This document shows positions 1-64,000 of a DNA stretch of 64,000 nucleotides, piece after piece (the first letter of the stretch is position 1; each line of letters opens with the position of its first letter). The translations under genes and the position numbers were made by a program. The notes beneath the pieces are model-generated. The model did not search any database. It was not told the DNA's origin and was given only the letters and a program-made list of their open reading frames with translations. The stretch lies in the sequence record MK514281.1; one strand, 5' to 3'.

Positions 1-996
1 ATGGCACATGATCATCAATTCAACGAAGCCTCAGACAGAGGGCTATTCGATTATGATGCTGACTGTAAAGTAAGTTACTTTATTAAGTCCGCACTCAAGA
101 CTCCGTTATTCATTCGACAGCGTACCGGATTGGATAATATCATCCCACCGAAGTTTTATGGTGGCGGGGTCATGGATCAGGTGGAAATCATGCTAGAGTT
201 TCAGATCAAGGAGCATGTATTTCTCGACATTAACAGTAAATCAATTGAGGAGCTACCACCCGAGTACGCCGTGATTGCCAAGGCAATTAATGTAATAAAA
301 GAAAAGCGTGTACGTGAACATGGCAACTATTATGTTGGTCGTGTTGTGTATACCTTTACCAGCGAATATTTCGAGCGCTGTAATGGTCAGTTCTATTTCT
401 CTGTGTTGGATATGGTCTTCTCCGTAAATAGCCCAGATGAGACAGACGAGCACCCGTATTGCATTAATGTGTTACAGCAAACCATGGCAGCGAAATTAAA
501 GGACGATTATGCCGGCTTAGTGACCTATGCAGTTAAGCTGGTAGATTCGCAGACGCGACTAGGCCCAAAGTACATCAACATCGCTGGTGATGTCTTTGAA
601 GTCACACCCACCGAAGGGCAAGGGACCGAATCAGCTGACGGCCTCTATCTCATTGGTGATGCACCGATCCGCAGAGGGAAGAAAGAATCTACTGGGCGTA
701 CACGATTTACGCCACTCGACTCGATACTACAAAGCCCTGAGAAGTATGGATTATTTTCTACTATTGGGGAAGCGAAGCATCGGGGAGATAAACAGTTGGA
801 TGCGGCATTTAATGCATTAGACGCAGCTAACGCGAAGGAACGGAAAGCGCAGCAGAAGATCGCTCAGCTGGAGACTCAGCTGGAAGGGTTTAAAGCAAAA
901 GAGAAACAGGACAATGGACTGGTTCTCAACAAAGGGATAACGGAGCTCATCAAACTTATTACTGCCACTATAGGCATTGTTAAACTCTTGAGGTAA
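1..996 (+). CDS. Conserved jumbo-phage hypothetical protein; C-terminal coiled coil plus hydrophobic tail
   Basis: 331-aa ORF beginning at base 1, so the start may not be complete; lies directly upstream of the nvRNAP beta gene, as in phiKZ-like gene order. Confidence 0.7.
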   Translation: MAHDHQFNEASDRGLFDYDADCKVSYFIKSALKTPLFIRQRTGLDNIIPPKFYGGGVMDQVEIMLEFQIKEHVFLDINSKSIEELPPEYAVIAKAINVIKEKRVREHGNYYVGRVVYTFTSEYFERCNGQFYFSVLDMVFSVNSPDETDEHPYCINVLQQTMAAKLKDDYAGLVTYAVKLVDSQTRLGPKYINIAGDVFEVTPTEGQGTESADGLYLIGDAPIRRGKKESTGRTRFTPLDSILQSPEKYGLFSTIGEAKHRGDKQLDAAFNALDAANAKERKAQQKIAQLETQLEGFKAKEKQDNGLVLNKGITELIKLITATIGIVKLLR

Positions 997-1000
997 CTCA

Positions 1001-2689
1001 ATGGACCCGTTGCTCGAAACAGCTATAAAAAATACCATACCAAAAATGAATCCAGATATCTCTAATGGATTTGTAAAGCGAGAGCTAGACAAAGCACTTG
1101 AATATCTCAACAACGTCTTTGCCAGCGCCTTTGGTAGTTTGGGTTCCAACATTAAGTACATCGGGTATCAGCGTTGTCGTCCCGATGAAGAGTACCGTTT
1201 CAGTTTAAAGCGTAATGGCGGAGCAACAGCTTCGAAGGCACGTTATGAGCTGGCCCGGTCTGATGTGTTTCTCACCAAGTTCAACTTCACGGTCGATGGA
1301 AAAGCAACCAAGCCATTGCTGCTCTATGTGCCGTACTGTGATGACACTGGACTAATGCACCTGCGTGGGACAGCACACACCATCTCGCCTGTCTTGGAAG
1401 ATCCAGGGATCTCTGTGACACGGGATGGTTGTTTCTTTCGCGTGACCTGTGACAAGATCGTGGTGAAACGTACTGGCCATACGGTCTGTCGTGATATCAT
1501 GGACATCACACAAAAGCGTAAGCGGGTGCAGAAGCACATCAACGTACCGTGGGCGAAGATCTACCGTGCTAAGCAACAGAAAGCGAACTCAGCGAAGACC
1601 GCACCGGTTACCTCGTTGCCGCACTATCTGTTTGCGAAGTATGGTGTCACGCACACCTTCAAGAAGTATGCCGGTATGGATGTGGTGTTCGGGACTGAGT
1701 TGGATATCACACCTCAGAACTATCCTGACAATGAGTGGACACGGTTCTATTCCGCTAAACAAACCCATCCTAACAACAAGCGTCCGTCCCAAGAGTGGGT
1801 GCCAACGGCTGCAGCGTTAGCTGTCAGAACCACCGCACCGTCTCAGTTGGTGGATATCTTGGTGGCAGGCTACTTCTATGTCGCTGACTGTTATACCCAT
1901 GAATTCAATCCGATTCACTCTGACGAGCCAGATCATTGGCGTCTGATGATGGGTAAGATGGTCTTTAACAAGACGGTCAAGTATGTGCAGATGACAGAAT
2001 ACCTGGCACCGCACTTTGCTTCACTTGATACGTACCTGGACGACATCGCCAAAGAGAACCTGGCCGAAGAAGGGGTGTTGTGTGAAGACGTGTATGAGCT
2101 GATGACTTACATCATTGCGAACCTGGATCACATGATCAACACCGTGAACCTGGCTAGCATGTACAACAAGAAACTCGTTGTATTGCCGTATGTGTTATCA
2201 CCGATTATTCACGGGATCTTCTATACCAAGTTTAACCTGATGCAACAATGCAAGAAGCGTGCTGTTGATACCACCACTGGTGAAGAGATCATGGTGTTCA
2301 CGGAAGACACGTTATTTGATGTTCTTGGACGTAACCTGAAGCCGGAAGCGATTAACAAAGTGAAAGGGCCAGACCATGGCATGATTAGCTCTGTTGCAGC
2401 CCCAGGCGACAATAAGATGTTTAAGATAAATAACAAGATTACACTACAGCAAAATGCAACACAATCAGGTGGGCGTCGTAATGAATCACCGATGACCGAT
2501 GATTCGAAAGGGCTGGATGTCAGTATTGCAGACTGTGCATCGTATCTCCATATTACGAAACCCGATCCGACTGGCCGCTCTTTATTTAACCCCTTTAAGT
2601 TATTGGTACGTGATAAACTGCTTCCGTCCGTTAAATATGAAAAACTGTTTAACGTAACGCAGGCGATTATCTATCGTCGCAATATTTAG
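1001..2689 (+). CDS. Non-virion RNA polymerase beta subunit, N-terminal half (phiKZ gp123-like)
   Basis: N-terminus MDPLLETAIKNTIPKMNPDISNG, and LLLYVPYCDDTGLMHLRGTAHTISPVLEDPGISV, match the recalled phiKZ gp123 family; size 562 aa fits. Confidence 0.85.
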   Translation: MDPLLETAIKNTIPKMNPDISNGFVKRELDKALEYLNNVFASAFGSLGSNIKYIGYQRCRPDEEYRFSLKRNGGATASKARYELARSDVFLTKFNFTVDGKATKPLLLYVPYCDDTGLMHLRGTAHTISPVLEDPGISVTRDGCFFRVTCDKIVVKRTGHTVCRDIMDITQKRKRVQKHINVPWAKIYRAKQQKANSAKTAPVTSLPHYLFAKYGVTHTFKKYAGMDVVFGTELDITPQNYPDNEWTRFYSAKQTHPNNKRPSQEWVPTAAALAVRTTAPSQLVDILVAGYFYVADCYTHEFNPIHSDEPDHWRLMMGKMVFNKTVKYVQMTEYLAPHFASLDTYLDDIAKENLAEEGVLCEDVYELMTYIIANLDHMINTVNLASMYNKKLVVLPYVLSPIIHGIFYTKFNLMQQCKKRAVDTTTGEEIMVFTEDTLFDVLGRNLKPEAINKVKGPDHGMISSVAAPGDNKMFKINNKITLQQNATQSGGRRNESPMTDDSKGLDVSIADCASYLHITKPDPTGRSLFNPFKLLVRDKLLPSVKYEKLFNVTQAIIYRRNI

Positions 2690-2701
2690 TGAGCCTACAT
2701 C

Positions 2702-2878
2702 ATGAAACAGAACGCTGAGATCGATTCGTCTATTATTTCTACCGGTAATATCTTCCAGGCACACAAGCCAGCCCCAGTTGGTCGTTGTGATCTGTCGGGT
2801 GAATCACAGAAACGCTCACAGAGCATGACAGAAGAAGATAAGGCGGCAGTAGCCAAACGTTTTGGTTTGACTAAATAA
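2702..2878 (+). CDS. Small hypothetical protein, 58 aa (MKQNAEIDSS...KRFGLTK)
   Basis: Read manually: ATG at 2702, TAA at 2876-2878; fills the gap between two + strand genes; below the 60-aa cutoff of the ORF track. Confidence 0.55.
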   Translation: MKQNAEIDSSIISTGNIFQAHKPAPVGRCDLSGESQKRSQSMTEEDKAAVAKRFGLTK

Positions 2879-2925
2879 TTAACTTTTTGTAAGCAGATTG
2901 TTTTAGTCTGCAAAAGGAAACCGTT

Positions 2926-5409
2926 ATGAGCAATATGTACCCACCGCAGATGATGATGGCCCAAGGAGGGTTGTATCCTCAGCAAGGGATGTATCCGCAG
3001 CAGCAGATGATGCAACCCCCAATGATGATGCAGCAACAAGCTCCACAAATCGATAAGCAAGCTTTAGCACAGGCTTTTGCAAAGTTTATCGATCAGGCGG
3101 CCACGCAGAACCAGAACCAGCTGACTGCCTATATCCACATGCGTTACACACAGAACCAGTATCAGAACCAGCAGTTCCAAACTGCGGTGAACACGGTACT
3201 GGCGATGTACATGTTGGCGCTGCAGACAGCTCCTGGTATGCCACCGCATCAACTGCAGGGTCAAGCGGTGGTTGATGCATACGAAATCCACGCCATTCTG
3301 GAGTTGCAGCAGAACCCCCAGATGGTGCAGGCTTTGGCGCCGAATATCATTCAGGCACTTGTGCAGAATATCCCGCGCTTACAGCAGCAGTTAAATCAAA
3401 GCTTCCCGCAGCTGCAGTTGCAAGTACCACAACTTAATGTTCCGGGTTATCAGCTGCAGAATACCATGCAGCCGCAGCAGCACATGTTACCTGGTTATAA
3501 TGCCATGATGCCACCGATGCAGGGTTATGCACCGGTACCGCAGCAGGGGATGTATCAGAACAGCATGATGCCTGGTCAGCCGTACAATGGTTATAACGCG
3601 CAGACCAATGATAACCTTGGCATGAGTGATGCCCGTGCTCAGTTACCTGCACCGCCAGCCGATGGTAAGTATTACGGCCCAGCGAGCATTGGTAACAGCA
3701 CCGACAGCAAACCAGCCAACACCGTGCAGCCTATTGCGGTCGCCGGCTTTGAAGTCAGTGAAGCGCGTGTACCAATGCATGCGGTGGGTGTGTTGGAAGA
3801 GTACAGTACACCTAACCTGCAACAAGCGATGCAACAACAGCAAGACATGCCAATGCCGAGTAACATCGACTTTGACAGTGTGATGTCGCTGGAAGAGGAA
3901 GAGAACGAAGAATCGATGTTCAACATCCCGATGGCGGATGAAGAGCAACTGGTGCTGAATGCGGGTACAGATGCTGGCACGGATGACGAACCGTATCAGA
4001 GTCCGTTCCCGTCATTCTCTCAGATCTTCGGTCAACCTGCCTCAGGTGCTAACATCAGTGCAGCAGCAGAAGCGGCGATGACACCACCTCCTGCTGAAGC
4101 GTTACTGTCTCAGCCGGTTGCAAACAAACCGACGGTGGTGGTAACCAAAGCTGCTGAAGTGTCACCAGACGGTCTGCCGGATGGCTGGATGTTCACTGAG
4201 TCGCTGGAAGCCGGTGAGTTCCTGAAGCTGATCCGTGCTGCTAAACGCAATCGTAAGAATCCACTGCCGATTCATTACGACCGTACTTTCATGACCCGCT
4301 TGTATCGCTATAACCAAGATGGTGCGATTGAGCAACGTATCGTAGGAGAAACCATGGACAGACTTCGTCACGACCTATCCTCACTGGACGAGGTAGATAA
4401 CCAAGGGGCACGTGAGCAAGCAGCACTGTTCGCACCACTGACCACTGCGACTATTGATGAAGTCAATAAGGTAGTGAAGGAAGCGGAGAAAGACAGCGGG
4501 AAAGTGACTGAGAAGCTGAAAGAGAAAGACATCGTCGTTCTTAGCAAGCCAGTAACTGTATCGTGTCGTCAAGAAGCGGCTATCCTGGTGGCAGCCAAAG
4601 CTGGCGAGATTCAGAAACTCAACAGCAACAAACACGGTTATGAGTACTACTACCGTGAAGCGATGGTGCTGCAAACCACCAAGAACGTGGTGGCGTTGTT
4701 GGAGAACCCAACTGTCAAAGCGTTGTCTCAGCGTTCACAGGTGAACAACCTGGTTGAGCTGGCAGAAGCGATCCGTGCAGCGCGTGCAGAAGGTGCGTTA
4801 AGTCCACAGGCACTGACCAAGCTGACTGACCACATGATGGAAGTGTTTAACGACATGCTCACTCATGATTACGGTTATGCGGGTGAGCTGGTGTTGACCG
4901 GTAGCGATGAAGACGGTAACAAAACCCAGCTGGAAGATGAGCTGATGGACTTCGTGGTCTACATGGACAGTAATGAAGATCATCGTGAAGTGCTCGATCT
5001 GATTCATAAGCGTTGGATTCCGCTGCGTGAGCGTCTGTGCATTATCTTAACGGATGGTGCCTTAACCTCTGCACAACGTATTCTGGCCAAACGTTACGGT
5101 TCAGACGATGACATGGATGCGATGGTTGATGCGACCAGTAACATGCTGATTGCAATGACCTCGGTTAGCGTAACCAACCTCAACAAAACCAGCCGTGAGC
5201 TGAAGCTTGATGACAAGGACCGTATCTTCGCTGTAAACGCGTCTGACAGCCCGTATCTGTACAGTGTGTTGAAAGGTATCACTGAGCGCACTAAACAGCA
5301 CACATCGCGTTACACGAAGCATCGTGTGGTAACTGCAGATGGTCGCTTCCTGAACTTCCGCTTAGGTGGTTTGGGTGACGGTAGTGTCTTCATTGCCAAC
5401 TTTGAGTAA
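2926..5409 (+). CDS. Conserved jumbo-phage protein with Gln/Met/Pro/Tyr-rich low-complexity N-terminus
   Basis: 827-aa ORF with AAGGA RBS; about the first 240 aa are Q/P/M/Y-rich, then an acidic linker and a globular C-terminal part. Confidence 0.8.
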   Translation: MSNMYPPQMMMAQGGLYPQQGMYPQQQMMQPPMMMQQQAPQIDKQALAQAFAKFIDQAATQNQNQLTAYIHMRYTQNQYQNQQFQTAVNTVLAMYMLALQTAPGMPPHQLQGQAVVDAYEIHAILELQQNPQMVQALAPNIIQALVQNIPRLQQQLNQSFPQLQLQVPQLNVPGYQLQNTMQPQQHMLPGYNAMMPPMQGYAPVPQQGMYQNSMMPGQPYNGYNAQTNDNLGMSDARAQLPAPPADGKYYGPASIGNSTDSKPANTVQPIAVAGFEVSEARVPMHAVGVLEEYSTPNLQQAMQQQQDMPMPSNIDFDSVMSLEEEENEESMFNIPMADEEQLVLNAGTDAGTDDEPYQSPFPSFSQIFGQPASGANISAAAEAAMTPPPAEALLSQPVANKPTVVVTKAAEVSPDGLPDGWMFTESLEAGEFLKLIRAAKRNRKNPLPIHYDRTFMTRLYRYNQDGAIEQRIVGETMDRLRHDLSSLDEVDNQGAREQAALFAPLTTATIDEVNKVVKEAEKDSGKVTEKLKEKDIVVLSKPVTVSCRQEAAILVAAKAGEIQKLNSNKHGYEYYYREAMVLQTTKNVVALLENPTVKALSQRSQVNNLVELAEAIRAARAEGALSPQALTKLTDHMMEVFNDMLTHDYGYAGELVLTGSDEDGNKTQLEDELMDFVVYMDSNEDHREVLDLIHKRWIPLRERLCIILTDGALTSAQRILAKRYGSDDDMDAMVDATSNMLIAMTSVSVTNLNKTSRELKLDDKDRIFAVNASDSPYLYSVLKGITERTKQHTSRYTKHRVVTADGRFLNFRLGGLGDGSVFIANFE

Positions 5410-5417
5410 CCCATAAC

Positions 5418-5446
5418 AGGAGAGCTTCGGCTCTCCTTTATGCCGG
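5418..5446 (+). terminator. GC hairpin + TTATGCCG element
   Basis: AGGAGAGC-TTCG-GCTCTCCT followed by TTATGCCGG, just after the stop at 5409. Confidence 0.8.
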
Positions 5447-5681
5447 CTAGGTTTTCCACCCATCTCCTCTATCGGACAACAGATATAGATAGCGTCTGAT
5501 CAACGTCATTGATTACACCTTATTCTACGACCCCAACGTAACTTGTCGACATTCATAAGGGAATGCCACACCGTTGTTTATACCCGTCCTTATAAAAGAA
5601 GCGACCAAGCAAAAGACCAATAATCCGCAAGCCTTCTTTAAACTAAACCTATTCTCTTTTCTTATTAATCTGGAGTGTTGT

Positions 5682-6014
5682 ATGGATTTCTCATTTCTAC
5701 TTGATCAAAACCCGTTGAGCTATTATAAAAACGAGTTACCGGCCTTAGTCCGTGAACTTAATGGCCCGATGGAAGATGATGCCCGTGTTTCTTGTGAAGA
5801 CGCACTGAATGCGCTGGTGCATCTCTTTGCAACACCGGGTGAGCTCATCAGCCTTACTATTCAGCGCCACTGTAGCATCGCTGAGCAGAAGCTGCGTTAT
5901 ACGGCAAAGTTCATCAATGACACGGTGGTCACGGTCGAAGGACCTGAACCAATGGATCTGCGCTATGTGCTAGGGACTGCAGTATTTAACGCCATCACCA
6001 TTCCTATCAAATAA
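5682..6014 (+). CDS. Hypothetical protein (110 aa)
   Basis: GGAG RBS before ATG 5682; the longer ORF-track start (5574) is unlikely. Confidence 0.65.
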   Translation: MDFSFLLDQNPLSYYKNELPALVRELNGPMEDDARVSCEDALNALVHLFATPGELISLTIQRHCSIAEQKLRYTAKFINDTVVTVEGPEPMDLRYVLGTAVFNAITIPIK

Positions 6015-6016
6015 AT

Positions 6017-6056
6017 CGGCATAAGAGGAGAGGCATTTGCCTCTCCTCTGTTATGC
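6017..6056. terminator. Bidirectional hairpin between convergent genes
   Basis: CGGCATA-AGAGGAGAGGC-ATTT-GCCTCTCCTCT-GTTATGC. Confidence 0.8.
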
Positions 6057-6075
6057 TACTTCTTTTTTTTTTGGT

Positions 6076-8931
6076 TTAGAACGTGAACTTCGGGTTTTTC
6101 GAGTCGTCGTCGTTGAAGTCGTCATCCGTCGGATCTTCAAGACTCGGGTCAGCGGCATCATCATCCGGATTAGTGGTATCGTCCGGGTTCTGTGTGTCAT
6201 CTGGGTTCTGCTCATCTACCGGAGGTTCGTCACCATCGGTCGGTGGTGTCGGCATGGCAAACGGGTCAGCTTCACCCTCATCCGGTGCGGCATTCGGATT
6301 AGCGGCAGTATCACCCAGCTGCTCATCTTCCTTCAGCTTATCGTATTTACTCTGCAGCTTCTCTTCGACTTTCTTCTTATCTTTCAGATACGTGAGAATG
6401 CCTTCCCAGACATTTTCATTGTAGCTGATGATTTCAGAAAGCAGGGCAGCGGTAGCGTTAGTGTCTTCACCCAGATCATTCAGGATTGCGTATTGCTGCG
6501 CATTACCGGAATCATCCATCCACTTACGCATGTACATTGCCACCAGAGACTGACGCCAGGTTTCCAGATCCTCTTCAGAGCCATCCAGGAACTTGCCTAC
6601 CACAGCATCTGGGAAGCGGTCATTGATGACAGCCTCAGTGTGCTCACGACGTGTCTGGTAGGCACGGGTGATCTCTTCCAGGTCAGTGGTTTCAGGTTCA
6701 GGCAGAGTGACGATGATTGAGTTAATGAAGTTGGTCAGCAGGCGTGCTGCAATCGCACTTTCATCCTTAGCAACATCCGGGTTATTGGCTTTGAAGTCCT
6801 CAAACATCTTCCTGCCTTTAGCAGAAGACGGACTCCAGAGCTTCTTGTTGTTATGAATGATGTCGTACAGTTCATTCATCAAGTTACCGGACTTGGCAGT
6901 CAGTTTACGCACCAGGTCAGAGGCATGACCGCATACCACACGTTGTGACACGGTGATCTCTTGCGAGTACAACGCATCGTTGTTGATGTGCTCGATGGCA
7001 AACTTGATGTCGTTCTGTGACGAGATGAGTTCAGGACGAATCCCCCACATCTGTGACAAGAACTCCATCAAGCGGTCATTCCACTCTGGATCAGGTGGAG
7101 TGATGTCACGCTTGCCGTGAGAGATATCTGCATCAATCGACGGGTAATGATCGTTACCACTGGTCTTTACAATCACGCTGGCACTGTCAAGGATGTTACA
7201 CACATCACGCGGGTTCTTGGCGCCGATGATCGAGGAGAGGCCAAGGGTGGAGTTCAAGTGCGTGGTGATCACATCTTCGATGGTGTTTTCTGGTTCTGGG
7301 TCATCCTCATCCAGCGGGATGTTCAGGGTGGTGATGTTCACCGAGTTCGCAACGTTAGCAAGTGTAGTAGCAATGATGTTGGTCATCGCCATGGACGCAT
7401 ACAGACGTGAGCGGTCTAACAGAGAACGACCAATACCAAACCGGTTGTAGTCGAAAGCGAAGTAGGTCATCGCTTCTTCTGGCAGGTACAGGATACGGGT
7501 CTGCAGGTTACGGCAAGTACGGGCAAACATGATACGCATGACTTCGTTGGTTAACCCTACGGTCATGGTCTGGCCATAAGTGCCATTAGCCAGGCGCTGC
7601 ACCAGATCTTTCTCCACTTCTTCGACATACTTGTTGTAGAAGGCAGACGTATCAAAGGTACATTTATTACCCGACTTCATCTCCGCAGCCATGGCAATGA
7701 TGCCTTTGGTGCTGTCGATGGCGCTGTTGGTATCTTGACGGTTCTTCATCTGATCTTGATAGAACTGATCATTCTGCGCCGTACGCACTGGGTTGCCGTG
7801 TTCATCCAACAGAACGAAGTAGCCAACGCGGTGTTTAAAGTCACCCGGGACGTGCACCGGGATCACACACTCTGAGGGCAGGTGCATCAGTAATGGCTGG
7901 CCAACGTTTTCTTTAGACAGCTCGTCGTCACGTCCAACCGTGATGTTATTGGTCGCTACGTAATCACGCTGTTTAAAGAGGTCGTTGTAGACATTGCTGT
8001 ACTGCTCATCTGTTAACACCGGTGTCTGGGCAACTTTACTGTCTTTGTCCTTACCGCCTTTTGCTTTCGCCCCACCTTTATCTTCCAGTGCCTCCATACC
8101 GGCACGGCGCAGACCTAACGGGATACGGTTCTTCTTCGACAGGTTGTGTCGCGCTAACGCCAGCTTAAAGCGCGGCAGACTTAACACCGCATCGTTATCG
8201 GTGATGGTCAGCCCCAACTCATTTTTATTATCACCATTCAGATGGTGCATGGTCATAATAGGCGTTTCGCCACTCATCAACGATTCGAGTGACGCGGTCA
8301 TCAGCATATTAGAACTACCTGGGTTACCCAGATAGCCACGAGAGCGGAACTGTTGGGAGTGTGCGTCGTAGTCATCAGCAATCGCTTCCATACCAGAGCC
8401 ACGGGTATAGCCGTTAATCACGTTATCCAGTGACGACTGGGAAAGCACTGCCCAGGCTGAGGAACCGGTCTTAAATAACATGTCCGGAACGATGTCAGCA
8501 AGTTTGTCAGTAATTTTATAGTTCTTTTCTATGTACTCCCGCACTGCGCTGATCAAAAGACTGTTAAGCTCTGTGTTCTTACCCTCATACGCTTCTGTGG
8601 TATAAGTCAGGGAGACCGTGCGTAAGTTACGCGGAGAGAGAATAGACGCCGTAAGGATCTTACACGCCTTTAAGGCTCCGGGTACACTTTCCATCAATTC
8701 GGTATTCGAGTCGATACTGGTACTGGTCAGTTTGGAGATGTTTTGGAGCATCCCTGCAGAAGGACCGCCATCCCGGTTGGAGCGTCCTGTACGTTTGGAC
8801 GTATCCCGCGGTTTGTTGTCCTTCGGAACCAGTATGTCAATGATCGCTTTTGTCGCAGGATCTTTATTGAGTAAATTCAGTTTTGGCGTAGCAGCACGGC
8901 TGTTACCTGCCAAGCGATTCGATTCGGCCAT
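6076..8931 (-). CDS. Portal protein (phiKZ gp129-like)
   Basis: About 950 aa from MAESNRL (AGGAG RBS). Motifs PSECVIPVHVPG, GYFVLLDEHGNP and FAFDYNRFGIGRSLL match the recalled family. Divergent from a gp128-like gene; acidic C-terminal tail. Confidence 0.8.
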   Translation of the reverse strand: MAESNRLAGNSRAATPKLNLLNKDPATKAIIDILVPKDNKPRDTSKRTGRSNRDGGPSAGMLQNISKLTSTSIDSNTELMESVPGALKACKILTASILSPRNLRTVSLTYTTEAYEGKNTELNSLLISAVREYIEKNYKITDKLADIVPDMLFKTGSSAWAVLSQSSLDNVINGYTRGSGMEAIADDYDAHSQQFRSRGYLGNPGSSNMLMTASLESLMSGETPIMTMHHLNGDNKNELGLTITDNDAVLSLPRFKLALARHNLSKKNRIPLGLRRAGMEALEDKGGAKAKGGKDKDSKVAQTPVLTDEQYSNVYNDLFKQRDYVATNNITVGRDDELSKENVGQPLLMHLPSECVIPVHVPGDFKHRVGYFVLLDEHGNPVRTAQNDQFYQDQMKNRQDTNSAIDSTKGIIAMAAEMKSGNKCTFDTSAFYNKYVEEVEKDLVQRLANGTYGQTMTVGLTNEVMRIMFARTCRNLQTRILYLPEEAMTYFAFDYNRFGIGRSLLDRSRLYASMAMTNIIATTLANVANSVNITTLNIPLDEDDPEPENTIEDVITTHLNSTLGLSSIIGAKNPRDVCNILDSASVIVKTSGNDHYPSIDADISHGKRDITPPDPEWNDRLMEFLSQMWGIRPELISSQNDIKFAIEHINNDALYSQEITVSQRVVCGHASDLVRKLTAKSGNLMNELYDIIHNNKKLWSPSSAKGRKMFEDFKANNPDVAKDESAIAARLLTNFINSIIVTLPEPETTDLEEITRAYQTRREHTEAVINDRFPDAVVGKFLDGSEEDLETWRQSLVAMYMRKWMDDSGNAQQYAILNDLGEDTNATAALLSEIISYNENVWEGILTYLKDKKKVEEKLQSKYDKLKEDEQLGDTAANPNAAPDEGEADPFAMPTPPTDGDEPPVDEQNPDDTQNPDDTTNPDDDAADPSLEDPTDDDFNDDDSKNPKFTF

Positions 8932-8963
8932 TTTAAAGAGGCTCCTTGCAGTGGGAGAATAGC

Positions 8964-11339
8964 ATGAATTTAAATGTGGACTATACAATTTACGTGGATA
9001 ACACCAAGAAGCTTATCCGCACAATGGTCATTAATTCGGCTCAATCAGCTAATATAATTAACGGCCGTATGGATGGCTTGGGGTACGGTCGTGACATCTA
9101 CGACAAGAGTACCTGGAAGTACTACATGAACATGGCCGGGATCTACCATCCGTCCAATGACCCGATGCAGGTGAAGTCACTCGATAACGGTCAACTCATC
9201 GACTTTACCCGTGAGAACATGGAGATCCATGTCAGCACCAAACGCAGCTACCAGTACGGCACCGACTATTATAAAGCCCTGGTTGCGCAGTACCCGTATC
9301 AGATTGCGTTGATCAAGGGGATCTTAAACCCAATTGATCTCAGTGTCTCGACCACCGCCGAGGACTGGCAGATCCTCTATTACGATAAGACGCTGGTAGA
9401 AGACGGTGAAGAGAACCTGATCCCCCGTTTCCAGGAGTGGGTCAACACCCTGATCACCCAGACCTATCTGCCGGACTATGTCTACATCACCGAAGATCTG
9501 ATGCACCACTTCTATCTTTCCTTAATTGGTGGTTTTGGTCCTGGTGTGATCCTGGGGATTCGCTTAGAGAACATCAAGACCAACCGGGCACACAGTTTCC
9601 ATATCTGGTCGCATATTCTGTCGCATGCTGATATTGAGCAGTATCGCCCGTACCTGAACCGCAAACAGATCCTCTATCTGTATCGCAACATTGTGTGGCA
9701 TACCCGCAACCCAGGTGCACAATACTCCTTCCAGAAGATGATCGATGCCTTCTTAACGGAACGCCGCATCCCATTACAGTCGTACAACGCCCAGCACAAC
9801 ACCTCGAGCATTCTGACCAAGATTAAACCCGAGGTGGAGTTCAAGCGTGAACTGCTGAACATGCAAGATGCGATCGCCAATGTGAACTATGTGCGTAGTA
9901 CCCGTGAGATCCTGGAAGATGAAGTGCCGCTGGCGAAGAACAACGCCGACGTGTACGAAGACCGGATCGGGGAAGTCATTCAGGATGTCGGGACCAACCG
10001 CAACAGTAACCTCCCGACCAAAGTGCTGGAATCCAACATGCGGGATCTGTCTGACTCGCTGCCGTTCTCACACTCCCTGACATTACTGAACGAATGGGTG
10101 CGGTTGTCCTCTACGGGCATGTATACCGCGGTGATCACCACTACCAACCCCAATACCGGGCTGACCATGACCATGACGGTAAAGGAAGCGTTTATCCTTT
10201 ATCTGTACGGTGTCTGGCAAAGTCACGGAGTTAACTTGGAGACGATCCCAACCTTCCGTGCCAACATGGTAATGAAGATCCCTCGGCCGCAGTTTGCGTT
10301 CTTAAAAGCCCAATACGGCTCGCAGCACGTCACCGACGAGTTCATCAAATACGCCCTGAATCTTTGTCCGGATATCCCGGCGATCATCTCGACAGAAACC
10401 TTCTATGCGAAGACGCTTGAGATTAATGCCGCGACCCAACTGCACCGGGATCTGTACAGCTACCGTAACCACTATCATGCACGGGCAGAATTCGAAGCCC
10501 TGGCCTTTGGTTTCTACCAGGATCAGGATTGCGACATCAACTCCGGCATGACTTATAAGGAATTCTTCAAACAGAAGGGGTGGGACTTCACTGACTTACC
10601 GCCGGAAGAGTGGGTGGTGTTCGCCAACAAGGTCTCCTCGATTGCCACCGGGTTGGATACGGCTAACCAGCAGAAGCTCGCGGATATTCAGCAAGCCATG
10701 TTGGGCCTGACCATGCAGCTGTCCAGTTACACCATTCAAGTGATCAGGAAGATCAATGAAGAAGCGGTGGTGATGCTTGACTGGCCAACCTTGCGCGGGG
10801 GTGACATGCACATGAAGGTCTATCAACAGTGGCACTTGGTGGATAACCCTGTGCGACCGATCGATACCCACATGCGTGAGAAGAAGACTTACAACCTGAT
10901 CCACGACTTCCCGAAAGGCCATAACTCGGTAGAGCGCAGCTGGCGCTTCTATATCGACACCGCACGGCAGTTAAGTAGTCAGGGAATCAACTCCCGTTAC
11001 AACTATTTAAACGGCGCACGTATGCGGCTGTGGACGGCTGACGATGCGGCGGGTACCGAGAACGAGTTTGACCAGCAGATGACCGTGAAAGATCTGCAAG
11101 GTCTCTGGATTGACCCGTACGGCGATGCCCGTCCGCCGGCTGACTTCAGTGCAGAAGTGTTGAACGGATTGTGGACTGATCCGTTACCCGGGATTGCACC
11201 AATCGTTAGTAGCTTGGGTGGGTTGTGGATCGATGGTCCAAAGAGCAGTGGTTTTGATGAGGATCTCAACGGGCTGCATGCTGAAGTCCCTGCGGCATTA
11301 CAAGCCTTACGCAATACCCCGGGTGATAGCGCCACGTAA
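8964..11339 (+). CDS. Virion structural protein (phiKZ gp128-like, probable baseplate component)
   Basis: GGGAG RBS before ATG 8964; motif WKYYMNMAGIYHPSNDPMQVKSLD; synteny with the portal. Confidence 0.75.
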   Translation: MNLNVDYTIYVDNTKKLIRTMVINSAQSANIINGRMDGLGYGRDIYDKSTWKYYMNMAGIYHPSNDPMQVKSLDNGQLIDFTRENMEIHVSTKRSYQYGTDYYKALVAQYPYQIALIKGILNPIDLSVSTTAEDWQILYYDKTLVEDGEENLIPRFQEWVNTLITQTYLPDYVYITEDLMHHFYLSLIGGFGPGVILGIRLENIKTNRAHSFHIWSHILSHADIEQYRPYLNRKQILYLYRNIVWHTRNPGAQYSFQKMIDAFLTERRIPLQSYNAQHNTSSILTKIKPEVEFKRELLNMQDAIANVNYVRSTREILEDEVPLAKNNADVYEDRIGEVIQDVGTNRNSNLPTKVLESNMRDLSDSLPFSHSLTLLNEWVRLSSTGMYTAVITTTNPNTGLTMTMTVKEAFILYLYGVWQSHGVNLETIPTFRANMVMKIPRPQFAFLKAQYGSQHVTDEFIKYALNLCPDIPAIISTETFYAKTLEINAATQLHRDLYSYRNHYHARAEFEALAFGFYQDQDCDINSGMTYKEFFKQKGWDFTDLPPEEWVVFANKVSSIATGLDTANQQKLADIQQAMLGLTMQLSSYTIQVIRKINEEAVVMLDWPTLRGGDMHMKVYQQWHLVDNPVRPIDTHMREKKTYNLIHDFPKGHNSVERSWRFYIDTARQLSSQGINSRYNYLNGARMRLWTADDAAGTENEFDQQMTVKDLQGLWIDPYGDARPPADFSAEVLNGLWTDPLPGIAPIVSSLGGLWIDGPKSSGFDEDLNGLHAEVPAALQALRNTPGDSAT

Positions 11340-11340
11340 C

Positions 11341-11372
11341 CGGCATAATGAGGGGTCGTCACTGACCCCTCA
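11341..11372 (-). terminator. Hairpin + TATGCC element oriented on the minus strand
   Basis: CGGCATAA precedes TGAGGGGTC-GTCACT-GACCCCTCA, i.e. hairpin followed by TTATGCCG on the minus strand. Confidence 0.6.
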
Positions 11373-11418
11373 AAAGTAATCCTATGTTTACACCACCTCT
11401 ACGCCTAAGGAGAACCAC

Positions 11419-12294
11419 GTGCCTGCTAATCAGCCGATTCACGGTGAGGGTGACTATGTTGTAGACGTCGCATTGAGCTCTGCTGAGTTAGTGTATGGTT
11501 TGATTAACCATGACAACAACACAGACTACACCTCATTGACGTTACGGTTAGGAACCCCGACTGTAAATACCAATGCACAGCACGATCGTAATACCCGTAT
11601 CTTTGCCCAAACTCGTCCAGGCGCGCCGAAGCAGGGGTCAACGTATTTCTATTATGATCGTATTTCGCTGGCCTACTACCTGCAAAACTACCCTGACCTG
11701 GAAGTCGACATCACCGATGACATGCTCACCATGCGTGATCTGATTCCGTGGATGAACCAGACCTTTGGATTAGGGTTGGTTGCTGAAGATGTCCGGGCCG
11801 ATTTAATTGACCGTACCCCGAACGCTGAAAACCGCTTTGCGATGTCAGCTGCCTCCATGGCCTGGCAGGATTCGATCGTCTTAAAGATCAACATCCCACC
11901 GGTGGATATTGCCACCTTGACCGGTGACTCGGTCTTTGATGCCATCGAAGTGGTGTCAGAACACCCCCGCACTTACGGTCAGCTGTATGGCTACCAGGTC
12001 GACACCTCTGGCATGGCGGCGTTACTGACCGGCCTGCCAATTGGTAAGCTGAGTAATCTCAATGGTGAGAACCTCACGCAAGCATTGTCCACTGCTACTT
12101 CTGACTATTGGGCTTTCGATGCAACTCCAGTTGTCCGTAACCTCTATGGTGCTACTGTGCGCTTTAATGGTCGCAGTACTGACCAGGCCGTGTACCCCAC
12201 TAAACCAGACAACGCGTACATGGTAATCGTGGATATTGTTGAGAGCGAATGCCTGGAGTTCGAAGGCCCGTTGGTTCTCTACTACACCCGTTAA
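11419..12294 (+). CDS. Putative virion structural protein, paralogue 1 of a roughly 280-aa family
   Basis: GTG start with AGGAG RBS; shares F/Y-x-Y-x-R, L-x-x-x-(F/Y)GL-x-L and (N/S)LxxAxVx(F/Y)NG motifs with the 12310 and 14040 ORFs. Confidence 0.65.
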   Translation: MPANQPIHGEGDYVVDVALSSAELVYGLINHDNNTDYTSLTLRLGTPTVNTNAQHDRNTRIFAQTRPGAPKQGSTYFYYDRISLAYYLQNYPDLEVDITDDMLTMRDLIPWMNQTFGLGLVAEDVRADLIDRTPNAENRFAMSAASMAWQDSIVLKINIPPVDIATLTGDSVFDAIEVVSEHPRTYGQLYGYQVDTSGMAALLTGLPIGKLSNLNGENLTQALSTATSDYWAFDATPVVRNLYGATVRFNGRSTDQAVYPTKPDNAYMVIVDIVESECLEFEGPLVLYYTR

Positions 12295-12309
12295 CCGAGG
12301 AATCGCATT

Positions 12310-13128
12310 ATGTTACAACGCATTCTGCAAAAGACGGCTAACGAGATTATCGTTGAACCGTTTAACCTGGCTTTTAACACCAACTTAAAAGCTGCCAATT
12401 TTGAGCTGAAGGATGTCGGCCCTGCAACCGGTGGAAAAGATACCCAAGCCACCTTGTCGGTGATCGACACCACCTCCGGGTATAAAGGTGAGCGTCCGTT
12501 CACCTATGACCGTCTGGATGCCACAGAACTCTTTTACGGTGTGCCGAAGTTCTTCCCAATGGGTTCGGCTGACATTGATGAATACTCTGTCGTTGGGATG
12601 ATGGCCTTACGTTATGGTCTGAAGCTTGACATCAACCATATCGCTAACGTCGCCATCACTGCCGGTAAAGCCGTGGTAACGTTTGCAGATTCATCCCCGA
12701 TCATTAAAGGCAGCGTGCAGTTTGACTTCTACGATGAAGCCATCGATTTGGAAGAACTGATTGCTGACCCAGAAATCGGCGTGCTGGAGATGCCAGAGCG
12801 TACTGAGAAGCCGAACGTGACGTATTACAGTTACGCGTATGACATGACGTACTGCAAAGCGTTTGTTCCGGGTATGGCGGTGGGTTCACTGGCAACACAG
12901 GAACTGGCCGCCGCAGTAGCGAACATCACCGGTGATCCGTGGGTGCTGGCAGACGGCACGACCACTGAATACAACCTGGCCGGTGCCGAGCTTGTCTACA
13001 ACGGCAACACCACCACTGCGAATGCCCAGGGCTATCCCGTCAATGACGAATACGCCATGGTGGCTTTGTTTAAATTAACAGATTCATGTAATAATTTTAG
13101 TGGTCTGCTAATGGTTAACATGAACTAA
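12310..13128 (+). CDS. Putative virion structural protein, paralogue 2
   Basis: GAGG RBS; FTYDRLDA, RYGLKLD, NLAGAELVYNG. Confidence 0.65.
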   Translation: MLQRILQKTANEIIVEPFNLAFNTNLKAANFELKDVGPATGGKDTQATLSVIDTTSGYKGERPFTYDRLDATELFYGVPKFFPMGSADIDEYSVVGMMALRYGLKLDINHIANVAITAGKAVVTFADSSPIIKGSVQFDFYDEAIDLEELIADPEIGVLEMPERTEKPNVTYYSYAYDMTYCKAFVPGMAVGSLATQELAAAVANITGDPWVLADGTTTEYNLAGAELVYNGNTTTANAQGYPVNDEYAMVALFKLTDSCNNFSGLLMVNMN

Positions 13129-13148
13129 TCTGTTGAAAAGGAACAATA

Positions 13149-14024
13149 ATGAAACGTAATGTCAGATCGCATGCAGGGAACATGTTGCAGGTCGCCCAGA
13201 TGTTGGGGATTGCACATGTGGTTCAGGAGCACACCACACTGAATGAAAAGTTCAATGTGCTACCTGATCAGATCCCGCAGACCGGTCGCCCTAACATGCA
13301 GTACTTCTGCATTGGCTTTGGCGGACACAAAGGTATTCTCGGTAAGAACAATACCTTCCTGTCCACATCGATCGACCACTACCCGGATCATGCAGCGCTT
13401 TATAAACACATCCCGTTTGTGTTGCGTGAGATCGGTAATGACCTCACTGCAGATCAGCGCGCGAAGTATCGTCTGCGCAGCATCATCACGCTGGATGATG
13501 GCAGTCGCTATATCGCCTATTACCTGAAGAAGATCGAACTCAGTAATGTGGTGGTGCGTTCTCAAAAGAACACACGCGATGAAGCCGGTTTAATCACCAC
13601 CTCTGACTATGTGCCGGATGCCTCGGTACTGAACCCACAACAACCTGAACTCAACACCAACAACATCGACCAGGTAGTCACCTCCACGACCTTCTTGTCA
13701 GCCAACGCTGAACTGGATCTGTCGCTGAATGAGCTTGACTGTTCAGAGCTGCTCGATGTCGCCCGCATCCTTTATAAAGATGAAGCGTATGCCCTGGTGT
13801 CGGAGTACGGTTTGGTGGCGGGTATCGATGTCCCTGCTCAGGGTTCAACCGGTGCTGGCGGAACCATTCAGTATACTGAAGTGGTGGCGGCACAGATCGT
13901 GGACTTCATGACCAACCGTGGCTCAGGTGCGGATGATGACGATAAAGGCATCACCTGTCTGGTCAACTACGGTGCTACTGAGCCGCTGTTAGCTGACAGT
14001 GGTGCAAACGCAACAACCGTCTAA
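13149..14024 (+). CDS. Virion structural protein (phiKZ gp139-like)
   Basis: Motif HTTLNEKFNVLP...MQYFCIGFGGH and HIPFVLRE...RAKYRLR, as recalled for this family. Confidence 0.7.
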   Translation: MKRNVRSHAGNMLQVAQMLGIAHVVQEHTTLNEKFNVLPDQIPQTGRPNMQYFCIGFGGHKGILGKNNTFLSTSIDHYPDHAALYKHIPFVLREIGNDLTADQRAKYRLRSIITLDDGSRYIAYYLKKIELSNVVVRSQKNTRDEAGLITTSDYVPDASVLNPQQPELNTNNIDQVVTSTTFLSANAELDLSLNELDCSELLDVARILYKDEAYALVSEYGLVAGIDVPAQGSTGAGGTIQYTEVVAAQIVDFMTNRGSGADDDDKGITCLVNYGATEPLLADSGANATTV

Positions 14025-14039
14025 TGACACGGGGGTGAC

Positions 14040-14909
14040 ATGAACATTCTGGGTAAAGATCCACAACAGTTGATCAAAGAACTCGCTGCCGGTCACAACA
14101 ATGTCACGTTGGTGCCAGGGGCGACGAAAGTGGTTAACTTTCAAAACCTGGCTGGTACGGTTGGTATTGACGCACAGGCGGATATTGTCCCGGCTGACCC
14201 GACCGTCTATTACCGTAAGAAGACCATCCAGTTTGGCAAGATCGATCTGTCCAAGCATTGGTTGAATCAGCGGCTGACGATCCCACTGCAGGCGAACTCA
14301 ACCAGCCACAGCATCTTACCGCAACTGATCAAACGTTATGGTCTGAAACTGTCCACCGATGATCTGGTGCTGACCACGGTAGATACCAGTAAAGATATCT
14401 GGGAATTACCGATTCGGGTGAAAGCCACCTCGTGGGTCTTTAAGAACACGCTGGACAACATTATCGTCTACGCCACCGATGTCAGCACTGATCTGCAGTA
14501 TGTGATCAAACGCCCATCGTTGACTGGGCTGGCGTATCCTTCTGCCGATACCACCAAGATGCAAGGCCCGCTGTTAAGCTACGGTATGCATTACAGTGTG
14601 TATACCGGACAGAACGAAGCGCTTAGAAATGCGAAGGTCGGTTACAAGATGATTGTAGCCTCTGACGACGACTGGGCGATTGCGGATCTGCTGTCGGACT
14701 ACACGGGTCTGGCTTGGTCGTTTAAACAGACTGGACCAAGCCTGTACAATGCCGAAGTGGTGTATAATGGTGTTGCAACGAATGTGCCAAGCACCTATTC
14801 CCATCTTGATCGCAGTAGTGCCACGAACTTCTTAATTCTGAAGCTCAGTGGTGTTGGTGATGTGGGCGGGTATGTGGCTATTGGTTATACGATCGAAGTT
14901 GATCCGTAG
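14040..14909 (+). CDS. Putative virion structural protein, paralogue 3
   Basis: QFGKIDLS, KRYGLKLSTDDL, SLYNAEVVYNG. Confidence 0.65.
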   Translation: MNILGKDPQQLIKELAAGHNNVTLVPGATKVVNFQNLAGTVGIDAQADIVPADPTVYYRKKTIQFGKIDLSKHWLNQRLTIPLQANSTSHSILPQLIKRYGLKLSTDDLVLTTVDTSKDIWELPIRVKATSWVFKNTLDNIIVYATDVSTDLQYVIKRPSLTGLAYPSADTTKMQGPLLSYGMHYSVYTGQNEALRNAKVGYKMIVASDDDWAIADLLSDYTGLAWSFKQTGPSLYNAEVVYNGVATNVPSTYSHLDRSSATNFLILKLSGVGDVGGYVAIGYTIEVDP

Positions 14910-14958
14910 CAGTGTATAAATGAAGGGTGGGGCTTCGGCTCTACCCTTAGGGAGTCTT

Positions 14959-15564
14959 ATGATGGTGTTGCAAGATGGACGCCCGGTGGAAGAGTTACTG
15001 CAGGTCTCCATTGACCCCGGAACTGATACCGTCGGTGTTACGTTATTGGGATTGCATCCGATCACCCTTGAGATGACCTGGAAGGAATCCTTTACGTTGT
15101 ATGGATCATTGCTTAATTACCGCTCAGAGCTCGTGTTCCAGGAAGACCGGAACCGCGATGCACGTTTAAAGGGCCTCACTGATGCCCTGCTGCGTTATCT
15201 CTGTACGGTGCGGCCTCACGTAGTGGTGTTTGAAGATAACTTCTTACGTCACTCCCCACAGGCCTTTAAAGCACTGATCGAATCGGTGGAAGCCATTAAG
15301 CGTGCAGTCTGGGGGTATAACCCATACTTACCGTTCTATGAGATCTCGCCGATGCAGGCGAAAGGTGCCGTGAATGCGATTGCTCCTCGCGGACAAAAAC
15401 ATGATAAGGAGCTAGTGCGTAAGGGACTGATGAACTATCCACGTTTACAAATCCCTCATGCTGTTTTGCAGACACTCTCTGAGCACGCAGTTGACTCCGT
15501 CGCCATCGGCATCTACGGCCTGGAACAATTGTCGCTCGCATTGAGTGCTGCTCATTGGAGATAA
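14959..15564 (+). CDS. ruvC: RuvC-like Holliday junction resolvase
   Basis: RNase H-fold motifs VSIDPGTDTVGV, VVVFEDNF, ISPMQAKGAV, EHAVDSVAIG; GGGAG RBS before ATG 14959. Confidence 0.8.
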   Translation: MMVLQDGRPVEELLQVSIDPGTDTVGVTLLGLHPITLEMTWKESFTLYGSLLNYRSELVFQEDRNRDARLKGLTDALLRYLCTVRPHVVVFEDNFLRHSPQAFKALIESVEAIKRAVWGYNPYLPFYEISPMQAKGAVNAIAPRGQKHDKELVRKGLMNYPRLQIPHAVLQTLSEHAVDSVAIGIYGLEQLSLALSAAHWR

Positions 15565-15565
15565 A

Positions 15566-16075
15566 ATGACTACGCAGGCTACTGAAGAAGAGAAGGTGGA
15601 AGTGCCGGCATCGAGTCTGGTTGAGCCAGTGATCGAGTCGGTACACCCGCCGGTTGTCCGGGCAATGAACTTTGCCGGGGTATTGGCTGTCCTCACCACC
15701 TGTTTGTGTGCCATTGCCTTCTTTGCCAACATGTCAATCCATGTCTGGCGAAACGGGTCATGGCCACCGAACGTAGGTGCGGTGATCGTGGCGGTGGTAT
15801 TGATCGGTCCTGTCTTAACCGCCTGGCAGTTCATGGGTGTGCGCAAAATCCTAACCTCATTACTTTCAAACGAGAATGGCCTGGGGTTAGGCGGAATTGC
15901 GAAAGAGGTCGTAGCCCGTCGTATGGGGTTTCAATACCAACCGACTCAGCCAATGACTAGCCAGCAGGTGCAACAGAACTATCCGTCGCATCAACCGCCG
16001 GTGGAATACCCCACACCACCCGAGGGGTATGCACAGAACGTCCCGCCCGTACCACCAGGTGAGAATGCACGATGA
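15566..16075 (+). CDS. Two-TM membrane protein, holin candidate
   Basis: Hydrophobic segments FAGVLAVLTTCLCAIAFFA and VGAVIVAVVLIGPVLTAW, then a Pro/Gln-rich tail; adjacent to the spanins. Confidence 0.55.
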   Translation: MTTQATEEEKVEVPASSLVEPVIESVHPPVVRAMNFAGVLAVLTTCLCAIAFFANMSIHVWRNGSWPPNVGAVIVAVVLIGPVLTAWQFMGVRKILTSLLSNENGLGLGGIAKEVVARRMGFQYQPTQPMTSQQVQQNYPSHQPPVEYPTPPEGYAQNVPPVPPGENAR

Positions 16076-16096
16076 ATAGCACCGAACTGATTTAAT

Positions 16097-16150
16097 CAGC
16101 ATAAAGACAGAGAGCTTCCTTGCGGAGGCCCTCTGTCTTGTTTATGCCGG
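16097..16150. terminator. Bidirectional hairpin between convergent genes
   Basis: CAGCATA-AAGACAGAG...CTCTGTCTT-GTTTATGCCGG. Confidence 0.8.
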
Positions 16151-16156
16151 TTAAGG

Positions 16157-16660
16157 TTATTTCGTCGATCCCGTAGGGGGATTAACTTTCAGGTTGTTCA
16201 ACTGTTTTATTGCAGTGAGCAGACCAGTGGTGTATTCCTGGAGTTTGGTCAGACGACGAGCAGTGTCATCCGCTTCTGCCCCAATGTTAATTAAGAACTG
16301 ACTGTCTTCAGGTGGAAAGTACAGGTACTCATCATCTTCAAGTACACTGGTGACTTTATAGTTTACATCAGGCAAAGGTGCAATCGCTGCCGTTGAGGTA
16401 GTTGGAGCGCCCGCTGGAACACCTACAGTTGCAGGCACGTCAGCATCACTCGTACTACCAAAGCGGTCAATGATTCGCTTTTGCACCGTCGGAGCCGCGG
16501 GTCGCATCAGGGGAGCTGGCGGCTCCTGGACTTGCAATACCGTTTGCTCCAGCAACGTTCCGGTAAGGGATGGTGACGGGGGCGCTTGGTTTCTTGATCC
16601 GCAACCGGAAAGAACCATCACTAACAGCCCCAAGCAAGTTCCCAGTAGTAGCTTGCGCAT
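16157..16660 (-). CDS. Rz1: o-spanin (Rz1-like outer-membrane lipoprotein)
   Basis: MRKLLLGTCLGLLVMVLSG-C lipobox, Pro-rich mature region, AAGGAG RBS; overlaps the 3' end of the i-spanin in another frame. Confidence 0.8.
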   Translation of the reverse strand: MRKLLLGTCLGLLVMVLSGCGSRNQAPPSPSLTGTLLEQTVLQVQEPPAPLMRPAAPTVQKRIIDRFGSTSDADVPATVGVPAGAPTTSTAAIAPLPDVNYKVTSVLEDDEYLYFPPEDSQFLINIGAEADDTARRLTKLQEYTTGLLTAIKQLNNLKVNPPTGSTK

Positions 16661-16931
16661 CCTGTGACTCCTTATCATATTCAGAACTGATTCGTTGAGT
16701 CAGCGCCATCTGTTGTTGCTGGATGTCTCTCGTCTGCTCCCCGAGGACCTTTAGTTGATTAACAGATTCGCCTATCGATTCAATCTGTTTCGACATTTGT
16801 TTCTGTTGTTCACCAAGCGTGGCAACCGACGTCGCTGTTGACCACAGAAAATAGACAACGAAGCCTACCACTGCGATGACAAGTACGACTTTGAAGTTTT
16901 TAAGAAATAGTTCTTTCAGCAGAATCCACAT
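16467..16931 (-). CDS. Rz: i-spanin (Rz-like)
   Basis: Single N-terminal TM segment, coiled coil, and the Rz-typical LLGAVSDGSFRLRIK segment. Confidence 0.8.
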   Translation of the reverse strand: MWILLKELFLKNFKVVLVIAVVGFVVYFLWSTATSVATLGEQQKQMSKQIESIGESVNQLKVLGEQTRDIQQQQMALTQRISSEYDKESQDAQATTGNLLGAVSDGSFRLRIKKPSAPVTIPYRNVAGANGIASPGAASSPDATRGSDGAKANH

Positions 16932-16940
16932 AAGTCGACC

Positions 16941-18170
16941 TTAATAGGTAGAGATCTTCAACCACCAGGCTTTGGCAAAGACCCAGGGTTTGGGCATCAG
17001 CCCATAGTCTGTGACAATGTCTTCGTTACGGTACTGGATGGTTGTGTTAAGGGCGAATCGCCGACGATGGTGTAAGGTAAGTAACCGAGAGCGTCCCTCG
17101 CCCGGGCGTAGCAAAGGCTCCGCCATCACCCCGTTGTTCAGCTGAATGGGGATACGAGTGTTATCGGGCACGGTGAACATACCAGGCCATTTATGTGTCT
17201 CCAGGGGAATCTGCTCCACTTCTAAGAGCGGATTGTCAAACACCACCCAAAAACTGGTAGATAAGAGCAGCCAGGCTTTATAGAAGTCATCCTTCTGGTA
17301 ATCACCCTTGCTCATGATCCGAGGCGAGTCAGGATTGATATTGGCCGGAATGCTAGATAGGTCTATGAATTCGCGGTCATAGAAATAGCGATCAACCCAG
17401 TCAATATACACCGTTGACAAACTGACCAGGCCTTCTCCGAGGATAGAGATGACTTCATCCTGCCAATAGAAGATCCCACCGATCACAATCCCGACGGATT
17501 TACCCTGGGTGCTAAACGGTGGCGACATCAGGATCTTCTGCCGATAGGGGTTCAGTTCATCTGAAGGCTGGAGCTGGTCCGCGGTGATGGAGTAACACTT
17601 CAGGGTGCTGACATTATGAAAGCTCAATACGCCTGATTTCACATCGTTGCTGACTTTGGCATTTTTACACGCATCTAACAGATAGATGCCGTCATCGGAT
17701 AGCGAGCTGCGGTGCAGGTAGCCGTTCACGGTAAACAATGCACAGTTAAATAATGTCGGGTAGTCCACTCCTTCTTTCATTAAGATGACATCATTAGCGT
17801 CCGCATAGCTAAAGTCACGTTTCAGGGATGAGGTGATGTTGGTCGGTTTTTGGGTAAACCACCATTCATTGAGATTGTTAAATAGCGCAGACTTCTTGGT
17901 GAGATTAGGCAGCGTCGTTGAGGTGGTCAACGCCCGGTTACCGAGCGAGGCTAACCACTGTACCAACGTACCGTTGAAAGCACTCACTTCATTATAATAA
18001 TCCTGCAGAACCAGACAGACGTTCTTCTTTAGAAAGGGTGACGATAATATGACCCGGTTTTCAGAATAGGTCTGCAACACCGTTTTGAGCTGCATGGATG
18101 AAATATCGTCAGCAACTAACTTCGGGCGCTTGCCCACGGTTTTGGAAATACAGGCAACGTAGTTATACAT
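16941..18170 (-). CDS. Conserved jumbo-phage virion structural protein
   Basis: 409 aa; motif CALFTVNGYLHRS typical of phiKZ-like virion proteins (recalled); position next to the fibre genes. Confidence 0.6.
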   Translation of the reverse strand: MYNYVACISKTVGKRPKLVADDISSMQLKTVLQTYSENRVILSSPFLKKNVCLVLQDYYNEVSAFNGTLVQWLASLGNRALTTSTTLPNLTKKSALFNNLNEWWFTQKPTNITSSLKRDFSYADANDVILMKEGVDYPTLFNCALFTVNGYLHRSSLSDDGIYLLDACKNAKVSNDVKSGVLSFHNVSTLKCYSITADQLQPSDELNPYRQKILMSPPFSTQGKSVGIVIGGIFYWQDEVISILGEGLVSLSTVYIDWVDRYFYDREFIDLSSIPANINPDSPRIMSKGDYQKDDFYKAWLLLSTSFWVVFDNPLLEVEQIPLETHKWPGMFTVPDNTRIPIQLNNGVMAEPLLRPGEGRSRLLTLHHRRRFALNTTIQYRNEDIVTDYGLMPKPWVFAKAWWLKISTY

Positions 18171-18255
18171 GCGCTCCGCCCTTAGTTTGAAAAATCAATC
18201 ATATGTGCTCGTTACTTAAACATACCTAAGCTATAAAATTACTTTGGAGACCGAC

Positions 18256-19230
18256 ATGGCTCAGCAGATCAGCGTGAACGACGTAGTTTATCCGTTCAAC
18301 CCCCTTAATACCGTGGCCGGTGCCAAAGGCATTGTGGAGTCCCATACACTTACGCCAGCCAACGGTGTGAACTATGTGACTTTCGTTCCACGCGCAGCCC
18401 CTTTCTTTCGCCGCACCTTAGTACTCAAGAACAAAGCCAACAACCAGGTGTTAGTCGAAGGCCAGCATTATACCCTGGCGTATTTCTTTGCCCCATTCAC
18501 CCAGCTGGTCTATAAAGGTGTCTACGGCGGTATTACAGTCAATGAACTGGATGCGCCAATTGAAGTCGAAGTGACCTACGATACCATCGGCGGGGATTTT
18601 GTTCTGGACGGCACTGGTTATGCACAGCTGGCTGCTAACCTGGTAAACAACCCGCGTGAACTGGACTGGACACAGATCGCTGATACCCCAGATACGTACC
18701 CACCGATCGACCATACCCATCCGGCTGACCAAACCCTAAACTACATGGATTACGTTGAGCAACTGCAGGCCATGCAGGCACTGGTCGCCAGCGCCATCGG
18801 CGGGTATGTGGCCTCCCTCAACACCCACATCGACACCCAAGGTAATGCCCATGGCATGAAGCCGATTGATATCGGACTGGGTAATGTGATGAACTGGGCA
18901 CCGGCTACGACCGAAGATATCCCAGGGGGCGGGACAACGTTGTATGCCTCACTGGCGATTGTGAAACAAGCCTTCCAGTACATGTACGGCGGCTTAACCA
19001 CCCCGGCATTGAAGAGTGCGATTCTCAATGACTACCTGTCAGCAGAATCCGTGGTCCGTACCTTAACGGTATTGAATGAAGGCGCGTTACTGAACACCGA
19101 TGAAGTGGCGAACTTTGGTTTGTGGAAAACCTACCGGGCACAGATGTTGATCAAAGCATCAACCGGCAATACCACCGTGCTCACTCCGCCAGCGGTAAAC
19201 GGAGCGTTCTCACGACTGTTAGGAGTCTAA
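18256..19230 (+). CDS. Tail-fibre-associated virion protein (paralogue A)
   Basis: GGAG RBS; YPFNP..., RAAPFF, and WTQIADTPDTYPPIDHTH shared with the next genes. Confidence 0.65.
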   Translation: MAQQISVNDVVYPFNPLNTVAGAKGIVESHTLTPANGVNYVTFVPRAAPFFRRTLVLKNKANNQVLVEGQHYTLAYFFAPFTQLVYKGVYGGITVNELDAPIEVEVTYDTIGGDFVLDGTGYAQLAANLVNNPRELDWTQIADTPDTYPPIDHTHPADQTLNYMDYVEQLQAMQALVASAIGGYVASLNTHIDTQGNAHGMKPIDIGLGNVMNWAPATTEDIPGGGTTLYASLAIVKQAFQYMYGGLTTPALKSAILNDYLSAESVVRTLTVLNEGALLNTDEVANFGLWKTYRAQMLIKASTGNTTVLTPPAVNGAFSRLLGV

Positions 19231-19231
19231 C

Positions 19232-20494
19232 ATGAGCAGTACTTTATTTCCTGATGTACGTCGGTTGGAGTTTGACCGCTCAGGCATTAGCGCTGACAAT
19301 CACATCACGGACGATTACATTGATCTGCCTGTGGCGGGATCAAACCGCGCGATCGTGTTAAAGCATGGGGCGTTCTATACCGACTCATTGATATTGAAAG
19401 ATGACAGCGGCAATATCTTGGAGAAATGGGTGGATTACCAACCTGTCTATCCTTATAACCGCCCTGAGCTCAATATCACTGAGATGACCGGCAAGGACAA
19501 CGCCGCGTTTATCATGATCCTCAATGCCAGTCTGACTGGACGGGTGATCGCTGATTATCAGGCAGTGGGAATTCCAAGCGGGATCGCTAACCGGGACTTG
19601 ATCGATATCCTGGACGCTATTGCCAAAGATGCCCGTAAGTATTACTGGGATGATATCTTTGATAAGCCCGATAAGTTCCCGCCATCTCCACACCCATTGG
19701 ATATCAAAGACACCTACAACTGGGCGCCGATGACAGAAGCCATGGCACGGTTCGTGGATTGTTTGAAACACCTTGATCGTCTGCCAACCATTCAGGATTA
19801 CATCGATCAGATCGACACGGTGTATAAGGACACGTTACCAAAACTCAACGCAGTTTATAGCGCGTTCCTCACCCACCGTCGGAACTACAGTAATCCGCAT
19901 CTTGATGTGAAGACCACAGTAGTTAATCTGAACAATGTGGATGATTTTGATATGGCGACCTTGGCAGAGGTCATTGCCGGCACCTCCAGTGTTAAGTTCA
20001 TGTCACCGTACACCGGCTCGCAAGCGGCTTACAATACCCTGCTGAAGAATGACACCTCGTTAGTGCACGTTAACCGTGTGCCGATGGTGCAGTTCGGGGA
20101 CCTGAGCACCACTGCGATTCCGTATACGATCGCAGGTTTCGTACTGACCATCACGGCGGACGTGCCGGCGATGTTGGCGTCACGGGAGTTCACCCTGAAG
20201 AAAGGGGCGATCGACCTGACCAAGTTTGTCAGTACACCGGCGAACAAGACCCTCTTCCTCTATGTGCGTATCCGTAATGGACAAGCGAGCTATGAGGTCG
20301 CGAGTGCAGCATCACCTGAGACCACCACGTATATCAACGTAGGACGCATTGTAACCGGTGCATCTGCTATCACGTCTGTTACGATCAATAAGATCTCCGG
20401 ACTCGGTACCGTGCGCGTCAGTGAGGCCCAGATTGGTTCTGCGATTGCAGTGACATCTGGACTGCCATCCCAATCGGCGAATTTGAACTGGTAA
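19232..20494 (+). CDS. Tail-fibre-associated virion protein (paralogue B)
   Basis: WDDIFDKPDKFPPSPH motif; C-terminal GSAIAVTSGLP...W domain shared with the 20548 and 24088 ORFs. Confidence 0.65.
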   Translation: MSSTLFPDVRRLEFDRSGISADNHITDDYIDLPVAGSNRAIVLKHGAFYTDSLILKDDSGNILEKWVDYQPVYPYNRPELNITEMTGKDNAAFIMILNASLTGRVIADYQAVGIPSGIANRDLIDILDAIAKDARKYYWDDIFDKPDKFPPSPHPLDIKDTYNWAPMTEAMARFVDCLKHLDRLPTIQDYIDQIDTVYKDTLPKLNAVYSAFLTHRRNYSNPHLDVKTTVVNLNNVDDFDMATLAEVIAGTSSVKFMSPYTGSQAAYNTLLKNDTSLVHVNRVPMVQFGDLSTTAIPYTIAGFVLTITADVPAMLASREFTLKKGAIDLTKFVSTPANKTLFLYVRIRNGQASYEVASAASPETTTYINVGRIVTGASAITSVTINKISGLGTVRVSEAQIGSAIAVTSGLPSQSANLNW

Positions 20495-20519
20495 GGGTGA
20501 GTGGGTGACCCCCTCACCC
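20495..20519 (+). terminator. Hairpin after paralogue B
   Basis: GGGTGAG...CTCACCC immediately after the stop at 20494. Confidence 0.55.
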
Positions 20520-20547
20520 ACTTCCCTATGACCCAGGAGAGGTTTCG

Positions 20548-23500
20548 ATGAACACCCCGATTTTAACGAAGTATAAATTTGACCCCACGGGGAAAGATCC
20601 CGAGAACCTGATTGGTGGCGAACGCCACACTGTTGCGGCGGGCCCAAAGAACAAAATCATCGCCGTGTTTGAAGGTCCCTTTTTCTCAGCCAGTGCCAAA
20701 GTGCGCTTGCTTGACGGCAGCTACCTGGAACCCTGGGTAGACTTCCAACCCGTGCACCATTTCCCTGAAGCCTCCAAACGCACCGGGAAGTCCTGTACGT
20801 GCTTTATCAAGATCCTCAATGAATCGGTCAATGGGGATGTCTTTATTGAGTACCAGGTGGTGGGGGGTGAGTTCACCTTCAACAGTATCACGCTTGAGAA
20901 CCTGTTATGGGCGATCATTAATGATGAGCGTTCGGTCCTGTGGGATAACATCAACAACCGTCCCGCTACGTACCCGCCATCGTATCACACCCATGATATC
21001 TTCAATGACACGTATGGCTGGGATGATCGTATCGCTTTCAGTAACTGGATCTCGGATTACCTGATCCTCGGTGGCGAGCGCTTGAACTACGAAGGCTTTA
21101 CCAACAAGGTCAATGTGGTACTGGATGAGATCACCACCATTCAGGCGAACATCTTAGCCCAAGTTGCTGAGCATGAAGCCGATCACACCAATCCGCATGC
21201 CGATACGGCAAAGACCTTGGGTTACAACAAACTGCAGAACCTGGCCACCGCGAACGAAGTGCAGGCGCTGGAAGGGCAACGTACCGATCTGCGTCTTACC
21301 GTGAAGACGGCTGAAAGCATTCTGGCGGATGCAGTAAAAGGCTATTCGGTCAACCTGATTCACCAGGGGATTATTCCGGTCAGTCGCTTTGGTAACCTGA
21401 ACTTCTTACAACCAGGGATCATCGGGTCGTTTGAAGGGGCGTCGATGGTTGAAGCAGAAGATCACTACGCCCAGAACGTTGAGAATGACGGCACATACAT
21501 TCGTTTACGTCCAGGGACCAACGGTGAATCTATTGCGTTGTATTACGACTATGTCACCAACATCCACAACAACATTAATACATTCACCGTCACCAACACC
21601 AATAACAAATACACACCTGCCAGTTTGGATCAGGCGTATATTCCGGCGCGCTTATTTGACTGTCAAGGTGATGTAATTGCCGGGATCATGTACAACAAGG
21701 CCGCATTGCCGAGCACTGCTGATTATAAGTACTGGGTGGCGCTGACCAACGGCACACTGGACAGCACCAAACATAACTGCGCGGTTATCAACAATGCCTA
21801 TTTTACCATGGATGACGGCACAACCCAAGACTTTCGTACCGCCTGGACCCAGTTTTGTTTGATAGGTTCTCGGATTTACATCATCCATCAGAATCCAAAC
21901 ATCGCTACTACGATGGAGGCCGGTGGTTCAATCTCTGTCAACGCAATTCCCCAATTCTATCTCGGGTATATTAACGTTGCCGATGTAGTGGCCGGCGGTC
22001 CGGTGAATGTGACTCAACTTACGGGTTGGGCAACAACGCTGTTAGGTCAGACCCGTACAGCAGCTCGCAGTATGCAAATCTGTGATCAGGTGATTGGTCG
22101 CTCTAATCAGCACGTTCTGGTGCGTTATGACGGAAATCAATACGTCAAAGCACAATACCGCTCATGGCCAGGTGGTTATGGTAAATTGGTTGCCAACACC
22201 GACGGTACGTTAACCATGTTGGTTGACTTCACCCTCAACGTTGATGGTCGCAACAATTCCAACATCTCAATGTTCCCAATCCGTTTCATTGTGGACTTAA
22301 ATGCCAAGACTGTGCGGTCACCCGAAACGATGAACCCGTTTGTGATTATCGACGCCCCTAACAGTAACCTGACCATGACGGTGAATACCAACGGGTCTAA
22401 CCTGAACATGTTCAAACTACGCGGGGTAAATGATGGCGGGACGGCACTGACCGGTGATTACCACGGCAGTCGGATGATCACGAAGAAAGGGTATTCAATC
22501 TGCACCCATCGCCAACAATCCACCAACCTCGGTTTGCGGGTTGATGTCCAACAGATCCCGAACTTTACGAACATCGATGCCTACTGGCGCAATCCAGCCG
22601 GGTACAGTAATGTACTGTATCGTTCAGTAGGAGATGACACCTCCTACGGTTCTGAGGCCAAAGGTAACTTACGCTGCCCAATCCTCTTCCCGAACAACCG
22701 TTTAGGTTTCTACACTCTGGACTCTAGCGGTACGCATTTTGTGTCACAGCCGCTCATTGGCAATGGTGATTTCGTTTATAAACTGATCGGACTTGGAACA
22801 GTGCAGGGTTTCCAGCCCTCGAACGACCGTGTGAAGGCTGTGATTAAGTACCCTACCCGTGAGATCATCACTGAGATCAACGGCGGGTCTGTGGTCACAC
22901 ATTGCCGTTCAATCTCTGACGATGCACCCGCGGGACCAGCTAACATTGATTACTTGCTCAATGAATCGGGCAGTATCAGTACCGATGTGAACTATCTGCG
23001 GTCGCAGGGTCAGCGTGTGTTAACTCAACTCGGTATTACGGCAGCTAAGTTCAGATGTATTTTGTTTGTACCGACCGATGGCGGGATGTCATTGATGTTG
23101 AAGGTCGTGGGGTATACTCCCCCGCAAGCTAACGGCATTACTAACACCATCACTGCAATTGCAACGGTAACGTATGGCGGTGCACGTGATGGTGTGTTAG
23201 CTGGCTGGACTGCCAATGTGGATGATATCATTAGCAAACCGGAAGTGGTCGGTACGTCAGATATCTCCCGCATCCAAACGACTTTTGGTTTATTGACATA
23301 TAAGGTAGGGAATGAATACATCGTTGCGATGGGTGGGTTCTATTGCCCTTACACAGTAGGTCCGGCTAACAATTTACCATTAGTGTACTTAAAAATGACT
23401 AATGGTCGGATTGCCGGCAATCCATCTAACCAGTACTTTGTTTCGCCGTACGTCGACTTGCTGTCTAACACACCGTTTGCACTGCCGGGCAAGGGTTTGT

Positions 23501-24039
23501 TTGTAACTTACTCAGACGGGAACTACACCACTCCTGTAACGCCTGATGCGGCGGCTGCGGTAGGTCCGTGCGCGATTGTGGTTGCGGGTCAGGGCGAGGA
23601 TTTCGAGAAAGTACGGCAATGGACTATTCCAGGCAACTCTACGATGGTGTTGTTGTCACAAACAGTAGAACAAGGCTGGATCTTGTACTTTGCTGAAGAG
23701 ATCCCGGTGATTCTGAATGGGCGGGAGTACGCCTTACCGATCACCAGTATCGACCTGCGTAATGTGAAAGCTAACCCGGCGAGCACCACCTTCTTTGTCT
23801 ACATTGAAGCTGTGGATGCAACTACTGCGAAGTACACCATCTCAGCCACGGAGTTGGCGGCTGCGACCACACGGATGTTCATTGGCACGGTAGCAACCAA
23901 TACGTCACAGATCAACACGATCAACGTGACCAAGCGATCGGGTCTGAATAAGTACCAGATCTCTGCGGTGAAAGCCGGATCGTCTATTCCGGTGTCAACC
24001 GGCTTGCCGTTCCAACGCGGTAACTGGAGTCAGGAATAA
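20548..24039 (+). CDS. Large putative tail fibre/tail-tip protein (paralogue C)
   Basis: 1163 aa; YKFDPTGKDPENLI N-terminus, variable beta-rich middle, conserved GSSIPVSTGLP C-terminus. Confidence 0.7.
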   Translation: MNTPILTKYKFDPTGKDPENLIGGERHTVAAGPKNKIIAVFEGPFFSASAKVRLLDGSYLEPWVDFQPVHHFPEASKRTGKSCTCFIKILNESVNGDVFIEYQVVGGEFTFNSITLENLLWAIINDERSVLWDNINNRPATYPPSYHTHDIFNDTYGWDDRIAFSNWISDYLILGGERLNYEGFTNKVNVVLDEITTIQANILAQVAEHEADHTNPHADTAKTLGYNKLQNLATANEVQALEGQRTDLRLTVKTAESILADAVKGYSVNLIHQGIIPVSRFGNLNFLQPGIIGSFEGASMVEAEDHYAQNVENDGTYIRLRPGTNGESIALYYDYVTNIHNNINTFTVTNTNNKYTPASLDQAYIPARLFDCQGDVIAGIMYNKAALPSTADYKYWVALTNGTLDSTKHNCAVINNAYFTMDDGTTQDFRTAWTQFCLIGSRIYIIHQNPNIATTMEAGGSISVNAIPQFYLGYINVADVVAGGPVNVTQLTGWATTLLGQTRTAARSMQICDQVIGRSNQHVLVRYDGNQYVKAQYRSWPGGYGKLVANTDGTLTMLVDFTLNVDGRNNSNISMFPIRFIVDLNAKTVRSPETMNPFVIIDAPNSNLTMTVNTNGSNLNMFKLRGVNDGGTALTGDYHGSRMITKKGYSICTHRQQSTNLGLRVDVQQIPNFTNIDAYWRNPAGYSNVLYRSVGDDTSYGSEAKGNLRCPILFPNNRLGFYTLDSSGTHFVSQPLIGNGDFVYKLIGLGTVQGFQPSNDRVKAVIKYPTREIITEINGGSVVTHCRSISDDAPAGPANIDYLLNESGSISTDVNYLRSQGQRVLTQLGITAAKFRCILFVPTDGGMSLMLKVVGYTPPQANGITNTITAIATVTYGGARDGVLAGWTANVDDIISKPEVVGTSDISRIQTTFGLLTYKVGNEYIVAMGGFYCPYTVGPANNLPLVYLKMTNGRIAGNPSNQYFVSPYVDLLSNTPFALPGKGLFVTYSDGNYTTPVTPDAAAAVGPCAIVVAGQGEDFEKVRQWTIPGNSTMVLLSQTVEQGWILYFAEEIPVILNGREYALPITSIDLRNVKANPASTTFFVYIEAVDATTAKYTISATELAAATTRMFIGTVATNTSQINTINVTKRSGLNKYQISAVKAGSSIPVSTGLPFQRGNWSQE

Positions 24040-24046
24040 CCAGCAC

Positions 24047-24070
24047 GGGGGAGGTGACTCCCCCTTTCTT
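24047..24070 (+). terminator. Intrinsic terminator
   Basis: GGGGGAG-GTGA-CTCCCCC followed by TTTCTT. Confidence 0.7.
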
Positions 24071-24087
24071 TATTGAAAGGAGTTGCC

Positions 24088-27000
24088 ATGAGCAGCAACC
24101 TTGTGGTCGAGCCAGGCAGTTGGGGTGAGTTCTATGCCTCGATTGAAGCTTTGACCTGGAAGTTACAAAACTCACGTTATTCTCAGTATGATCTGGCTTC
24201 CACGGTGATGGTCAACTTTGAAAACGATGTTGATGATCTGGTAACCAGTGCACAGACCCTTTTAGCCAGTCATCAGGCACGTCGGGATAATGTCCATCAA
24301 GTGAACGCCGAGCAGTTAGGGTTTGGCTTAGTCGATAACTTTAAAACTGCAACCGTGGCACAGGCCGGCGAAGGCGGACACCCCGATCTCTTTGTTACGC
24401 CACAAGGCTTTAATGCCCTGGCGAGTAAAGTGTTTGCAGATTTCGGTTCATCACTTCATCATCAAGGGATCAACCCAATCTCGTCGTTTGGTTCGCTGTC
24501 TTTCCTCCCCCCTGACGTCTCCGGTTCTTTTGAAGGTTCAGGTCAGGTATCGGGAAACTCAGCCAGTCCAATGATTATTGAAGACGATGGAACGTTAGTG
24601 GGGTTGCGCTACGGTACCACAGGTACCACCGAAGGACTGTACTACTTCTACTTACCAACCGCTGAAGACCGTATTGATAACGCGTCTGTTATTCGCACCA
24701 ACTTTAAGTATGCACCTGCAAACTTACCGGCTGGGGCTTATTGCACCGATGTTTACAATACCGAGTCGGATGTGCTGCTGGGGAATATCAAAGGGTCATC
24801 AAGCTACAATTGGTTTATCTCCATTACCAACGGGACGTTTGACGCCACCAAACATAACACCGCCTACTTCACCATCAACGGCGATCCGGACCTTGCTTAC
24901 TTGGGCAAGTATTCCACGGCGCTGGTTGTCAATGGTTATGTTTATATTTTCGGCATGTTGGATGACGGCTTTACCACCAACCGACCTATTGGCGGTGAGT
25001 TGAAAAACACCCAACCCATTGACATGGTGGTGTGGCGTGTTGCAGTAAGCAGTATCATTAATAACAATGCGGTGACCCTTGAAAAGATCAGTACTTGGTC
25101 TACCAAAGATATCTGGGGTGATACAACCAGCAATCCCCGTATTCAGCTCAGTAAAATGGCGATCAGTGAGAATGCAGCTGACAAACCGTATGTACAGGTG
25201 AATGGCGCACTGGTACGATCGGTGATTGTTCGCAATGCCCAGCGTCGTCTGTTTGCCGTGGTTGACCCAGCCAACCCTACCCGTATTCGACTGGCGGTTA
25301 ATCACACCTTTTATGCACAGCTCTCAACCGGCAGCAGTTATAACGGCAGTTGTGCGCTGAGCATGTTGCTGGATCTGACTGCAAAGACCGCAGTGGTGGA
25401 AGATAACGCCAACCGTATCCTGGTCGGTGTAAGTGGTCAGACAGTTACGGTAACCGGCAATACCCTATTGACCGATAACCTGTTAACGGGTTCGGCACTA
25501 GGGGGTAACTGGCATCCGAACGTCACGTTGACCTCACGCGGCTATCTGTTCTGTCGCACCTCAGGTAACCAACCTGATGAGAACCCACGGTTCAGTAAAG
25601 GACTGATCACCAACTTTACTACCCGGTTTGAAGCGATGCGGATTCGGTCACGTCAAGTGCGTCAGATCACCCTGGTTACTGATCCACTGGTTACCGGTAC
25701 GGCACTGACCAACAACTTCATGAAGCCACAGTACCTGGCCGGTAATGCGTTGTTGCTCACCAGTAACCCGTACAAGACGCCCGGGTATTACGCTTACGGT
25801 ACAACTAAACGGGTATTGCTTACCGGATCACCTACCTTTAACTACACGCTGAACTCTGGTGTGACGTTACAGGGCTGGGCGCCTAACAGCAACCGTTATG
25901 AAATCACCGATGCCAACAACCCACCCCGCAATCGCTTTTACCACATCATCACCCAGGTTGACAGTGCCGGTAATGTGACCTCCAGTCCGTCAGTGTTGTC
26001 AGATGGCAGTTCTGCACAAGTGGGTACTTCCATTGACGCTAACCTGAACATCACCGGCTCGATCACCTTTAACCAGGCTGAACTTAACACCGTGGCGAAA
26101 GCGGCGTGTCAGACCGCCCTGGGGGCTGCGCCGTCGTTGTGGCGTGGTTTGATCTATGTCCCGCAGGATACCGCGGTGCCGTTGATCATGGTGTGTACCG
26201 GTGAAGTACTGCGCAGTGACGGTAACGGTTATCGGGTGAATCACTCGTTGGTTGAGTTAACGTACACCGGTGCGCGTTCAGGGAACATTACTGGCTATAC
26301 CGTGAAGCGGGTACTCAACTCACAGCTCAATGACCAGCAACCAACCGGCGTGCCGTTAGAGCTGGCGTGTAACGGTGGGTTGAACATCTACAAAACAGCG
26401 GCCGGCGATTATCTGCTGGGGATTGGCGAACCTACCTTCCATCAGACCTACGGTGGGATCTACGGTTATGTCTGGTATGCGGCGATCAAAGCAGGCACAG
26501 GCACCATTGAAGACAGTTCGTTAAAAGCCTTTAACCATGGCTATTATCCGACGTCCGTCAACCCAACCCCGGTTGTGGTGCCGGGTTATGGTTTGTGTGT
26601 AATGGATTATCAGACGCAGCAGGCTAACGCCAACGCCCTGATGATTGTGGATGTGATGGCGGCAACCTACGCCGAGTTTGTTGCCTGGACGTCCAAGCGT
26701 AAGCTGGTCTTAACCGCACAACAGGTAGAGCAAGGGTATCTTGTTTACTTCACGGCACCCACTCAGGTGTTCATGGCTGGTAACGAATACACCCTGCCTG
26801 CGGGTAACATTGACCTGCGTACCATCACTGCCAATCCTGCCAGTAAGACGTTCTATGTTTACGTGCAGTTAGTCGACGAGCAGGTACAATACCTGATCAC
26901 CCTCGATCAGCTTGCTCCAACCATAACGTTGATGTACATTGGCAAGATTACCACCAACACCACGCAAATCAGTAGCATTGCTGTTGATAAACGTATCCGC

Positions 27001-27543
27001 ATCGAAACCTTCGAACTGTCAGCTACCCATATCGGGTCGGGTATTCCGATCACGACAGGTGTGCCGTCAACCGCGGGTAACTTTGCATGGCGTAATGGTT
27101 ACTTGAAACTGATGAGCTTTGCAATGCAGCTGGACTATAGTGGTATTGTGACAGTGAATCTGAGAACGGGTGCGGTAACCATTGAAATGAGTGTCTCTGG
27201 TACACCACCAGATTCTGTGAGCAGAACAAGAACACAGACTGTCTGGTCTACTGGTGAGACCTGGGTGCCTGGTCTGGTGACGGTGGGAACCGAAGCATCA
27301 GGGGCAAGCGATGCATTCAATACGTACGCGAGTACATCGAAAACCTTCCCAGCTCTGGCGAGGTCAGATATCGCAAACAGTACTGGGCTTGCAGTTATGA
27401 TGGGTAACGAAAGTAACCCAACTAACAAAGGCGTCTTTACTCAGCAACCAAGTGCAGCCAATGACTATACCCTTAAGTGGAAAGTCACTGATGCGCCGGG
27501 TGGCGCTGGCGAATACACCTTTGATCTGTATGTGAAATACTAA
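24088..27543 (+). CDS. Large putative tail fibre/tail-tip protein (paralogue D) with an extra C-terminal domain
   Basis: AAGGAG RBS before ATG 24088; collinear with the 20548 ORF from the HQGI(N/I)P(I/V)S(S/R)FG(S/N)L motif onward; about 150 extra aa after GVPSTAGNFAW. Confidence 0.7.
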   Translation: MSSNLVVEPGSWGEFYASIEALTWKLQNSRYSQYDLASTVMVNFENDVDDLVTSAQTLLASHQARRDNVHQVNAEQLGFGLVDNFKTATVAQAGEGGHPDLFVTPQGFNALASKVFADFGSSLHHQGINPISSFGSLSFLPPDVSGSFEGSGQVSGNSASPMIIEDDGTLVGLRYGTTGTTEGLYYFYLPTAEDRIDNASVIRTNFKYAPANLPAGAYCTDVYNTESDVLLGNIKGSSSYNWFISITNGTFDATKHNTAYFTINGDPDLAYLGKYSTALVVNGYVYIFGMLDDGFTTNRPIGGELKNTQPIDMVVWRVAVSSIINNNAVTLEKISTWSTKDIWGDTTSNPRIQLSKMAISENAADKPYVQVNGALVRSVIVRNAQRRLFAVVDPANPTRIRLAVNHTFYAQLSTGSSYNGSCALSMLLDLTAKTAVVEDNANRILVGVSGQTVTVTGNTLLTDNLLTGSALGGNWHPNVTLTSRGYLFCRTSGNQPDENPRFSKGLITNFTTRFEAMRIRSRQVRQITLVTDPLVTGTALTNNFMKPQYLAGNALLLTSNPYKTPGYYAYGTTKRVLLTGSPTFNYTLNSGVTLQGWAPNSNRYEITDANNPPRNRFYHIITQVDSAGNVTSSPSVLSDGSSAQVGTSIDANLNITGSITFNQAELNTVAKAACQTALGAAPSLWRGLIYVPQDTAVPLIMVCTGEVLRSDGNGYRVNHSLVELTYTGARSGNITGYTVKRVLNSQLNDQQPTGVPLELACNGGLNIYKTAAGDYLLGIGEPTFHQTYGGIYGYVWYAAIKAGTGTIEDSSLKAFNHGYYPTSVNPTPVVVPGYGLCVMDYQTQQANANALMIVDVMAATYAEFVAWTSKRKLVLTAQQVEQGYLVYFTAPTQVFMAGNEYTLPAGNIDLRTITANPASKTFYVYVQLVDEQVQYLITLDQLAPTITLMYIGKITTNTTQISSIAVDKRIRIETFELSATHIGSGIPITTGVPSTAGNFAWRNGYLKLMSFAMQLDYSGIVTVNLRTGAVTIEMSVSGTPPDSVSRTRTQTVWSTGETWVPGLVTVGTEASGASDAFNTYASTSKTFPALARSDIANSTGLAVMMGNESNPTNKGVFTQQPSAANDYTLKWKVTDAPGGAGEYTFDLYVKY

Positions 27544-27545
27544 CT

Positions 27546-27591
27546 CGGCATAGAGGGAGAGGTGTTAGCCTCTCCCTCGTGCTTTATGCCG
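27546..27591. terminator. Bidirectional hairpin between convergent genes
   Basis: CGGCATA-GAGGGAGAGG-TGTTAG-CCTCTCCCTC-GTGCTTTATGCCG. Confidence 0.8.
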
Positions 27592-27592
27592 A

Positions 27593-28531
27593 TTAAACAG
27601 GACCACCAGTTTCTGAACCGCCTTTCTGTACCCCACCGTGCAGGTGACCGGTTAGTGAGATACCGGCTGCGACAACATCCGCTGGGGTGTTTAAACCACC
27701 AGAGGTCTCAATGTGACCATTATGGTCGATGTCACCAATCATACTGATCCCACCTGGAGAGTTAATCGTGGTTTTATTAGTAATAAGCTCGAAGGATTCA
27801 TTAGCCGTGATCTTCATGGTTTTGCACAACATGGAAATCAGTTCTTGGGCAGTGAGATTGAAGTTCTCTTGCGCAATGATTTCAATGTTCTTTTTGCTCA
27901 TGGTGATCAGGCACTTGTCGGTATTGGTGATCTGCCATAACGCCTCAAGCGAGTTCAGGACCAAGTTGTTGTCCAGGTCATCCGCCAATGAGAAGATCGC
28001 TTCACCGTAATCCGCCTTGATGACATACTGGACTTGTTCGCCATTCATCTTCGAGTTGGACATCATGAAGTGTTTTTTATGAGAGGACCATTCAATGAAG
28101 TACCAGTCTCCTTCACCGATGTTCTTATCTTCAGTGGTGGCCGGCGACCCACTCAAGGCAATGATGATGGTCTCTAAACGCCGCAAATCATCATCCAGAC
28201 CCGTTTCCGTCCAGTAGTACTTGTCCTCGTCACCAATCTGCCAGATCACGACACGTTCACCTTTGACCACATCGGGGGCGGTGACGCGGTTAGAACGGAA
28301 TGGGAACCAGATTGCTGCGATGGTGGAGTCCGTTACCACTTTGTCTTGGGTGCTGTCGCCCGACGAGGTCTTGCCATTATGGGTGATGACCTGTGGGTTC
28401 ACTTCAGCTTCACCCGACATCATCGGTGCAGTTTCACGGGGAATAACTTGAATCTCTTTGCTGTTGGTGCTCTTGACTGCAGCCACCACACCCATAGAGT
28501 AAAATTTAAGAACCGATACGTTACTGGCCAT
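27593..28531 (-). CDS. Baseplate central spike (P2 gpV/phi92 gp138-type apex; phiKZ gp164-like position)
   Basis: OB-fold-like N-terminus (PDVVKGERVVIW), beta-helix-like repeats, terminal ISLTGHLHGGVQKGGSETGGPV with the HxH metal-binding apex. Confidence 0.8.
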   Translation of the reverse strand: MASNVSVLKFYSMGVVAAVKSTNSKEIQVIPRETAPMMSGEAEVNPQVITHNGKTSSGDSTQDKVVTDSTIAAIWFPFRSNRVTAPDVVKGERVVIWQIGDEDKYYWTETGLDDDLRRLETIIIALSGSPATTEDKNIGEGDWYFIEWSSHKKHFMMSNSKMNGEQVQYVIKADYGEAIFSLADDLDNNLVLNSLEALWQITNTDKCLITMSKKNIEIIAQENFNLTAQELISMLCKTMKITANESFELITNKTTINSPGGISMIGDIDHNGHIETSGGLNTPADVVAAGISLTGHLHGGVQKGGSETGGPV

Positions 28532-28604
28532 AGCTAACCCTAATGTTATTTTTTACGTAACCCGACCATTCTATAAACCAGATCGAATTAATAGGAATCG
28601 ATAA

Positions 28605-28796
28605 ATGAACCAAGTCTTCTTTATTGAGGCAGCGCCTCAGCGTTTACCGCAGTGGCTCAACCAAGCGATTCTTGACGGCCGTGTTCTTGTGCGCGGTGAC
28701 TCCGTAGTAGACTACCCGTTTTACGTGGTCGACGGACAGGTAGCAACAGTCGGCCAAAGCCTGGTCTTTGACGGGCAAACTATCACCATTAACTAG
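28605..28796 (+). CDS. Small hypothetical protein (63 aa)
   Basis: AGGA RBS; fills the gap before sbcC. Confidence 0.55.
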   Translation: MNQVFFIEAAPQRLPQWLNQAILDGRVLVRGDSVVDYPFYVVDGQVATVGQSLVFDGQTITIN

Positions 28797-28807
28797 CGGC
28801 GCACATC

Positions 28808-31300
28808 ATGCTGATTAAATTTATTGAGCTATACAATTATCAGCGATTGAAGAACAAAGGCATCAATCGCATCACCATGACCTTCAGTGAAGTGGTGCAA
28901 GTTATTCTGGGTAAGAACGGCAGTGGTAAGTCATCGCTGATTCGCGAGCTCTCACCACTGCCACCTGCGAATGACGAGTATGATAAAGACGGTTACAAAC
29001 ATATCGTCATCGAACATAAAGGCGCAGAGTATGAGTTGTACTCCCAGCCTGGCTCGCCGTCACGCCATACCTTTAAGCGTAATGGCGAAGACCTGAACGA
29101 AAGCATGACCATGAATGCGCAGAAGATCTTGGTGAAAGAACACTTTGGGTATACTGCCGAAATCCATGAAGTCTTGCTGGGGATGGTGAATGGGGTTTCC
29201 TTTACTTCCATGACGCCACAAAAACGCCGTGAGTGGTTCACCTTACTCCACCCAACTGACCTGTCGTATGTCATTGAACTACATCAGGTGTTAAAGGTGA
29301 TGTTGCGTGATGCCAAAGGCGGAATCAAAACCAGTAACCAGCACTTGACAGACCTGTATGGCCAGCGTCAGGAAGGGGTCACGGTTGAAGCACAGCAAAG
29401 TCAACTGGACGATATCCAACACCGACGTGATCGCATTGCACGGTTTATCTCGGATGAGTTAGCCGGGAAGAACTTCAAGCAAGAGCTCGATAACGACATG
29501 TACCGGTTGAAAGATATCGGTGAGCGTTTCCAAGCCAACCCGCCATTACTGTCACGCAACTACCGGTCACGGGAAGATATCTTAACCGAGCTGGAGAACT
29601 GCCGGGCTGAACTGGGTAAGCTGGAGTATGCCCACAAGACCCACAGCAACGAACTGGCTGAGCTTTCAAAGAACGAGATCTTTACCAGCGGTGATGCTGA
29701 GAAAGACAAAGCAGAACTGGAAGCCTCTAAGCTTGCCATTGCTGAGCATCTTGAACAAAGCCGTGCGGCCCATGCGGATGCGATGAACCGTTTAGGGGAT
29801 AACCCTTTATGGCAAAAAATGTACAGTATGCCGTTTGAGCAGGTACGGGTGGTGTTATCACAGGTGGAGAACTTGATCGATCACCTGTTGCGTATGGTAC
29901 CGATGGATGAGCGCAAGAACACCTTGATGTTCTATGACCGTGCCCGCCGCAGTCAGTATGACCTGCAGGTGATGATTGAAGGGTTAGAGCAAGAAGACAA
30001 GAAGTACAGTCATCAGCTCTCCCATTTCAATTCCGCCGATAAGACCGAGTGTCCGTCGTGTCACCATCGCTGGGTGCCGGGAGTATCTGAGCGGCAGATG
30101 GAAGAAGTCAAGCAGAAGCACAATGCGGTGAACGTGGAACTCACCACAGCCCGGGAGCGACTGGGTCGGTGTAATGCCTACCTTGAAGCCAATGAGACCT
30201 GGTATCAGGCTGCCAGTGCCTATATCCGCTATACCGAAACCATGCCAGAGTGTCGGGATGTGTTTGAGTGGATGCTGGCGAATGATGTCCTCTATATGGC
30301 TAACCGGGAATTCGCAGCGATTCTGCCGACCATCAAGCACGGTATCTTAAGTCGTGAAGCGTTGGCGAACGATGAGCAGCGTCTGGTGCAGATTGACAAT
30401 AAGCTGAAGCTCTTTACCAACGATGCCATTGAGTGGCATACCCGCCGTTACAACGAGCATGAGACGGCTTTAAGTCAGGTGATCAGCCAGACCCAAGCGA
30501 TCAATCACACCATGGCGGTGCTAAAGAAAGATCTGCGTCTGGTTGATGACAGTCTGATGATGGCCGAAGTCGCACGGGTCTCAATGGAAGGGGTACGGGT
30601 CAATACCGGTAACCTGGCTAAGCAGGCGATTGCCAATACGGCCAATGACGAATACCGGATGTTGGGGGATCAGCACAAATCCATCACTGCAGGGCTCTAT
30701 AACGCCCGCTCACTGGAGTCAACCATTCTCAGCACTGAATCCCATGTGCAGTCAATGAAAGCCTCTAAGGACGCGCTGGAGCTCTTGGTGAAGGCCACTT
30801 CACCAACCGAAGGCATTCCGGCTGAACAGTTGTCTGAGTTCATTGAAACCTTTGTCGGTAACATGAACGCGATCATCTCCGATATTTGGGGTGATAATCT
30901 GCAGATCAAACCGTGTAACATGGAAAACGGCGATCTCTCCTTTAAGTTCCCGTTAATCTCAGGTGACTTTGAAGGTGGAGCGAAAGATGTCTCTGACTCC
31001 TCAACCGGGGAAGCACAGATCATCAACTACGTCTTCCGGTTAGTGGTGATGCAGTACCTCGGCTTTGAGCAGTATCCGTTGGTCATGGATGAAGCGGGCG
31101 CGAACTTCGATGAAGCACACCGTCCGGCATTAATGAACTACATCAAACGCGCCTCAGAGTCTGGGGTCTATTCGCAGATCTTTTTGATCTCTCACTATAT
31201 CGCACAGCACGGTGTATTAACCCATGCAGAAGTCTGCGCTTTGTCGAACGACGGCGTCGCACTGCCTGAGACATACAACGACCATGTTGTTATCGAGTAA
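28808..31300 (+). CDS. sbcC: SbcC/Rad50-like SMC ATPase
   Basis: Walker A GKNGSGKS, long coiled coil with zinc hook CPSC, signature-like SSTGE, Walker B LVMDE; no SbcD partner in the window. Confidence 0.85.
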   Translation: MLIKFIELYNYQRLKNKGINRITMTFSEVVQVILGKNGSGKSSLIRELSPLPPANDEYDKDGYKHIVIEHKGAEYELYSQPGSPSRHTFKRNGEDLNESMTMNAQKILVKEHFGYTAEIHEVLLGMVNGVSFTSMTPQKRREWFTLLHPTDLSYVIELHQVLKVMLRDAKGGIKTSNQHLTDLYGQRQEGVTVEAQQSQLDDIQHRRDRIARFISDELAGKNFKQELDNDMYRLKDIGERFQANPPLLSRNYRSREDILTELENCRAELGKLEYAHKTHSNELAELSKNEIFTSGDAEKDKAELEASKLAIAEHLEQSRAAHADAMNRLGDNPLWQKMYSMPFEQVRVVLSQVENLIDHLLRMVPMDERKNTLMFYDRARRSQYDLQVMIEGLEQEDKKYSHQLSHFNSADKTECPSCHHRWVPGVSERQMEEVKQKHNAVNVELTTARERLGRCNAYLEANETWYQAASAYIRYTETMPECRDVFEWMLANDVLYMANREFAAILPTIKHGILSREALANDEQRLVQIDNKLKLFTNDAIEWHTRRYNEHETALSQVISQTQAINHTMAVLKKDLRLVDDSLMMAEVARVSMEGVRVNTGNLAKQAIANTANDEYRMLGDQHKSITAGLYNARSLESTILSTESHVQSMKASKDALELLVKATSPTEGIPAEQLSEFIETFVGNMNAIISDIWGDNLQIKPCNMENGDLSFKFPLISGDFEGGAKDVSDSSTGEAQIINYVFRLVVMQYLGFEQYPLVMDEAGANFDEAHRPALMNYIKRASESGVYSQIFLISHYIAQHGVLTHAEVCALSNDGVALPETYNDHVVIE

Positions 31301-31320
31301 CTAGGCTTAAGGAGTCTATT

Positions 31321-32721
31321 GTGTCGGCTATTCCTGCTAATCTGTATTACGGTCCTGAGGTTCCGGTCGACGCATTGCCTGGTGCAGTGTTTAACGACGG
31401 CACATGTTTGTATCGCGGAGGTGAACACGGTTGGTTGTATATGTGTCATCTCCACACCGTTTTAAACACCCTCGATTCACCTTTGGCGGCGTATGCTGCT
31501 GAACCGAACAACGGCACGATCGCTGAGCTTAATGAACCGTTCGCGGTTTACCATCAAGGTAACTGGTTGGAGTTGGACAAAGACGCTGCACCAGACTTGA
31601 ATGCGACCGTGGTCTTCAAAGATGAAGATGTGCGCGCAATCGCCGCCGACACCGATAGAACCTGTTTAGTGTTTATGGACGGCAGCAACGACGCACAGGT
31701 GGCTTTCAAGGTAACACTGTTCCTTTGCCACAAAGGCGAAGTGGTGGGGCTTGGTGACTACGACTACGTTAGCGCCGATAATCTACCGCTGCTGCAGAGA
31801 ATGATGTTCGGTAACCGGGGAGGGGGTATGGTTGAATACATGGAACTAGACATCACATCACGGTTTATCGTGAACAAAGGGCATTTACCGGAAGTGGGCG
31901 ATACCTGGATCGATAACGAGTTCAACGAATACGTGTACAGTCCGACACGGCTGTGGGATCGTATTGGTAAGCTTGCCTTTGTGTATAAAGGCAGTCTGGC
32001 TTCCGGTATCGATGCCTTGCGTCACCCCGGCCCGCATAACACCGGCGACACGTACTTGGTTGACAATTTTGCGTATGTCTATAACAAAATCGTGAACCGC
32101 TTTGTGGTGTTGCAAGTTGATCCGGGTAACGATAACACACCGTTTGATCTCTATCCTGATGGTGCACTCGAACCCATTCCAATGCAGGGGATCTATCGCC
32201 GCAGTACTGACGCCTTACCCAGCGAACCCAATGGCTGTGGGTATGTCGTGATTGAGCAGGATGGCAGTCATGTCATCTACAATCAGTACGGGCTGCGTAT
32301 TGACTGCGATGTGGTGGAAACCACCGAGCGCACCGAGTCCCGTACGCCGATGGTGGTGATCGGTGATAACGCGTTGCTGAGGCTTTATTACGAAGCCAAC
32401 GACATGGACCCTTGTGAAGGGGATGTCTGGGTGAATGATAAACAGCTCATGACCTTCTTTGCTGGCGAATGGACGTTATTGCCCGTGGGTCGCCTCTACA
32501 CTGAACGACACCAACCCCTGCGTGATAAAGTTCAGGCATTGCGTGAACTGATTGACAGTGGTCGGTTCAAAAGTGTGATCGACAAAGCCCGAGAGCAGGA
32601 GTTTGAACGCGAGCTGGCCGAATACGACGCTGTCCGCAAACAACCCCCGCTAGAACAAGAACCCAAAGACACTTATTTCTTTGCGCCGATCAAAGCCTTC
32701 TTTAAGCGTTTGATACAGTAA
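31321..32721 (+). CDS. Hypothetical protein with GD(T/V)(W/Y) repeats
   Basis: GTG start with AAGGAG RBS; 466 aa. Confidence 0.7.
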   Translation: MSAIPANLYYGPEVPVDALPGAVFNDGTCLYRGGEHGWLYMCHLHTVLNTLDSPLAAYAAEPNNGTIAELNEPFAVYHQGNWLELDKDAAPDLNATVVFKDEDVRAIAADTDRTCLVFMDGSNDAQVAFKVTLFLCHKGEVVGLGDYDYVSADNLPLLQRMMFGNRGGGMVEYMELDITSRFIVNKGHLPEVGDTWIDNEFNEYVYSPTRLWDRIGKLAFVYKGSLASGIDALRHPGPHNTGDTYLVDNFAYVYNKIVNRFVVLQVDPGNDNTPFDLYPDGALEPIPMQGIYRRSTDALPSEPNGCGYVVIEQDGSHVIYNQYGLRIDCDVVETTERTESRTPMVVIGDNALLRLYYEANDMDPCEGDVWVNDKQLMTFFAGEWTLLPVGRLYTERHQPLRDKVQALRELIDSGRFKSVIDKAREQEFERELAEYDAVRKQPPLEQEPKDTYFFAPIKAFFKRLIQ

Positions 32722-32741
32722 AGATCGTAGATCATTTTATT

Positions 32742-32751
32742 CCTACATTAC
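32742..32751 (+). promoter_or_regulatory. Candidate early (virion RNAP) promoter motif CCTACATTAC
   Basis: Intergenic; exact copy at 40042, variant at 58738; resembles the phiKZ early promoter core TATATTAC. Confidence 0.45.
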
Positions 32752-32778
32752 CAGATTGGTATAGTCATCGAGGTCATC

Positions 32779-33123
32779 ATGTTAGTGATACTACCCCTCG
32801 GTAATTTGGCCGCACGGATTGACCGTGCGCTTCAGGTTACTGATTACGTGTTCTCTGCTGAAGAGATTGCTGAAGCTGCGGTTCATTACATCAACGGAGA
32901 TGTGGACTGTGCGCTGGATCAACTCTTTCGCAAGATCAACGCTTTAGATGAGACCTTTGTTGACTTGCCGTATAACACCCCTTCTGACCAAGTACTGAAA
33001 AAAGTGATTGGTCAGGTAGGGCGTGAAATCAATACCAATCTATTTAACCTCTATCACGACGTCTGTATCCCGCACTTTGTGAGCGCAGGAGAACATCAAG
33101 TCGTGTTAACTGTCGATATGTAG
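32779..33123 (+). CDS. Hypothetical protein
   Basis: GAGG RBS, 114 aa. Confidence 0.65.
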   Translation: MLVILPLGNLAARIDRALQVTDYVFSAEEIAEAAVHYINGDVDCALDQLFRKINALDETFVDLPYNTPSDQVLKKVIGQVGREINTNLFNLYHDVCIPHFVSAGEHQVVLTVDM

Positions 33124-33132
33124 GAGTTACTC

Positions 33133-33621
33133 ATGAGCAGTATTCATCGCGTCTTTTCCACGGACTTACAAACTATCAAAGACACTCCGACACCGGAGCT
33201 CGAAGATAGTGTTACTGTCGCCCGGAGGATTGCCATGCAGCAACAGCATCAAACGAGTTTCCTGATACTTTTCAAAGAGCGTGCACGTCAATGCACCGAT
33301 GGCTTTGATAAGTGGCGGATGGATAAAACCAACAACCCTCTGTTTGAACAGACGGCACGTCAGCGCTTAGCAGGCATCGCCATCAACATCTACCAGGAAG
33401 TCACCGGTGAAGTGGTCAGTAGTGACACCAGGTACCAGTTGATTAAATGGGCGGAAGACAACAAAGTGATCATCATCAACCATGTGGTCGGCATGCAGCT
33501 GTGGCACCGCATGGTAAACAACACCCCGGCTGAAACCCAGCTCCAGGTGTTCAGTGGTGGTCGGCAAGCCCTGATGTTCTCTTTCAAAATCCCCGGGGCG
33601 AAGCATCCTTATCTTATATAA
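33133..33621 (+). CDS. Hypothetical protein
   Basis: AGGAG RBS, 162 aa. Confidence 0.65.
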   Translation: MSSIHRVFSTDLQTIKDTPTPELEDSVTVARRIAMQQQHQTSFLILFKERARQCTDGFDKWRMDKTNNPLFEQTARQRLAGIAINIYQEVTGEVVSSDTRYQLIKWAEDNKVIIINHVVGMQLWHRMVNNTPAETQLQVFSGGRQALMFSFKIPGAKHPYLI

Positions 33622-33627
33622 GGTGTC

Positions 33628-33960
33628 GTGATGAAGCTGCAATATCATGCTATCATCCCTATCCCCTCTATGCCGGCTATTTGTCAGCAGTACGGTATTT
33701 CGCATGAAGGGCTTGTGCGAATGGTATTGGAATACCTGGAGGGGAATGAGTATCAGATGATGAGACGCATCCAAGAACTACCTGCTGTGACTGACCCTGA
33801 CATGACTGAAGCGGTTGTAGCCGCTGTTTCACGTGCCATGTTGGAGTTCCTGGATTCGTTACCTGAGGTTAGTATAGGTCAACATATTCGGGATATCTAT
33901 TTGATAGCAGCCCATTCATTAACCGCCCATGTCGGATTCGCTGTGTGCGATGACGAGTAG
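33628..33960 (+). CDS. Hypothetical protein
   Basis: 110 aa in a tightly packed run. Confidence 0.6.
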   Translation: MMKLQYHAIIPIPSMPAICQQYGISHEGLVRMVLEYLEGNEYQMMRRIQELPAVTDPDMTEAVVAAVSRAMLEFLDSLPEVSIGQHIRDIYLIAAHSLTAHVGFAVCDDE

Positions 33961-33966
33961 ATTCCC

Positions 33967-34377
33967 ATGACCCTTTATAAAGAACATGTGGTGTTGTGTA
34001 TTGTCCAATCTGATGCAGCCACCGAAGCCTGGGCCGAGCTATCGCAGCTAGTTTTCGATAACCCGACTTTGATGTTTGATCAGGAAGACTTTACCCGCCT
34101 CCTTAATTTAGCGTTGGCCGATGACCGGGATGAGATGATCAAATACATCCGCACCGCACTCACGATCGACCTAAATATTGAGCTCATTAATTGGCTCACA
34201 GACAGCATGCTTGACATCGCTTATGCTCTTCGCAAATCGTTACCGGTGTTAACACCCACACAACCCGGAGTTGTGGCCAAGTGTGAGTACCTGTCCCATT
34301 GCAGGCGCAACGTCGTACTAAAAGCTACCATCCTCGAACCTTTACCTAAGGAGCATTTGACAGTTATTCACTTCTGA
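33967..34377 (+). CDS. Hypothetical protein
   Basis: 136 aa in a tightly packed run. Confidence 0.6.
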   Translation: MTLYKEHVVLCIVQSDAATEAWAELSQLVFDNPTLMFDQEDFTRLLNLALADDRDEMIKYIRTALTIDLNIELINWLTDSMLDIAYALRKSLPVLTPTQPGVVAKCEYLSHCRRNVVLKATILEPLPKEHLTVIHF

Positions 34378-34451
34378 CTTTGGGAGAAGTGACCAAGGCC
34401 GTGGGGGTATAAGCCTCCACTTAAAGAACCACGACTTCGGTAAAAACCAAA

Positions 34452-35219
34452 ATGAAAACGATCAACGCGATCCTTCACACCCTCGTGCTGTTTGCACTTG
34501 TCTTCGTTGCACAATCCTCACTGGTCCACGCCTCGACATCAACTGGAAAAGCTGCCGTCCAGTTTAATCAAGCAGGGTGGGATAAATACAAATCCACATT
34601 AACCCGAGCCTCGTTAGCATCCGGTGTACCGGTCACTGAGCTCGTGATCTTTACCTCTATTGAGTCTGACTTCAAAGCCAAGGCCCGCAACACGGCCGGG
34701 AGCAATGCAGGCGGACTGACCCAATTCATTCCAAGTACTTGGCGATCGATGGTGCTAACCCACCACAAAAAGTACGGGTTAAGTAAAAACGTGTCTCGTT
34801 TTAATGCCTATGCCAACGCGGCTATGACCGCAGAGTATATTAAGCAGAACAGGAGCCTTCTACAACAGGCACTAAAACGGGAGATCACCACTGCCGATGT
34901 CTATATGGCTCACTTCCTTGGTCCGGGTACTGCAATTCAAGTCCTGAAGGCCAAAGGCAACCGCTCGATCACATCTGTTGTAAAGGCGACAAAAGGAAAT
35001 GCCCGCTTGTTTTACAACAAAGGTCGACCATTAACGGTTGCGCAGTTTAAAGCCAATATGGCCCGCAAAGTGGCTAACCACCGCCAGGTCTATAAACCCG
35101 TTGCCGTAAAGTACGCTGTACGCTACGAGGAGAACCAACGTCTCGATGCGCTTATCGCCAAAGTCAATGATAAGCCAGTCCGCGTCGGGTTTAGCACCGC
35201 ATACGTCAGGGAAATGTAA
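34452..35219 (+). CDS. Lytic transglycosylase (SLT/GH23, phiKZ gp144 catalytic-domain-like) with an N-terminal signal peptide; candidate endolysin
   Basis: Catalytic SIESDF, GGLTQFIPSTW, DVYMAHFLGPG; N-terminus MKTINAILHTLVLFALVFVAQSSLVHA. Confidence 0.8.
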   Translation: MKTINAILHTLVLFALVFVAQSSLVHASTSTGKAAVQFNQAGWDKYKSTLTRASLASGVPVTELVIFTSIESDFKAKARNTAGSNAGGLTQFIPSTWRSMVLTHHKKYGLSKNVSRFNAYANAAMTAEYIKQNRSLLQQALKREITTADVYMAHFLGPGTAIQVLKAKGNRSITSVVKATKGNARLFYNKGRPLTVAQFKANMARKVANHRQVYKPVAVKYAVRYEENQRLDALIAKVNDKPVRVGFSTAYVREM

Positions 35220-35250
35220 AAGTTAACATACCTGCACGATAATATACATT

Positions 35251-35282
35251 GGGAGGGGCGCAGGTCTCTCCCTTTTATGCCG
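35251..35282 (+). terminator. GC hairpin + TATGCC element
   Basis: GGGAGGGGC-GCAG-GTCTCTCCC-TTTTATGCCG. Confidence 0.75.
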
Positions 35283-35314
35283 TTTGAATTTATTAACCCC
35301 CAAGGAGGTTGTGT

Positions 35315-35728
35315 ATGCCTGCGTTATTGCGTGCTGCCAACACCAGTTGTAACACCATCGGTCATGAGTATCACTCCCCGTTAAACGAACAGGTCATTAT
35401 GATCAGCGATAACCAAATGAAAATGTTAATAGCCATGCCTGCGAGCAAACTGAATCTATTAACACGTAATCCGGTCTACGCTGACAATGGCATTGAATCT
35501 GTGTTCGTCCATCCCTTGTTTATTGAGATAGCTGGCCTGATCCAGTTAAGTGCCTATGCCAAAGACCCCGCATGGCAGCAGCATGACCTCAGTAGCATGA
35601 TGGTCTACCTTGGGATGGTTGGGCGTAACAATGTTCGTCTGGTTGAAGTAAATGCCCACCTGGCCAGTTGCGGTATGCTCACGTTGCGCCGTAGTGCCCT
35701 TGAGTTTGCCAAACCCGTTATGTCTTAA
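35315..35728 (+). CDS. Hypothetical protein
   Basis: AAGGAGG RBS before ATG 35315. Confidence 0.6.
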   Translation: MPALLRAANTSCNTIGHEYHSPLNEQVIMISDNQMKMLIAMPASKLNLLTRNPVYADNGIESVFVHPLFIEIAGLIQLSAYAKDPAWQQHDLSSMMVYLGMVGRNNVRLVEVNAHLASCGMLTLRRSALEFAKPVMS

Positions 35729-35773
35729 TGGACAAACACTTACTATTATCTGTTAATTAATCTGGAGTGCCTT

Positions 35774-36220
35774 ATGATTCAACCTATTAACGTTCCCGGG
35801 ATGGTGATCAACCCCGAAGTCTCCCGTGAAGTGATCTTAATGACCAGTGAACAGCTGGACCGTTTCTCGATTGCTGCCTTCGACATGCTGGCGCTGGGTA
35901 ATACCGTGTTCAGTGGTGAGTTTGGCAGTTATGTTACGCCGTCGCGTGACGAGTTCATGCAGGCTTACCTGCGTCCATTGCAAGCCCCTGACTCGGTACG
36001 GCGTTACAATGAGATCGATCAAACCCAAGTGGCCTGTCTGGTCGATTCAATTACCCGTAACGAAAAAGGTGATCTGATTGGGCGGGTGATCCCACATGGT
36101 CCGAATGGCCCGAAACTTGAGAAGCTGTTTAAAGAAAAGAAACAGAAGTTCAAAGTCTTTCCACGACTCAAGTGGGAAAATGGCTGGAAGTTCGTGGCGT
36201 TTGATGTGGGGTATAAGTAA
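35774..36220 (+). CDS. T4 gp21/peptidase S80-like fold protein, probably inactive
   Basis: GEFG...RYNEIDQTQVAC...GRVIPHGPNGPKL pattern; the His expected after GExG is absent. Confidence 0.45.
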   Translation: MIQPINVPGMVINPEVSREVILMTSEQLDRFSIAAFDMLALGNTVFSGEFGSYVTPSRDEFMQAYLRPLQAPDSVRRYNEIDQTQVACLVDSITRNEKGDLIGRVIPHGPNGPKLEKLFKEKKQKFKVFPRLKWENGWKFVAFDVGYK

Positions 36221-36541
36221 ATGGTACGCGCCGATACAACCATCGCAACAAAAGGAAAGGTTGTGCGCTTGAGTGTCACCGGCTACGGGGTGATGAGCAT
36301 GGATGGGGTTATGGTGGATGACCCTAAGCAGCGCGTGAACATGCGCACTGCGCACCCCAGCCAAAGTTGTTACCCACTACCGGGTGAAAAGAAATGGTAC
36401 GAAGTTAAACGGGTAGAACAGACAGCCAATGGTTGGTGTTATCCGGTGGTCGGGTTATTTAAGTATCCCGGTGATGCCACAAACTTTATTCAATCCCTTA
36501 TTCAGAAATACAAACTCGATCAGGAAAAACCTCATGAGTGA
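36221..36541 (+). CDS. Hypothetical protein
   Basis: 106 aa, abuts both neighbours. Confidence 0.55.
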   Translation: MVRADTTIATKGKVVRLSVTGYGVMSMDGVMVDDPKQRVNMRTAHPSQSCYPLPGEKKWYEVKRVEQTANGWCYPVVGLFKYPGDATNFIQSLIQKYKLDQEKPHE

Positions 36542-37013
36542 AATTACCGTAAAAGTTGTTGGTCCAATTCAAGCGGGTAAAACTGCGATCGCCTCTTTAT
36601 TGGACAATGCCCTGCGTGCCAATGGTATCACAGCAAAGATCCAGTCTGACTCGGCGTTGTCTTATCTGCGTGAAGCCAAGAACCACGTCCCAACCAATGT
36701 CAGCGTGACGATCATTGACGGCACCACCGACGGTGTGCGTGAATTTGGCAACAGTGATGATGTCATTCCAATCCGCGGTCGCATCATGGGTATCGAAGTC
36801 CAACCGGTCAAATACACCCCCGCTGAAGCGACAGTGGTTGCACTGGCCGATGCTAACGCCTTTGCCGTGTATCGCCGTGAATGGCTGAACAATGCGTCGC
36901 TGGCCGTCTGGGTGGGTGACTTCCATGTTGAAAGCGATGCCATTGACTGCGCCAATACTCTGGCCGAGAAATACGGCACCGCCGCTGACTTCCTTTATAA
37001 GGCAGGTTTGTAA
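36534..37013 (+). CDS. Small protein with P-loop-like N-terminus
   Basis: MSEITVKVVGPIQAGKTAIA; ATG 36534 overlaps the upstream stop. Confidence 0.6.
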   Translation: MSEITVKVVGPIQAGKTAIASLLDNALRANGITAKIQSDSALSYLREAKNHVPTNVSVTIIDGTTDGVREFGNSDDVIPIRGRIMGIEVQPVKYTPAEATVVALADANAFAVYRREWLNNASLAVWVGDFHVESDAIDCANTLAEKYGTAADFLYKAGL

Positions 37014-37015
37014 CC

Positions 37016-37285
37016 ATGCATCAGTTTACTCCTGAGATGAAAGAAACGTTAAACGAACTCGAGCGTGAGTTAGCCCACATTCGTTTAACGCAACCGAACC
37101 GGATTAACACACTGATCAAAACCAAGTGTTTTAGCCTGGCCCGGAAAACAAAGTCACCGCACGTCAAACGGGTTCTGCAGTCAATTACCGCTACCTCGTT
37201 GTCGGTTGTAAAGTTAGAAGAAGTTCTGAAGCTTTACCATGAAGTGGATAGTGGTGAAGTGGAACTCTCTATTCAGCAGGTTTGA
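37016..37285 (+). CDS. Hypothetical protein
   Basis: 89 aa in an operon-like run. Confidence 0.55.
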   Translation: MHQFTPEMKETLNELERELAHIRLTQPNRINTLIKTKCFSLARKTKSPHVKRVLQSITATSLSVVKLEEVLKLYHEVDSGEVELSIQQV

Positions 37286-37758
37286 GGGGGGTAGAATGGC
37301 GGTGGCTTTCGATTCTTAATGAGTCGGACTTCAACGCAATGACCTTCCTCGCGGTGAAACAATACCACGCTCAGTCTATCTACTGGAAACGACTGGGTGT
37401 GGATTGGAACACCCCTAAGCCTGAGACTGTCCACAAGTTTATGGCGACCTATGTGAAGAATGCCCCGATCAAACTGATGATCCGTAACGCGGATGCGGTG
37501 ATGATTGGGTTTGCGCTACTCAGTACCGAACGCACGGATAAAGGACTTGTCTGTCACATCGACGAGGTGTTTATCGACGAACCTTATCGTAATAAGGGCA
37601 TTGGTAAGAAAACGCTTATTAGGATTAAACGGCACGCCGAAAAACAGAAGATCGCTGCATTGACCTTGAACGTCAGTGCTGCCAATCCCGTTCGCGCACT
37701 TTATGAACGTATGGGGTTTGAGCCAGTGCAGGTGAAATACCAGATGCGGCTGGGTTGA
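37282..37758 (+). CDS. GNAT family N-acetyltransferase
   Basis: HIDEVFIDEPYRNKGIGKK (motif A), LTLNVSAANPVRALYERMGF (motif B); exact start uncertain. Confidence 0.85.
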   Translation: MRGVEWRWLSILNESDFNAMTFLAVKQYHAQSIYWKRLGVDWNTPKPETVHKFMATYVKNAPIKLMIRNADAVMIGFALLSTERTDKGLVCHIDEVFIDEPYRNKGIGKKTLIRIKRHAEKQKIAALTLNVSAANPVRALYERMGFEPVQVKYQMRLG

Positions 37759-37776
37759 CCTAGTGAGGAGTTTGTC

Positions 37777-38331
37777 GTGTCTATCTATCGCATTGAAATC
37801 CACCCGAACGCCACCAGTGGTCTTACGGTACTTGTCAGCACGGCTGAAGGTATACGGCGGCTGGCATTAGTGGAAGGGTGTTCGGAACAGGGAGCGTTTG
37901 TAGTTATAAGGGATAAGGTTATACGGTTCTATCATTGGGATGTACGACGGGAAGAAGACCGGGCGTTGTTCAATGCAGACGGTCTGGCACGGAACACACT
38001 GGTTGGGATCGAAGCCTTGTTGTGCAAGAACAAAGATTGGGGGTTTGGTGGGACACGTTTCCTGGCCTTTATGACAGGTGGCTTAAAACACCGCTGGAAC
38101 GAGTACAGCAACACGCGGGGGTTTATCCGAGCAGAACATCATCATTTGGTGCACACTCGCGTAGATCGCCGTGAGGAGCGTGTATTCGTGACATTAGGGG
38201 ATTGGGCGCAACACGCACCGTGGAACTTACGCCTGGACCGTAAAACCCCCTATTCAACGAAATTCAGAGAGGTGGTTGAACGCCTCGTCCGTCAGGAGTT
38301 CGACTTACCGGCGGTCTTTGACATTAATTAA
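37777..38331 (+). CDS. Hypothetical protein
   Basis: GTG start with GAGGAG RBS. Confidence 0.6.
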   Translation: MSIYRIEIHPNATSGLTVLVSTAEGIRRLALVEGCSEQGAFVVIRDKVIRFYHWDVRREEDRALFNADGLARNTLVGIEALLCKNKDWGFGGTRFLAFMTGGLKHRWNEYSNTRGFIRAEHHHLVHTRVDRREERVFVTLGDWAQHAPWNLRLDRKTPYSTKFREVVERLVRQEFDLPAVFDIN

Positions 38332-38345
38332 CCTAAGGTGCTTTC

Positions 38346-38843
38346 ATGGACATTCAACAGTACCAACCCTCTGCACAGATCCTGCATCTCGCTAATCTGT
38401 TCTGCGACTACTTCAACCAATCGCCGAATTATTATAACTTGGATTTGGGTAACCGGATCTTTGTCGAGACCAGCATCTATCCCATCACCGGGGTTGTTGA
38501 TATAACACCACAGCGGATCGAACGCCTGCAAGCGTCGCACATGACAGGTCAGCTGGCCGCTGTGGTCGATGAGCTGTTAAAACTATTTCCTAACATGCGC
38601 TATGTATCAGATGAGTGTGATGGGTTGTTGTCTTTACTGTGTAACGGACGGGCAATTGAGATGACAACTGTCAAGGGTCTCTGTCGGGGCATTGTCACCT
38701 TACGGGGTCTGGTCTGGTTAGATCGCTTTGATCACGACTACCTTAATCCTGATGCGGCGCATTATGAAGAGATGGCCAGGTTGATCAATATCCATCTGGG
38801 GATGATTAAATTCCAAGGCACCATCCTAAAAAGATTTCTTTAA
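38346..38843 (+). CDS. Hypothetical protein
   Basis: 165 aa, AAGGT RBS. Confidence 0.6.
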   Translation: MDIQQYQPSAQILHLANLFCDYFNQSPNYYNLDLGNRIFVETSIYPITGVVDITPQRIERLQASHMTGQLAAVVDELLKLFPNMRYVSDECDGLLSLLCNGRAIEMTTVKGLCRGIVTLRGLVWLDRFDHDYLNPDAAHYEEMARLINIHLGMIKFQGTILKRFL

Positions 38844-38869
38844 CACAAGTATACGTAGCGAGGTCATGA

Positions 38870-39454
38870 ATGAACTACATCTACCGGGCAAACGGCCATT
38901 TATTTGTGTTGCTCTACCACATTCCAGTTCTTGATGTCGATCCAAATAAAATGACCCATTGGGAACGGGTATTGCATTACCGTCCCTTAACGATTGCCCT
39001 CGGGGCTGAAGAAACAGCGGCAGTCGCATTCATGCCTGTTCATCTCGAACTGAGTGGCTGGTCAATGACAACCGATGAAGGTGAGTTCTACGACGGCATC
39101 TATGTGATCTGGGAGGGTAAACTCTATCTAACACAGAACGATGAAATGTGTTTGATAGAAGAAATCCCTACCCTGTTTCACAACCTGATGCCAAGTGCTT
39201 ATCATCAGCAAATGGTGCGTTACACTCAACCGTTTGAGTTCATCAACGGGCTCGACCATCGTAAGTTACGCTCGCTAAAAGCGACAGCCGAAACCGCCAA
39301 CAGTTTCCTGCGTATGATGGATCGGTTTGAACAAGCGGTTGAGTGCCATTACATCAATGAACGCACCAACCTCATGGCGTCCACCGAAATGCCCTTGAGC
39401 TTTATTCCGCGCCAACGTGGTGCTGCTATTAACGAACCTATCGTCTTACATTAA
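38870..39454 (+). CDS. Hypothetical protein
   Basis: 194 aa, GAGG RBS. Confidence 0.6.
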   Translation: MNYIYRANGHLFVLLYHIPVLDVDPNKMTHWERVLHYRPLTIALGAEETAAVAFMPVHLELSGWSMTTDEGEFYDGIYVIWEGKLYLTQNDEMCLIEEIPTLFHNLMPSAYHQQMVRYTQPFEFINGLDHRKLRSLKATAETANSFLRMMDRFEQAVECHYINERTNLMASTEMPLSFIPRQRGAAINEPIVLH

Positions 39455-39465
39455 CGGAGCCAGTC

Positions 39466-39918
39466 ATGTCAGAACAAAAACCCCTTATCCCGTTTCTCCA
39501 CTTCCAGATCGATGCATTCCGTAATTACCTGGTCGCTAATGATCTGACCCCGTACGCCGTCTTTACCTTACCTAAAGGTCTGGACCCGGTACTGGATCGC
39601 TACACCGATCCTGCCAGTGGTCAGCTGATCCTTAACCTCAGCCCTAACTCTTGTGGTCACTACGAGATCACTGATGATGGTTATATGGTTCTGCATCAGC
39701 GTTTCTCGGGTAAAGCCCACGAAGCGTTCCTGCCGGTCCAACACCTGCTGGCCATGTATGCGCGTGAACGTCAAGACCAGGCCATGGTCTTTGCCGACAT
39801 CGAGCACACCTGCGATGATGATGTGAAATTTGTTGAAGATGAGACTGTACCGGAAGTGGATGACACTAACGTAACAGCCCTGCCCTTCAAGAAACCCACA
39901 TTAACGGTAGTCAAGTAA
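39466..39918 (+). CDS. sspB: Stringent starvation protein B (ClpXP adaptor)
   Basis: NDLTPY, GQLILNLSP, RFSGKAHEAFLPVQHLLAMYARE, acidic linker, and terminal KKPTLTVVK matching the E. coli SspB XB motif RPALRVVK. Confidence 0.85.
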   Translation: MSEQKPLIPFLHFQIDAFRNYLVANDLTPYAVFTLPKGLDPVLDRYTDPASGQLILNLSPNSCGHYEITDDGYMVLHQRFSGKAHEAFLPVQHLLAMYARERQDQAMVFADIEHTCDDDVKFVEDETVPEVDDTNVTALPFKKPTLTVVK

Positions 39919-39980
39919 ATTCTATGACTGCGGTTGCGTTCGGTGAGCTTGCCTTTGTACGGTATTGAAGTTCAGCAGTC

Positions 39981-40000
39981 GGGTGGCATTTGCCACCCTT
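39981..40000 (+). terminator. Hairpin downstream of sspB
   Basis: GGGTGGC-ATTT-GCCACCC-TT. Confidence 0.6.
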
Positions 40001-40041
40001 CTATACACAGCTTCTTTATTTTTTGTCGAAAAATAATCAGA

Positions 40042-40051
40042 CCTACATTAC
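40042..40051 (+). promoter_or_regulatory. Candidate early promoter motif CCTACATTAC
   Basis: Preceded by the A/T tract AAAAATAATCAGA; intergenic after a terminator. Confidence 0.45.
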
Positions 40052-40104
40052 GTATAGGCTACAGCTAGTCTGTTGTAATTCGCATCACTAAGGCTAGGTT
40101 TACT

Positions 40105-40401
40105 ATGTCACTCATTTGCGTTGATCATCTTGTGGCGGCTTGCGCTACATTTGTTCTGCTGTTGGTGCTGGAGCGCATCATTCACAGAGACGAACCCGAC
40201 CACACCCTGATTGAACTGCTTATTACCGCCTTCGGCATTTCAATCAGCATTCCCATCACTGTCGGTATGATTATGCTGACTTACGTGATTCTATTGATCC
40301 GTAAGCAACCCAACGCCTTAACCAGGGCGAGCTATTTCCCGGTGGAGATCCTGCGTCTTATTACCCGCAATCGCTTCAGGCGAAAACCCTCTATTCTCTA
40401 A
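40105..40401 (+). CDS. Small two-TM membrane protein
   Basis: Two hydrophobic segments and a basic C-terminus. Confidence 0.55.
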   Translation: MSLICVDHLVAACATFVLLLVLERIIHRDEPDHTLIELLITAFGISISIPITVGMIMLTYVILLIRKQPNALTRASYFPVEILRLITRNRFRRKPSIL

Positions 40402-40411
40402 CTTACTTCTG

Positions 40412-40440
40412 GGGTGAGTGAAAACTCACCCTTTATGCCG
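40412..40440 (+). terminator. GC hairpin + TATGCC element
   Basis: GGGTGAGT-GAAA-ACTCACCC-TTTATGCCG. Confidence 0.8.
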
Positions 40441-40502
40441 GCGTGTTTAAAACAACTAAACTGCGCCATTATTTAGACACCGTTAATTAAAGGAATACTG
40501 TT

Positions 40503-41054
40503 ATGTCTGTTGTCGACAAATTCAAGAACTGGAAAGCGAACAAGCGCATCGCGTTGCTCGAAGAACTGCTCGAGGTTCACTACTCAATCGGCGATGTGGT
40601 GAGTTACCCAGATCCACCGGCGTTCGAAGTCTGCTGGCATGACACACCGGACTCGATTCACCGGGCACGCTGGACAGGTGTGGCTGAAGCCACCGGCATG
40701 ACGTATGACGATTTCTTCAAAGCCACGCGCGTAGGTCAGCTGCACGATACCTCAAACGTTGAAATCACCGGTGAACAAGAAGTCGCGGATATGCAAACCC
40801 AGGGTTGCTATGCCTTCTGTAACTGGCTGACGAATGAGATCCACATCTGGCTGGGTGATCTGCCGTATGATGACCCGCGCACGGAAGAGATCCTGCACAC
40901 CATGATCGCCAGTGAGATCGCGCACCTCACCCCCAACCGTCATCGTAATGAACAGCTGGAAATGTACCGGGCAATGCAGTATGCCGTGGTAGCGCGTTCT
41001 GCCAAAGCGGTATTGGTTGATGCACTGGGCCTGCTGAAAGGAAAACAGGTATGA
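40503..41054 (+). CDS. Hypothetical protein with a degenerate zincin-like motif
   Basis: EIHIW...LHTMIASEIAHL (HExxH with the first His replaced by Ser). Confidence 0.55.
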   Translation: MSVVDKFKNWKANKRIALLEELLEVHYSIGDVVSYPDPPAFEVCWHDTPDSIHRARWTGVAEATGMTYDDFFKATRVGQLHDTSNVEITGEQEVADMQTQGCYAFCNWLTNEIHIWLGDLPYDDPRTEEILHTMIASEIAHLTPNRHRNEQLEMYRAMQYAVVARSAKAVLVDALGLLKGKQV

Positions 41055-41368
41055 AGAAGGAGCTCTTCACGGTTGTTACCATTGCAGGCGAAGTTAAAAC
41101 CCCGATCACGGTGTTTGTTCCGGAGCACGACTACGACATCAATCAACGGGTAGATCTGGTGGCTGCGTGTTATGACCGTCGCCACAAACAAACACCCATC
41201 AGCAAAGAACACAAAGCATTGGTTACTGACTTACTGGCGCAGATGCGCGAGAAGCTTAACACCGCGATTACACTCGGGGAAGATGTTGTGCTGGTCTCAG
41301 GCGATGTCTCATTGAAGTACCGGGTTTACCTCAGTACTTTTAAAGGAACGACCTATGTTGAGACATGA
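41051..41368 (+). CDS. Hypothetical protein, paralogue of the next gene
   Basis: 105 aa; overlaps the upstream stop. Confidence 0.6.
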   Translation: MKKELFTVVTIAGEVKTPITVFVPEHDYDINQRVDLVAACYDRRHKQTPISKEHKALVTDLLAQMREKLNTAITLGEDVVLVSGDVSLKYRVYLSTFKGTTYVET

Positions 41369-41669
41369 GTTGATTACTTCAGTAGCAGTCAACGGCAAGG
41401 AGTATTCGCCGATTGTCTGTCCACTGGCTAAAGGACCGGATTACAGCCGGGCGTTTGGTGCGTTGCATAAAGCGTATCGGGATGCTGCGACTTACGGCAG
41501 TCAGATCATCACGGAGCCGTATGTCAAAACCATTTGCGGGTTGATCGACCAAATCCAAACTGATCTGGCTGCAGGTGTCGATTTCACCGAGACCCGTAAA
41601 GTCAGCGACGGTGATGTGGCAATCAGCTATCAGATCACTGTTCGTACGCTCCCGCGCCACGGCAGTTAA
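41355..41669 (+). CDS. Hypothetical protein, paralogue of the previous gene
   Basis: 104 aa; AAGGA RBS. Confidence 0.6.
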   Translation: MLRHELITSVAVNGKEYSPIVCPLAKGPDYSRAFGALHKAYRDAATYGSQIITEPYVKTICGLIDQIQTDLAAGVDFTETRKVSDGDVAISYQITVRTLPRHGS

Positions 41670-41735
41670 TGACCTCACCCAATCAGTGCAGCCGCTGGTT
41701 GGGTTTTCTTACGCTTCATTATAAAGGAAGACATC

Positions 41736-42365
41736 ATGGGTTGGTTTAATAAACAGAAAGCTACACCGGTAGCTGAAGACACTCCCACGACAGACAAGCA
41801 AGACAGTGCCGACTACCCATGGGGTGCAACGTATCGCCAACGGCTAATGACACATGCTCGTTCACTATTGGCCGTTGATGAACAACAACCCCTGCGTTCT
41901 GGCGAAGCCGGTAAGTTGATCGTTTTTAACGGCGTGGGTTTCTTGATCCGGGGTGAATCGGCCAACATTCCTGATTTGGCTTACATGCACTATCTGGAAG
42001 AAATGTGGAACTGGTTGTTGCGCTGTAATGGAATCGAGCAAAAGCACGGGGGTGTCGTGCCTCGGGCTGAGGTGATTCGCCGTTACGATATCGGCGGGGT
42101 AGCTGAAGGGTGTGGCTATACCGTTGGGTCGCTGGAACCAATCGTACCGGCCTATACTGCCAGTAGCCTGCGTCACCGTAATGCTGCAGACGGTCTGCAT
42201 TTACTCAAAACCCTGCAGGACGTGATTCCGGTCACGGACATGCTGATGATTAGTGAACATGAGAAAGAGCTGATCCGCAATATAGAGAACTTGGGGATGA
42301 AATTGGTTTCAACTCCACTCAGTCACGCCGGTCAGATATTTAGCCGAATCCGCTTTAAGGACTGA
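41736..42365 (+). CDS. Hypothetical protein
   Basis: 209 aa; AAGGA RBS. Confidence 0.6.
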   Translation: MGWFNKQKATPVAEDTPTTDKQDSADYPWGATYRQRLMTHARSLLAVDEQQPLRSGEAGKLIVFNGVGFLIRGESANIPDLAYMHYLEEMWNWLLRCNGIEQKHGGVVPRAEVIRRYDIGGVAEGCGYTVGSLEPIVPAYTASSLRHRNAADGLHLLKTLQDVIPVTDMLMISEHEKELIRNIENLGMKLVSTPLSHAGQIFSRIRFKD

Positions 42366-42370
42366 CACCG

Positions 42371-43480
42371 ATGATCTATCTGGTCTGGATTCTGATTCCA
42401 TCCTTGCTACTGGTGCTGTTGTCCAAAGCCGTGTTCCCGCATCACATCACCTTTAAAGAGTGGTCGCTGCAGGGCGTGGCAGTTGTAGTGGGGACGGCGT
42501 TGTCTGTCTTGATACTCTATATCACTACAACGGGGATGAGTATCGACCACGAAGTCTGGAATGGCTCTGTGATCTCCAAAGCGCCGGTGCGGGTCTCCTG
42601 TACGCACGAACACCAATGTGGCGAGACGTGTTCTACCGACAGCAAGGGTAAGAAACACTGTACGCCGATCTATTGTCCGGATCATGCCTTTGATGTTGAT
42701 TGGGATGTCAAGACAACGGTCGGAACGTTTACCATTGATCGCGTAGCGTTTGATCGTCAGGGATTACGGGAACCTAAACGCTTTACGGCGGTACAGATTG
42801 GTGAACCGGCCGCAGCGGAGAAGTACACCCGCAATTACCTGTTGCTCGACAGTGACCGCTTTAAAGCTTCAGAAGGGGTGATGGAGAAGTATAAAGGACG
42901 GATACCGGATTATCCCTCCACTTATGACTATTACCGTTTTAACCGGGTAGTCAACACCACCAAGGATGATTTCAATTACATCAACGATTACCTGAATAAG
43001 GAACTGATTACACTCGGCGCACAAAAACAACTCAACATTGTCGTGGTAATAACCGACAAGAGTAAAGACTTCTATGAAGCCCTCCGTGAATCCTGGGACG
43101 GTGCCCGTAAGAACGATGTGATACTCGTCTACGGCATTGACAAGGAACATCATGTGAACTGGTTTAAAGCCGATGCGTTTGCAGACGGGCAGTCAAATAT
43201 GTCGATGATCAAAACACTGAACTCGACGGCTCTTGACCGCACTCTTGATGCTGACCTCGTGCATGAACAACTTCACGTGATCCAGGAGCGTTTTAATAGA
43301 CTGCCTAATAAAACCTTCGAATACCTTAATGAAGATTTCACCCCACCGATGTGGGCGATCATCATGACGGTGCTCATTAACCTGCTACTCAATATTGGCG
43401 TGACCTGGTTCATGGTAAAAAATGAAATGGGTGAATACGCATTCATGAATGATAAAGGAAGAAGAAATGCAAGATGGTAA
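42371..43480 (+). CDS. Three-TM membrane protein with Cys-rich loop and TPM-like periplasmic domain
   Basis: Two N-terminal and one C-terminal TM segments; CTHEHQCGETC...CTPIYC; KQLNIVVVIT...WDGARKNDVILVYG. Confidence 0.6.
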   Translation: MIYLVWILIPSLLLVLLSKAVFPHHITFKEWSLQGVAVVVGTALSVLILYITTTGMSIDHEVWNGSVISKAPVRVSCTHEHQCGETCSTDSKGKKHCTPIYCPDHAFDVDWDVKTTVGTFTIDRVAFDRQGLREPKRFTAVQIGEPAAAEKYTRNYLLLDSDRFKASEGVMEKYKGRIPDYPSTYDYYRFNRVVNTTKDDFNYINDYLNKELITLGAQKQLNIVVVITDKSKDFYEALRESWDGARKNDVILVYGIDKEHHVNWFKADAFADGQSNMSMIKTLNSTALDRTLDADLVHEQLHVIQERFNRLPNKTFEYLNEDFTPPMWAIIMTVLINLLLNIGVTWFMVKNEMGEYAFMNDKGRRNARW

Positions 43481-44057
43481 GAAAGGCCTATCTACTGGTG
43501 CTCTTGTGGGCATCGTCGCTGTTGGTTTCCTGGTATTGGTCCTGGCCATAGCCGGTTCGATCTTTATGGGTTATGTCTCGGCATCGAACGAAGGGGTGCG
43601 ATCTGAAAGCCGCATTGAACAGCTGAACAAAGACTCCGAGAACGTGCTGTCGACCTCAACGATCAAGATCAAGAACATGGCTCAGATTCCGGGCATGTAT
43701 GTGAAAGATCTTAAAGAGGTGATCAGGGCGACCTTTGAAGGGCGTTATGGTAAAGATGGGTCGAAAGCCGTAGTGCAGTTTATTCAGGAACAAAACCAGC
43801 AGGTCGATTCCAAACTGTACCTGAACATTCAAAATGAGATGGCAGCTGGTCAGGATGAGTTTCGTATTGCGCAGAGCAACAAGCTTGCAGCATGTCGTAA
43901 TTATGAAAACAGCCTGGGTTATTTCTGGAAAGGTATGTTCTTGAAGTGGGCGGGCTATCCGAAGAAAGACCTGAGCAAACTCTGCCAGGTGGTATCGGAT
44001 GATCAAACGCAAGAAGCGTTTAAGACCGGCAAGCAAAAGACCATCGAGCTGAACTAA
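43467..44057 (+). CDS. LemA-like membrane protein
   Basis: N-terminal TM segment, helical bundle, and NYENSLGYFWKGMFLKWAGYP tail resembling LemA; start overlaps the upstream gene. Confidence 0.55.
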   Translation: MQDGKKGLSTGALVGIVAVGFLVLVLAIAGSIFMGYVSASNEGVRSESRIEQLNKDSENVLSTSTIKIKNMAQIPGMYVKDLKEVIRATFEGRYGKDGSKAVVQFIQEQNQQVDSKLYLNIQNEMAAGQDEFRIAQSNKLAACRNYENSLGYFWKGMFLKWAGYPKKDLSKLCQVVSDDQTQEAFKTGKQKTIELN

Positions 44058-44097
44058 CTCACCATCGGACAGGGATGTCCTTTTAATGGAGGTCGTC

Positions 44098-44442
44098 ATG
44101 CCTTTTATTCGATTCAAAGCAAAAGAGATTAAACATACTGCGGAAGCCGTAACAAGCCTTAAGCGGTTCTTTGGTCTGATTGATAAAAACATTGATGCCG
44201 TTAAGATTGTCCAGGCATTTCAAACGGTCGATACCCGCAACGAACCCCTGCTGGAAAACTCGTTGTTGATTATCACACGGATGCCAGACGGGACAAAACG
44301 TCACACTCATATCTGGAACTCGAAGTTCAAAGAAGAACTCGCTGCATTTAAACCTGAACTGGTTGGTGAAGTCCGATCGTTCAGACTCGATTATCAGTTG
44401 TATATGGACGGCGATGAGGACAACCCCCTTAAGCGGTTCTAA
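44098..44442 (+). CDS. Hypothetical protein
   Basis: GGAGG RBS before ATG 44098. Confidence 0.6.
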   Translation: MPFIRFKAKEIKHTAEAVTSLKRFFGLIDKNIDAVKIVQAFQTVDTRNEPLLENSLLIITRMPDGTKRHTHIWNSKFKEELAAFKPELVGEVRSFRLDYQLYMDGDEDNPLKRF

Positions 44443-44452
44443 GGAATCTAAA

Positions 44453-44975
44453 ATGAAAGGTACGTTGGTTGAGCATCTTGCCAGTCGTGGCTATGATGTT
44501 GCACGGTATAAAACGCAGTGGTTGACAGACACCCAGTTGACTGTTCCGTTGTTCGACTTCGATCACAAACTCAAAGGGTATCAGGTTTATACACCTGATG
44601 CACCTAAGCATGCTACTAACCCAAAAGAAGCACGTTACTTTACACGTGGGCTAGGTAAGCAGTTGGTGTGGGGTCTGGAGTTGGAAATTAGTATTAACAA
44701 CCAACAGATTACCAACCGTATTCTTAACTGAATCGGTTTTCAAGGCCTGTGCACTACATCGCTTAGGATTGAACGCCTGGTCTGTTTTAGGTTCTACGGT
44801 ATCTGACCCACTCTATCACCAGCTTCGCTTATTACCTGTTGACTTAGTTTGTTGCGGGGATGATGACAAAGCAGGGAAAGTATTCTCAGAAACCTTTGGT
44901 CGAGGTTTTGTGTCGCACGATCTGGATGAATTATCCCCGAAAGAATTACTCTACTTAACTGCACCGTTTTTATAA
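44453..44975 (+). pseudogene. Small DnaG-like Toprim-domain protein split by a +1 frameshift
   Basis: One frame gives LTVPLFDFDHKLKGYQ...VWGLE, stopping at 44731. The +1 frame, open from about 44654, gives LPTVFLTESVFKACALHRLGLNAWSVLG...CCGDDDKAG, ending at 44975. Confidence 0.7.
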
Positions 44976-44986
44976 AGGTAGTTATC

Positions 44987-46225
44987 ATGTCAAACATTAT
45001 TGAATTAGAAGGCAAGCAGGTTCCCATCAAGATGTGGACGAAGTTTGTTCCGGTAGAAGAACGTGCTCAACAGCAATTACTAAACTTGAGTGAGTTACCT
45101 TTCATCTTCAAACACCTCGCCGTGATGCCTGATGTGCACTGGGGAATGGGTGCGACCATTGGTTCGGTTATTGCGACTAAAGGTGCGATTATTCCTGCTG
45201 CTGTGGGTGTTGATATTGGTTGTGGGATGATTGCCCAACAAACCTCGCTGGTTGCTGCTGACCTACCCGATAACCTCAGTGCTTTGCGCAGTCGTATTGA
45301 AGCAGGCATCCCGCATGGCCGTACCGATAACGGCGGTGCAAACGATCGCGGTGCTTGGGGTGATGAGTTCGCCATGGGCTTAGACGATGTGCACCGTGAA
45401 GCATTGCTGGTTCTTCAGCAACGTTTAGTGGCTATTGTGGCTAAGCACCCGAAGCTCACCAAAGCAGCCAGTAAGTTCACCAAACATACTGGCACACTGG
45501 GTAGCGGTAACCACTTCGTTGAAATCTGTTTAGACGAAGAGCAACGCGTTTGGGTAATGTTGCATTCAGGTTCACGTGGCATCGGTAACACCATCGGTAA
45601 ATACTTCATCGAGAAAGCCAAAGAAGAGATGAACCGTTTCTTCGTCCATTTAGTTGACCAAGATCTGGCGTATCTCCCAGAAGGCTCTCAGTATTACGAT
45701 GACTACCTGCAAGCGGTGCAATGGGCACAAGACTTTGCAGCGCTCAATCGTGCGGTGATGCTGAGTGCGACACTGAAGGCATTGCACAGTGCCGTGGCTA
45801 AGCCATTCACTGAAAGCACCATTGCGGTTAACTGTCACCACAACTATGTCGCAATGGAAAACCATTTTGATACCAATGTCCTGGTCACCCGTAAAGGTGC
45901 AGTGCGGGCGCGTGTAGGTGATTTGGCGATTATCCCGGGTAGTATGGGTGCAAAGTCGTTTATTGTCGAAGGGCTGGGTAACCAGGAAAGCTTCTGTTCG
46001 TGCTCGCATGGTGCTGGTCGTTTACTGTCGCGCTCAGCAGCGGTGAAACAATTTAGTCTGGAAGACCATATCCGTGATACCGAGGGTGTGGAATGTCGTA
46101 AAGATAAAGACGTCCTTGATGAAACACCGAAGGCGTATAAGTCGATTGAAGACGTGATGCGTTCACAAGACGATTTGGTGAAAATCAAATATACCCTGAA
46201 ACAGATCCTTTGTGTAAAAGGTTAA
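44987..46225 (+). CDS. rtcB: RtcB RNA ligase (2',3'-cyclic phosphate/5'-OH)
   Basis: MPDVHWG, GVDIGCG, GTLGSGNHF, HSGSRG, CHHNY, RKGA, PGSMG and SHGAGR motifs all present. Confidence 0.95.
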   Translation: MSNIIELEGKQVPIKMWTKFVPVEERAQQQLLNLSELPFIFKHLAVMPDVHWGMGATIGSVIATKGAIIPAAVGVDIGCGMIAQQTSLVAADLPDNLSALRSRIEAGIPHGRTDNGGANDRGAWGDEFAMGLDDVHREALLVLQQRLVAIVAKHPKLTKAASKFTKHTGTLGSGNHFVEICLDEEQRVWVMLHSGSRGIGNTIGKYFIEKAKEEMNRFFVHLVDQDLAYLPEGSQYYDDYLQAVQWAQDFAALNRAVMLSATLKALHSAVAKPFTESTIAVNCHHNYVAMENHFDTNVLVTRKGAVRARVGDLAIIPGSMGAKSFIVEGLGNQESFCSCSHGAGRLLSRSAAVKQFSLEDHIRDTEGVECRKDKDVLDETPKAYKSIEDVMRSQDDLVKIKYTLKQILCVKG

Positions 46226-46227
46226 TT

Positions 46228-46548
46228 ATGAACAAGAAAAAGCAAGTTACGATCTTCGTGGCGGGTGATGTCAATTCAGCTAAGACCACGGTCATTGCCA
46301 TTATTGAAAAGGCGCTGAAAGAAGCGGGTCTGGATGCCAAACTGCTTGCGCATGCAGCGGCGGATGCGGAATATTTCGTTGGCGTAAAAAGCGCGTTAGA
46401 ATATATTCCAGAGATCAGCGATAAGGTCGAGGTCTCCATTGAAGAACTCACCCGCCCAGCACCGACCAACGATGATGGCTCGCGCCCTGAGAGTTATGTG
46501 GCGATCACACATAGCGCCGGCATCAAGATCCTTCCCCGTAACAGCTAG
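46228..46548 (+). CDS. Small protein with P-loop-like N-terminus
   Basis: QVTIFVAGDVNSAKTTVIAII; resembles the 36534 ORF. Confidence 0.55.
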   Translation: MNKKKQVTIFVAGDVNSAKTTVIAIIEKALKEAGLDAKLLAHAAADAEYFVGVKSALEYIPEISDKVEVSIEELTRPAPTNDDGSRPESYVAITHSAGIKILPRNS

Positions 46549-46553
46549 CTTCT

Positions 46554-46582
46554 AAGAGGACTTCGGTCCTCTTTTATGCCCG
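46554..46582 (+). terminator. GC hairpin + TATGCC element
   Basis: AAGAGGAC-TTCG-GTCCTCTT-TTATGCCCG. Confidence 0.75.
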
Positions 46583-46626
46583 GTTTAATTGTATATAGAC
46601 ACAGTACACATCAACCGAGGGCCATC

Positions 46627-47565
46627 ATGTTAGAGTTACTGATGTTAGGACACACCACCCAAAGCGCGGGGGGTAAGCAGGAAGACATCAAGACTGACGT
46701 CTCGGGACTCATTGCAAAATATAGCAATGCAGGATCTATCAGCGCCTTAAATATCACCGTTGGCGCCAGCGCCGGCCTTGCAGTATATGACAACCAATTA
46801 ATCCTCATTAATCCGGGTTCGATGAGCTATTATGACATCAACACCTTTGCATTAAAGAAGAGCACAACCAACAACGTCAATATCAGCGTTAGTTTTAACA
46901 GTGTTGCGCATCAGTCAGGCAAACATTGGTGGTTTGGTCAGGATCGTACTACCGCAGTAATTTACCATGCGGATTTAGAAACTGGGGTCATTACCAAATA
47001 CCCTACGCCACCGGTTAAGAAAGGTATGTTCTTTGCTTATAACGGCAGGCTCTGGTTAGTAGGTGGCTGGGTGGGTAGTGTTAGTAATACCACGACCATC
47101 TACAGCATCGACTACAGCAACCCCGTGAGTTGGAGTAGCCAGCCTTTAAACACTCCATTACCTCGTCAGTTAGCGGGTGCCTCAGCCTATTTCACTACAA
47201 ATGGTTTAGTGGCGTTTGTCGGTGGCGGAGCGGTAGGTAGTTCCGGAGATACTGATGGTACAGGCTATACCAGTGTCATGCTCTTCAATCCCGATACGTT
47301 AACCTTCACAGGCAAGACGATCTCCACACCAATGGGTGGCGGATACCACAACCCGAACTTTGTCTTCAATGATACCGCGTACCAATTTAAATACACCAAC
47401 ACCGGGCAGCGTTGGGCGTTAGGCGATGCCAGTCGGGAATCTAGCCTCAGTCCTGCGCCGATCATTGGCGGTTACCATAACGCATTCACCATTGCAGGTC
47501 GCGTTGCTTTCTACGGGAACAGTTACTCTACCAGTCCTGTTTATCTCTACGTTTTACCAGATTAA
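46627..47565 (+). CDS. Kelch/beta-propeller-like protein with MLELLMLG N-terminus (putative virion-associated)
   Basis: Kelch-like GRLWLVGGW, GLVAFVGGG, GRVAFYG; GAGGG RBS; flanked by two terminators. Confidence 0.6.
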   Translation: MLELLMLGHTTQSAGGKQEDIKTDVSGLIAKYSNAGSISALNITVGASAGLAVYDNQLILINPGSMSYYDINTFALKKSTTNNVNISVSFNSVAHQSGKHWWFGQDRTTAVIYHADLETGVITKYPTPPVKKGMFFAYNGRLWLVGGWVGSVSNTTTIYSIDYSNPVSWSSQPLNTPLPRQLAGASAYFTTNGLVAFVGGGAVGSSGDTDGTGYTSVMLFNPDTLTFTGKTISTPMGGGYHNPNFVFNDTAYQFKYTNTGQRWALGDASRESSLSPAPIIGGYHNAFTIAGRVAFYGNSYSTSPVYLYVLPD

Positions 47566-47570
47566 GAACC

Positions 47571-47600
47571 GGAGAGGCGCATAGCCTCTCTCTTATGCCG
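47571..47600 (+). terminator. GC hairpin + TATGCC element
   Basis: GGAGAGGC-GCATA-GCCTCTCT-CTTATGCCG. Confidence 0.75.
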
Positions 47601-47617
47601 TCAAAAGGAAATTAACC

Positions 47618-48028
47618 ATGCGTACACTTGTTGTTGTTTTAACTGAACCGGCTGAGAACCAATCGATTGCTCTGACTATCCGTGACCCGTATCACGAGCT
47701 TACCTTTGACAAGATCGCAGGCTGGATCGAGTCAGCCACCGGTGACAGTGTATTTCGTGACAAATTCGATTTATTGTGTAACGAACACACCCTGGAAGTT
47801 TTGGTCGATGTAGTTGATGACGGCGACACGCCAACGGTGCATTTCGTCTACAGCAATACCCAGTGGAAAGATTGGGTAAAGTCAGTGGCAAAAGCTTTTG
47901 TTTACAATGACCCGCATTCTCGTAACTTCTGCACGGTGAAGGCCGCAGCCGCTTTACTGACCCGTGCGAAACCAACCCTTAGTGACCAACACAGCGATCT
48001 GCGTGGCATTGCCTACGTCGAGGAGTAA
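47618..48028 (+). CDS. Hypothetical protein
   Basis: 136 aa; AAGGA RBS. Confidence 0.6.
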   Translation: MRTLVVVLTEPAENQSIALTIRDPYHELTFDKIAGWIESATGDSVFRDKFDLLCNEHTLEVLVDVVDDGDTPTVHFVYSNTQWKDWVKSVAKAFVYNDPHSRNFCTVKAAAALLTRAKPTLSDQHSDLRGIAYVEE

Positions 48029-48030
48029 TC

Positions 48031-48462
48031 ATGGACAACAAGATTCAAGTCGTTATCTTATCGGATGATTCGTATCAGCAACGCTTCCTGTTCCTGGAAG
48101 TCCCTGCGCTCGTGAACAACACCGATACCGACATCACCGTCCGCAAGCTTATTAATGAAGCGACCGCAAAAGGACGCCCTGATTTTAACGTCTCTCTGAT
48201 CAGTGCAGGGATCGGTATGATTGCCGGCTCCAATAATGTTACCATGGAATACCAGATCAAAGCGAACTGCTCAGGTGCCGCTGGTGAGATCGCTGAGTAT
48301 ATCCGCACCGTAGGTAACTACGAGCGGGTACAGGTAGCAACTAAACCCCACATCGCTCTGGCAATGCTACACAACGAAGACTGGGTAGGTAAGCAAACCA
48401 TCGATCTGATGGATGCAACGCCATTCCTGACCATCACTCCAGTTACTGAAGAGACCTGCTAA
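48031..48462 (+). CDS. Hypothetical protein
   Basis: 143 aa; GAGGAG RBS. Confidence 0.6.
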   Translation: MDNKIQVVILSDDSYQQRFLFLEVPALVNNTDTDITVRKLINEATAKGRPDFNVSLISAGIGMIAGSNNVTMEYQIKANCSGAAGEIAEYIRTVGNYERVQVATKPHIALAMLHNEDWVGKQTIDLMDATPFLTITPVTEETC

Positions 48463-48463
48463 C

Positions 48464-49417
48464 ATGGCTGAAGTCATTAAACGCTCGCCGGGGATGAATC
48501 ACCATCCGGCACACCCTGGTATCTGGGTGCCCTTCGAAAGCTATCGTCTGAAAGACTACTACGACATCAAACTGAAAACCGGTGAGGTGTATAAGTGCTG
48601 GTACCCGAACGCCACCGCCTGGTCACCCCGGGGTGAATTGGTCGAAGGTCAGCCGGGTCGGGTAGAAGATGATGACGTGGTGGAGATCCGCCTGTTACCC
48701 GATGAAGAGATCACTGACCGTTATTGGTTCAAAGGCGAAGATCGTCTGAAGCGCAATATCGATTTCTTTGGCGATGTGTTGCCGGAAGTGATCACCGCAG
48801 AAGATGGCACGGTAACCTTTAAACCGATCACCCGTCGCGTGTTTGATGAGTTGGTGACCAGTAGTTGGGATGGCGAGAAAGCGATCTGGCTACGGGAGGA
48901 TGAGTTATCCGTCGAGGAGCTCAAGACCAGGCTCTGGAGTGAGAAGGGTGACATCGATCCTGATTCGATACTGGGTCGGTCATTCACCACTTATCTGACA
49001 CTACTCTGCACCCAGGCCAAGTACGAGCTTGAGTTGCTGGAAGTGCCGTGGAAGGGCAGTACGTTCTACATGAACCTGATGAGCGCCACTGACTATCAGC
49101 GTGAAGCGTGTCTGAATGCAGTGGTCAAACTTGAAGAGTTGGCCGCACAGAAGCAGGCTGAGGGGCGTTTACCTTCTACGCCTTGTCGTGGCGTTGTTCC
49201 TCATCTGCGTAAACAGCGTGCGGCGGTCACAGCAGCGGTGCATACATTGGTATCTGCCTTGGATCGTAAAGCGATAGCTGGCGCCAAGCACATGAAAGGT
49301 GATCGCTTTGTTACTAAAGGCGAAGCACGGGTAGTCGATGGTCAGAAACTGACCGGGAAGCAATTACGTAAACTGCAGAAGAAACAACGGAGGGCTGAAC
49401 GTGGAACAGTCGAATGA
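48464..49417 (+). CDS. Hypothetical protein with basic C-terminus
   Basis: 317 aa; ends GKQLRKLQKKQRRAERG. Confidence 0.65.
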   Translation: MAEVIKRSPGMNHHPAHPGIWVPFESYRLKDYYDIKLKTGEVYKCWYPNATAWSPRGELVEGQPGRVEDDDVVEIRLLPDEEITDRYWFKGEDRLKRNIDFFGDVLPEVITAEDGTVTFKPITRRVFDELVTSSWDGEKAIWLREDELSVEELKTRLWSEKGDIDPDSILGRSFTTYLTLLCTQAKYELELLEVPWKGSTFYMNLMSATDYQREACLNAVVKLEELAAQKQAEGRLPSTPCRGVVPHLRKQRAAVTAAVHTLVSALDRKAIAGAKHMKGDRFVTKGEARVVDGQKLTGKQLRKLQKKQRRAERGTVE

Positions 49418-49709
49418 AGAAATCAAACTAATCAGTGGTGATGAAGAACGTGGCGAAGCTTCGTATTTAGTCGAAAGTGAATACGAAGCCCGTGACGCGT
49501 ATCAACATTTCATTGAGCACTATACTGGCGATTCAATCACCGATGGCGAAGATCAGTGGCACACGGTTGCCAGTGAAGGATTCCTCAGTGACCTTGACTA
49601 TCCGGTGATTGTGATCTTCTACATCAACTGGGATCATGCTGACCGTCACGAAGTGAAGTCCGTTCCCGTCAATGGTTTGAGTGCGCTTGCGCCTCATCTG
49701 TTCAAATAA
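49401..49709 (+). CDS. Hypothetical acidic protein
   Basis: 102 aa; GTG start overlapping the upstream gene. Confidence 0.5.
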   Translation: MEQSNEEIKLISGDEERGEASYLVESEYEARDAYQHFIEHYTGDSITDGEDQWHTVASEGFLSDLDYPVIVIFYINWDHADRHEVKSVPVNGLSALAPHLFK

Positions 49710-49734
49710 GTTCCATTAACCCAAAGAGGTAATT

Positions 49735-50028
49735 ATGTCGTTCACACTGTCAAAGAAACTCGTTCCTGTTCTGCTCACCGCGAAAGACGGCCGTAAGTAC
49801 GCCGTTGTTAATGGCGGTAACCGCGCCAAGCTGACCCTCGGCTTTGATGACGGGATCAGTCAGGAGGTTGCTGTGCCTTTTGAGCAGATTCCTGAAGAAG
49901 CGCGCACCAACGGCACTAAACTGTATTTCGATGCAGAAGGTGCGGTGACGGGCTGGGATGCAGCACCGGGTGGAAAGACGAAGTCAAGCACGACTGCCGG
50001 ATCAATGACCATGCGTCGTCCTGGCTAA
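49735..50028 (+). CDS. Hypothetical protein
   Basis: 97 aa; GAGG RBS. Confidence 0.6.
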   Translation: MSFTLSKKLVPVLLTAKDGRKYAVVNGGNRAKLTLGFDDGISQEVAVPFEQIPEEARTNGTKLYFDAEGAVTGWDAAPGGKTKSSTTAGSMTMRRPG

Positions 50029-50036
50029 ACCATCAG

Positions 50037-50062
50037 GGGGAGGGAAACCTCCCCTTATGCCG
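50037..50062 (+). terminator. GC hairpin + TATGCC element
   Basis: GGGGAGG-GAAA-CCTCCCC-TTATGCCG. Confidence 0.8.
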
Positions 50063-50074
50063 TATGGAGGGGTT

Positions 50075-50605
50075 ATGAGTTTATTGATCTACACTGACGG
50101 GTTGTTAATCGGGGATCGTCGGGGAACACGTAATGCAGAGCATGAGCGATTCATCCGTGACATGAAGAAGACCCATGTTTCGAAATGCAAGCGCTTAGCG
50201 TTAGGGGTGGTAGGGGAAGAGATTCATCCAACAGATCTGCCAAAGGTGATGACCTTCTTTATTAACTCGCTGACCGATCACTATCATCGTGAACACGACG
50301 TGGGCTATACCCACAGCTATAGCGAAGAAGAGTCATTGGTAGCCGGTCTTGAGAATCGTCGTTTTATCCTGATGACAGCTGACCGGGCTTTTATCATTAA
50401 CTTCGGCTCTTTGACTGAGATCACTCACGAGCCCTGGTATTGCTCAGGTAACGGGATGGTGATGGCCGATGTCTTTCTGACTGCAGGGATGTCGCCAGGG
50501 AAAGTAATTGAAGCGGTGGCTAAACTTAACCTGGAAGTGGGGCATTCATTTACCCGTGTCGAACAGTCTCGCTTAAAACCCTTGATTAAGAAGGTGGAAG
50601 AATGA
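50075..50605 (+). CDS. HslV/proteasome-beta-like (Ntn fold) protein
   Basis: MSLLIYTDGLLIGDRR...LALGVVG...YCSGNG...FLTAGMSPGKVIEAV pattern; GGAGG RBS. Confidence 0.5.
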   Translation: MSLLIYTDGLLIGDRRGTRNAEHERFIRDMKKTHVSKCKRLALGVVGEEIHPTDLPKVMTFFINSLTDHYHREHDVGYTHSYSEEESLVAGLENRRFILMTADRAFIINFGSLTEITHEPWYCSGNGMVMADVFLTAGMSPGKVIEAVAKLNLEVGHSFTRVEQSRLKPLIKKVEE

Positions 50606-51120
50606 GTGGCATATTCGCAGCCCAAGGGCGTAACCTGGTGTTTCCTACTCAGCTGGAGAAAAGGAGTGGGCTTTACTACACCCCGCCTCCTGAAGCGTGC
50701 TGGATGCCTTGGGGGCGTTACTTCCCGCTGTCAGCAACCAGCTTCAATATCCTCGAGCATTTCATGACCGGAGAAGATCTGCCACGGGAGAGTTCATACT
50801 CGACGCATGTGCTCGGTATTCTGGTCACACCAAACGGACTGATCTACGAATACATCAATACCGTTGAAGGGATTAGACGGCGGGTTGTTCCTTTGGGTAA
50901 AGGCGCAGTGTATTGTCGCTCCGATGATCCATTGCTGGAAGAAGCTATGACAGCAGCGATGGTAGTCCATGACCAGCTGGTTGACGCCATTACACTGGTA
51001 GGGAAGTCCCGCAAACTGATGACCCATCAGTACAAATATACAACACTGGACAAAGTATATGCGGAAATAAAGGAACGTAAAATTGTCCTGCAACCGCCCA
51101 CGAGGAATAATCTAATTTAA
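50602..51120 (+). CDS. Hypothetical protein, possible divergent Ntn-fold paralogue
   Basis: MSG N-terminus; GILVTPNGLIYEY and AMTAAMVVHDQLVDAI parallel the upstream protein. Confidence 0.45.
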   Translation: MSGIFAAQGRNLVFPTQLEKRSGLYYTPPPEACWMPWGRYFPLSATSFNILEHFMTGEDLPRESSYSTHVLGILVTPNGLIYEYINTVEGIRRRVVPLGKGAVYCRSDDPLLEEAMTAAMVVHDQLVDAITLVGKSRKLMTHQYKYTTLDKVYAEIKERKIVLQPPTRNNLI

Positions 51121-51145
51121 CCCCTGTTTATATAGAAAGGAAAAT

Positions 51146-51592
51146 ATGAACAACTTTATTAACGATGCTTTAGATATCATTGAACTTAACGAAAGTAGTG
51201 CACGTACTGAACTCTGCCGCAAGCAGGAAGCTTCGTTACCGGCCTATATTCTCAAACTGGCGACCCGACTGGCCAAGAAGATTGCCTATGCAGTTCGCTT
51301 AATGGAGAAACGCGATGAAGGGTATGTTCGTCTTGGTACTTATAGCGATCGCTGGTTACTCTGTTTTGGTGACCGCATCAGCCGTTATGGCATGCATACG
51401 TCGGGTAAGCATGCGCTCTATCTTACCTTGGATTGGGCTACTTTTATCCGTGACCATAAGTTATTTGACGTGGCAAATCACCTACTTCAATTGGCTCTGG
51501 GCAAGTTGCTTCCTGGGCATTGTGTGTTACTGGGCGGTGAAACACCCAAACACGAATTCGAGTTCGTGATCTGCAAACAAACAACAAAATAA
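51146..51592 (+). CDS. Hypothetical protein
   Basis: 148 aa; AAGGA RBS. Confidence 0.6.
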   Translation: MNNFINDALDIIELNESSARTELCRKQEASLPAYILKLATRLAKKIAYAVRLMEKRDEGYVRLGTYSDRWLLCFGDRISRYGMHTSGKHALYLTLDWATFIRDHKLFDVANHLLQLALGKLLPGHCVLLGGETPKHEFEFVICKQTTK

Positions 51593-51603
51593 GAGAGGGC
51601 GTC

Positions 51604-52023
51604 ATGCCACAACGTGGTACAACACCAAGCTTTGCAGAATTCACACAGCAAGAACTGGCAGAGAAGGTAATCCCGATACTGCCAGATTACTGTAACCGTC
51701 TTTGTGGGGTCATGATCAGCACATGCTTTGCGCATCGCGTGGGGCTTACTGACAAATCTGTACTGCGTTTTGCTGAGTATCACTTCAACCCCACACCCGA
51801 CCTAGCGCGACAAACAGACTGGTCGGTGGAAGTGCGAAGTGAGCAGTGTGTGGTTTATGAACTCAACATCCCCAAGTTTGTCCATGAGGCTGGATTGGTA
51901 AAGCAGTTTTTAGATATCCTCTCCAGCCATCTTGAACTTTATTTCACTGACAGTAAGGTGCTCCTCGGTCATGTACTCCCGCCGTGCTTCCTTACTATCC
52001 GCATTGAGAAAACAACACCATGA
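51604..52023 (+). CDS. Hypothetical protein
   Basis: 139 aa; GAGGG RBS. Confidence 0.6.
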   Translation: MPQRGTTPSFAEFTQQELAEKVIPILPDYCNRLCGVMISTCFAHRVGLTDKSVLRFAEYHFNPTPDLARQTDWSVEVRSEQCVVYELNIPKFVHEAGLVKQFLDILSSHLELYFTDSKVLLGHVLPPCFLTIRIEKTTP

Positions 52024-52787
52024 ATCTTTATCTCGTCTCTGACAGTCGTTATACCCCGCCAGGTGATTTCTACAACAACTGGTTAGTCCACGCTAATAGT
52101 CGTGACAATGCCGCGATGTTGTGTAATTCACGTTGTCTGGTTGATACCTTTGAGATCGGTAGCCTGAACTACAACAACGGCGAACTGATCATGATGCACA
52201 AGACCGTCCAGCACACGGATGAACCACGTCTGAAGCAGAAGGTTGGGGATGCGCTGTATTATCCTTTAACGGTATCGCCTGACAGCAGTGCCTTTGACCG
52301 TATCATTGGTGAGATCGTGAACAAAGCCGCCTCTCCGTTACCGGAAGGTGTCTCTGTCGATCGCCTTCTCATCAATGCTGACAGTCCTGAAGCGCTGTTC
52401 TTTATCTCGCGCCATGACTTTGGTGCATCACGTTGTTACTACAAGATCCCCAGTGAACTCGACAGCCAAATCTCTAAACTGCTGGACTTCAATAAAGGTG
52501 AGCGTATTCCCCGTACGTCTCACGAACCGGTTGTGCTCTCCTGGCGTAGTCGTCTCTCCCTCATGATCGCGCGTCAGCATGATGATGCGTACAACCATGA
52601 GAAGCTGGAGATCTACCGTAAAATGGCATTTGATCTGGTAGCTACCGCTACCGTCGAGGATAGCGCCACGCCTGTTGCCCTCGACCCTGATCAACCGGAC
52701 TTCAAAGTCTGGATGCCGGGAATTGATGAAGAGAAGATCCATCAAGCGCTGGATACGTTAGGTGCGCCACGTCAGTTAGGGGAATAG
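52020..52787 (+). CDS. Hypothetical protein
   Basis: 255 aa; ATGA overlap with the upstream gene. Confidence 0.65.
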   Translation: MNLYLVSDSRYTPPGDFYNNWLVHANSRDNAAMLCNSRCLVDTFEIGSLNYNNGELIMMHKTVQHTDEPRLKQKVGDALYYPLTVSPDSSAFDRIIGEIVNKAASPLPEGVSVDRLLINADSPEALFFISRHDFGASRCYYKIPSELDSQISKLLDFNKGERIPRTSHEPVVLSWRSRLSLMIARQHDDAYNHEKLEIYRKMAFDLVATATVEDSATPVALDPDQPDFKVWMPGIDEEKIHQALDTLGAPRQLGE

Positions 52788-52796
52788 CCTATTATA

Positions 52797-52915
52797 TAGG
52801 TTGTAACTCAATGGGATGGTGATCTTTTATCTTCCGCGGGTGAGGGTTAGAACCCGGCTGTGGCCGCATAGCCAAAGTCGGTTAATCAAAGTCGACGGAT
52901 TTGGATTACCCGGCG
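52797..52915 (+). ncRNA. Degenerate tRNA-like sequences (possible pseudo-tRNAs)
   Basis: TAACTCAATGG D-loop-like, GGGTTAGAACCC T-loop-like, and a second GGCCGCATAGCCAAAGTCGGTTAA 5'-half-like segment; acceptor and anticodon stems do not pair. Confidence 0.25.
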
Positions 52916-52974
52916 TGACTTGTCATTGTTTCACTTTGTTCTACTACACAAACAGCTCAACTCTCTCATAATTC

Positions 52975-53005
52975 AAGGGGTGGGGTAACTCACCCCTTTA
53001 TGCCG
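52975..53005 (+). terminator. GC hairpin + TATGCC element
   Basis: AAGGGGTGGG-GTAA-CTCACCCCTT-TATGCCG. Confidence 0.75.
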
Positions 53006-53020
53006 CAAGGATCTATTATC

Positions 53021-53353
53021 ATGCAGGAATTCTTCAAAAGCTACGGCACGTACTTCTTTGATGTACTCATGTTTATCATGGTGTTCGCCTGGTGTTTCTG
53101 TGGCAGTGGCGGTACACGTCATGACAAAAACAAATGGTTGCGTTACGGCGCACCTGTTGCATTTGGTCTTTTTGTTGTGCTGGTCGTCCACGGGTTTGGT
53201 GCATTTGATCGTTATCTGGAAAGGAATAAGTGCGCTGACTTACCAATAGGTGTCGGTGTAATGATTGAAGACCGCTGCTACAAGCGCGTTGATGGACCCG
53301 TGTACATATCCGCCGACAGTACCGTGTACAAGGAGAGCAATGTACATGACTGA
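53021..53353 (+). CDS. Small two-TM membrane protein
   Basis: AAGGA RBS; two hydrophobic helices and a Cys pair in the tail. Confidence 0.6.
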   Translation: MQEFFKSYGTYFFDVLMFIMVFAWCFCGSGGTRHDKNKWLRYGAPVAFGLFVVLVVHGFGAFDRYLERNKCADLPIGVGVMIEDRCYKRVDGPVYISADSTVYKESNVHD

Positions 53354-53549
53354 TTTGTGGTTGTACATTGCAATCTTTCTGCTCTGTTATATCTGGGCAT
53401 TCTTCGGTCTTCCACCTACCGGTAATAAAAGAAAGCTTTATCTGTATCCGGGAATCGTTGCAGTAGCGTTCTGTTTAGGTGTAATGGCGATTAAGAACTG
53501 CAGTGATTCAACCACACGATATCAACCGCTGTACAACGTGCATCAATAA
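53340..53549 (+). CDS. Small two-TM membrane protein
   Basis: AGGAG RBS; LWLYIAIFLLCYIWAFF and GIVAVAFCLGVMAI. Confidence 0.55.
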   Translation: MYMTDLWLYIAIFLLCYIWAFFGLPPTGNKRKLYLYPGIVAVAFCLGVMAIKNCSDSTTRYQPLYNVHQ

Positions 53550-53552
53550 CGG

Positions 53553-53580
53553 GAGGAGGCTTTGGCCTCCTCTTATGCCG
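53553..53580 (+). terminator. GC hairpin + TATGCC element
   Basis: GAGGAGGC-TTTG-GCCTCCTC-TTATGCCG. Confidence 0.8.
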
Positions 53581-53650
53581 ACTATTCTTTTTTGGTTATT
53601 TCCTACATCTACCCGCAAATCATTTAGCCCATTATACACTGGAGTTATTC

Positions 53651-54205
53651 ATGGAAAAGATTACGAGCGATACGATCCTTGCTAAGTTACGTGAGGTGGC
53701 AGAAACAAACAAAGAAAACCAACATCATAAACTCCGCTCAATAAGCCAAACCATGGCGTACAACATTGAAGCGATCGTCGAGCTGATTGCGTTATCGGGT
53801 GAGATGCACCTTGACCTGCTTGATCGACACAAGGTTGATGCGATCATAGAGCCGCATTACAAAGGCAATCAACGGGCTTATAGTCGATTGAGCCATACCG
53901 CCTCTATTCATACGGGCATGGAATACCTTGCCGGCAACGCACACATCTATACCAACGACGACGGTAAAGAAGCGGTACGAATCATCTGCACCTTTAAATT
54001 TAAGCGCGACTTCCTGCAACCTAGCTTATTACCTAAGGTACTTCACTACTGCCTGCGGGAGCTTCAACCGCAGTTTGATGATGGCGGCAGTAGCGTCTTC
54101 TTCCACACACCGGGTGAGTTAGATAATCCCCGTCTTAAAGCCATTCCGGGCTGGCACGTCGACGCTAACGTCCGTGATAACTCCATTGTCATTAGTTTAC
54201 GTTAA
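53651..54205 (+). CDS. Hypothetical protein
   Basis: 184 aa; GGAG RBS. Confidence 0.65.
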   Translation: MEKITSDTILAKLREVAETNKENQHHKLRSISQTMAYNIEAIVELIALSGEMHLDLLDRHKVDAIIEPHYKGNQRAYSRLSHTASIHTGMEYLAGNAHIYTNDDGKEAVRIICTFKFKRDFLQPSLLPKVLHYCLRELQPQFDDGGSSVFFHTPGELDNPRLKAIPGWHVDANVRDNSIVISLR

Positions 54206-54215
54206 GGAACCAAAC

Positions 54216-54926
54216 ATGATCGTTGTTGTTGTTGATACTGAATCGACTGCTTTGGATGAGCTCGCGGGTATTCTGAGTTTGTCCGCTATTCGCACTAACG
54301 TGGCTGACATGAGTTGCATCAAGCACCTGATCGGCGTGCACCAAGCCGGCAAGACGCATGACGACATCTTCCATGCCGTATTGAACCTTAATGAACAATA
54401 CGTGATGGGTCGTACCTTCTTGCAAAGCACCCAGGATTGGTGGATGAAGAAAACCACCCCGGCGGCGAAGGCTTCAGTAACCGGACCAACACAGTCTGCA
54501 AAAGATGCTTTGACAGCATTTGTGGTTTTCATCGAAAAGGCCATTGAGGCGACGATTAACGAACGCGGGGAGAAAGCGAAGGTCCAGCTGTACTACCGTG
54601 GCGACTTCGATGCTAAAGCCATTGCGTCCCTGGCAAAAGCGGTGGGTGTTGAACTCCCGTATATCTTCAATCAGAACAAAGAGATCCGCACATATATCGA
54701 TGCCAAGCTGGACACGGATATCGGTTATATCCCGTGGCTCGGTTACCCAGAAGGACTGGGGCGTCATAGCTCACTCGATGATGTTCTAATCGATGGCTTC
54801 GAGATGGCGGTGGCCTATCGCATCAATCACCTCGAAAAGTTCGATAAAAAGTCGGTGCCGGGTGAGATCGCCAAACTGAAAGAAACGTACCCTGTTCCGG
54901 AGAAAACCCATGCAAAATCTAAATGA
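54216..54926 (+). CDS. DEDDh 3'-5' exonuclease (Rv2179c-like exoribonuclease family)
   Basis: VVVDTES, TQDWW, YYRGDFD, HSSLDD; AAGGA RBS before ATG 54216. Confidence 0.75.
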   Translation: MIVVVVDTESTALDELAGILSLSAIRTNVADMSCIKHLIGVHQAGKTHDDIFHAVLNLNEQYVMGRTFLQSTQDWWMKKTTPAAKASVTGPTQSAKDALTAFVVFIEKAIEATINERGEKAKVQLYYRGDFDAKAIASLAKAVGVELPYIFNQNKEIRTYIDAKLDTDIGYIPWLGYPEGLGRHSSLDDVLIDGFEMAVAYRINHLEKFDKKSVPGEIAKLKETYPVPEKTHAKSK

Positions 54927-55632
54927 CCGTATCTTTGCCAATTATAATGGTTACATTGAAGCTATTGATGCACATTTTAAACCTACCTATCAACTGCAGC
55001 TAGCTGAGCAAGTCATCCCGGCTGAGCAGATGGATAAGCTTGTAACCTGGATGGACCACAACGCCCATGTCAAAGGTGCGACGGTCTACCTGATGGAGTT
55101 GGTGCCTGATCTCGATAAACCGCATCCTGCACAATCAGAGATGCGTGTGTTTATTGCACTCGGTATGTTTAATCGTGAAGTCAACCCTGATTTGCCTTAC
55201 TGGTGTCATGTACATCGCCATTACCCGGTTAACCTCGCTGTCGACTTGATTGTTACTGACCTGCAAGGCGTTCCTGTAACCCATGCCGTTCTGACTGCGT
55301 TTAAGTCATTTGATCGAGCGCGTACCTACAGGGATAATCTCGGCGGCAAAGGTGGGCATCAACCGCATCACGAAATCCATACTGGCATTATTGACCAAAG
55401 TGGTAAGGTGATCTTCGAAGCCTACGGGAATATCAACTGGCATACCAAGAATGCCATTCGTCTGCTGGCCGAACGACAGATCCTGCAGGAAGATACCGAG
55501 TTGTCAGCGGTGTGGTTACTGGCGGGTTTAAAAGCAGGTGTCAACTGGAAAGTCGAAGACCATGTTGACATCATGAAAGCAATTGATACTTTCCGTCCGA
55601 GGAATACCCATGATTTTAACGGCTATGTTTAA
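54910..55632 (+). CDS. Hypothetical protein
   Basis: 240 aa; GGAG RBS. Confidence 0.65.
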   Translation: MQNLNDRIFANYNGYIEAIDAHFKPTYQLQLAEQVIPAEQMDKLVTWMDHNAHVKGATVYLMELVPDLDKPHPAQSEMRVFIALGMFNREVNPDLPYWCHVHRHYPVNLAVDLIVTDLQGVPVTHAVLTAFKSFDRARTYRDNLGGKGGHQPHHEIHTGIIDQSGKVIFEAYGNINWHTKNAIRLLAERQILQEDTELSAVWLLAGLKAGVNWKVEDHVDIMKAIDTFRPRNTHDFNGYV

Positions 55633-56374
55633 GAAGTGCTTTGGTGCTTCATCTGTCTATAAAGAAGATGACGGCAGCACGCGTATTACCGCCGACCAGT
55701 ATGAGCTTACGCTGGGGCGATCCTACAACCCTAAGCTTAAGCGTAAGGTAGGTCGGGGATTTGGCTTCTATGTCGAAAATGGTGAGAAGCTCGAGTTCGT
55801 CCTGCGGGGTTACTGGTTTGTGTTGATTGCCTGGAGCAAGAAGCGCAAATCACTCAAGTGGGACGAAGTGGAGAATGCACCGACCTACGGCTTCAATGTT
55901 GTCGACTCTGACTTAGCGATCTATCTGGGCAACGAATCCGCTAAGTCAGACAAACACATCAGCATGCGTAGTCGCAGCAAATACATCCCCCTGCCTTGGG
56001 CCTGGGTCTTCCATAAGCGTGAAGTGTTAACCACCCGTGACACCTGGACTGATGTCAAAGAAGGTGCGCTGTCTCAAGAGTGGTCGTTCCCCGCCACATA
56101 CATCACCAAGCACAATGAAGTGCAAGAGTTGATGGTCGAAGCGAAGATGGAGCGCATGAGTTGGCGCCTGGCATGGCTACCTTGGTTCGCGCCGGTTAGC
56201 AAGAAAGACCGCTCGGTAAGTTACAAGTACCACGGGAACGGTGGTAACGGGGTTGGTCACGATGCCAGTGGGTGGAAAGGCGGGGTCATCGGCGGTGGCA
56301 TTATCATGCGGGACAATGAACACAACCCGAAAGAAACATTCGACCGTTTAATTAAAGAGCAGCATTACGGCTAA
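55610..56374 (+). CDS. Hypothetical Trp-rich protein
   Basis: GAGGA RBS before ATG 55610. Confidence 0.6.
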   Translation: MILTAMFKKCFGASSVYKEDDGSTRITADQYELTLGRSYNPKLKRKVGRGFGFYVENGEKLEFVLRGYWFVLIAWSKKRKSLKWDEVENAPTYGFNVVDSDLAIYLGNESAKSDKHISMRSRSKYIPLPWAWVFHKREVLTTRDTWTDVKEGALSQEWSFPATYITKHNEVQELMVEAKMERMSWRLAWLPWFAPVSKKDRSVSYKYHGNGGNGVGHDASGWKGGVIGGGIIMRDNEHNPKETFDRLIKEQHYG

Positions 56375-56386
56375 GAAGGAAAGCAC

Positions 56387-57538
56387 ATGCGTCAGTATTT
56401 GGATGGGATTCGTTACATCTTTGAGAACGGGTCACAACGAGGGGATCGCACCGGGGTAGGTACGTTGTCGGTGTTCTCGATGAAGCAGACTTACGATCTG
56501 CGTCTGGGATTCCCACTGGTCACCAGTAAGAAAGTGCGTATCGATTTTATTATCGAAGAGCTCATCTCCTTCCTATCGGGTGACCCTGATATGCCGGGCG
56601 TGGGTATCTGGGATGATTGGCGTGTCAAAGACGAAGTCTCTCGTGAAGTCCCGTTAGAGAACCACGAGCGTTTAAAACTCTGGGTTGAGAAGTCGGACCT
56701 GAAGTATAACGTTGCTTACCTTCAACTCAATGCGATGGGTTCTGTCGAAGCGGGTCATCGTTTCCTGGATGAGCAAGGGATTCCACGTAACAGAAAAGAA
56801 GTACTGGTAGCAGAAGGTGCACTCAATGCACCCTATGGGCCAGCCTGGCGTGCGTGGAAAGGTCGTCTGGGCGAAGTGCATGATCAGATCGGTTATCTGC
56901 TCAAGCTGCTTAAAAACAATCCTACGAGCCGTCGTATGTTGTTGTCTGCCTGGGACCCGGCAAACATGCCGGATGAATCTATCAGTCCGCAGGATAACAT
57001 CATTGATGGCAAGCCATGTCTGACTCCGTGTCATTGGGCGTTTGAGCTGTACACTGACGAAATCCTGGCAGAGGAACGCCTTGATTGGGTCGAAGCTAAT
57101 GCACCTAGCCTCTGGGAAGACTACAATGATCGTTCAGGGCGCGGTCAGTGGTTAGGCGACACAGACAGTAAGCGCCTTCATGAATTCCTGGACGAAGCCG
57201 GCGTACCGAAGTATTACCTGGATCTGAAGTATCACCAACGTTCCTGTGACTATATGGTTGGCGTGCCGTATAACATCGCCAGCTATGCGGTGTTGCAGCA
57301 CATGTTTGCGGCCACCTGTAACATGATCCCGCGGATGATGGAAGCGGATATGACTAACATCCATATCTACAACTTCCACAAAACCAATGCGGTCATGCAG
57401 GCCAGTCGCAGCCCACGCGCACTACCCACTCTAAAGGTACTCGCCGCTCACGATAAGTTGGAAGACTATACGTTGGAAGACTTTGAACTCGAAGGTTATG
57501 ATCCGCATCCTTTTATTAAATATAAAAGAGCGGTCTGA
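56387..57538 (+). CDS. thyA: Thymidylate synthase
   Basis: GDRTGVGT, FPLVTSKKV, IWDDW, SRRMLLSAW, catalytic PCH, QRSCD and PYNIASY. Confidence 0.95.
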   Translation: MRQYLDGIRYIFENGSQRGDRTGVGTLSVFSMKQTYDLRLGFPLVTSKKVRIDFIIEELISFLSGDPDMPGVGIWDDWRVKDEVSREVPLENHERLKLWVEKSDLKYNVAYLQLNAMGSVEAGHRFLDEQGIPRNRKEVLVAEGALNAPYGPAWRAWKGRLGEVHDQIGYLLKLLKNNPTSRRMLLSAWDPANMPDESISPQDNIIDGKPCLTPCHWAFELYTDEILAEERLDWVEANAPSLWEDYNDRSGRGQWLGDTDSKRLHEFLDEAGVPKYYLDLKYHQRSCDYMVGVPYNIASYAVLQHMFAATCNMIPRMMEADMTNIHIYNFHKTNAVMQASRSPRALPTLKVLAAHDKLEDYTLEDFELEGYDPHPFIKYKRAV

Positions 57539-57570
57539 TCCACTGGTGCGTTGAAGGGAGCACAACGGTA

Positions 57571-57936
57571 ATGAAGAGAGAGTCCAGTTACACCCTGGTC
57601 TTTGGGGAAGGTAGTACTGAAGAAGATGTCAACACCCTGCGTGAGATGGTGTCACACATGCGGGGGTTGACTGGGTTGTCGCAGCTGGGGGCGTTTGAGG
57701 TGTTCGTTACCCATTATGAATTGCAACGTAAAGACGCAGGGCTAATCACCAGTGATCTTCCGGTGAATGCACAGTCGTTGTTTGATGTCAGTGATCGACA
57801 GAACTGGCTGACACCGCTGTTCACTTCCCGGGGGTTAGTGGCGTGTGACTTGTTGTTATTATTGAAGCAAGGCAAATGGGCCGGAGAACACCTCAAGGTG
57901 ACCTTTCGGGTAAAAGGCATCAGGGCGAAAGCATAA
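57571..57936 (+). CDS. Hypothetical protein
   Basis: 121 aa; GGGAG RBS. Confidence 0.6.
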   Translation: MKRESSYTLVFGEGSTEEDVNTLREMVSHMRGLTGLSQLGAFEVFVTHYELQRKDAGLITSDLPVNAQSLFDVSDRQNWLTPLFTSRGLVACDLLLLLKQGKWAGEHLKVTFRVKGIRAKA

Positions 57937-57942
57937 CGCATA

Positions 57943-57970
57943 CGGAGGGGTCATTCCCTCCGCTATGCCG
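57943..57970. terminator. Bidirectional hairpin between convergent genes
   Basis: GCATA-CGGAGGG-GTCATT-CCCTCCG-CTATGCCG. Confidence 0.75.
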
Positions 57971-57971
57971 G

Positions 57972-58673
57972 TCAATTAACGAGTTCTAATACGGGACGCC
58001 ATCCCCGGTTTCCTGTAGTACTCATTATGGATGAACCATAGGTGGTATAATCAGTGAAGCCTCGTCTTATAACTTGGGTGTCCGTAGGAACGGCAGCAAA
58101 CCCCATTGTTTCTTGGCACAAAGTACAACTGCCCAGATCGCTTGTGCTACTCACACCAAAGTAAGCGGTGGCGCTGGCAGTAGTCATTGTTGTCCATTCG
58201 CCATTTACTAAAGGATAGAACAGTTTGTTCCACTCCCCACCGGATGAAGTGGAGTTAGCGGGCAATGCCGATGAACCGGTGATTAACCTTACTCGGTATA
58301 CTTTCCCGCCAATAGTAACTTTTCTATTTTGAAGCACGGGCGTGCCCGGATTGGTATATCCATTGGTGTCGTCTCCGTACACGGCCCCGCAGTTATAAAT
58401 GGAACTCCAGGCTAGGGTACGACGAATAGCTTTCTGTGGAATAAACAGGGTTTTATTATTACTGGCAAACTTCAGCCAAGGTACGTCGCTGTTGTACGCA
58501 ACACCCTCAGTCAAACCAATCAAACTGGCTAAGGTAGTGTTATCAATAAATTCACTCTGCGTTAGGGTGCCGTAGTATCCTTTATCTCGCGTGCCGAATA
58601 ATAAGGCCTGACTACCCGGCCCTGTATCGCCAGAGACAACGCGATGAGCACCCCCTAAAAACAATTCCATCAT
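57972..58673 (-). CDS. Putative virion-associated protein with MMELFLGG N-terminus
   Basis: GPGSQALLFGTRDKGYYG...WLKFASNNKTLFIPQKAIR...GWRPVLELV, recalled as a jumbo-phage virion family; the only minus-strand gene in the accessory region. Confidence 0.6.
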   Translation of the reverse strand: MMELFLGGAHRVVSGDTGPGSQALLFGTRDKGYYGTLTQSEFIDNTTLASLIGLTEGVAYNSDVPWLKFASNNKTLFIPQKAIRRTLAWSSIYNCGAVYGDDTNGYTNPGTPVLQNRKVTIGGKVYRVRLITGSSALPANSTSSGGEWNKLFYPLVNGEWTTMTTASATAYFGVSSTSDLGSCTLCQETMGFAAVPTDTQVIRRGFTDYTTYGSSIMSTTGNRGWRPVLELVN

Positions 58674-58737
58674 AATTCTGCCCTTGTATGCACCGATCTA
58701 AGTTATACGATTAATATTCATCACAGATCTTTTCAGA

Positions 58738-58747
58738 CCTATATCAC
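58738..58747 (+). promoter_or_regulatory. Candidate early promoter motif CCTATATCAC
   Basis: Context TTTTCAGACCTATATCAC parallels AATCAGACCTACATTAC at 40035-40051. Confidence 0.4.
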
Positions 58748-58796
58748 GTCGGTGAATAACCTTTCACTAATTAACCAATCCGTAAGGAGCTTTACC

Positions 58797-60173
58797 ATGG
58801 CTGCATTAAAATCTAAAGTTGAACTGTTTCACTGGTATCAGGAACTGAAAACTGAATTTAAAACCGGCAAGATTACCGTGTTCGAATTTGAGCGGCAGGT
58901 GCTCAGCGAAATCCTTTCCCTGACCGATACTGGTAAAACACCATCTACTGCCAAAATCAGTCTGGTAGTGGACATCCTTAATTCTGTGGTTTTTGATCAT
59001 GTGTTTACCGCAGACGGTATCATTGACCTGGACAACATGCTCGCTCGTGAACACGTACGCAACATTTCGGAATTGACGGCAGCACGCAATAACTTTATTA
59101 CCATACAAGCCCAGGCCCGTCTGAACAAAGAAAAGGAACAGACTGCGAAACCAGCAGAGCAGAAGGCGTTTGCCAAGTTTCCAACGAAAGAAGAGCTCGA
59201 ATATTGGGTTAATGCCAGAAAGCTATTCCGTTATGGTAACCCCAATACGCTCGGCACTGAAGCATACCAGGAGGTTGTCAAATACTGGCATCTGGTCGAT
59301 AAATATCTGGGTACATTAAAACTGGAACTGGATCACACCGACCCTAACTACGTCGATAACATCCTGTTGATTGACTACTTTGTATCGTTGGTCGCCAAGC
59401 AAGAGGTTCCTGAGGAAGAACGCAGGCATCTGAAAGACACACTTAGCAGTCTATATGCGTGCCCCATTAAAACCCCACACATCGATGCATTTGTCGAACG
59501 TGACCAACACCCCCTTCCAGTTAAGCCAAAACAACCACCCATCGCGCAACAAGCCATCGACCGCGCTATTGCCTGGCGTGAAGAGGAAACCAAAACAAAC
59601 CATCAGCAAAAAGACATATTACGAGAATTCGCCGATCAATACTGTCCGGTAATGGTGGCCAAGCAACATGCCACTCAGCAGTTGTTTGATTTCGTTGCTC
59701 GTGCGGTGAAACGTGTCTTGACCGCCATTGCTCAGCCAAACAACCCGGAAGACGCCGAGATGCTGGCAAAAGGTCATGCCATCAACATTCTCAATGTTAA
59801 GCATGGTGTAATTGGTGTCAGTACCACGATTACCAGAAACGGTCTGGTCAAGTTACGCATCTTCGCTGAACGTGAACTATGTAACGAGGACTACGGTATT
59901 CCGACTCTGTCGTATAATCAAGTCCGTCAATCACCTCATGCAACGTTCAGCATACCAATGCCGGCACTGATAGATGGGTTCATTAACATGTGGGATATCC
60001 CTAATCAGGCCCCTCGCCATATGCATAATAGCGTAGGCGGTATGTTGGGTAATCCCTATCCGTTACAGCAGCTTGATGGTTTGATGTCAGCTATTGCAAG
60101 AGAAACAGCCGAGTACGGCGTTACGCCTACTTATGGCATGATCGAAGACAGCATGATTGTTGTGCTGCATTAA
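58797..60173 (+). CDS. Hypothetical protein; N-terminal helical domain shared with the next gene
   Basis: AAGGAG RBS before ATG 58797. Confidence 0.7.
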   Translation: MAALKSKVELFHWYQELKTEFKTGKITVFEFERQVLSEILSLTDTGKTPSTAKISLVVDILNSVVFDHVFTADGIIDLDNMLAREHVRNISELTAARNNFITIQAQARLNKEKEQTAKPAEQKAFAKFPTKEELEYWVNARKLFRYGNPNTLGTEAYQEVVKYWHLVDKYLGTLKLELDHTDPNYVDNILLIDYFVSLVAKQEVPEEERRHLKDTLSSLYACPIKTPHIDAFVERDQHPLPVKPKQPPIAQQAIDRAIAWREEETKTNHQQKDILREFADQYCPVMVAKQHATQQLFDFVARAVKRVLTAIAQPNNPEDAEMLAKGHAINILNVKHGVIGVSTTITRNGLVKLRIFAERELCNEDYGIPTLSYNQVRQSPHATFSIPMPALIDGFINMWDIPNQAPRHMHNSVGGMLGNPYPLQQLDGLMSAIARETAEYGVTPTYGMIEDSMIVVLH

Positions 60174-60180
60174 TTCACAC

Positions 60181-60210
60181 GGGGAGGTTTCCCTCCCCCT
60201 TTTATTTTTT
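60181..60210 (+). terminator. Intrinsic terminator
   Basis: GGGGAGG-TTTC-CCTCCCC followed by CTTTTATTTTTT. Confidence 0.75.
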
Positions 60211-60236
60211 AATTAACCTACTGTGAGAATTTAACC

Positions 60237-60938
60237 ATGAACAAAGAAACTTATACTACCTGGTACAATGGATTAAAAGAAAGATTGGCGACTGGGCACA
60301 TTAATCAAGAACACTACGAGACACTTATTGTTGACAATCTAAGTTCATTGATTACTCATTTCTTCAATAGTCGATACGACGATGGTCATATGTCTCTGGA
60401 GGAGCATTTTGCGTTAGTTAATCATTATTTCGAACTGGTTGCTGATGCAGAAATATCAGAACGCAGTGCCATGCTCATGGTACGTTCTGTAGCTAGCAGT
60501 ATTCAAAAGCTACCAGCGGCTAAAGCCTTCGCAGAGAAACATAACACTCCGGCGCCGTCAATTAAAGAAATTCTTGGTAGTCGACCTGGTTTACTGCGTA
60601 AGCATGCTGCCAGCACGACCGAGAAGATGATAGGGTGTCCGGTGATCACCCAGGCCAACGAACCTGAGAACGAAGTAACCATTGACTTACCCTGGAAATT
60701 GGCATTGCACGTTTACAAAGGGTTCCTGGTAAAGGCGCTGATGTCAAAGCACGGATATAAATACAGTGATGCGTATAACTACATTACTGATCATCAGAAC
60801 AAATACGACGAACTCTTGGCAGAAGTCCTCAACAACATTATTGCTAATGAGGAATCGCATCTGGTGTCGGTAGGTGGCGGCATCACTGCAGCGGGTACTG
60901 GTCTGGTGGTAAGCGGGATTATTAAGCCGGAGGAGTGA
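60237..60938 (+). CDS. Chimeric protein: helical N-domain plus degenerate RNAP beta-prime fragment (switch 2 to dock)
   Basis: ILGSRPGLLRKH-x12-VIT...LPWKLALHVYKGFLVKALMSKHGY...YDELLAEVL aligns with beta-prime [10 protein letters not shown]-x12-VIT...[18 protein letters not shown]; no NADFDGD. Confidence 0.6.
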   Translation: MNKETYTTWYNGLKERLATGHINQEHYETLIVDNLSSLITHFFNSRYDDGHMSLEEHFALVNHYFELVADAEISERSAMLMVRSVASSIQKLPAAKAFAEKHNTPAPSIKEILGSRPGLLRKHAASTTEKMIGCPVITQANEPENEVTIDLPWKLALHVYKGFLVKALMSKHGYKYSDAYNYITDHQNKYDELLAEVLNNIIANEESHLVSVGGGITAAGTGLVVSGIIKPEE

Positions 60939-61498
60939 TGAAAGGAGAGATAGAGACACGCTTCAGAAGACACTACGGCAACCACATTAAACGGGGTAGT
61001 GATATCGCAGTGCCTTTATACCACATTAGTCTACAGAATGACTTGGAGGGGCTATGGCGACCTAAAGCCCCTGACTCGCCATTTGATATTCCGAAGAAAC
61101 CCAACATCATTACTGAAATGCCGCTCCCGCGTATCTGTGTAGCACCATCTATCGAACAGTGCTTCTGGGCAATCTATCCCAATATCTCTAAGCTCTTTGA
61201 AGAGGAAGAATACGCAGCGGTTTGTTTTGCGGTTTATCAACCGATTCTGCATGCCGGTATTGCTGTCGTGGATACCAGTACGTTAACGCAATGCCGACTA
61301 GTGCACGATGCACATATTACCGGCGAGCATTGGTTACTTAGTGATACCACCATGTGTGTGATCGACTTTATTCAGGTTAATAACACCTCACACGGCGAGT
61401 TCGTAAAGTTCCATCCGTTTAATACCCCGGTTGGTAACGAATGGGAGCTCGCCCCTAAAAATGTTGTTTATTATTCACTTAAATTAACGGAGTTGTAA
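60938..61498 (+). CDS. Hypothetical protein (RICVAPSIEQC family)
   Basis: LYHIS...WRPKAP...EMPLPRICVAPSIEQCFWAI...TGEHWL. Confidence 0.65.
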   Translation: MKGEIETRFRRHYGNHIKRGSDIAVPLYHISLQNDLEGLWRPKAPDSPFDIPKKPNIITEMPLPRICVAPSIEQCFWAIYPNISKLFEEEEYAAVCFAVYQPILHAGIAVVDTSTLTQCRLVHDAHITGEHWLLSDTTMCVIDFIQVNNTSHGEFVKFHPFNTPVGNEWELAPKNVVYYSLKLTEL

Positions 61499-61502
61499 AT
61501 CC

Positions 61503-62147
61503 ATGGTAACTGCTAGAAAAGCTAATAAGACCTTAGGTGAGCACGCAGTGGCTCATGAGGCAGTAACACGCTTAGGTAGCAACAAGAAAGTCAAACCAGT
61601 TAAACCGCTTTGGACACTGGAGAACATCGAGGACAATCTGGTTGGTCAAGGCATCCTTGCCTACTTGAAACGCCACACGTCGTTATCGATCCGTGATATC
61701 AACACCGCGGCTAACCGCCTGACGAAGATTGCTGATTCAGATATAAAGGAAGGGAAAGCGCGTGATTACGTGGCACGAGTTATTGGGTACAACAATTACG
61801 ACGCTCTCAACGTCACCGTTCGTGCAGCGGTACCTGTGCGCAATCATGTACAACGTCGTAAAGCAAATCAGCCGGTCACAGAGTTGTTGATAGAAGACGA
61901 AGAACTGCCGCCGGTAACACGTACTGAAATCAACCCCTTGGTGATGTTAGCCCTACAGCGTGAGATCTCTAAACGCGGCTTTCGTCTACTGGGTAAGAAC
62001 TACCGGGCTTTCGTTAACAAGGATAACCCCGAGCACACCTTTACGTTGATGCAGGCGTATAACTACCTTGCCAAACAACTGGGTTATCCGGATTATCACT
62101 CTATGCCCCGTCAATACCCAATCATTAACTTGCGCTACGTCGATTAA
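61503..62147 (+). CDS. Protein with two tandem small helical (glyoxalase-superfamily-like) repeats
   Basis: ANRLTK...ARDYVARVIGYNNYDAL and GFRLLG...AYNYLAKQLGYPDYHSM. Confidence 0.55.
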   Translation: MVTARKANKTLGEHAVAHEAVTRLGSNKKVKPVKPLWTLENIEDNLVGQGILAYLKRHTSLSIRDINTAANRLTKIADSDIKEGKARDYVARVIGYNNYDALNVTVRAAVPVRNHVQRRKANQPVTELLIEDEELPPVTRTEINPLVMLALQREISKRGFRLLGKNYRAFVNKDNPEHTFTLMQAYNYLAKQLGYPDYHSMPRQYPIINLRYVD

Positions 62148-62169
62148 CCTATTGTAAGGAATAAAGAAC

Positions 62170-62919
62170 ATGACAACGACTTTCCCGAAAGAGATGAATG
62201 CTGCTTTCCATCCTGATAACGAACAAACCACCCAGCTGTGCAAAACGATCCAGCAGATCAGCGGGGTGGAGATCAAACGTGTACATGTGGTGATGGCGAT
62301 CCACCATTACAAACAAAACGATGCGGCACATCAGCCTGACCACATGCTGGCGGTCTTAGCAGAAGCAGCCCACATCATCCAGTCGTTTCCTGACCTGGAG
62401 AAATGGCGCACCCAGATCATGTTAGGGTGTCTGTTCCATGACACCCACTGTCACATCGATCGGGATATGCACCACCTGCTAGGCGCCGAACATGCCCAAG
62501 AGGCATTACTGGAGTATGCGTGTGGTTATGGGATGTCACGTGCGGATGTCTACCTGATCAGTCAGGCCGTACTGGAGCATCGGGCTTCCTGGAAGTACCC
62601 GCGTATTAACCCTGTATCCAACGCTGTGGCGTCTGCAGATCGTGGCTACCCTGATCTAAAGAAATACATCCGTCGTGCTGTACAGTACCGTTACAAGCGC
62701 ATGGCAGTCATCAACATGAACACCATCATCGATGAGTCGATCGAACACATGGTAGAGAAGTTCGGTGATGGCGGTTATGCCTGGGAAAGCTACCCGACGT
62801 ATGCAGCGGTGATGCACGGTGATGCGATTCAACAAGTGAAGCAACAACTGCGCAGTAAAGAAGGAAAGGCACAGCTCAAGGAGTACGCTGAACTCCACTT
62901 TGATGAGTGGGTAGAATAA
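62170..62919 (+). CDS. HD-domain metal-dependent phosphohydrolase
   Basis: HQPDH...LFHD...HHLLGAE...VLEHR...SAD metal-ligand pattern. Confidence 0.85.
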   Translation: MTTTFPKEMNAAFHPDNEQTTQLCKTIQQISGVEIKRVHVVMAIHHYKQNDAAHQPDHMLAVLAEAAHIIQSFPDLEKWRTQIMLGCLFHDTHCHIDRDMHHLLGAEHAQEALLEYACGYGMSRADVYLISQAVLEHRASWKYPRINPVSNAVASADRGYPDLKKYIRRAVQYRYKRMAVINMNTIIDESIEHMVEKFGDGGYAWESYPTYAAVMHGDAIQQVKQQLRSKEGKAQLKEYAELHFDEWVE

Positions 62920-62927
62920 GCTACGTG

Positions 62928-62958
62928 GCCGGAGGTAATCCTCCGGCTGTTATGCCTG
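62928..62958 (+). terminator. GC hairpin + TATGCC element
   Basis: GCCGGAGG-TAAT-CCTCCGGC-TGTTATGCCTG. Confidence 0.75.
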
Positions 62959-63079
62959 TTCTTTCTTCTTTGTAATTCTCAACACATTCGGTCTTTGTTA
63001 TACAAAGGCTATAATCTTTGTCCCGAGCTAAGGGTAACGTGAACAGTTATGCTGGCTTACTTTTTAAAGGTATCTTTTC

Positions 63080-63610
63080 ATGGATGGTTTATTTAATCTC
63101 TCCTCATGGCAATCGATTTTACTTGTGGTAGTTGTACTCCTGCTGTGGGCGTATTACCAACGACTTCAACACCTGCGTCGTAAGTATCATCGCCGTAATG
63201 AACGCATGATGGCGCAGAGCGTGGTCATGACATCCCGGCTGTTACTGAGTACCTTCTCGGAGATTGTGGAACGCGCTAAAGAGGAGGACATCTACCAGCG
63301 TGATCCTAACTCCCCGATTGCGGCAGACCGGGCCAGTGCGATGGCCTGCTCCTCCATCTTCAGTGGGTTGTATAACCTGGTTGTGGTGCCCGTCACCACC
63401 CTTGATCCGGTGTTCAACGATTTATTGATTACCGGTACTGAGCGGGAAGATGTTGAGGAAGGGGTCTTTGTGTCGTTTTATTTGGGTGAACAGCGTAATG
63501 ATGTGGTTAGGCATTTTATACCCGACCGGTCGTTACAGGCCTTTATCACCCAAACGCGTGCCTTCAGTGCTTACCTGCGACAGGCTGCGAATACAAAACC
63601 ACCACAATGA
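63080..63610 (+). CDS. Single-TM membrane protein
   Basis: N-terminal WQSILLVVVVLLLWAYY followed by a basic stretch; AAGGT RBS. Confidence 0.65.
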   Translation: MDGLFNLSSWQSILLVVVVLLLWAYYQRLQHLRRKYHRRNERMMAQSVVMTSRLLLSTFSEIVERAKEEDIYQRDPNSPIAADRASAMACSSIFSGLYNLVVVPVTTLDPVFNDLLITGTEREDVEEGVFVSFYLGEQRNDVVRHFIPDRSLQAFITQTRAFSAYLRQAANTKPPQ

Positions 63611-63618
63611 GGTGACAC

Positions 63619-64000
63619 ATGACCAATTATGGTTTTCTGCTGAACACAGTACTTCTGGCTTTTCTTATTTGGTTTGGTTACCGACTGCACACGTTGGTAA
63701 ACAACAGCGAGAAAGCCACCCTCGCCGCTGATCATAACGCCAAGCTGCGCTTCCTGACCTATGCAGCCCGGCAGATAATGAGTGACTTGTATACGTCGCT
63801 CAATCTTCCGACGCTCACCGGGTGTGCGAAGATGTATCTACGTGATGACAGCAAGCTTGATAATATTGAAGTCATTATGCGACTCTTCATGAAAACCCAT
63901 AATGAGATTATTACCAAGCTCTCCGAGGGATTGGTGTCGGATCATTTGAAGATCACCGATGTTAAAGTTACCCATGATCTGGTGACCAACGAAGTGCTCA
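63619..64000 (+). CDS. Single-TM membrane protein (truncated by window end)
   Basis: GAGG RBS, ATG 63619, MTNYGFLLNTVLLAFLIWFGYRLH..., frame open to the end of the window. Confidence 0.55.
   Translation, partial: MTNYGFLLNTVLLAFLIWFGYRLHTLVNNSEKATLAADHNAKLRFLTYAARQIMSDLYTSLNLPTLTGCAKMYLRDDSKLDNIEVIMRLFMKTHNEIITKLSEGLVSDHLKITDVKVTHDLVTNEVL

Follow-up and report, generated by a model that had tools for sequence, protein, structure and literature searches.

Jumbo phages possess multisubunit RNA polymerases (RNAPs) that assemble without alpha or omega subunits. In multisubunit RNAPs, the dock and switch 2 form a face that is contacted by the beta-like subunit and by the initiation factor; in the cellular enzymes, TFIIB or the sigma linker lands on the dock. 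For phage phiKZ, it has been established that gp55 is the N-terminal half of beta-prime and holds the double-psi beta-barrel, that gp74 is its C-terminal half and contains the bridge helix and the trigger loop, and that the sigma-like gp68 binds gp55 and the beta-like phiKZ gp71-73 (PMC8287921). Subunits of the phiKZ gp55 type (phrog_2987; PDB 7OGP/8QUE chain A) are basic proteins of ~490 residues with Zn cysteines, a clamp, RNPTL and NADFDGD, and the nvRNAP beta-prime-N of Bacillus phage AR9 (PDB 7S00/7S01 chain d) is a full catalytic subunit of a characterised polymerase.

We have analysed the first 64 kb (hereafter, the window) of Erwinia phage Rebecca (MK514281.1), a nucleus-forming chimallivirus with a jumbo genome of 273.7 kb, which belongs to the genus Agricanvirus and the species Agricanvirus ray. 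The closely related RAY, a chimallivirus that also forms a nucleus, has been characterised experimentally (PMC10299810), and antisense knock-down (PMC12571901) and GFP localisation (PMC10299810) are established in it. Near the end of the window lies REBECCA_72 (gp72), annotated as 'hypothetical protein' in MK514281.1. Over 58700-62950, the part checked, window and record agree to 100% with unchanged coordinates, and the gp72 sequence reads as described earlier. The protein is 100% identical to RAY gp70, which is absent among the GFP-tagged proteins (PMC10299810) and among the lysate mass-spectrometry detections (PMC6690015). The gene, its parts and its neighbours are as follows.

58752..60173, plus strand: gp71, 473 aa, the conserved upstream neighbour (phrog_11106), with an N-terminal motif in common with gp72
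60181..60208, plus strand: terminator-like GC-rich hairpin and T-run between gp71 and gp72
60237..60938, plus strand: gp72 coding sequence (REBECCA_72), 233 aa, ATG start, full-length member of phrog_11276
60237..60551, plus strand: N-terminal domain, residues 1-105, modelled as all-helical (AF2 pLDDT ~90)
60567..60641, plus strand: switch-2-like segment, residues 111-135 (PGLLRKH...GCP), from alignments to beta-prime-N
60642..60689, plus strand: equivalent of the first double-psi beta-barrel hairpin, residues 136-151 (VIT...TIDL), of low model confidence
60690..60851, plus strand: dock-like helical module, residues 152-205 (LPWKLALHVYKGFLVKAL...HGYKY...DH..KY..LL), pLDDT 86-95 in the second model
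60852..60935, plus strand: Gly-rich tail ESHLVSVGGGITAAGTGLVVSGIIKPEE, residues 206-233, nearly invariant, in the position of the RNPTL strand of real subunits
60936..60940, plus strand: TGATG, in which the gp72 stop and the gp73 start overlap by 1 nt
60938..61498, plus strand: gp73, 186 aa, unrelated to beta-prime

In comparison with the phiKZ gp55 type, gp72 has ~100 residues in common, including G-x-x-R-(K/R)-H, (R)xVIT, LPW, (H/R)GY-Y and the dock helices. On the other hand, it is acidic, lacks the Zn cysteines, the clamp, RNPTL and NADFDGD, carries an unrelated N-domain and a novel tail, and occurs in Agricanvirus-like phages only. The genomic setting differs as well. The true subunit of Noxifer, PhiPA3 and Eowyn is encoded directly 3' of a long gene (a phiKZ gp054 homologue according to the PhiPA3 record), and in L022 the gene preceding the true beta-prime-N subunit carries a Pfam Chimallin domain, whereas gp72 is not beside chimallin, lies ~120 kb from gp225, the complete subunit of this phage, and falls outside the phrog_2987/gp55 orthologue group.

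Homology to the N-terminal half of beta-prime

A preliminary description of this DNA had claimed a likeness of gp72 to RNAP beta-prime, and we have found this likeness confirmed, far above chance, by PHROGs, phmmer, hhalign and HMM comparisons. Besides its own family phrog_11276 (E=8.3e-160, positions 1-233 of 233 matched), gp72 partially matches phrog_2987, 'RNA polymerase beta subunit' (E=4.1e-17, gp72 54-205 against profile positions 226-368 of 478). When phmmer is run against the PDB, phiKZ gp55 (7ogp_A) is recovered with E=1.6e-5, and residues 111-204 of gp72 align to 292-385 ungapped. The profile of the gp72 family reaches phiKZ gp55 with E=6e-10 and the AR9 nvRNAP beta-prime-N subunit with E ~8e-5 (positions 53-209), while in hhalign comparisons the probability is 98.6% (E=7e-16) when five beta-prime-N sequences are used and 99.5% (E=3e-23) with a 91-sequence beta-prime-N alignment. 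Actually, an HMM built from genuine beta-prime-N subunits alone matches only two Rebecca ORFs, gp225 (E=1e-29) and gp72 (E=6e-23). The profile match to beta-prime over residues 100-210, which had been proposed as a check, is significant, and the gp55-type homology is confined to residues about 111-218. These profile matches support the claim of a stand-alone, non-catalytic beta-prime excerpt that covers switch 2, the start of the barrel and the dock.

The counterpart had been misnamed, since the alignments and the published subunit assignments (PMC8287921) point to the gp55 type and not to phiKZ gp74. The 12-residue spacing from RKH to VIT can be read directly in the gp72 sequence, and the order of elements and the R-x-(N/H)-to-VIT spacing are the same in E. 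coli RpoC ~330-420. The E. coli mapping stands in part: through gp225 and gp55, the equivalent of the excerpt is transitively placed at residues about 329-420 of E. coli beta-prime with the same elements, but the direct matches of the family profile to bacterial beta-prime (E 0.16-0.5) are not significant. No Pfam RNA_pol_Rpb1 match was found for gp72, either.

Structure prediction gave a similar but dependent picture. The first AF2 model, made from the family only, had no significant Foldseek match. For the second model, whose input MSA included genuine beta-prime-N sequences, the top-50 matches in the PDB are all RNAP beta-prime chains, the best being AR9 7s00_d (E=7.8e-3, probability 1.00) and phiKZ 8que_A (E=1.2e-2). 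Since these E-values are above 0.001 and beta-prime sequences were present in the MSA, the structure is consistent with the homology and gives no independent support for it.

As had been claimed, gp72 cannot be a polymerase, because it stops at residue 233, upstream of both RNPTL and NADFDGD. That is, among the features of a catalytic beta-prime-N subunit, switch 2, the first hairpin and the dock are present, and the NADFDGD loop and the Zn/clamp region are absent; gp72 has no counterpart of the cysteines C58, C60, C73 and C76, which are invariant in the beta-prime-N alignment. In Rebecca nt 1-272899, DFDGD occurs in gp225 only. This gene (185535-187022) is a complete gp55 orthologue, matching phrog_2987 over positions 2-478 (E=1e-197) and 7ogp_A with E=1.6e-67, and the remaining annotated nvRNAP and virion RNAP subunits of Rebecca are gp2, gp165, gp166, gp249, gp250 and gp272. 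Since a complete catalytic gp225 is encoded elsewhere and gp71, gp73 and gp74 are unrelated to beta-prime-N, gp72 is an extra partial paralogue. A split gene, in which gp72 would be continued in gp73 or gp74, was considered and rejected, as both families are unrelated to beta-prime-N and the complete gp225 is present. One family member, AH06_78, has been automatically annotated as 'DNA-directed RNA polymerase subunit beta-prime'; this label claims more than the protein can be, and the present analysis is a correction of that database annotation.

Architecture of the protein

By its architecture, gp72 is a chimera of a helical N-domain, a beta-prime excerpt and a Gly-rich C-terminal tail. The fusion to an unrelated domain, as previously described, holds in that hhalign finds no reliable beta-prime match for the N-terminal domain: residues 1-110 align to the beta-prime-N clamp/Zn region with near-zero confidence. 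A reading of this domain as the beta-prime clamp helices was rejected, because the greedy hhalign alignment does reach residue 2, but with near-zero column confidence. A YciE/DUF892-like identity was rejected too, since the profile gives E=3.9e-4 against PDB 3ogh, yet no family member matches that Pfam family.

A partial likeness to the N-domain is found next door. Residues 3-40 of gp72 and 22-59 of gp71 form an ungapped hhalign alignment (E=5.8e-5) over the motif K..(Y/L)..WY.GLK..L..G.I...(Y/F)E, residues 56-107 weakly resemble gp71 202-256 (BLAST E=0.003), and an HMM of the N-terminal motif matches gp71 and gp72 and nothing else in the whole genome. Unlike gp72, gp71, which is always upstream, has neither beta-prime homology nor a Gly-rich tail; as a candidate beta-prime or phiKZ gp68-like protein it was rejected, with no profile or PDB match.

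Within the excerpt, the beta-prime homology is best conserved in the dock-like module, and switch 2 and the hairpin are of poor quality in the second AF2 model. G118 and R121 of the switch-2 segment are invariant across the gp72 family, and an Arg at position 134 is kept in most members, with Cys in Rebecca. The excerpt is neutral to acidic, with a median pI of 6.3, as compared with 9.3 for the corresponding part of 91 genuine subunits. This loss of basic charge argues for a role in binding protein rather than nucleic acid.

The tail, which lies outside the beta-prime homology, is the most constrained segment of gp72. Its dN/dS is 0.01-0.04 for most pairs and 0.10-0.14 when the member L016 is in the pair, and since synonymous sites are free to vary here, the constraint is on the protein. 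The last codons (CCGGAGGAG) double as a Shine-Dalgarno-like GGAGG for gp73. The tail once appeared to be a mobile module fused to another protein (P0012), but this turned out to be a gene-model artefact on a eukaryote-like contig with scrambled phage fragments.

Neighbourhood, distribution and origin

In the nine genomes compared, the gene order is thymidylate synthase, a small gene, a gp71-like gene, gp72, gp73, a gp74-like gene and an HD phosphohydrolase, and the T(G/A)ATG overlap between gp72 and gp73 is found in all but one of them (8/9). The hairpin between gp71 and gp72 is retained in four related metagenomic phages with both sides of the stem changed. The neighbourhood is an accessory one, with an Acb3 CBASS inhibitor 4 kb upstream of gp72; for gp72 itself, profile searches of PADLOC, Pfam and NCBIfam gave no match to a defence or anti-defence family. 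The earlier designation as an early gene is unsupported. Upstream we see the terminator-like hairpin, the TATG-type late-promoter motif (TTATGCCG) that is over-represented in the intergenic regions of the window is absent upstream of gp72, and no transcriptome data were found.

A search of 5.8 billion proteins has yielded a gp72 family of 12 members (the window protein and 11 database clusters) of 233-270 aa with 55-98% identity. Their contigs, the largest of 275-288 kb, are all consistent with Agricanvirus-like jumbo phages. In a second search, of 1.84 billion representatives, we have obtained 228 relatives of gp72, and those outside the gp72 cluster are genuine subunits of 400-550 aa, aligned at ~260-370, or truncated pieces thereof. 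Other stand-alone families were also looked for, and the short matches proved to be truncated forms of genuine subunits, with sequence continuing into RNPSL/NADFDG. As all the other relatives are genuine subunits or pieces of them, the stand-alone form is confined to Agricanvirus-like phages. The whole-gene dN/dS of gp72 is 0.1-0.3 (Nei-Gojobori), with synonymous sites saturated. Conserved homologues are thus present and under purifying selection, as opposed to the decaying fragment that the preliminary description had envisaged as the refuting outcome.

As for the origin, gp72 is closer to the beta-prime-N of unrelated jumbo phages, AgentSmith (E=2e-14) and Noxifer (E=2e-12), than to its own gp225 (E=0.017). 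In a FastTree phylogeny of 98 columns, the gp72 family forms one clade (support 0.998) with a long stem, separate from gp225, which by its distance to gp72 ranks 73 of 91. The question raised earlier, whether gp72 derives from the phage's own beta-prime gene, is therefore answered in part: no grouping with gp225 is seen, in a tree that is short and poorly resolved. The lack of grouping, together with the closer likeness to unrelated jumbo phages, is suggestive evidence against a recent duplication of gp225.

When Rebecca is compared with Special G/Ea35-70, the divergence lies within nt ~60300-60700 (51-79% identity), and the flanks are at >=95%. The stretch is a recombination patch, which spans the N-domain and switch 2 (gp72 residues ~22-155). 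The nvRNAP genes gp225, gp249 and gp250 show no Rebecca/Special G divergence mirroring the patch, so there is no signal of co-variation between gp72 and these genes. A co-divergence screen for a partner of gp72, which spanned 172.9-222.9 kb only, was uninformative.

Possible roles

As the best reading, we tentatively propose that gp72 may be a functional, clade-specific accessory protein that acts by polymerase-surface mimicry on a partner of the phage RNAP; we hold this to be possible rather than probable. The excerpt would be an exapted, catalytically dead piece of the phage nvRNAP beta-prime-N lineage. As a free, acidic copy of the dock/switch-2 face, it could bind a polymerase partner, or a factor that recognises that face, and the N-domain and the tail might couple this binding to something else, perhaps to gp73, whose gene begins within the gp72 stop codon. 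In this way, gp72 would modulate the assembly, activity or handling (e.g. nuclear import) of a phage multisubunit RNAP, with no RNA synthesis by gp72 itself. Host factors do not fit well as partners. The preliminary description had suggested sequestration of host sigma or Nus factors, which is unlikely because the module comes from the very divergent phage nvRNAP lineage and not from bacterial beta-prime; likewise, such binding is not expected given the non-significant direct bacterial matches and the missing Pfam RNA_pol_Rpb1 match. It should also be mentioned that half a double-psi barrel on its own may not show a native-like surface, and that gp73 homologues exist in other jumbo-phage contigs without a nearby gp72-like gene; these observations, like the missing co-variation with the nvRNAP genes, speak against mimicry.

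A role outside transcription altogether is possible too, though we consider it somewhat doubtful. Here gp72 would be an exapted scaffold, in which the dock is kept as a stable helical fold and the function resides in the N-domain, in the tail and/or in a complex with gp73 or gp71. This reading accommodates the placement of the strongest constraint in the tail, beyond the beta-prime homology, and the disappearance of the nucleic-acid-contacting charge from the excerpt. The accessory neighbourhood with Acb3, the stop/start overlap with gp73 and the absence of co-variation with the nvRNAP genes are in line with it as well. It is at odds with the generic beta-prime-N profile, on which the excerpt scores near a genuine subunit (77.6 vs 99.3 bits), and with the retention of G118, R121 and mostly Arg134 outside the dock fold, which suggests that more than a scaffold has been conserved.

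A decoy or adaptor function is unlikely in our opinion. Two forms can be imagined. In one, gp72 would serve as a decoy that diverts a host defence system sensing the phage RNAP; in the other, it would imitate the feature that marks nvRNAP subunits for import into the phage nucleus through the PicA pathway, allowing piggy-back import or competition. In favour, the accessory region is rich in anti-defence genes (Acb3), gp72 contains the mosaic recombination patch, and PicA is reported to be the principal importer of nvRNAP subunits (PMC12571901). Against it, we know of no defence system that senses phage RNAP or RNAP beta-prime, gp72 has no PADLOC match, its dN/dS gives no sign of positive selection, and the determinants that PicA recognises in nvRNAP subunits are not known to fall in the gp72-like region.

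Similarly improbable is that gp72 is a self-immune dominant-negative beta-prime fragment, which would either poison the nvRNAP assembly of rival chimalliviruses or titrate or hijack whatever factor recognises the dock, be it the sigma-like fifth subunit or the nuclear import factor, with the tail as a strand inserted into the partner. RNAP genes are targets in co-infection conflicts between chimalliviruses, and a pure inter-phage weapon, i.e., a 'poison subunit' against the nvRNAP assembly of co-infecting chimalliviruses to which the phage's own divergent gp225 is immune, could explain why gp72 is nearer to the beta-prime-N of AgentSmith and Noxifer than to gp225 and why the two do not group in the tree. 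We consider it quite unlikely. The tree has few columns and little resolution, the likeness to foreign subunits could just mean that gp225 has evolved fast, and a half-barrel may fail to compete with a full subunit.

It is very unlikely that gp72 is a tail-anchored or membrane-associated protein, whose C-terminal LVSVGGGITAAGTGLVVSGII would form a glycine-zipper helix and tether the module to a membrane, e.g., that of the early infection vesicle. The tail does end the protein with a stretch of 21 uncharged residues, in which the small-xxx-small spacing G214-A218-G222-S226 is invariant in the family. Although uncharged and zipper-like, the stretch falls below the usual thresholds for a membrane helix (best 19-residue Kyte-Doolittle mean 1.48; Hessa sum ~+4.1 kcal/mol), and 31% of the long ORF segments in the genome are at least as hydrophobic. 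In addition, AF2 models the tail as non-helical, and one family member runs 38 residues past it.

Finally, a dead leftover from the duplication or capture of a beta-prime-N gene, as might be supposed for a truncated excerpt without any catalytic motif, is effectively excluded by the intact ORF of conserved length in the 12 family members, by the low dN/dS at saturated synonymous sites and by the conserved neighbours and gp73 overlap.

In the literature, we have found no paper on a free-standing beta-prime excerpt in chimalliviruses; what was already known is the partial beta-prime match in PHROGs and the automatic annotation of AH06_78. Overall, gp72 is an RNAP-derived, non-catalytic accessory protein. 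It bears on several open problems of jumbo-phage RNAPs, namely the pairing of the split subunits, their nuclear import and their regulation, and an unexplained middle-promoter activity has been noted (PMC7598289). A conserved, non-catalytic copy of the switch-2/dock surface is a natural probe for the binders of that face. Should gp72 indeed act by polymerase-surface mimicry, and control or disrupt the assembly of the polymerase, it would represent a new class of transcription regulator, made from a surface of the very enzyme concerned; otherwise, it remains a clear case of domain exaptation in the phage accessory genome.

Repeated motifs in the window

Two motifs occur in the window more often than expected, namely TTATGCCG (12 copies vs 1.95 expected) and the palindrome TTAATTAA (6 copies vs 0.82 expected).

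Window 35275, 40433, 47593, 53573, 5438, 16142 and 27584: TTATGCCG, 7 of its 12 sites
Window 35753, 38324, 40483, 56348 and 60209, with a further copy at 16287: TTAATTAA

Several TTATGCCG copies lie in intergenic gaps, directly 3' of GC-rich hairpins, an arrangement resembling a terminator with a phiKZ-type 'TATG' late promoter behind it. Of the 12 copies in the window, none is found upstream of gp72, the gene with the beta-prime-N excerpt. For the palindrome, plus-strand start codons are located 20–40 nt downstream of five of the six copies, and the gp72 start is one of them; we have looked for an extended motif among the six copies in the window, and none was seen.

Differences among related phages and a eukaryote-like contig

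We have observed several differences between Rebecca and the related phages AH06 (an Erwinia phage) and Special G.

Window 56387–57538: thymidylate synthase, Rebecca
L002:2775–4769: thymidylate synthase, AH06, annotated as two pieces
Window 57972–58673, minus strand: gp70, matching phrog_1062
L021:17236–18264: 'putative protein FinQ', Special G gp231, with its counterpart position at Rebecca ~189.8 kb

An HNH homing endonuclease gene lies between the two annotated pieces of the AH06 thymidylate synthase; the Rebecca gene is uninterrupted. The gp70 gene, whose likeness to phrog_1062 (E=1e-44) is to a domain within larger virion/tail-fibre proteins, is present in Rebecca and absent at the equivalent position of Special G, which amounts to an indel of ~700 bp in a region otherwise 97–99% identical. 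The shorter query coverage of Ea35-70 suggests that this phage also lacks gp70 at the equivalent position. Beyond the window, the FinQ gene is found in Special G but not in Rebecca; it lies downstream of the nvRNAP beta-prime-N gene and is flanked by two 702-nt genes. Further patches of divergence between the two phages correspond to Rebecca 176950–177098, 187899–188342 and 212814–214881.

In addition, Agricanvirus-like pieces are present in a 4.7 Mb contig (L020) with 41% GC, which is eukaryote-like and has reverse-transcriptase neighbours.

L020:6000–10100 (GCA_054859325.1): scrambled Agricanvirus-like pieces

These correspond to gp2 (an annotated RNAP gene), the gp72 3' end and gp74, are scrambled and frameshifted, and include the gp72 tail spliced into gene model P0012. 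Either phage DNA has become integrated into a eukaryotic genome and is decaying there, or the contig is an assembly chimera.

Genes near gp72

The downstream gene gp73 (window 60938–61498) shows stronger conservation than gp72; its mean column identity is 77%, and its motifs include PRICVAPSIEQCFWAIYPNIS and DAHxTGEHW. Its homologues of ~40% identity are found on contigs up to 172–458 kb, two of which carry jumbo-phage markers near the homologue. No assignment was obtained for gp73 in Pfam, PDB or PADLOC.

Window 54174–54926: gp65, Rv2179c-like 3'-5' exoribonuclease domain
Window 55610–56374: gp67, annotated 'hypothetical'

The latter is a strong match (E=1.9e-61) to Acb3, a CBASS-inhibitor family in Pfam, and as a member of this family it places an anti-defence gene ~4 kb upstream of gp72.
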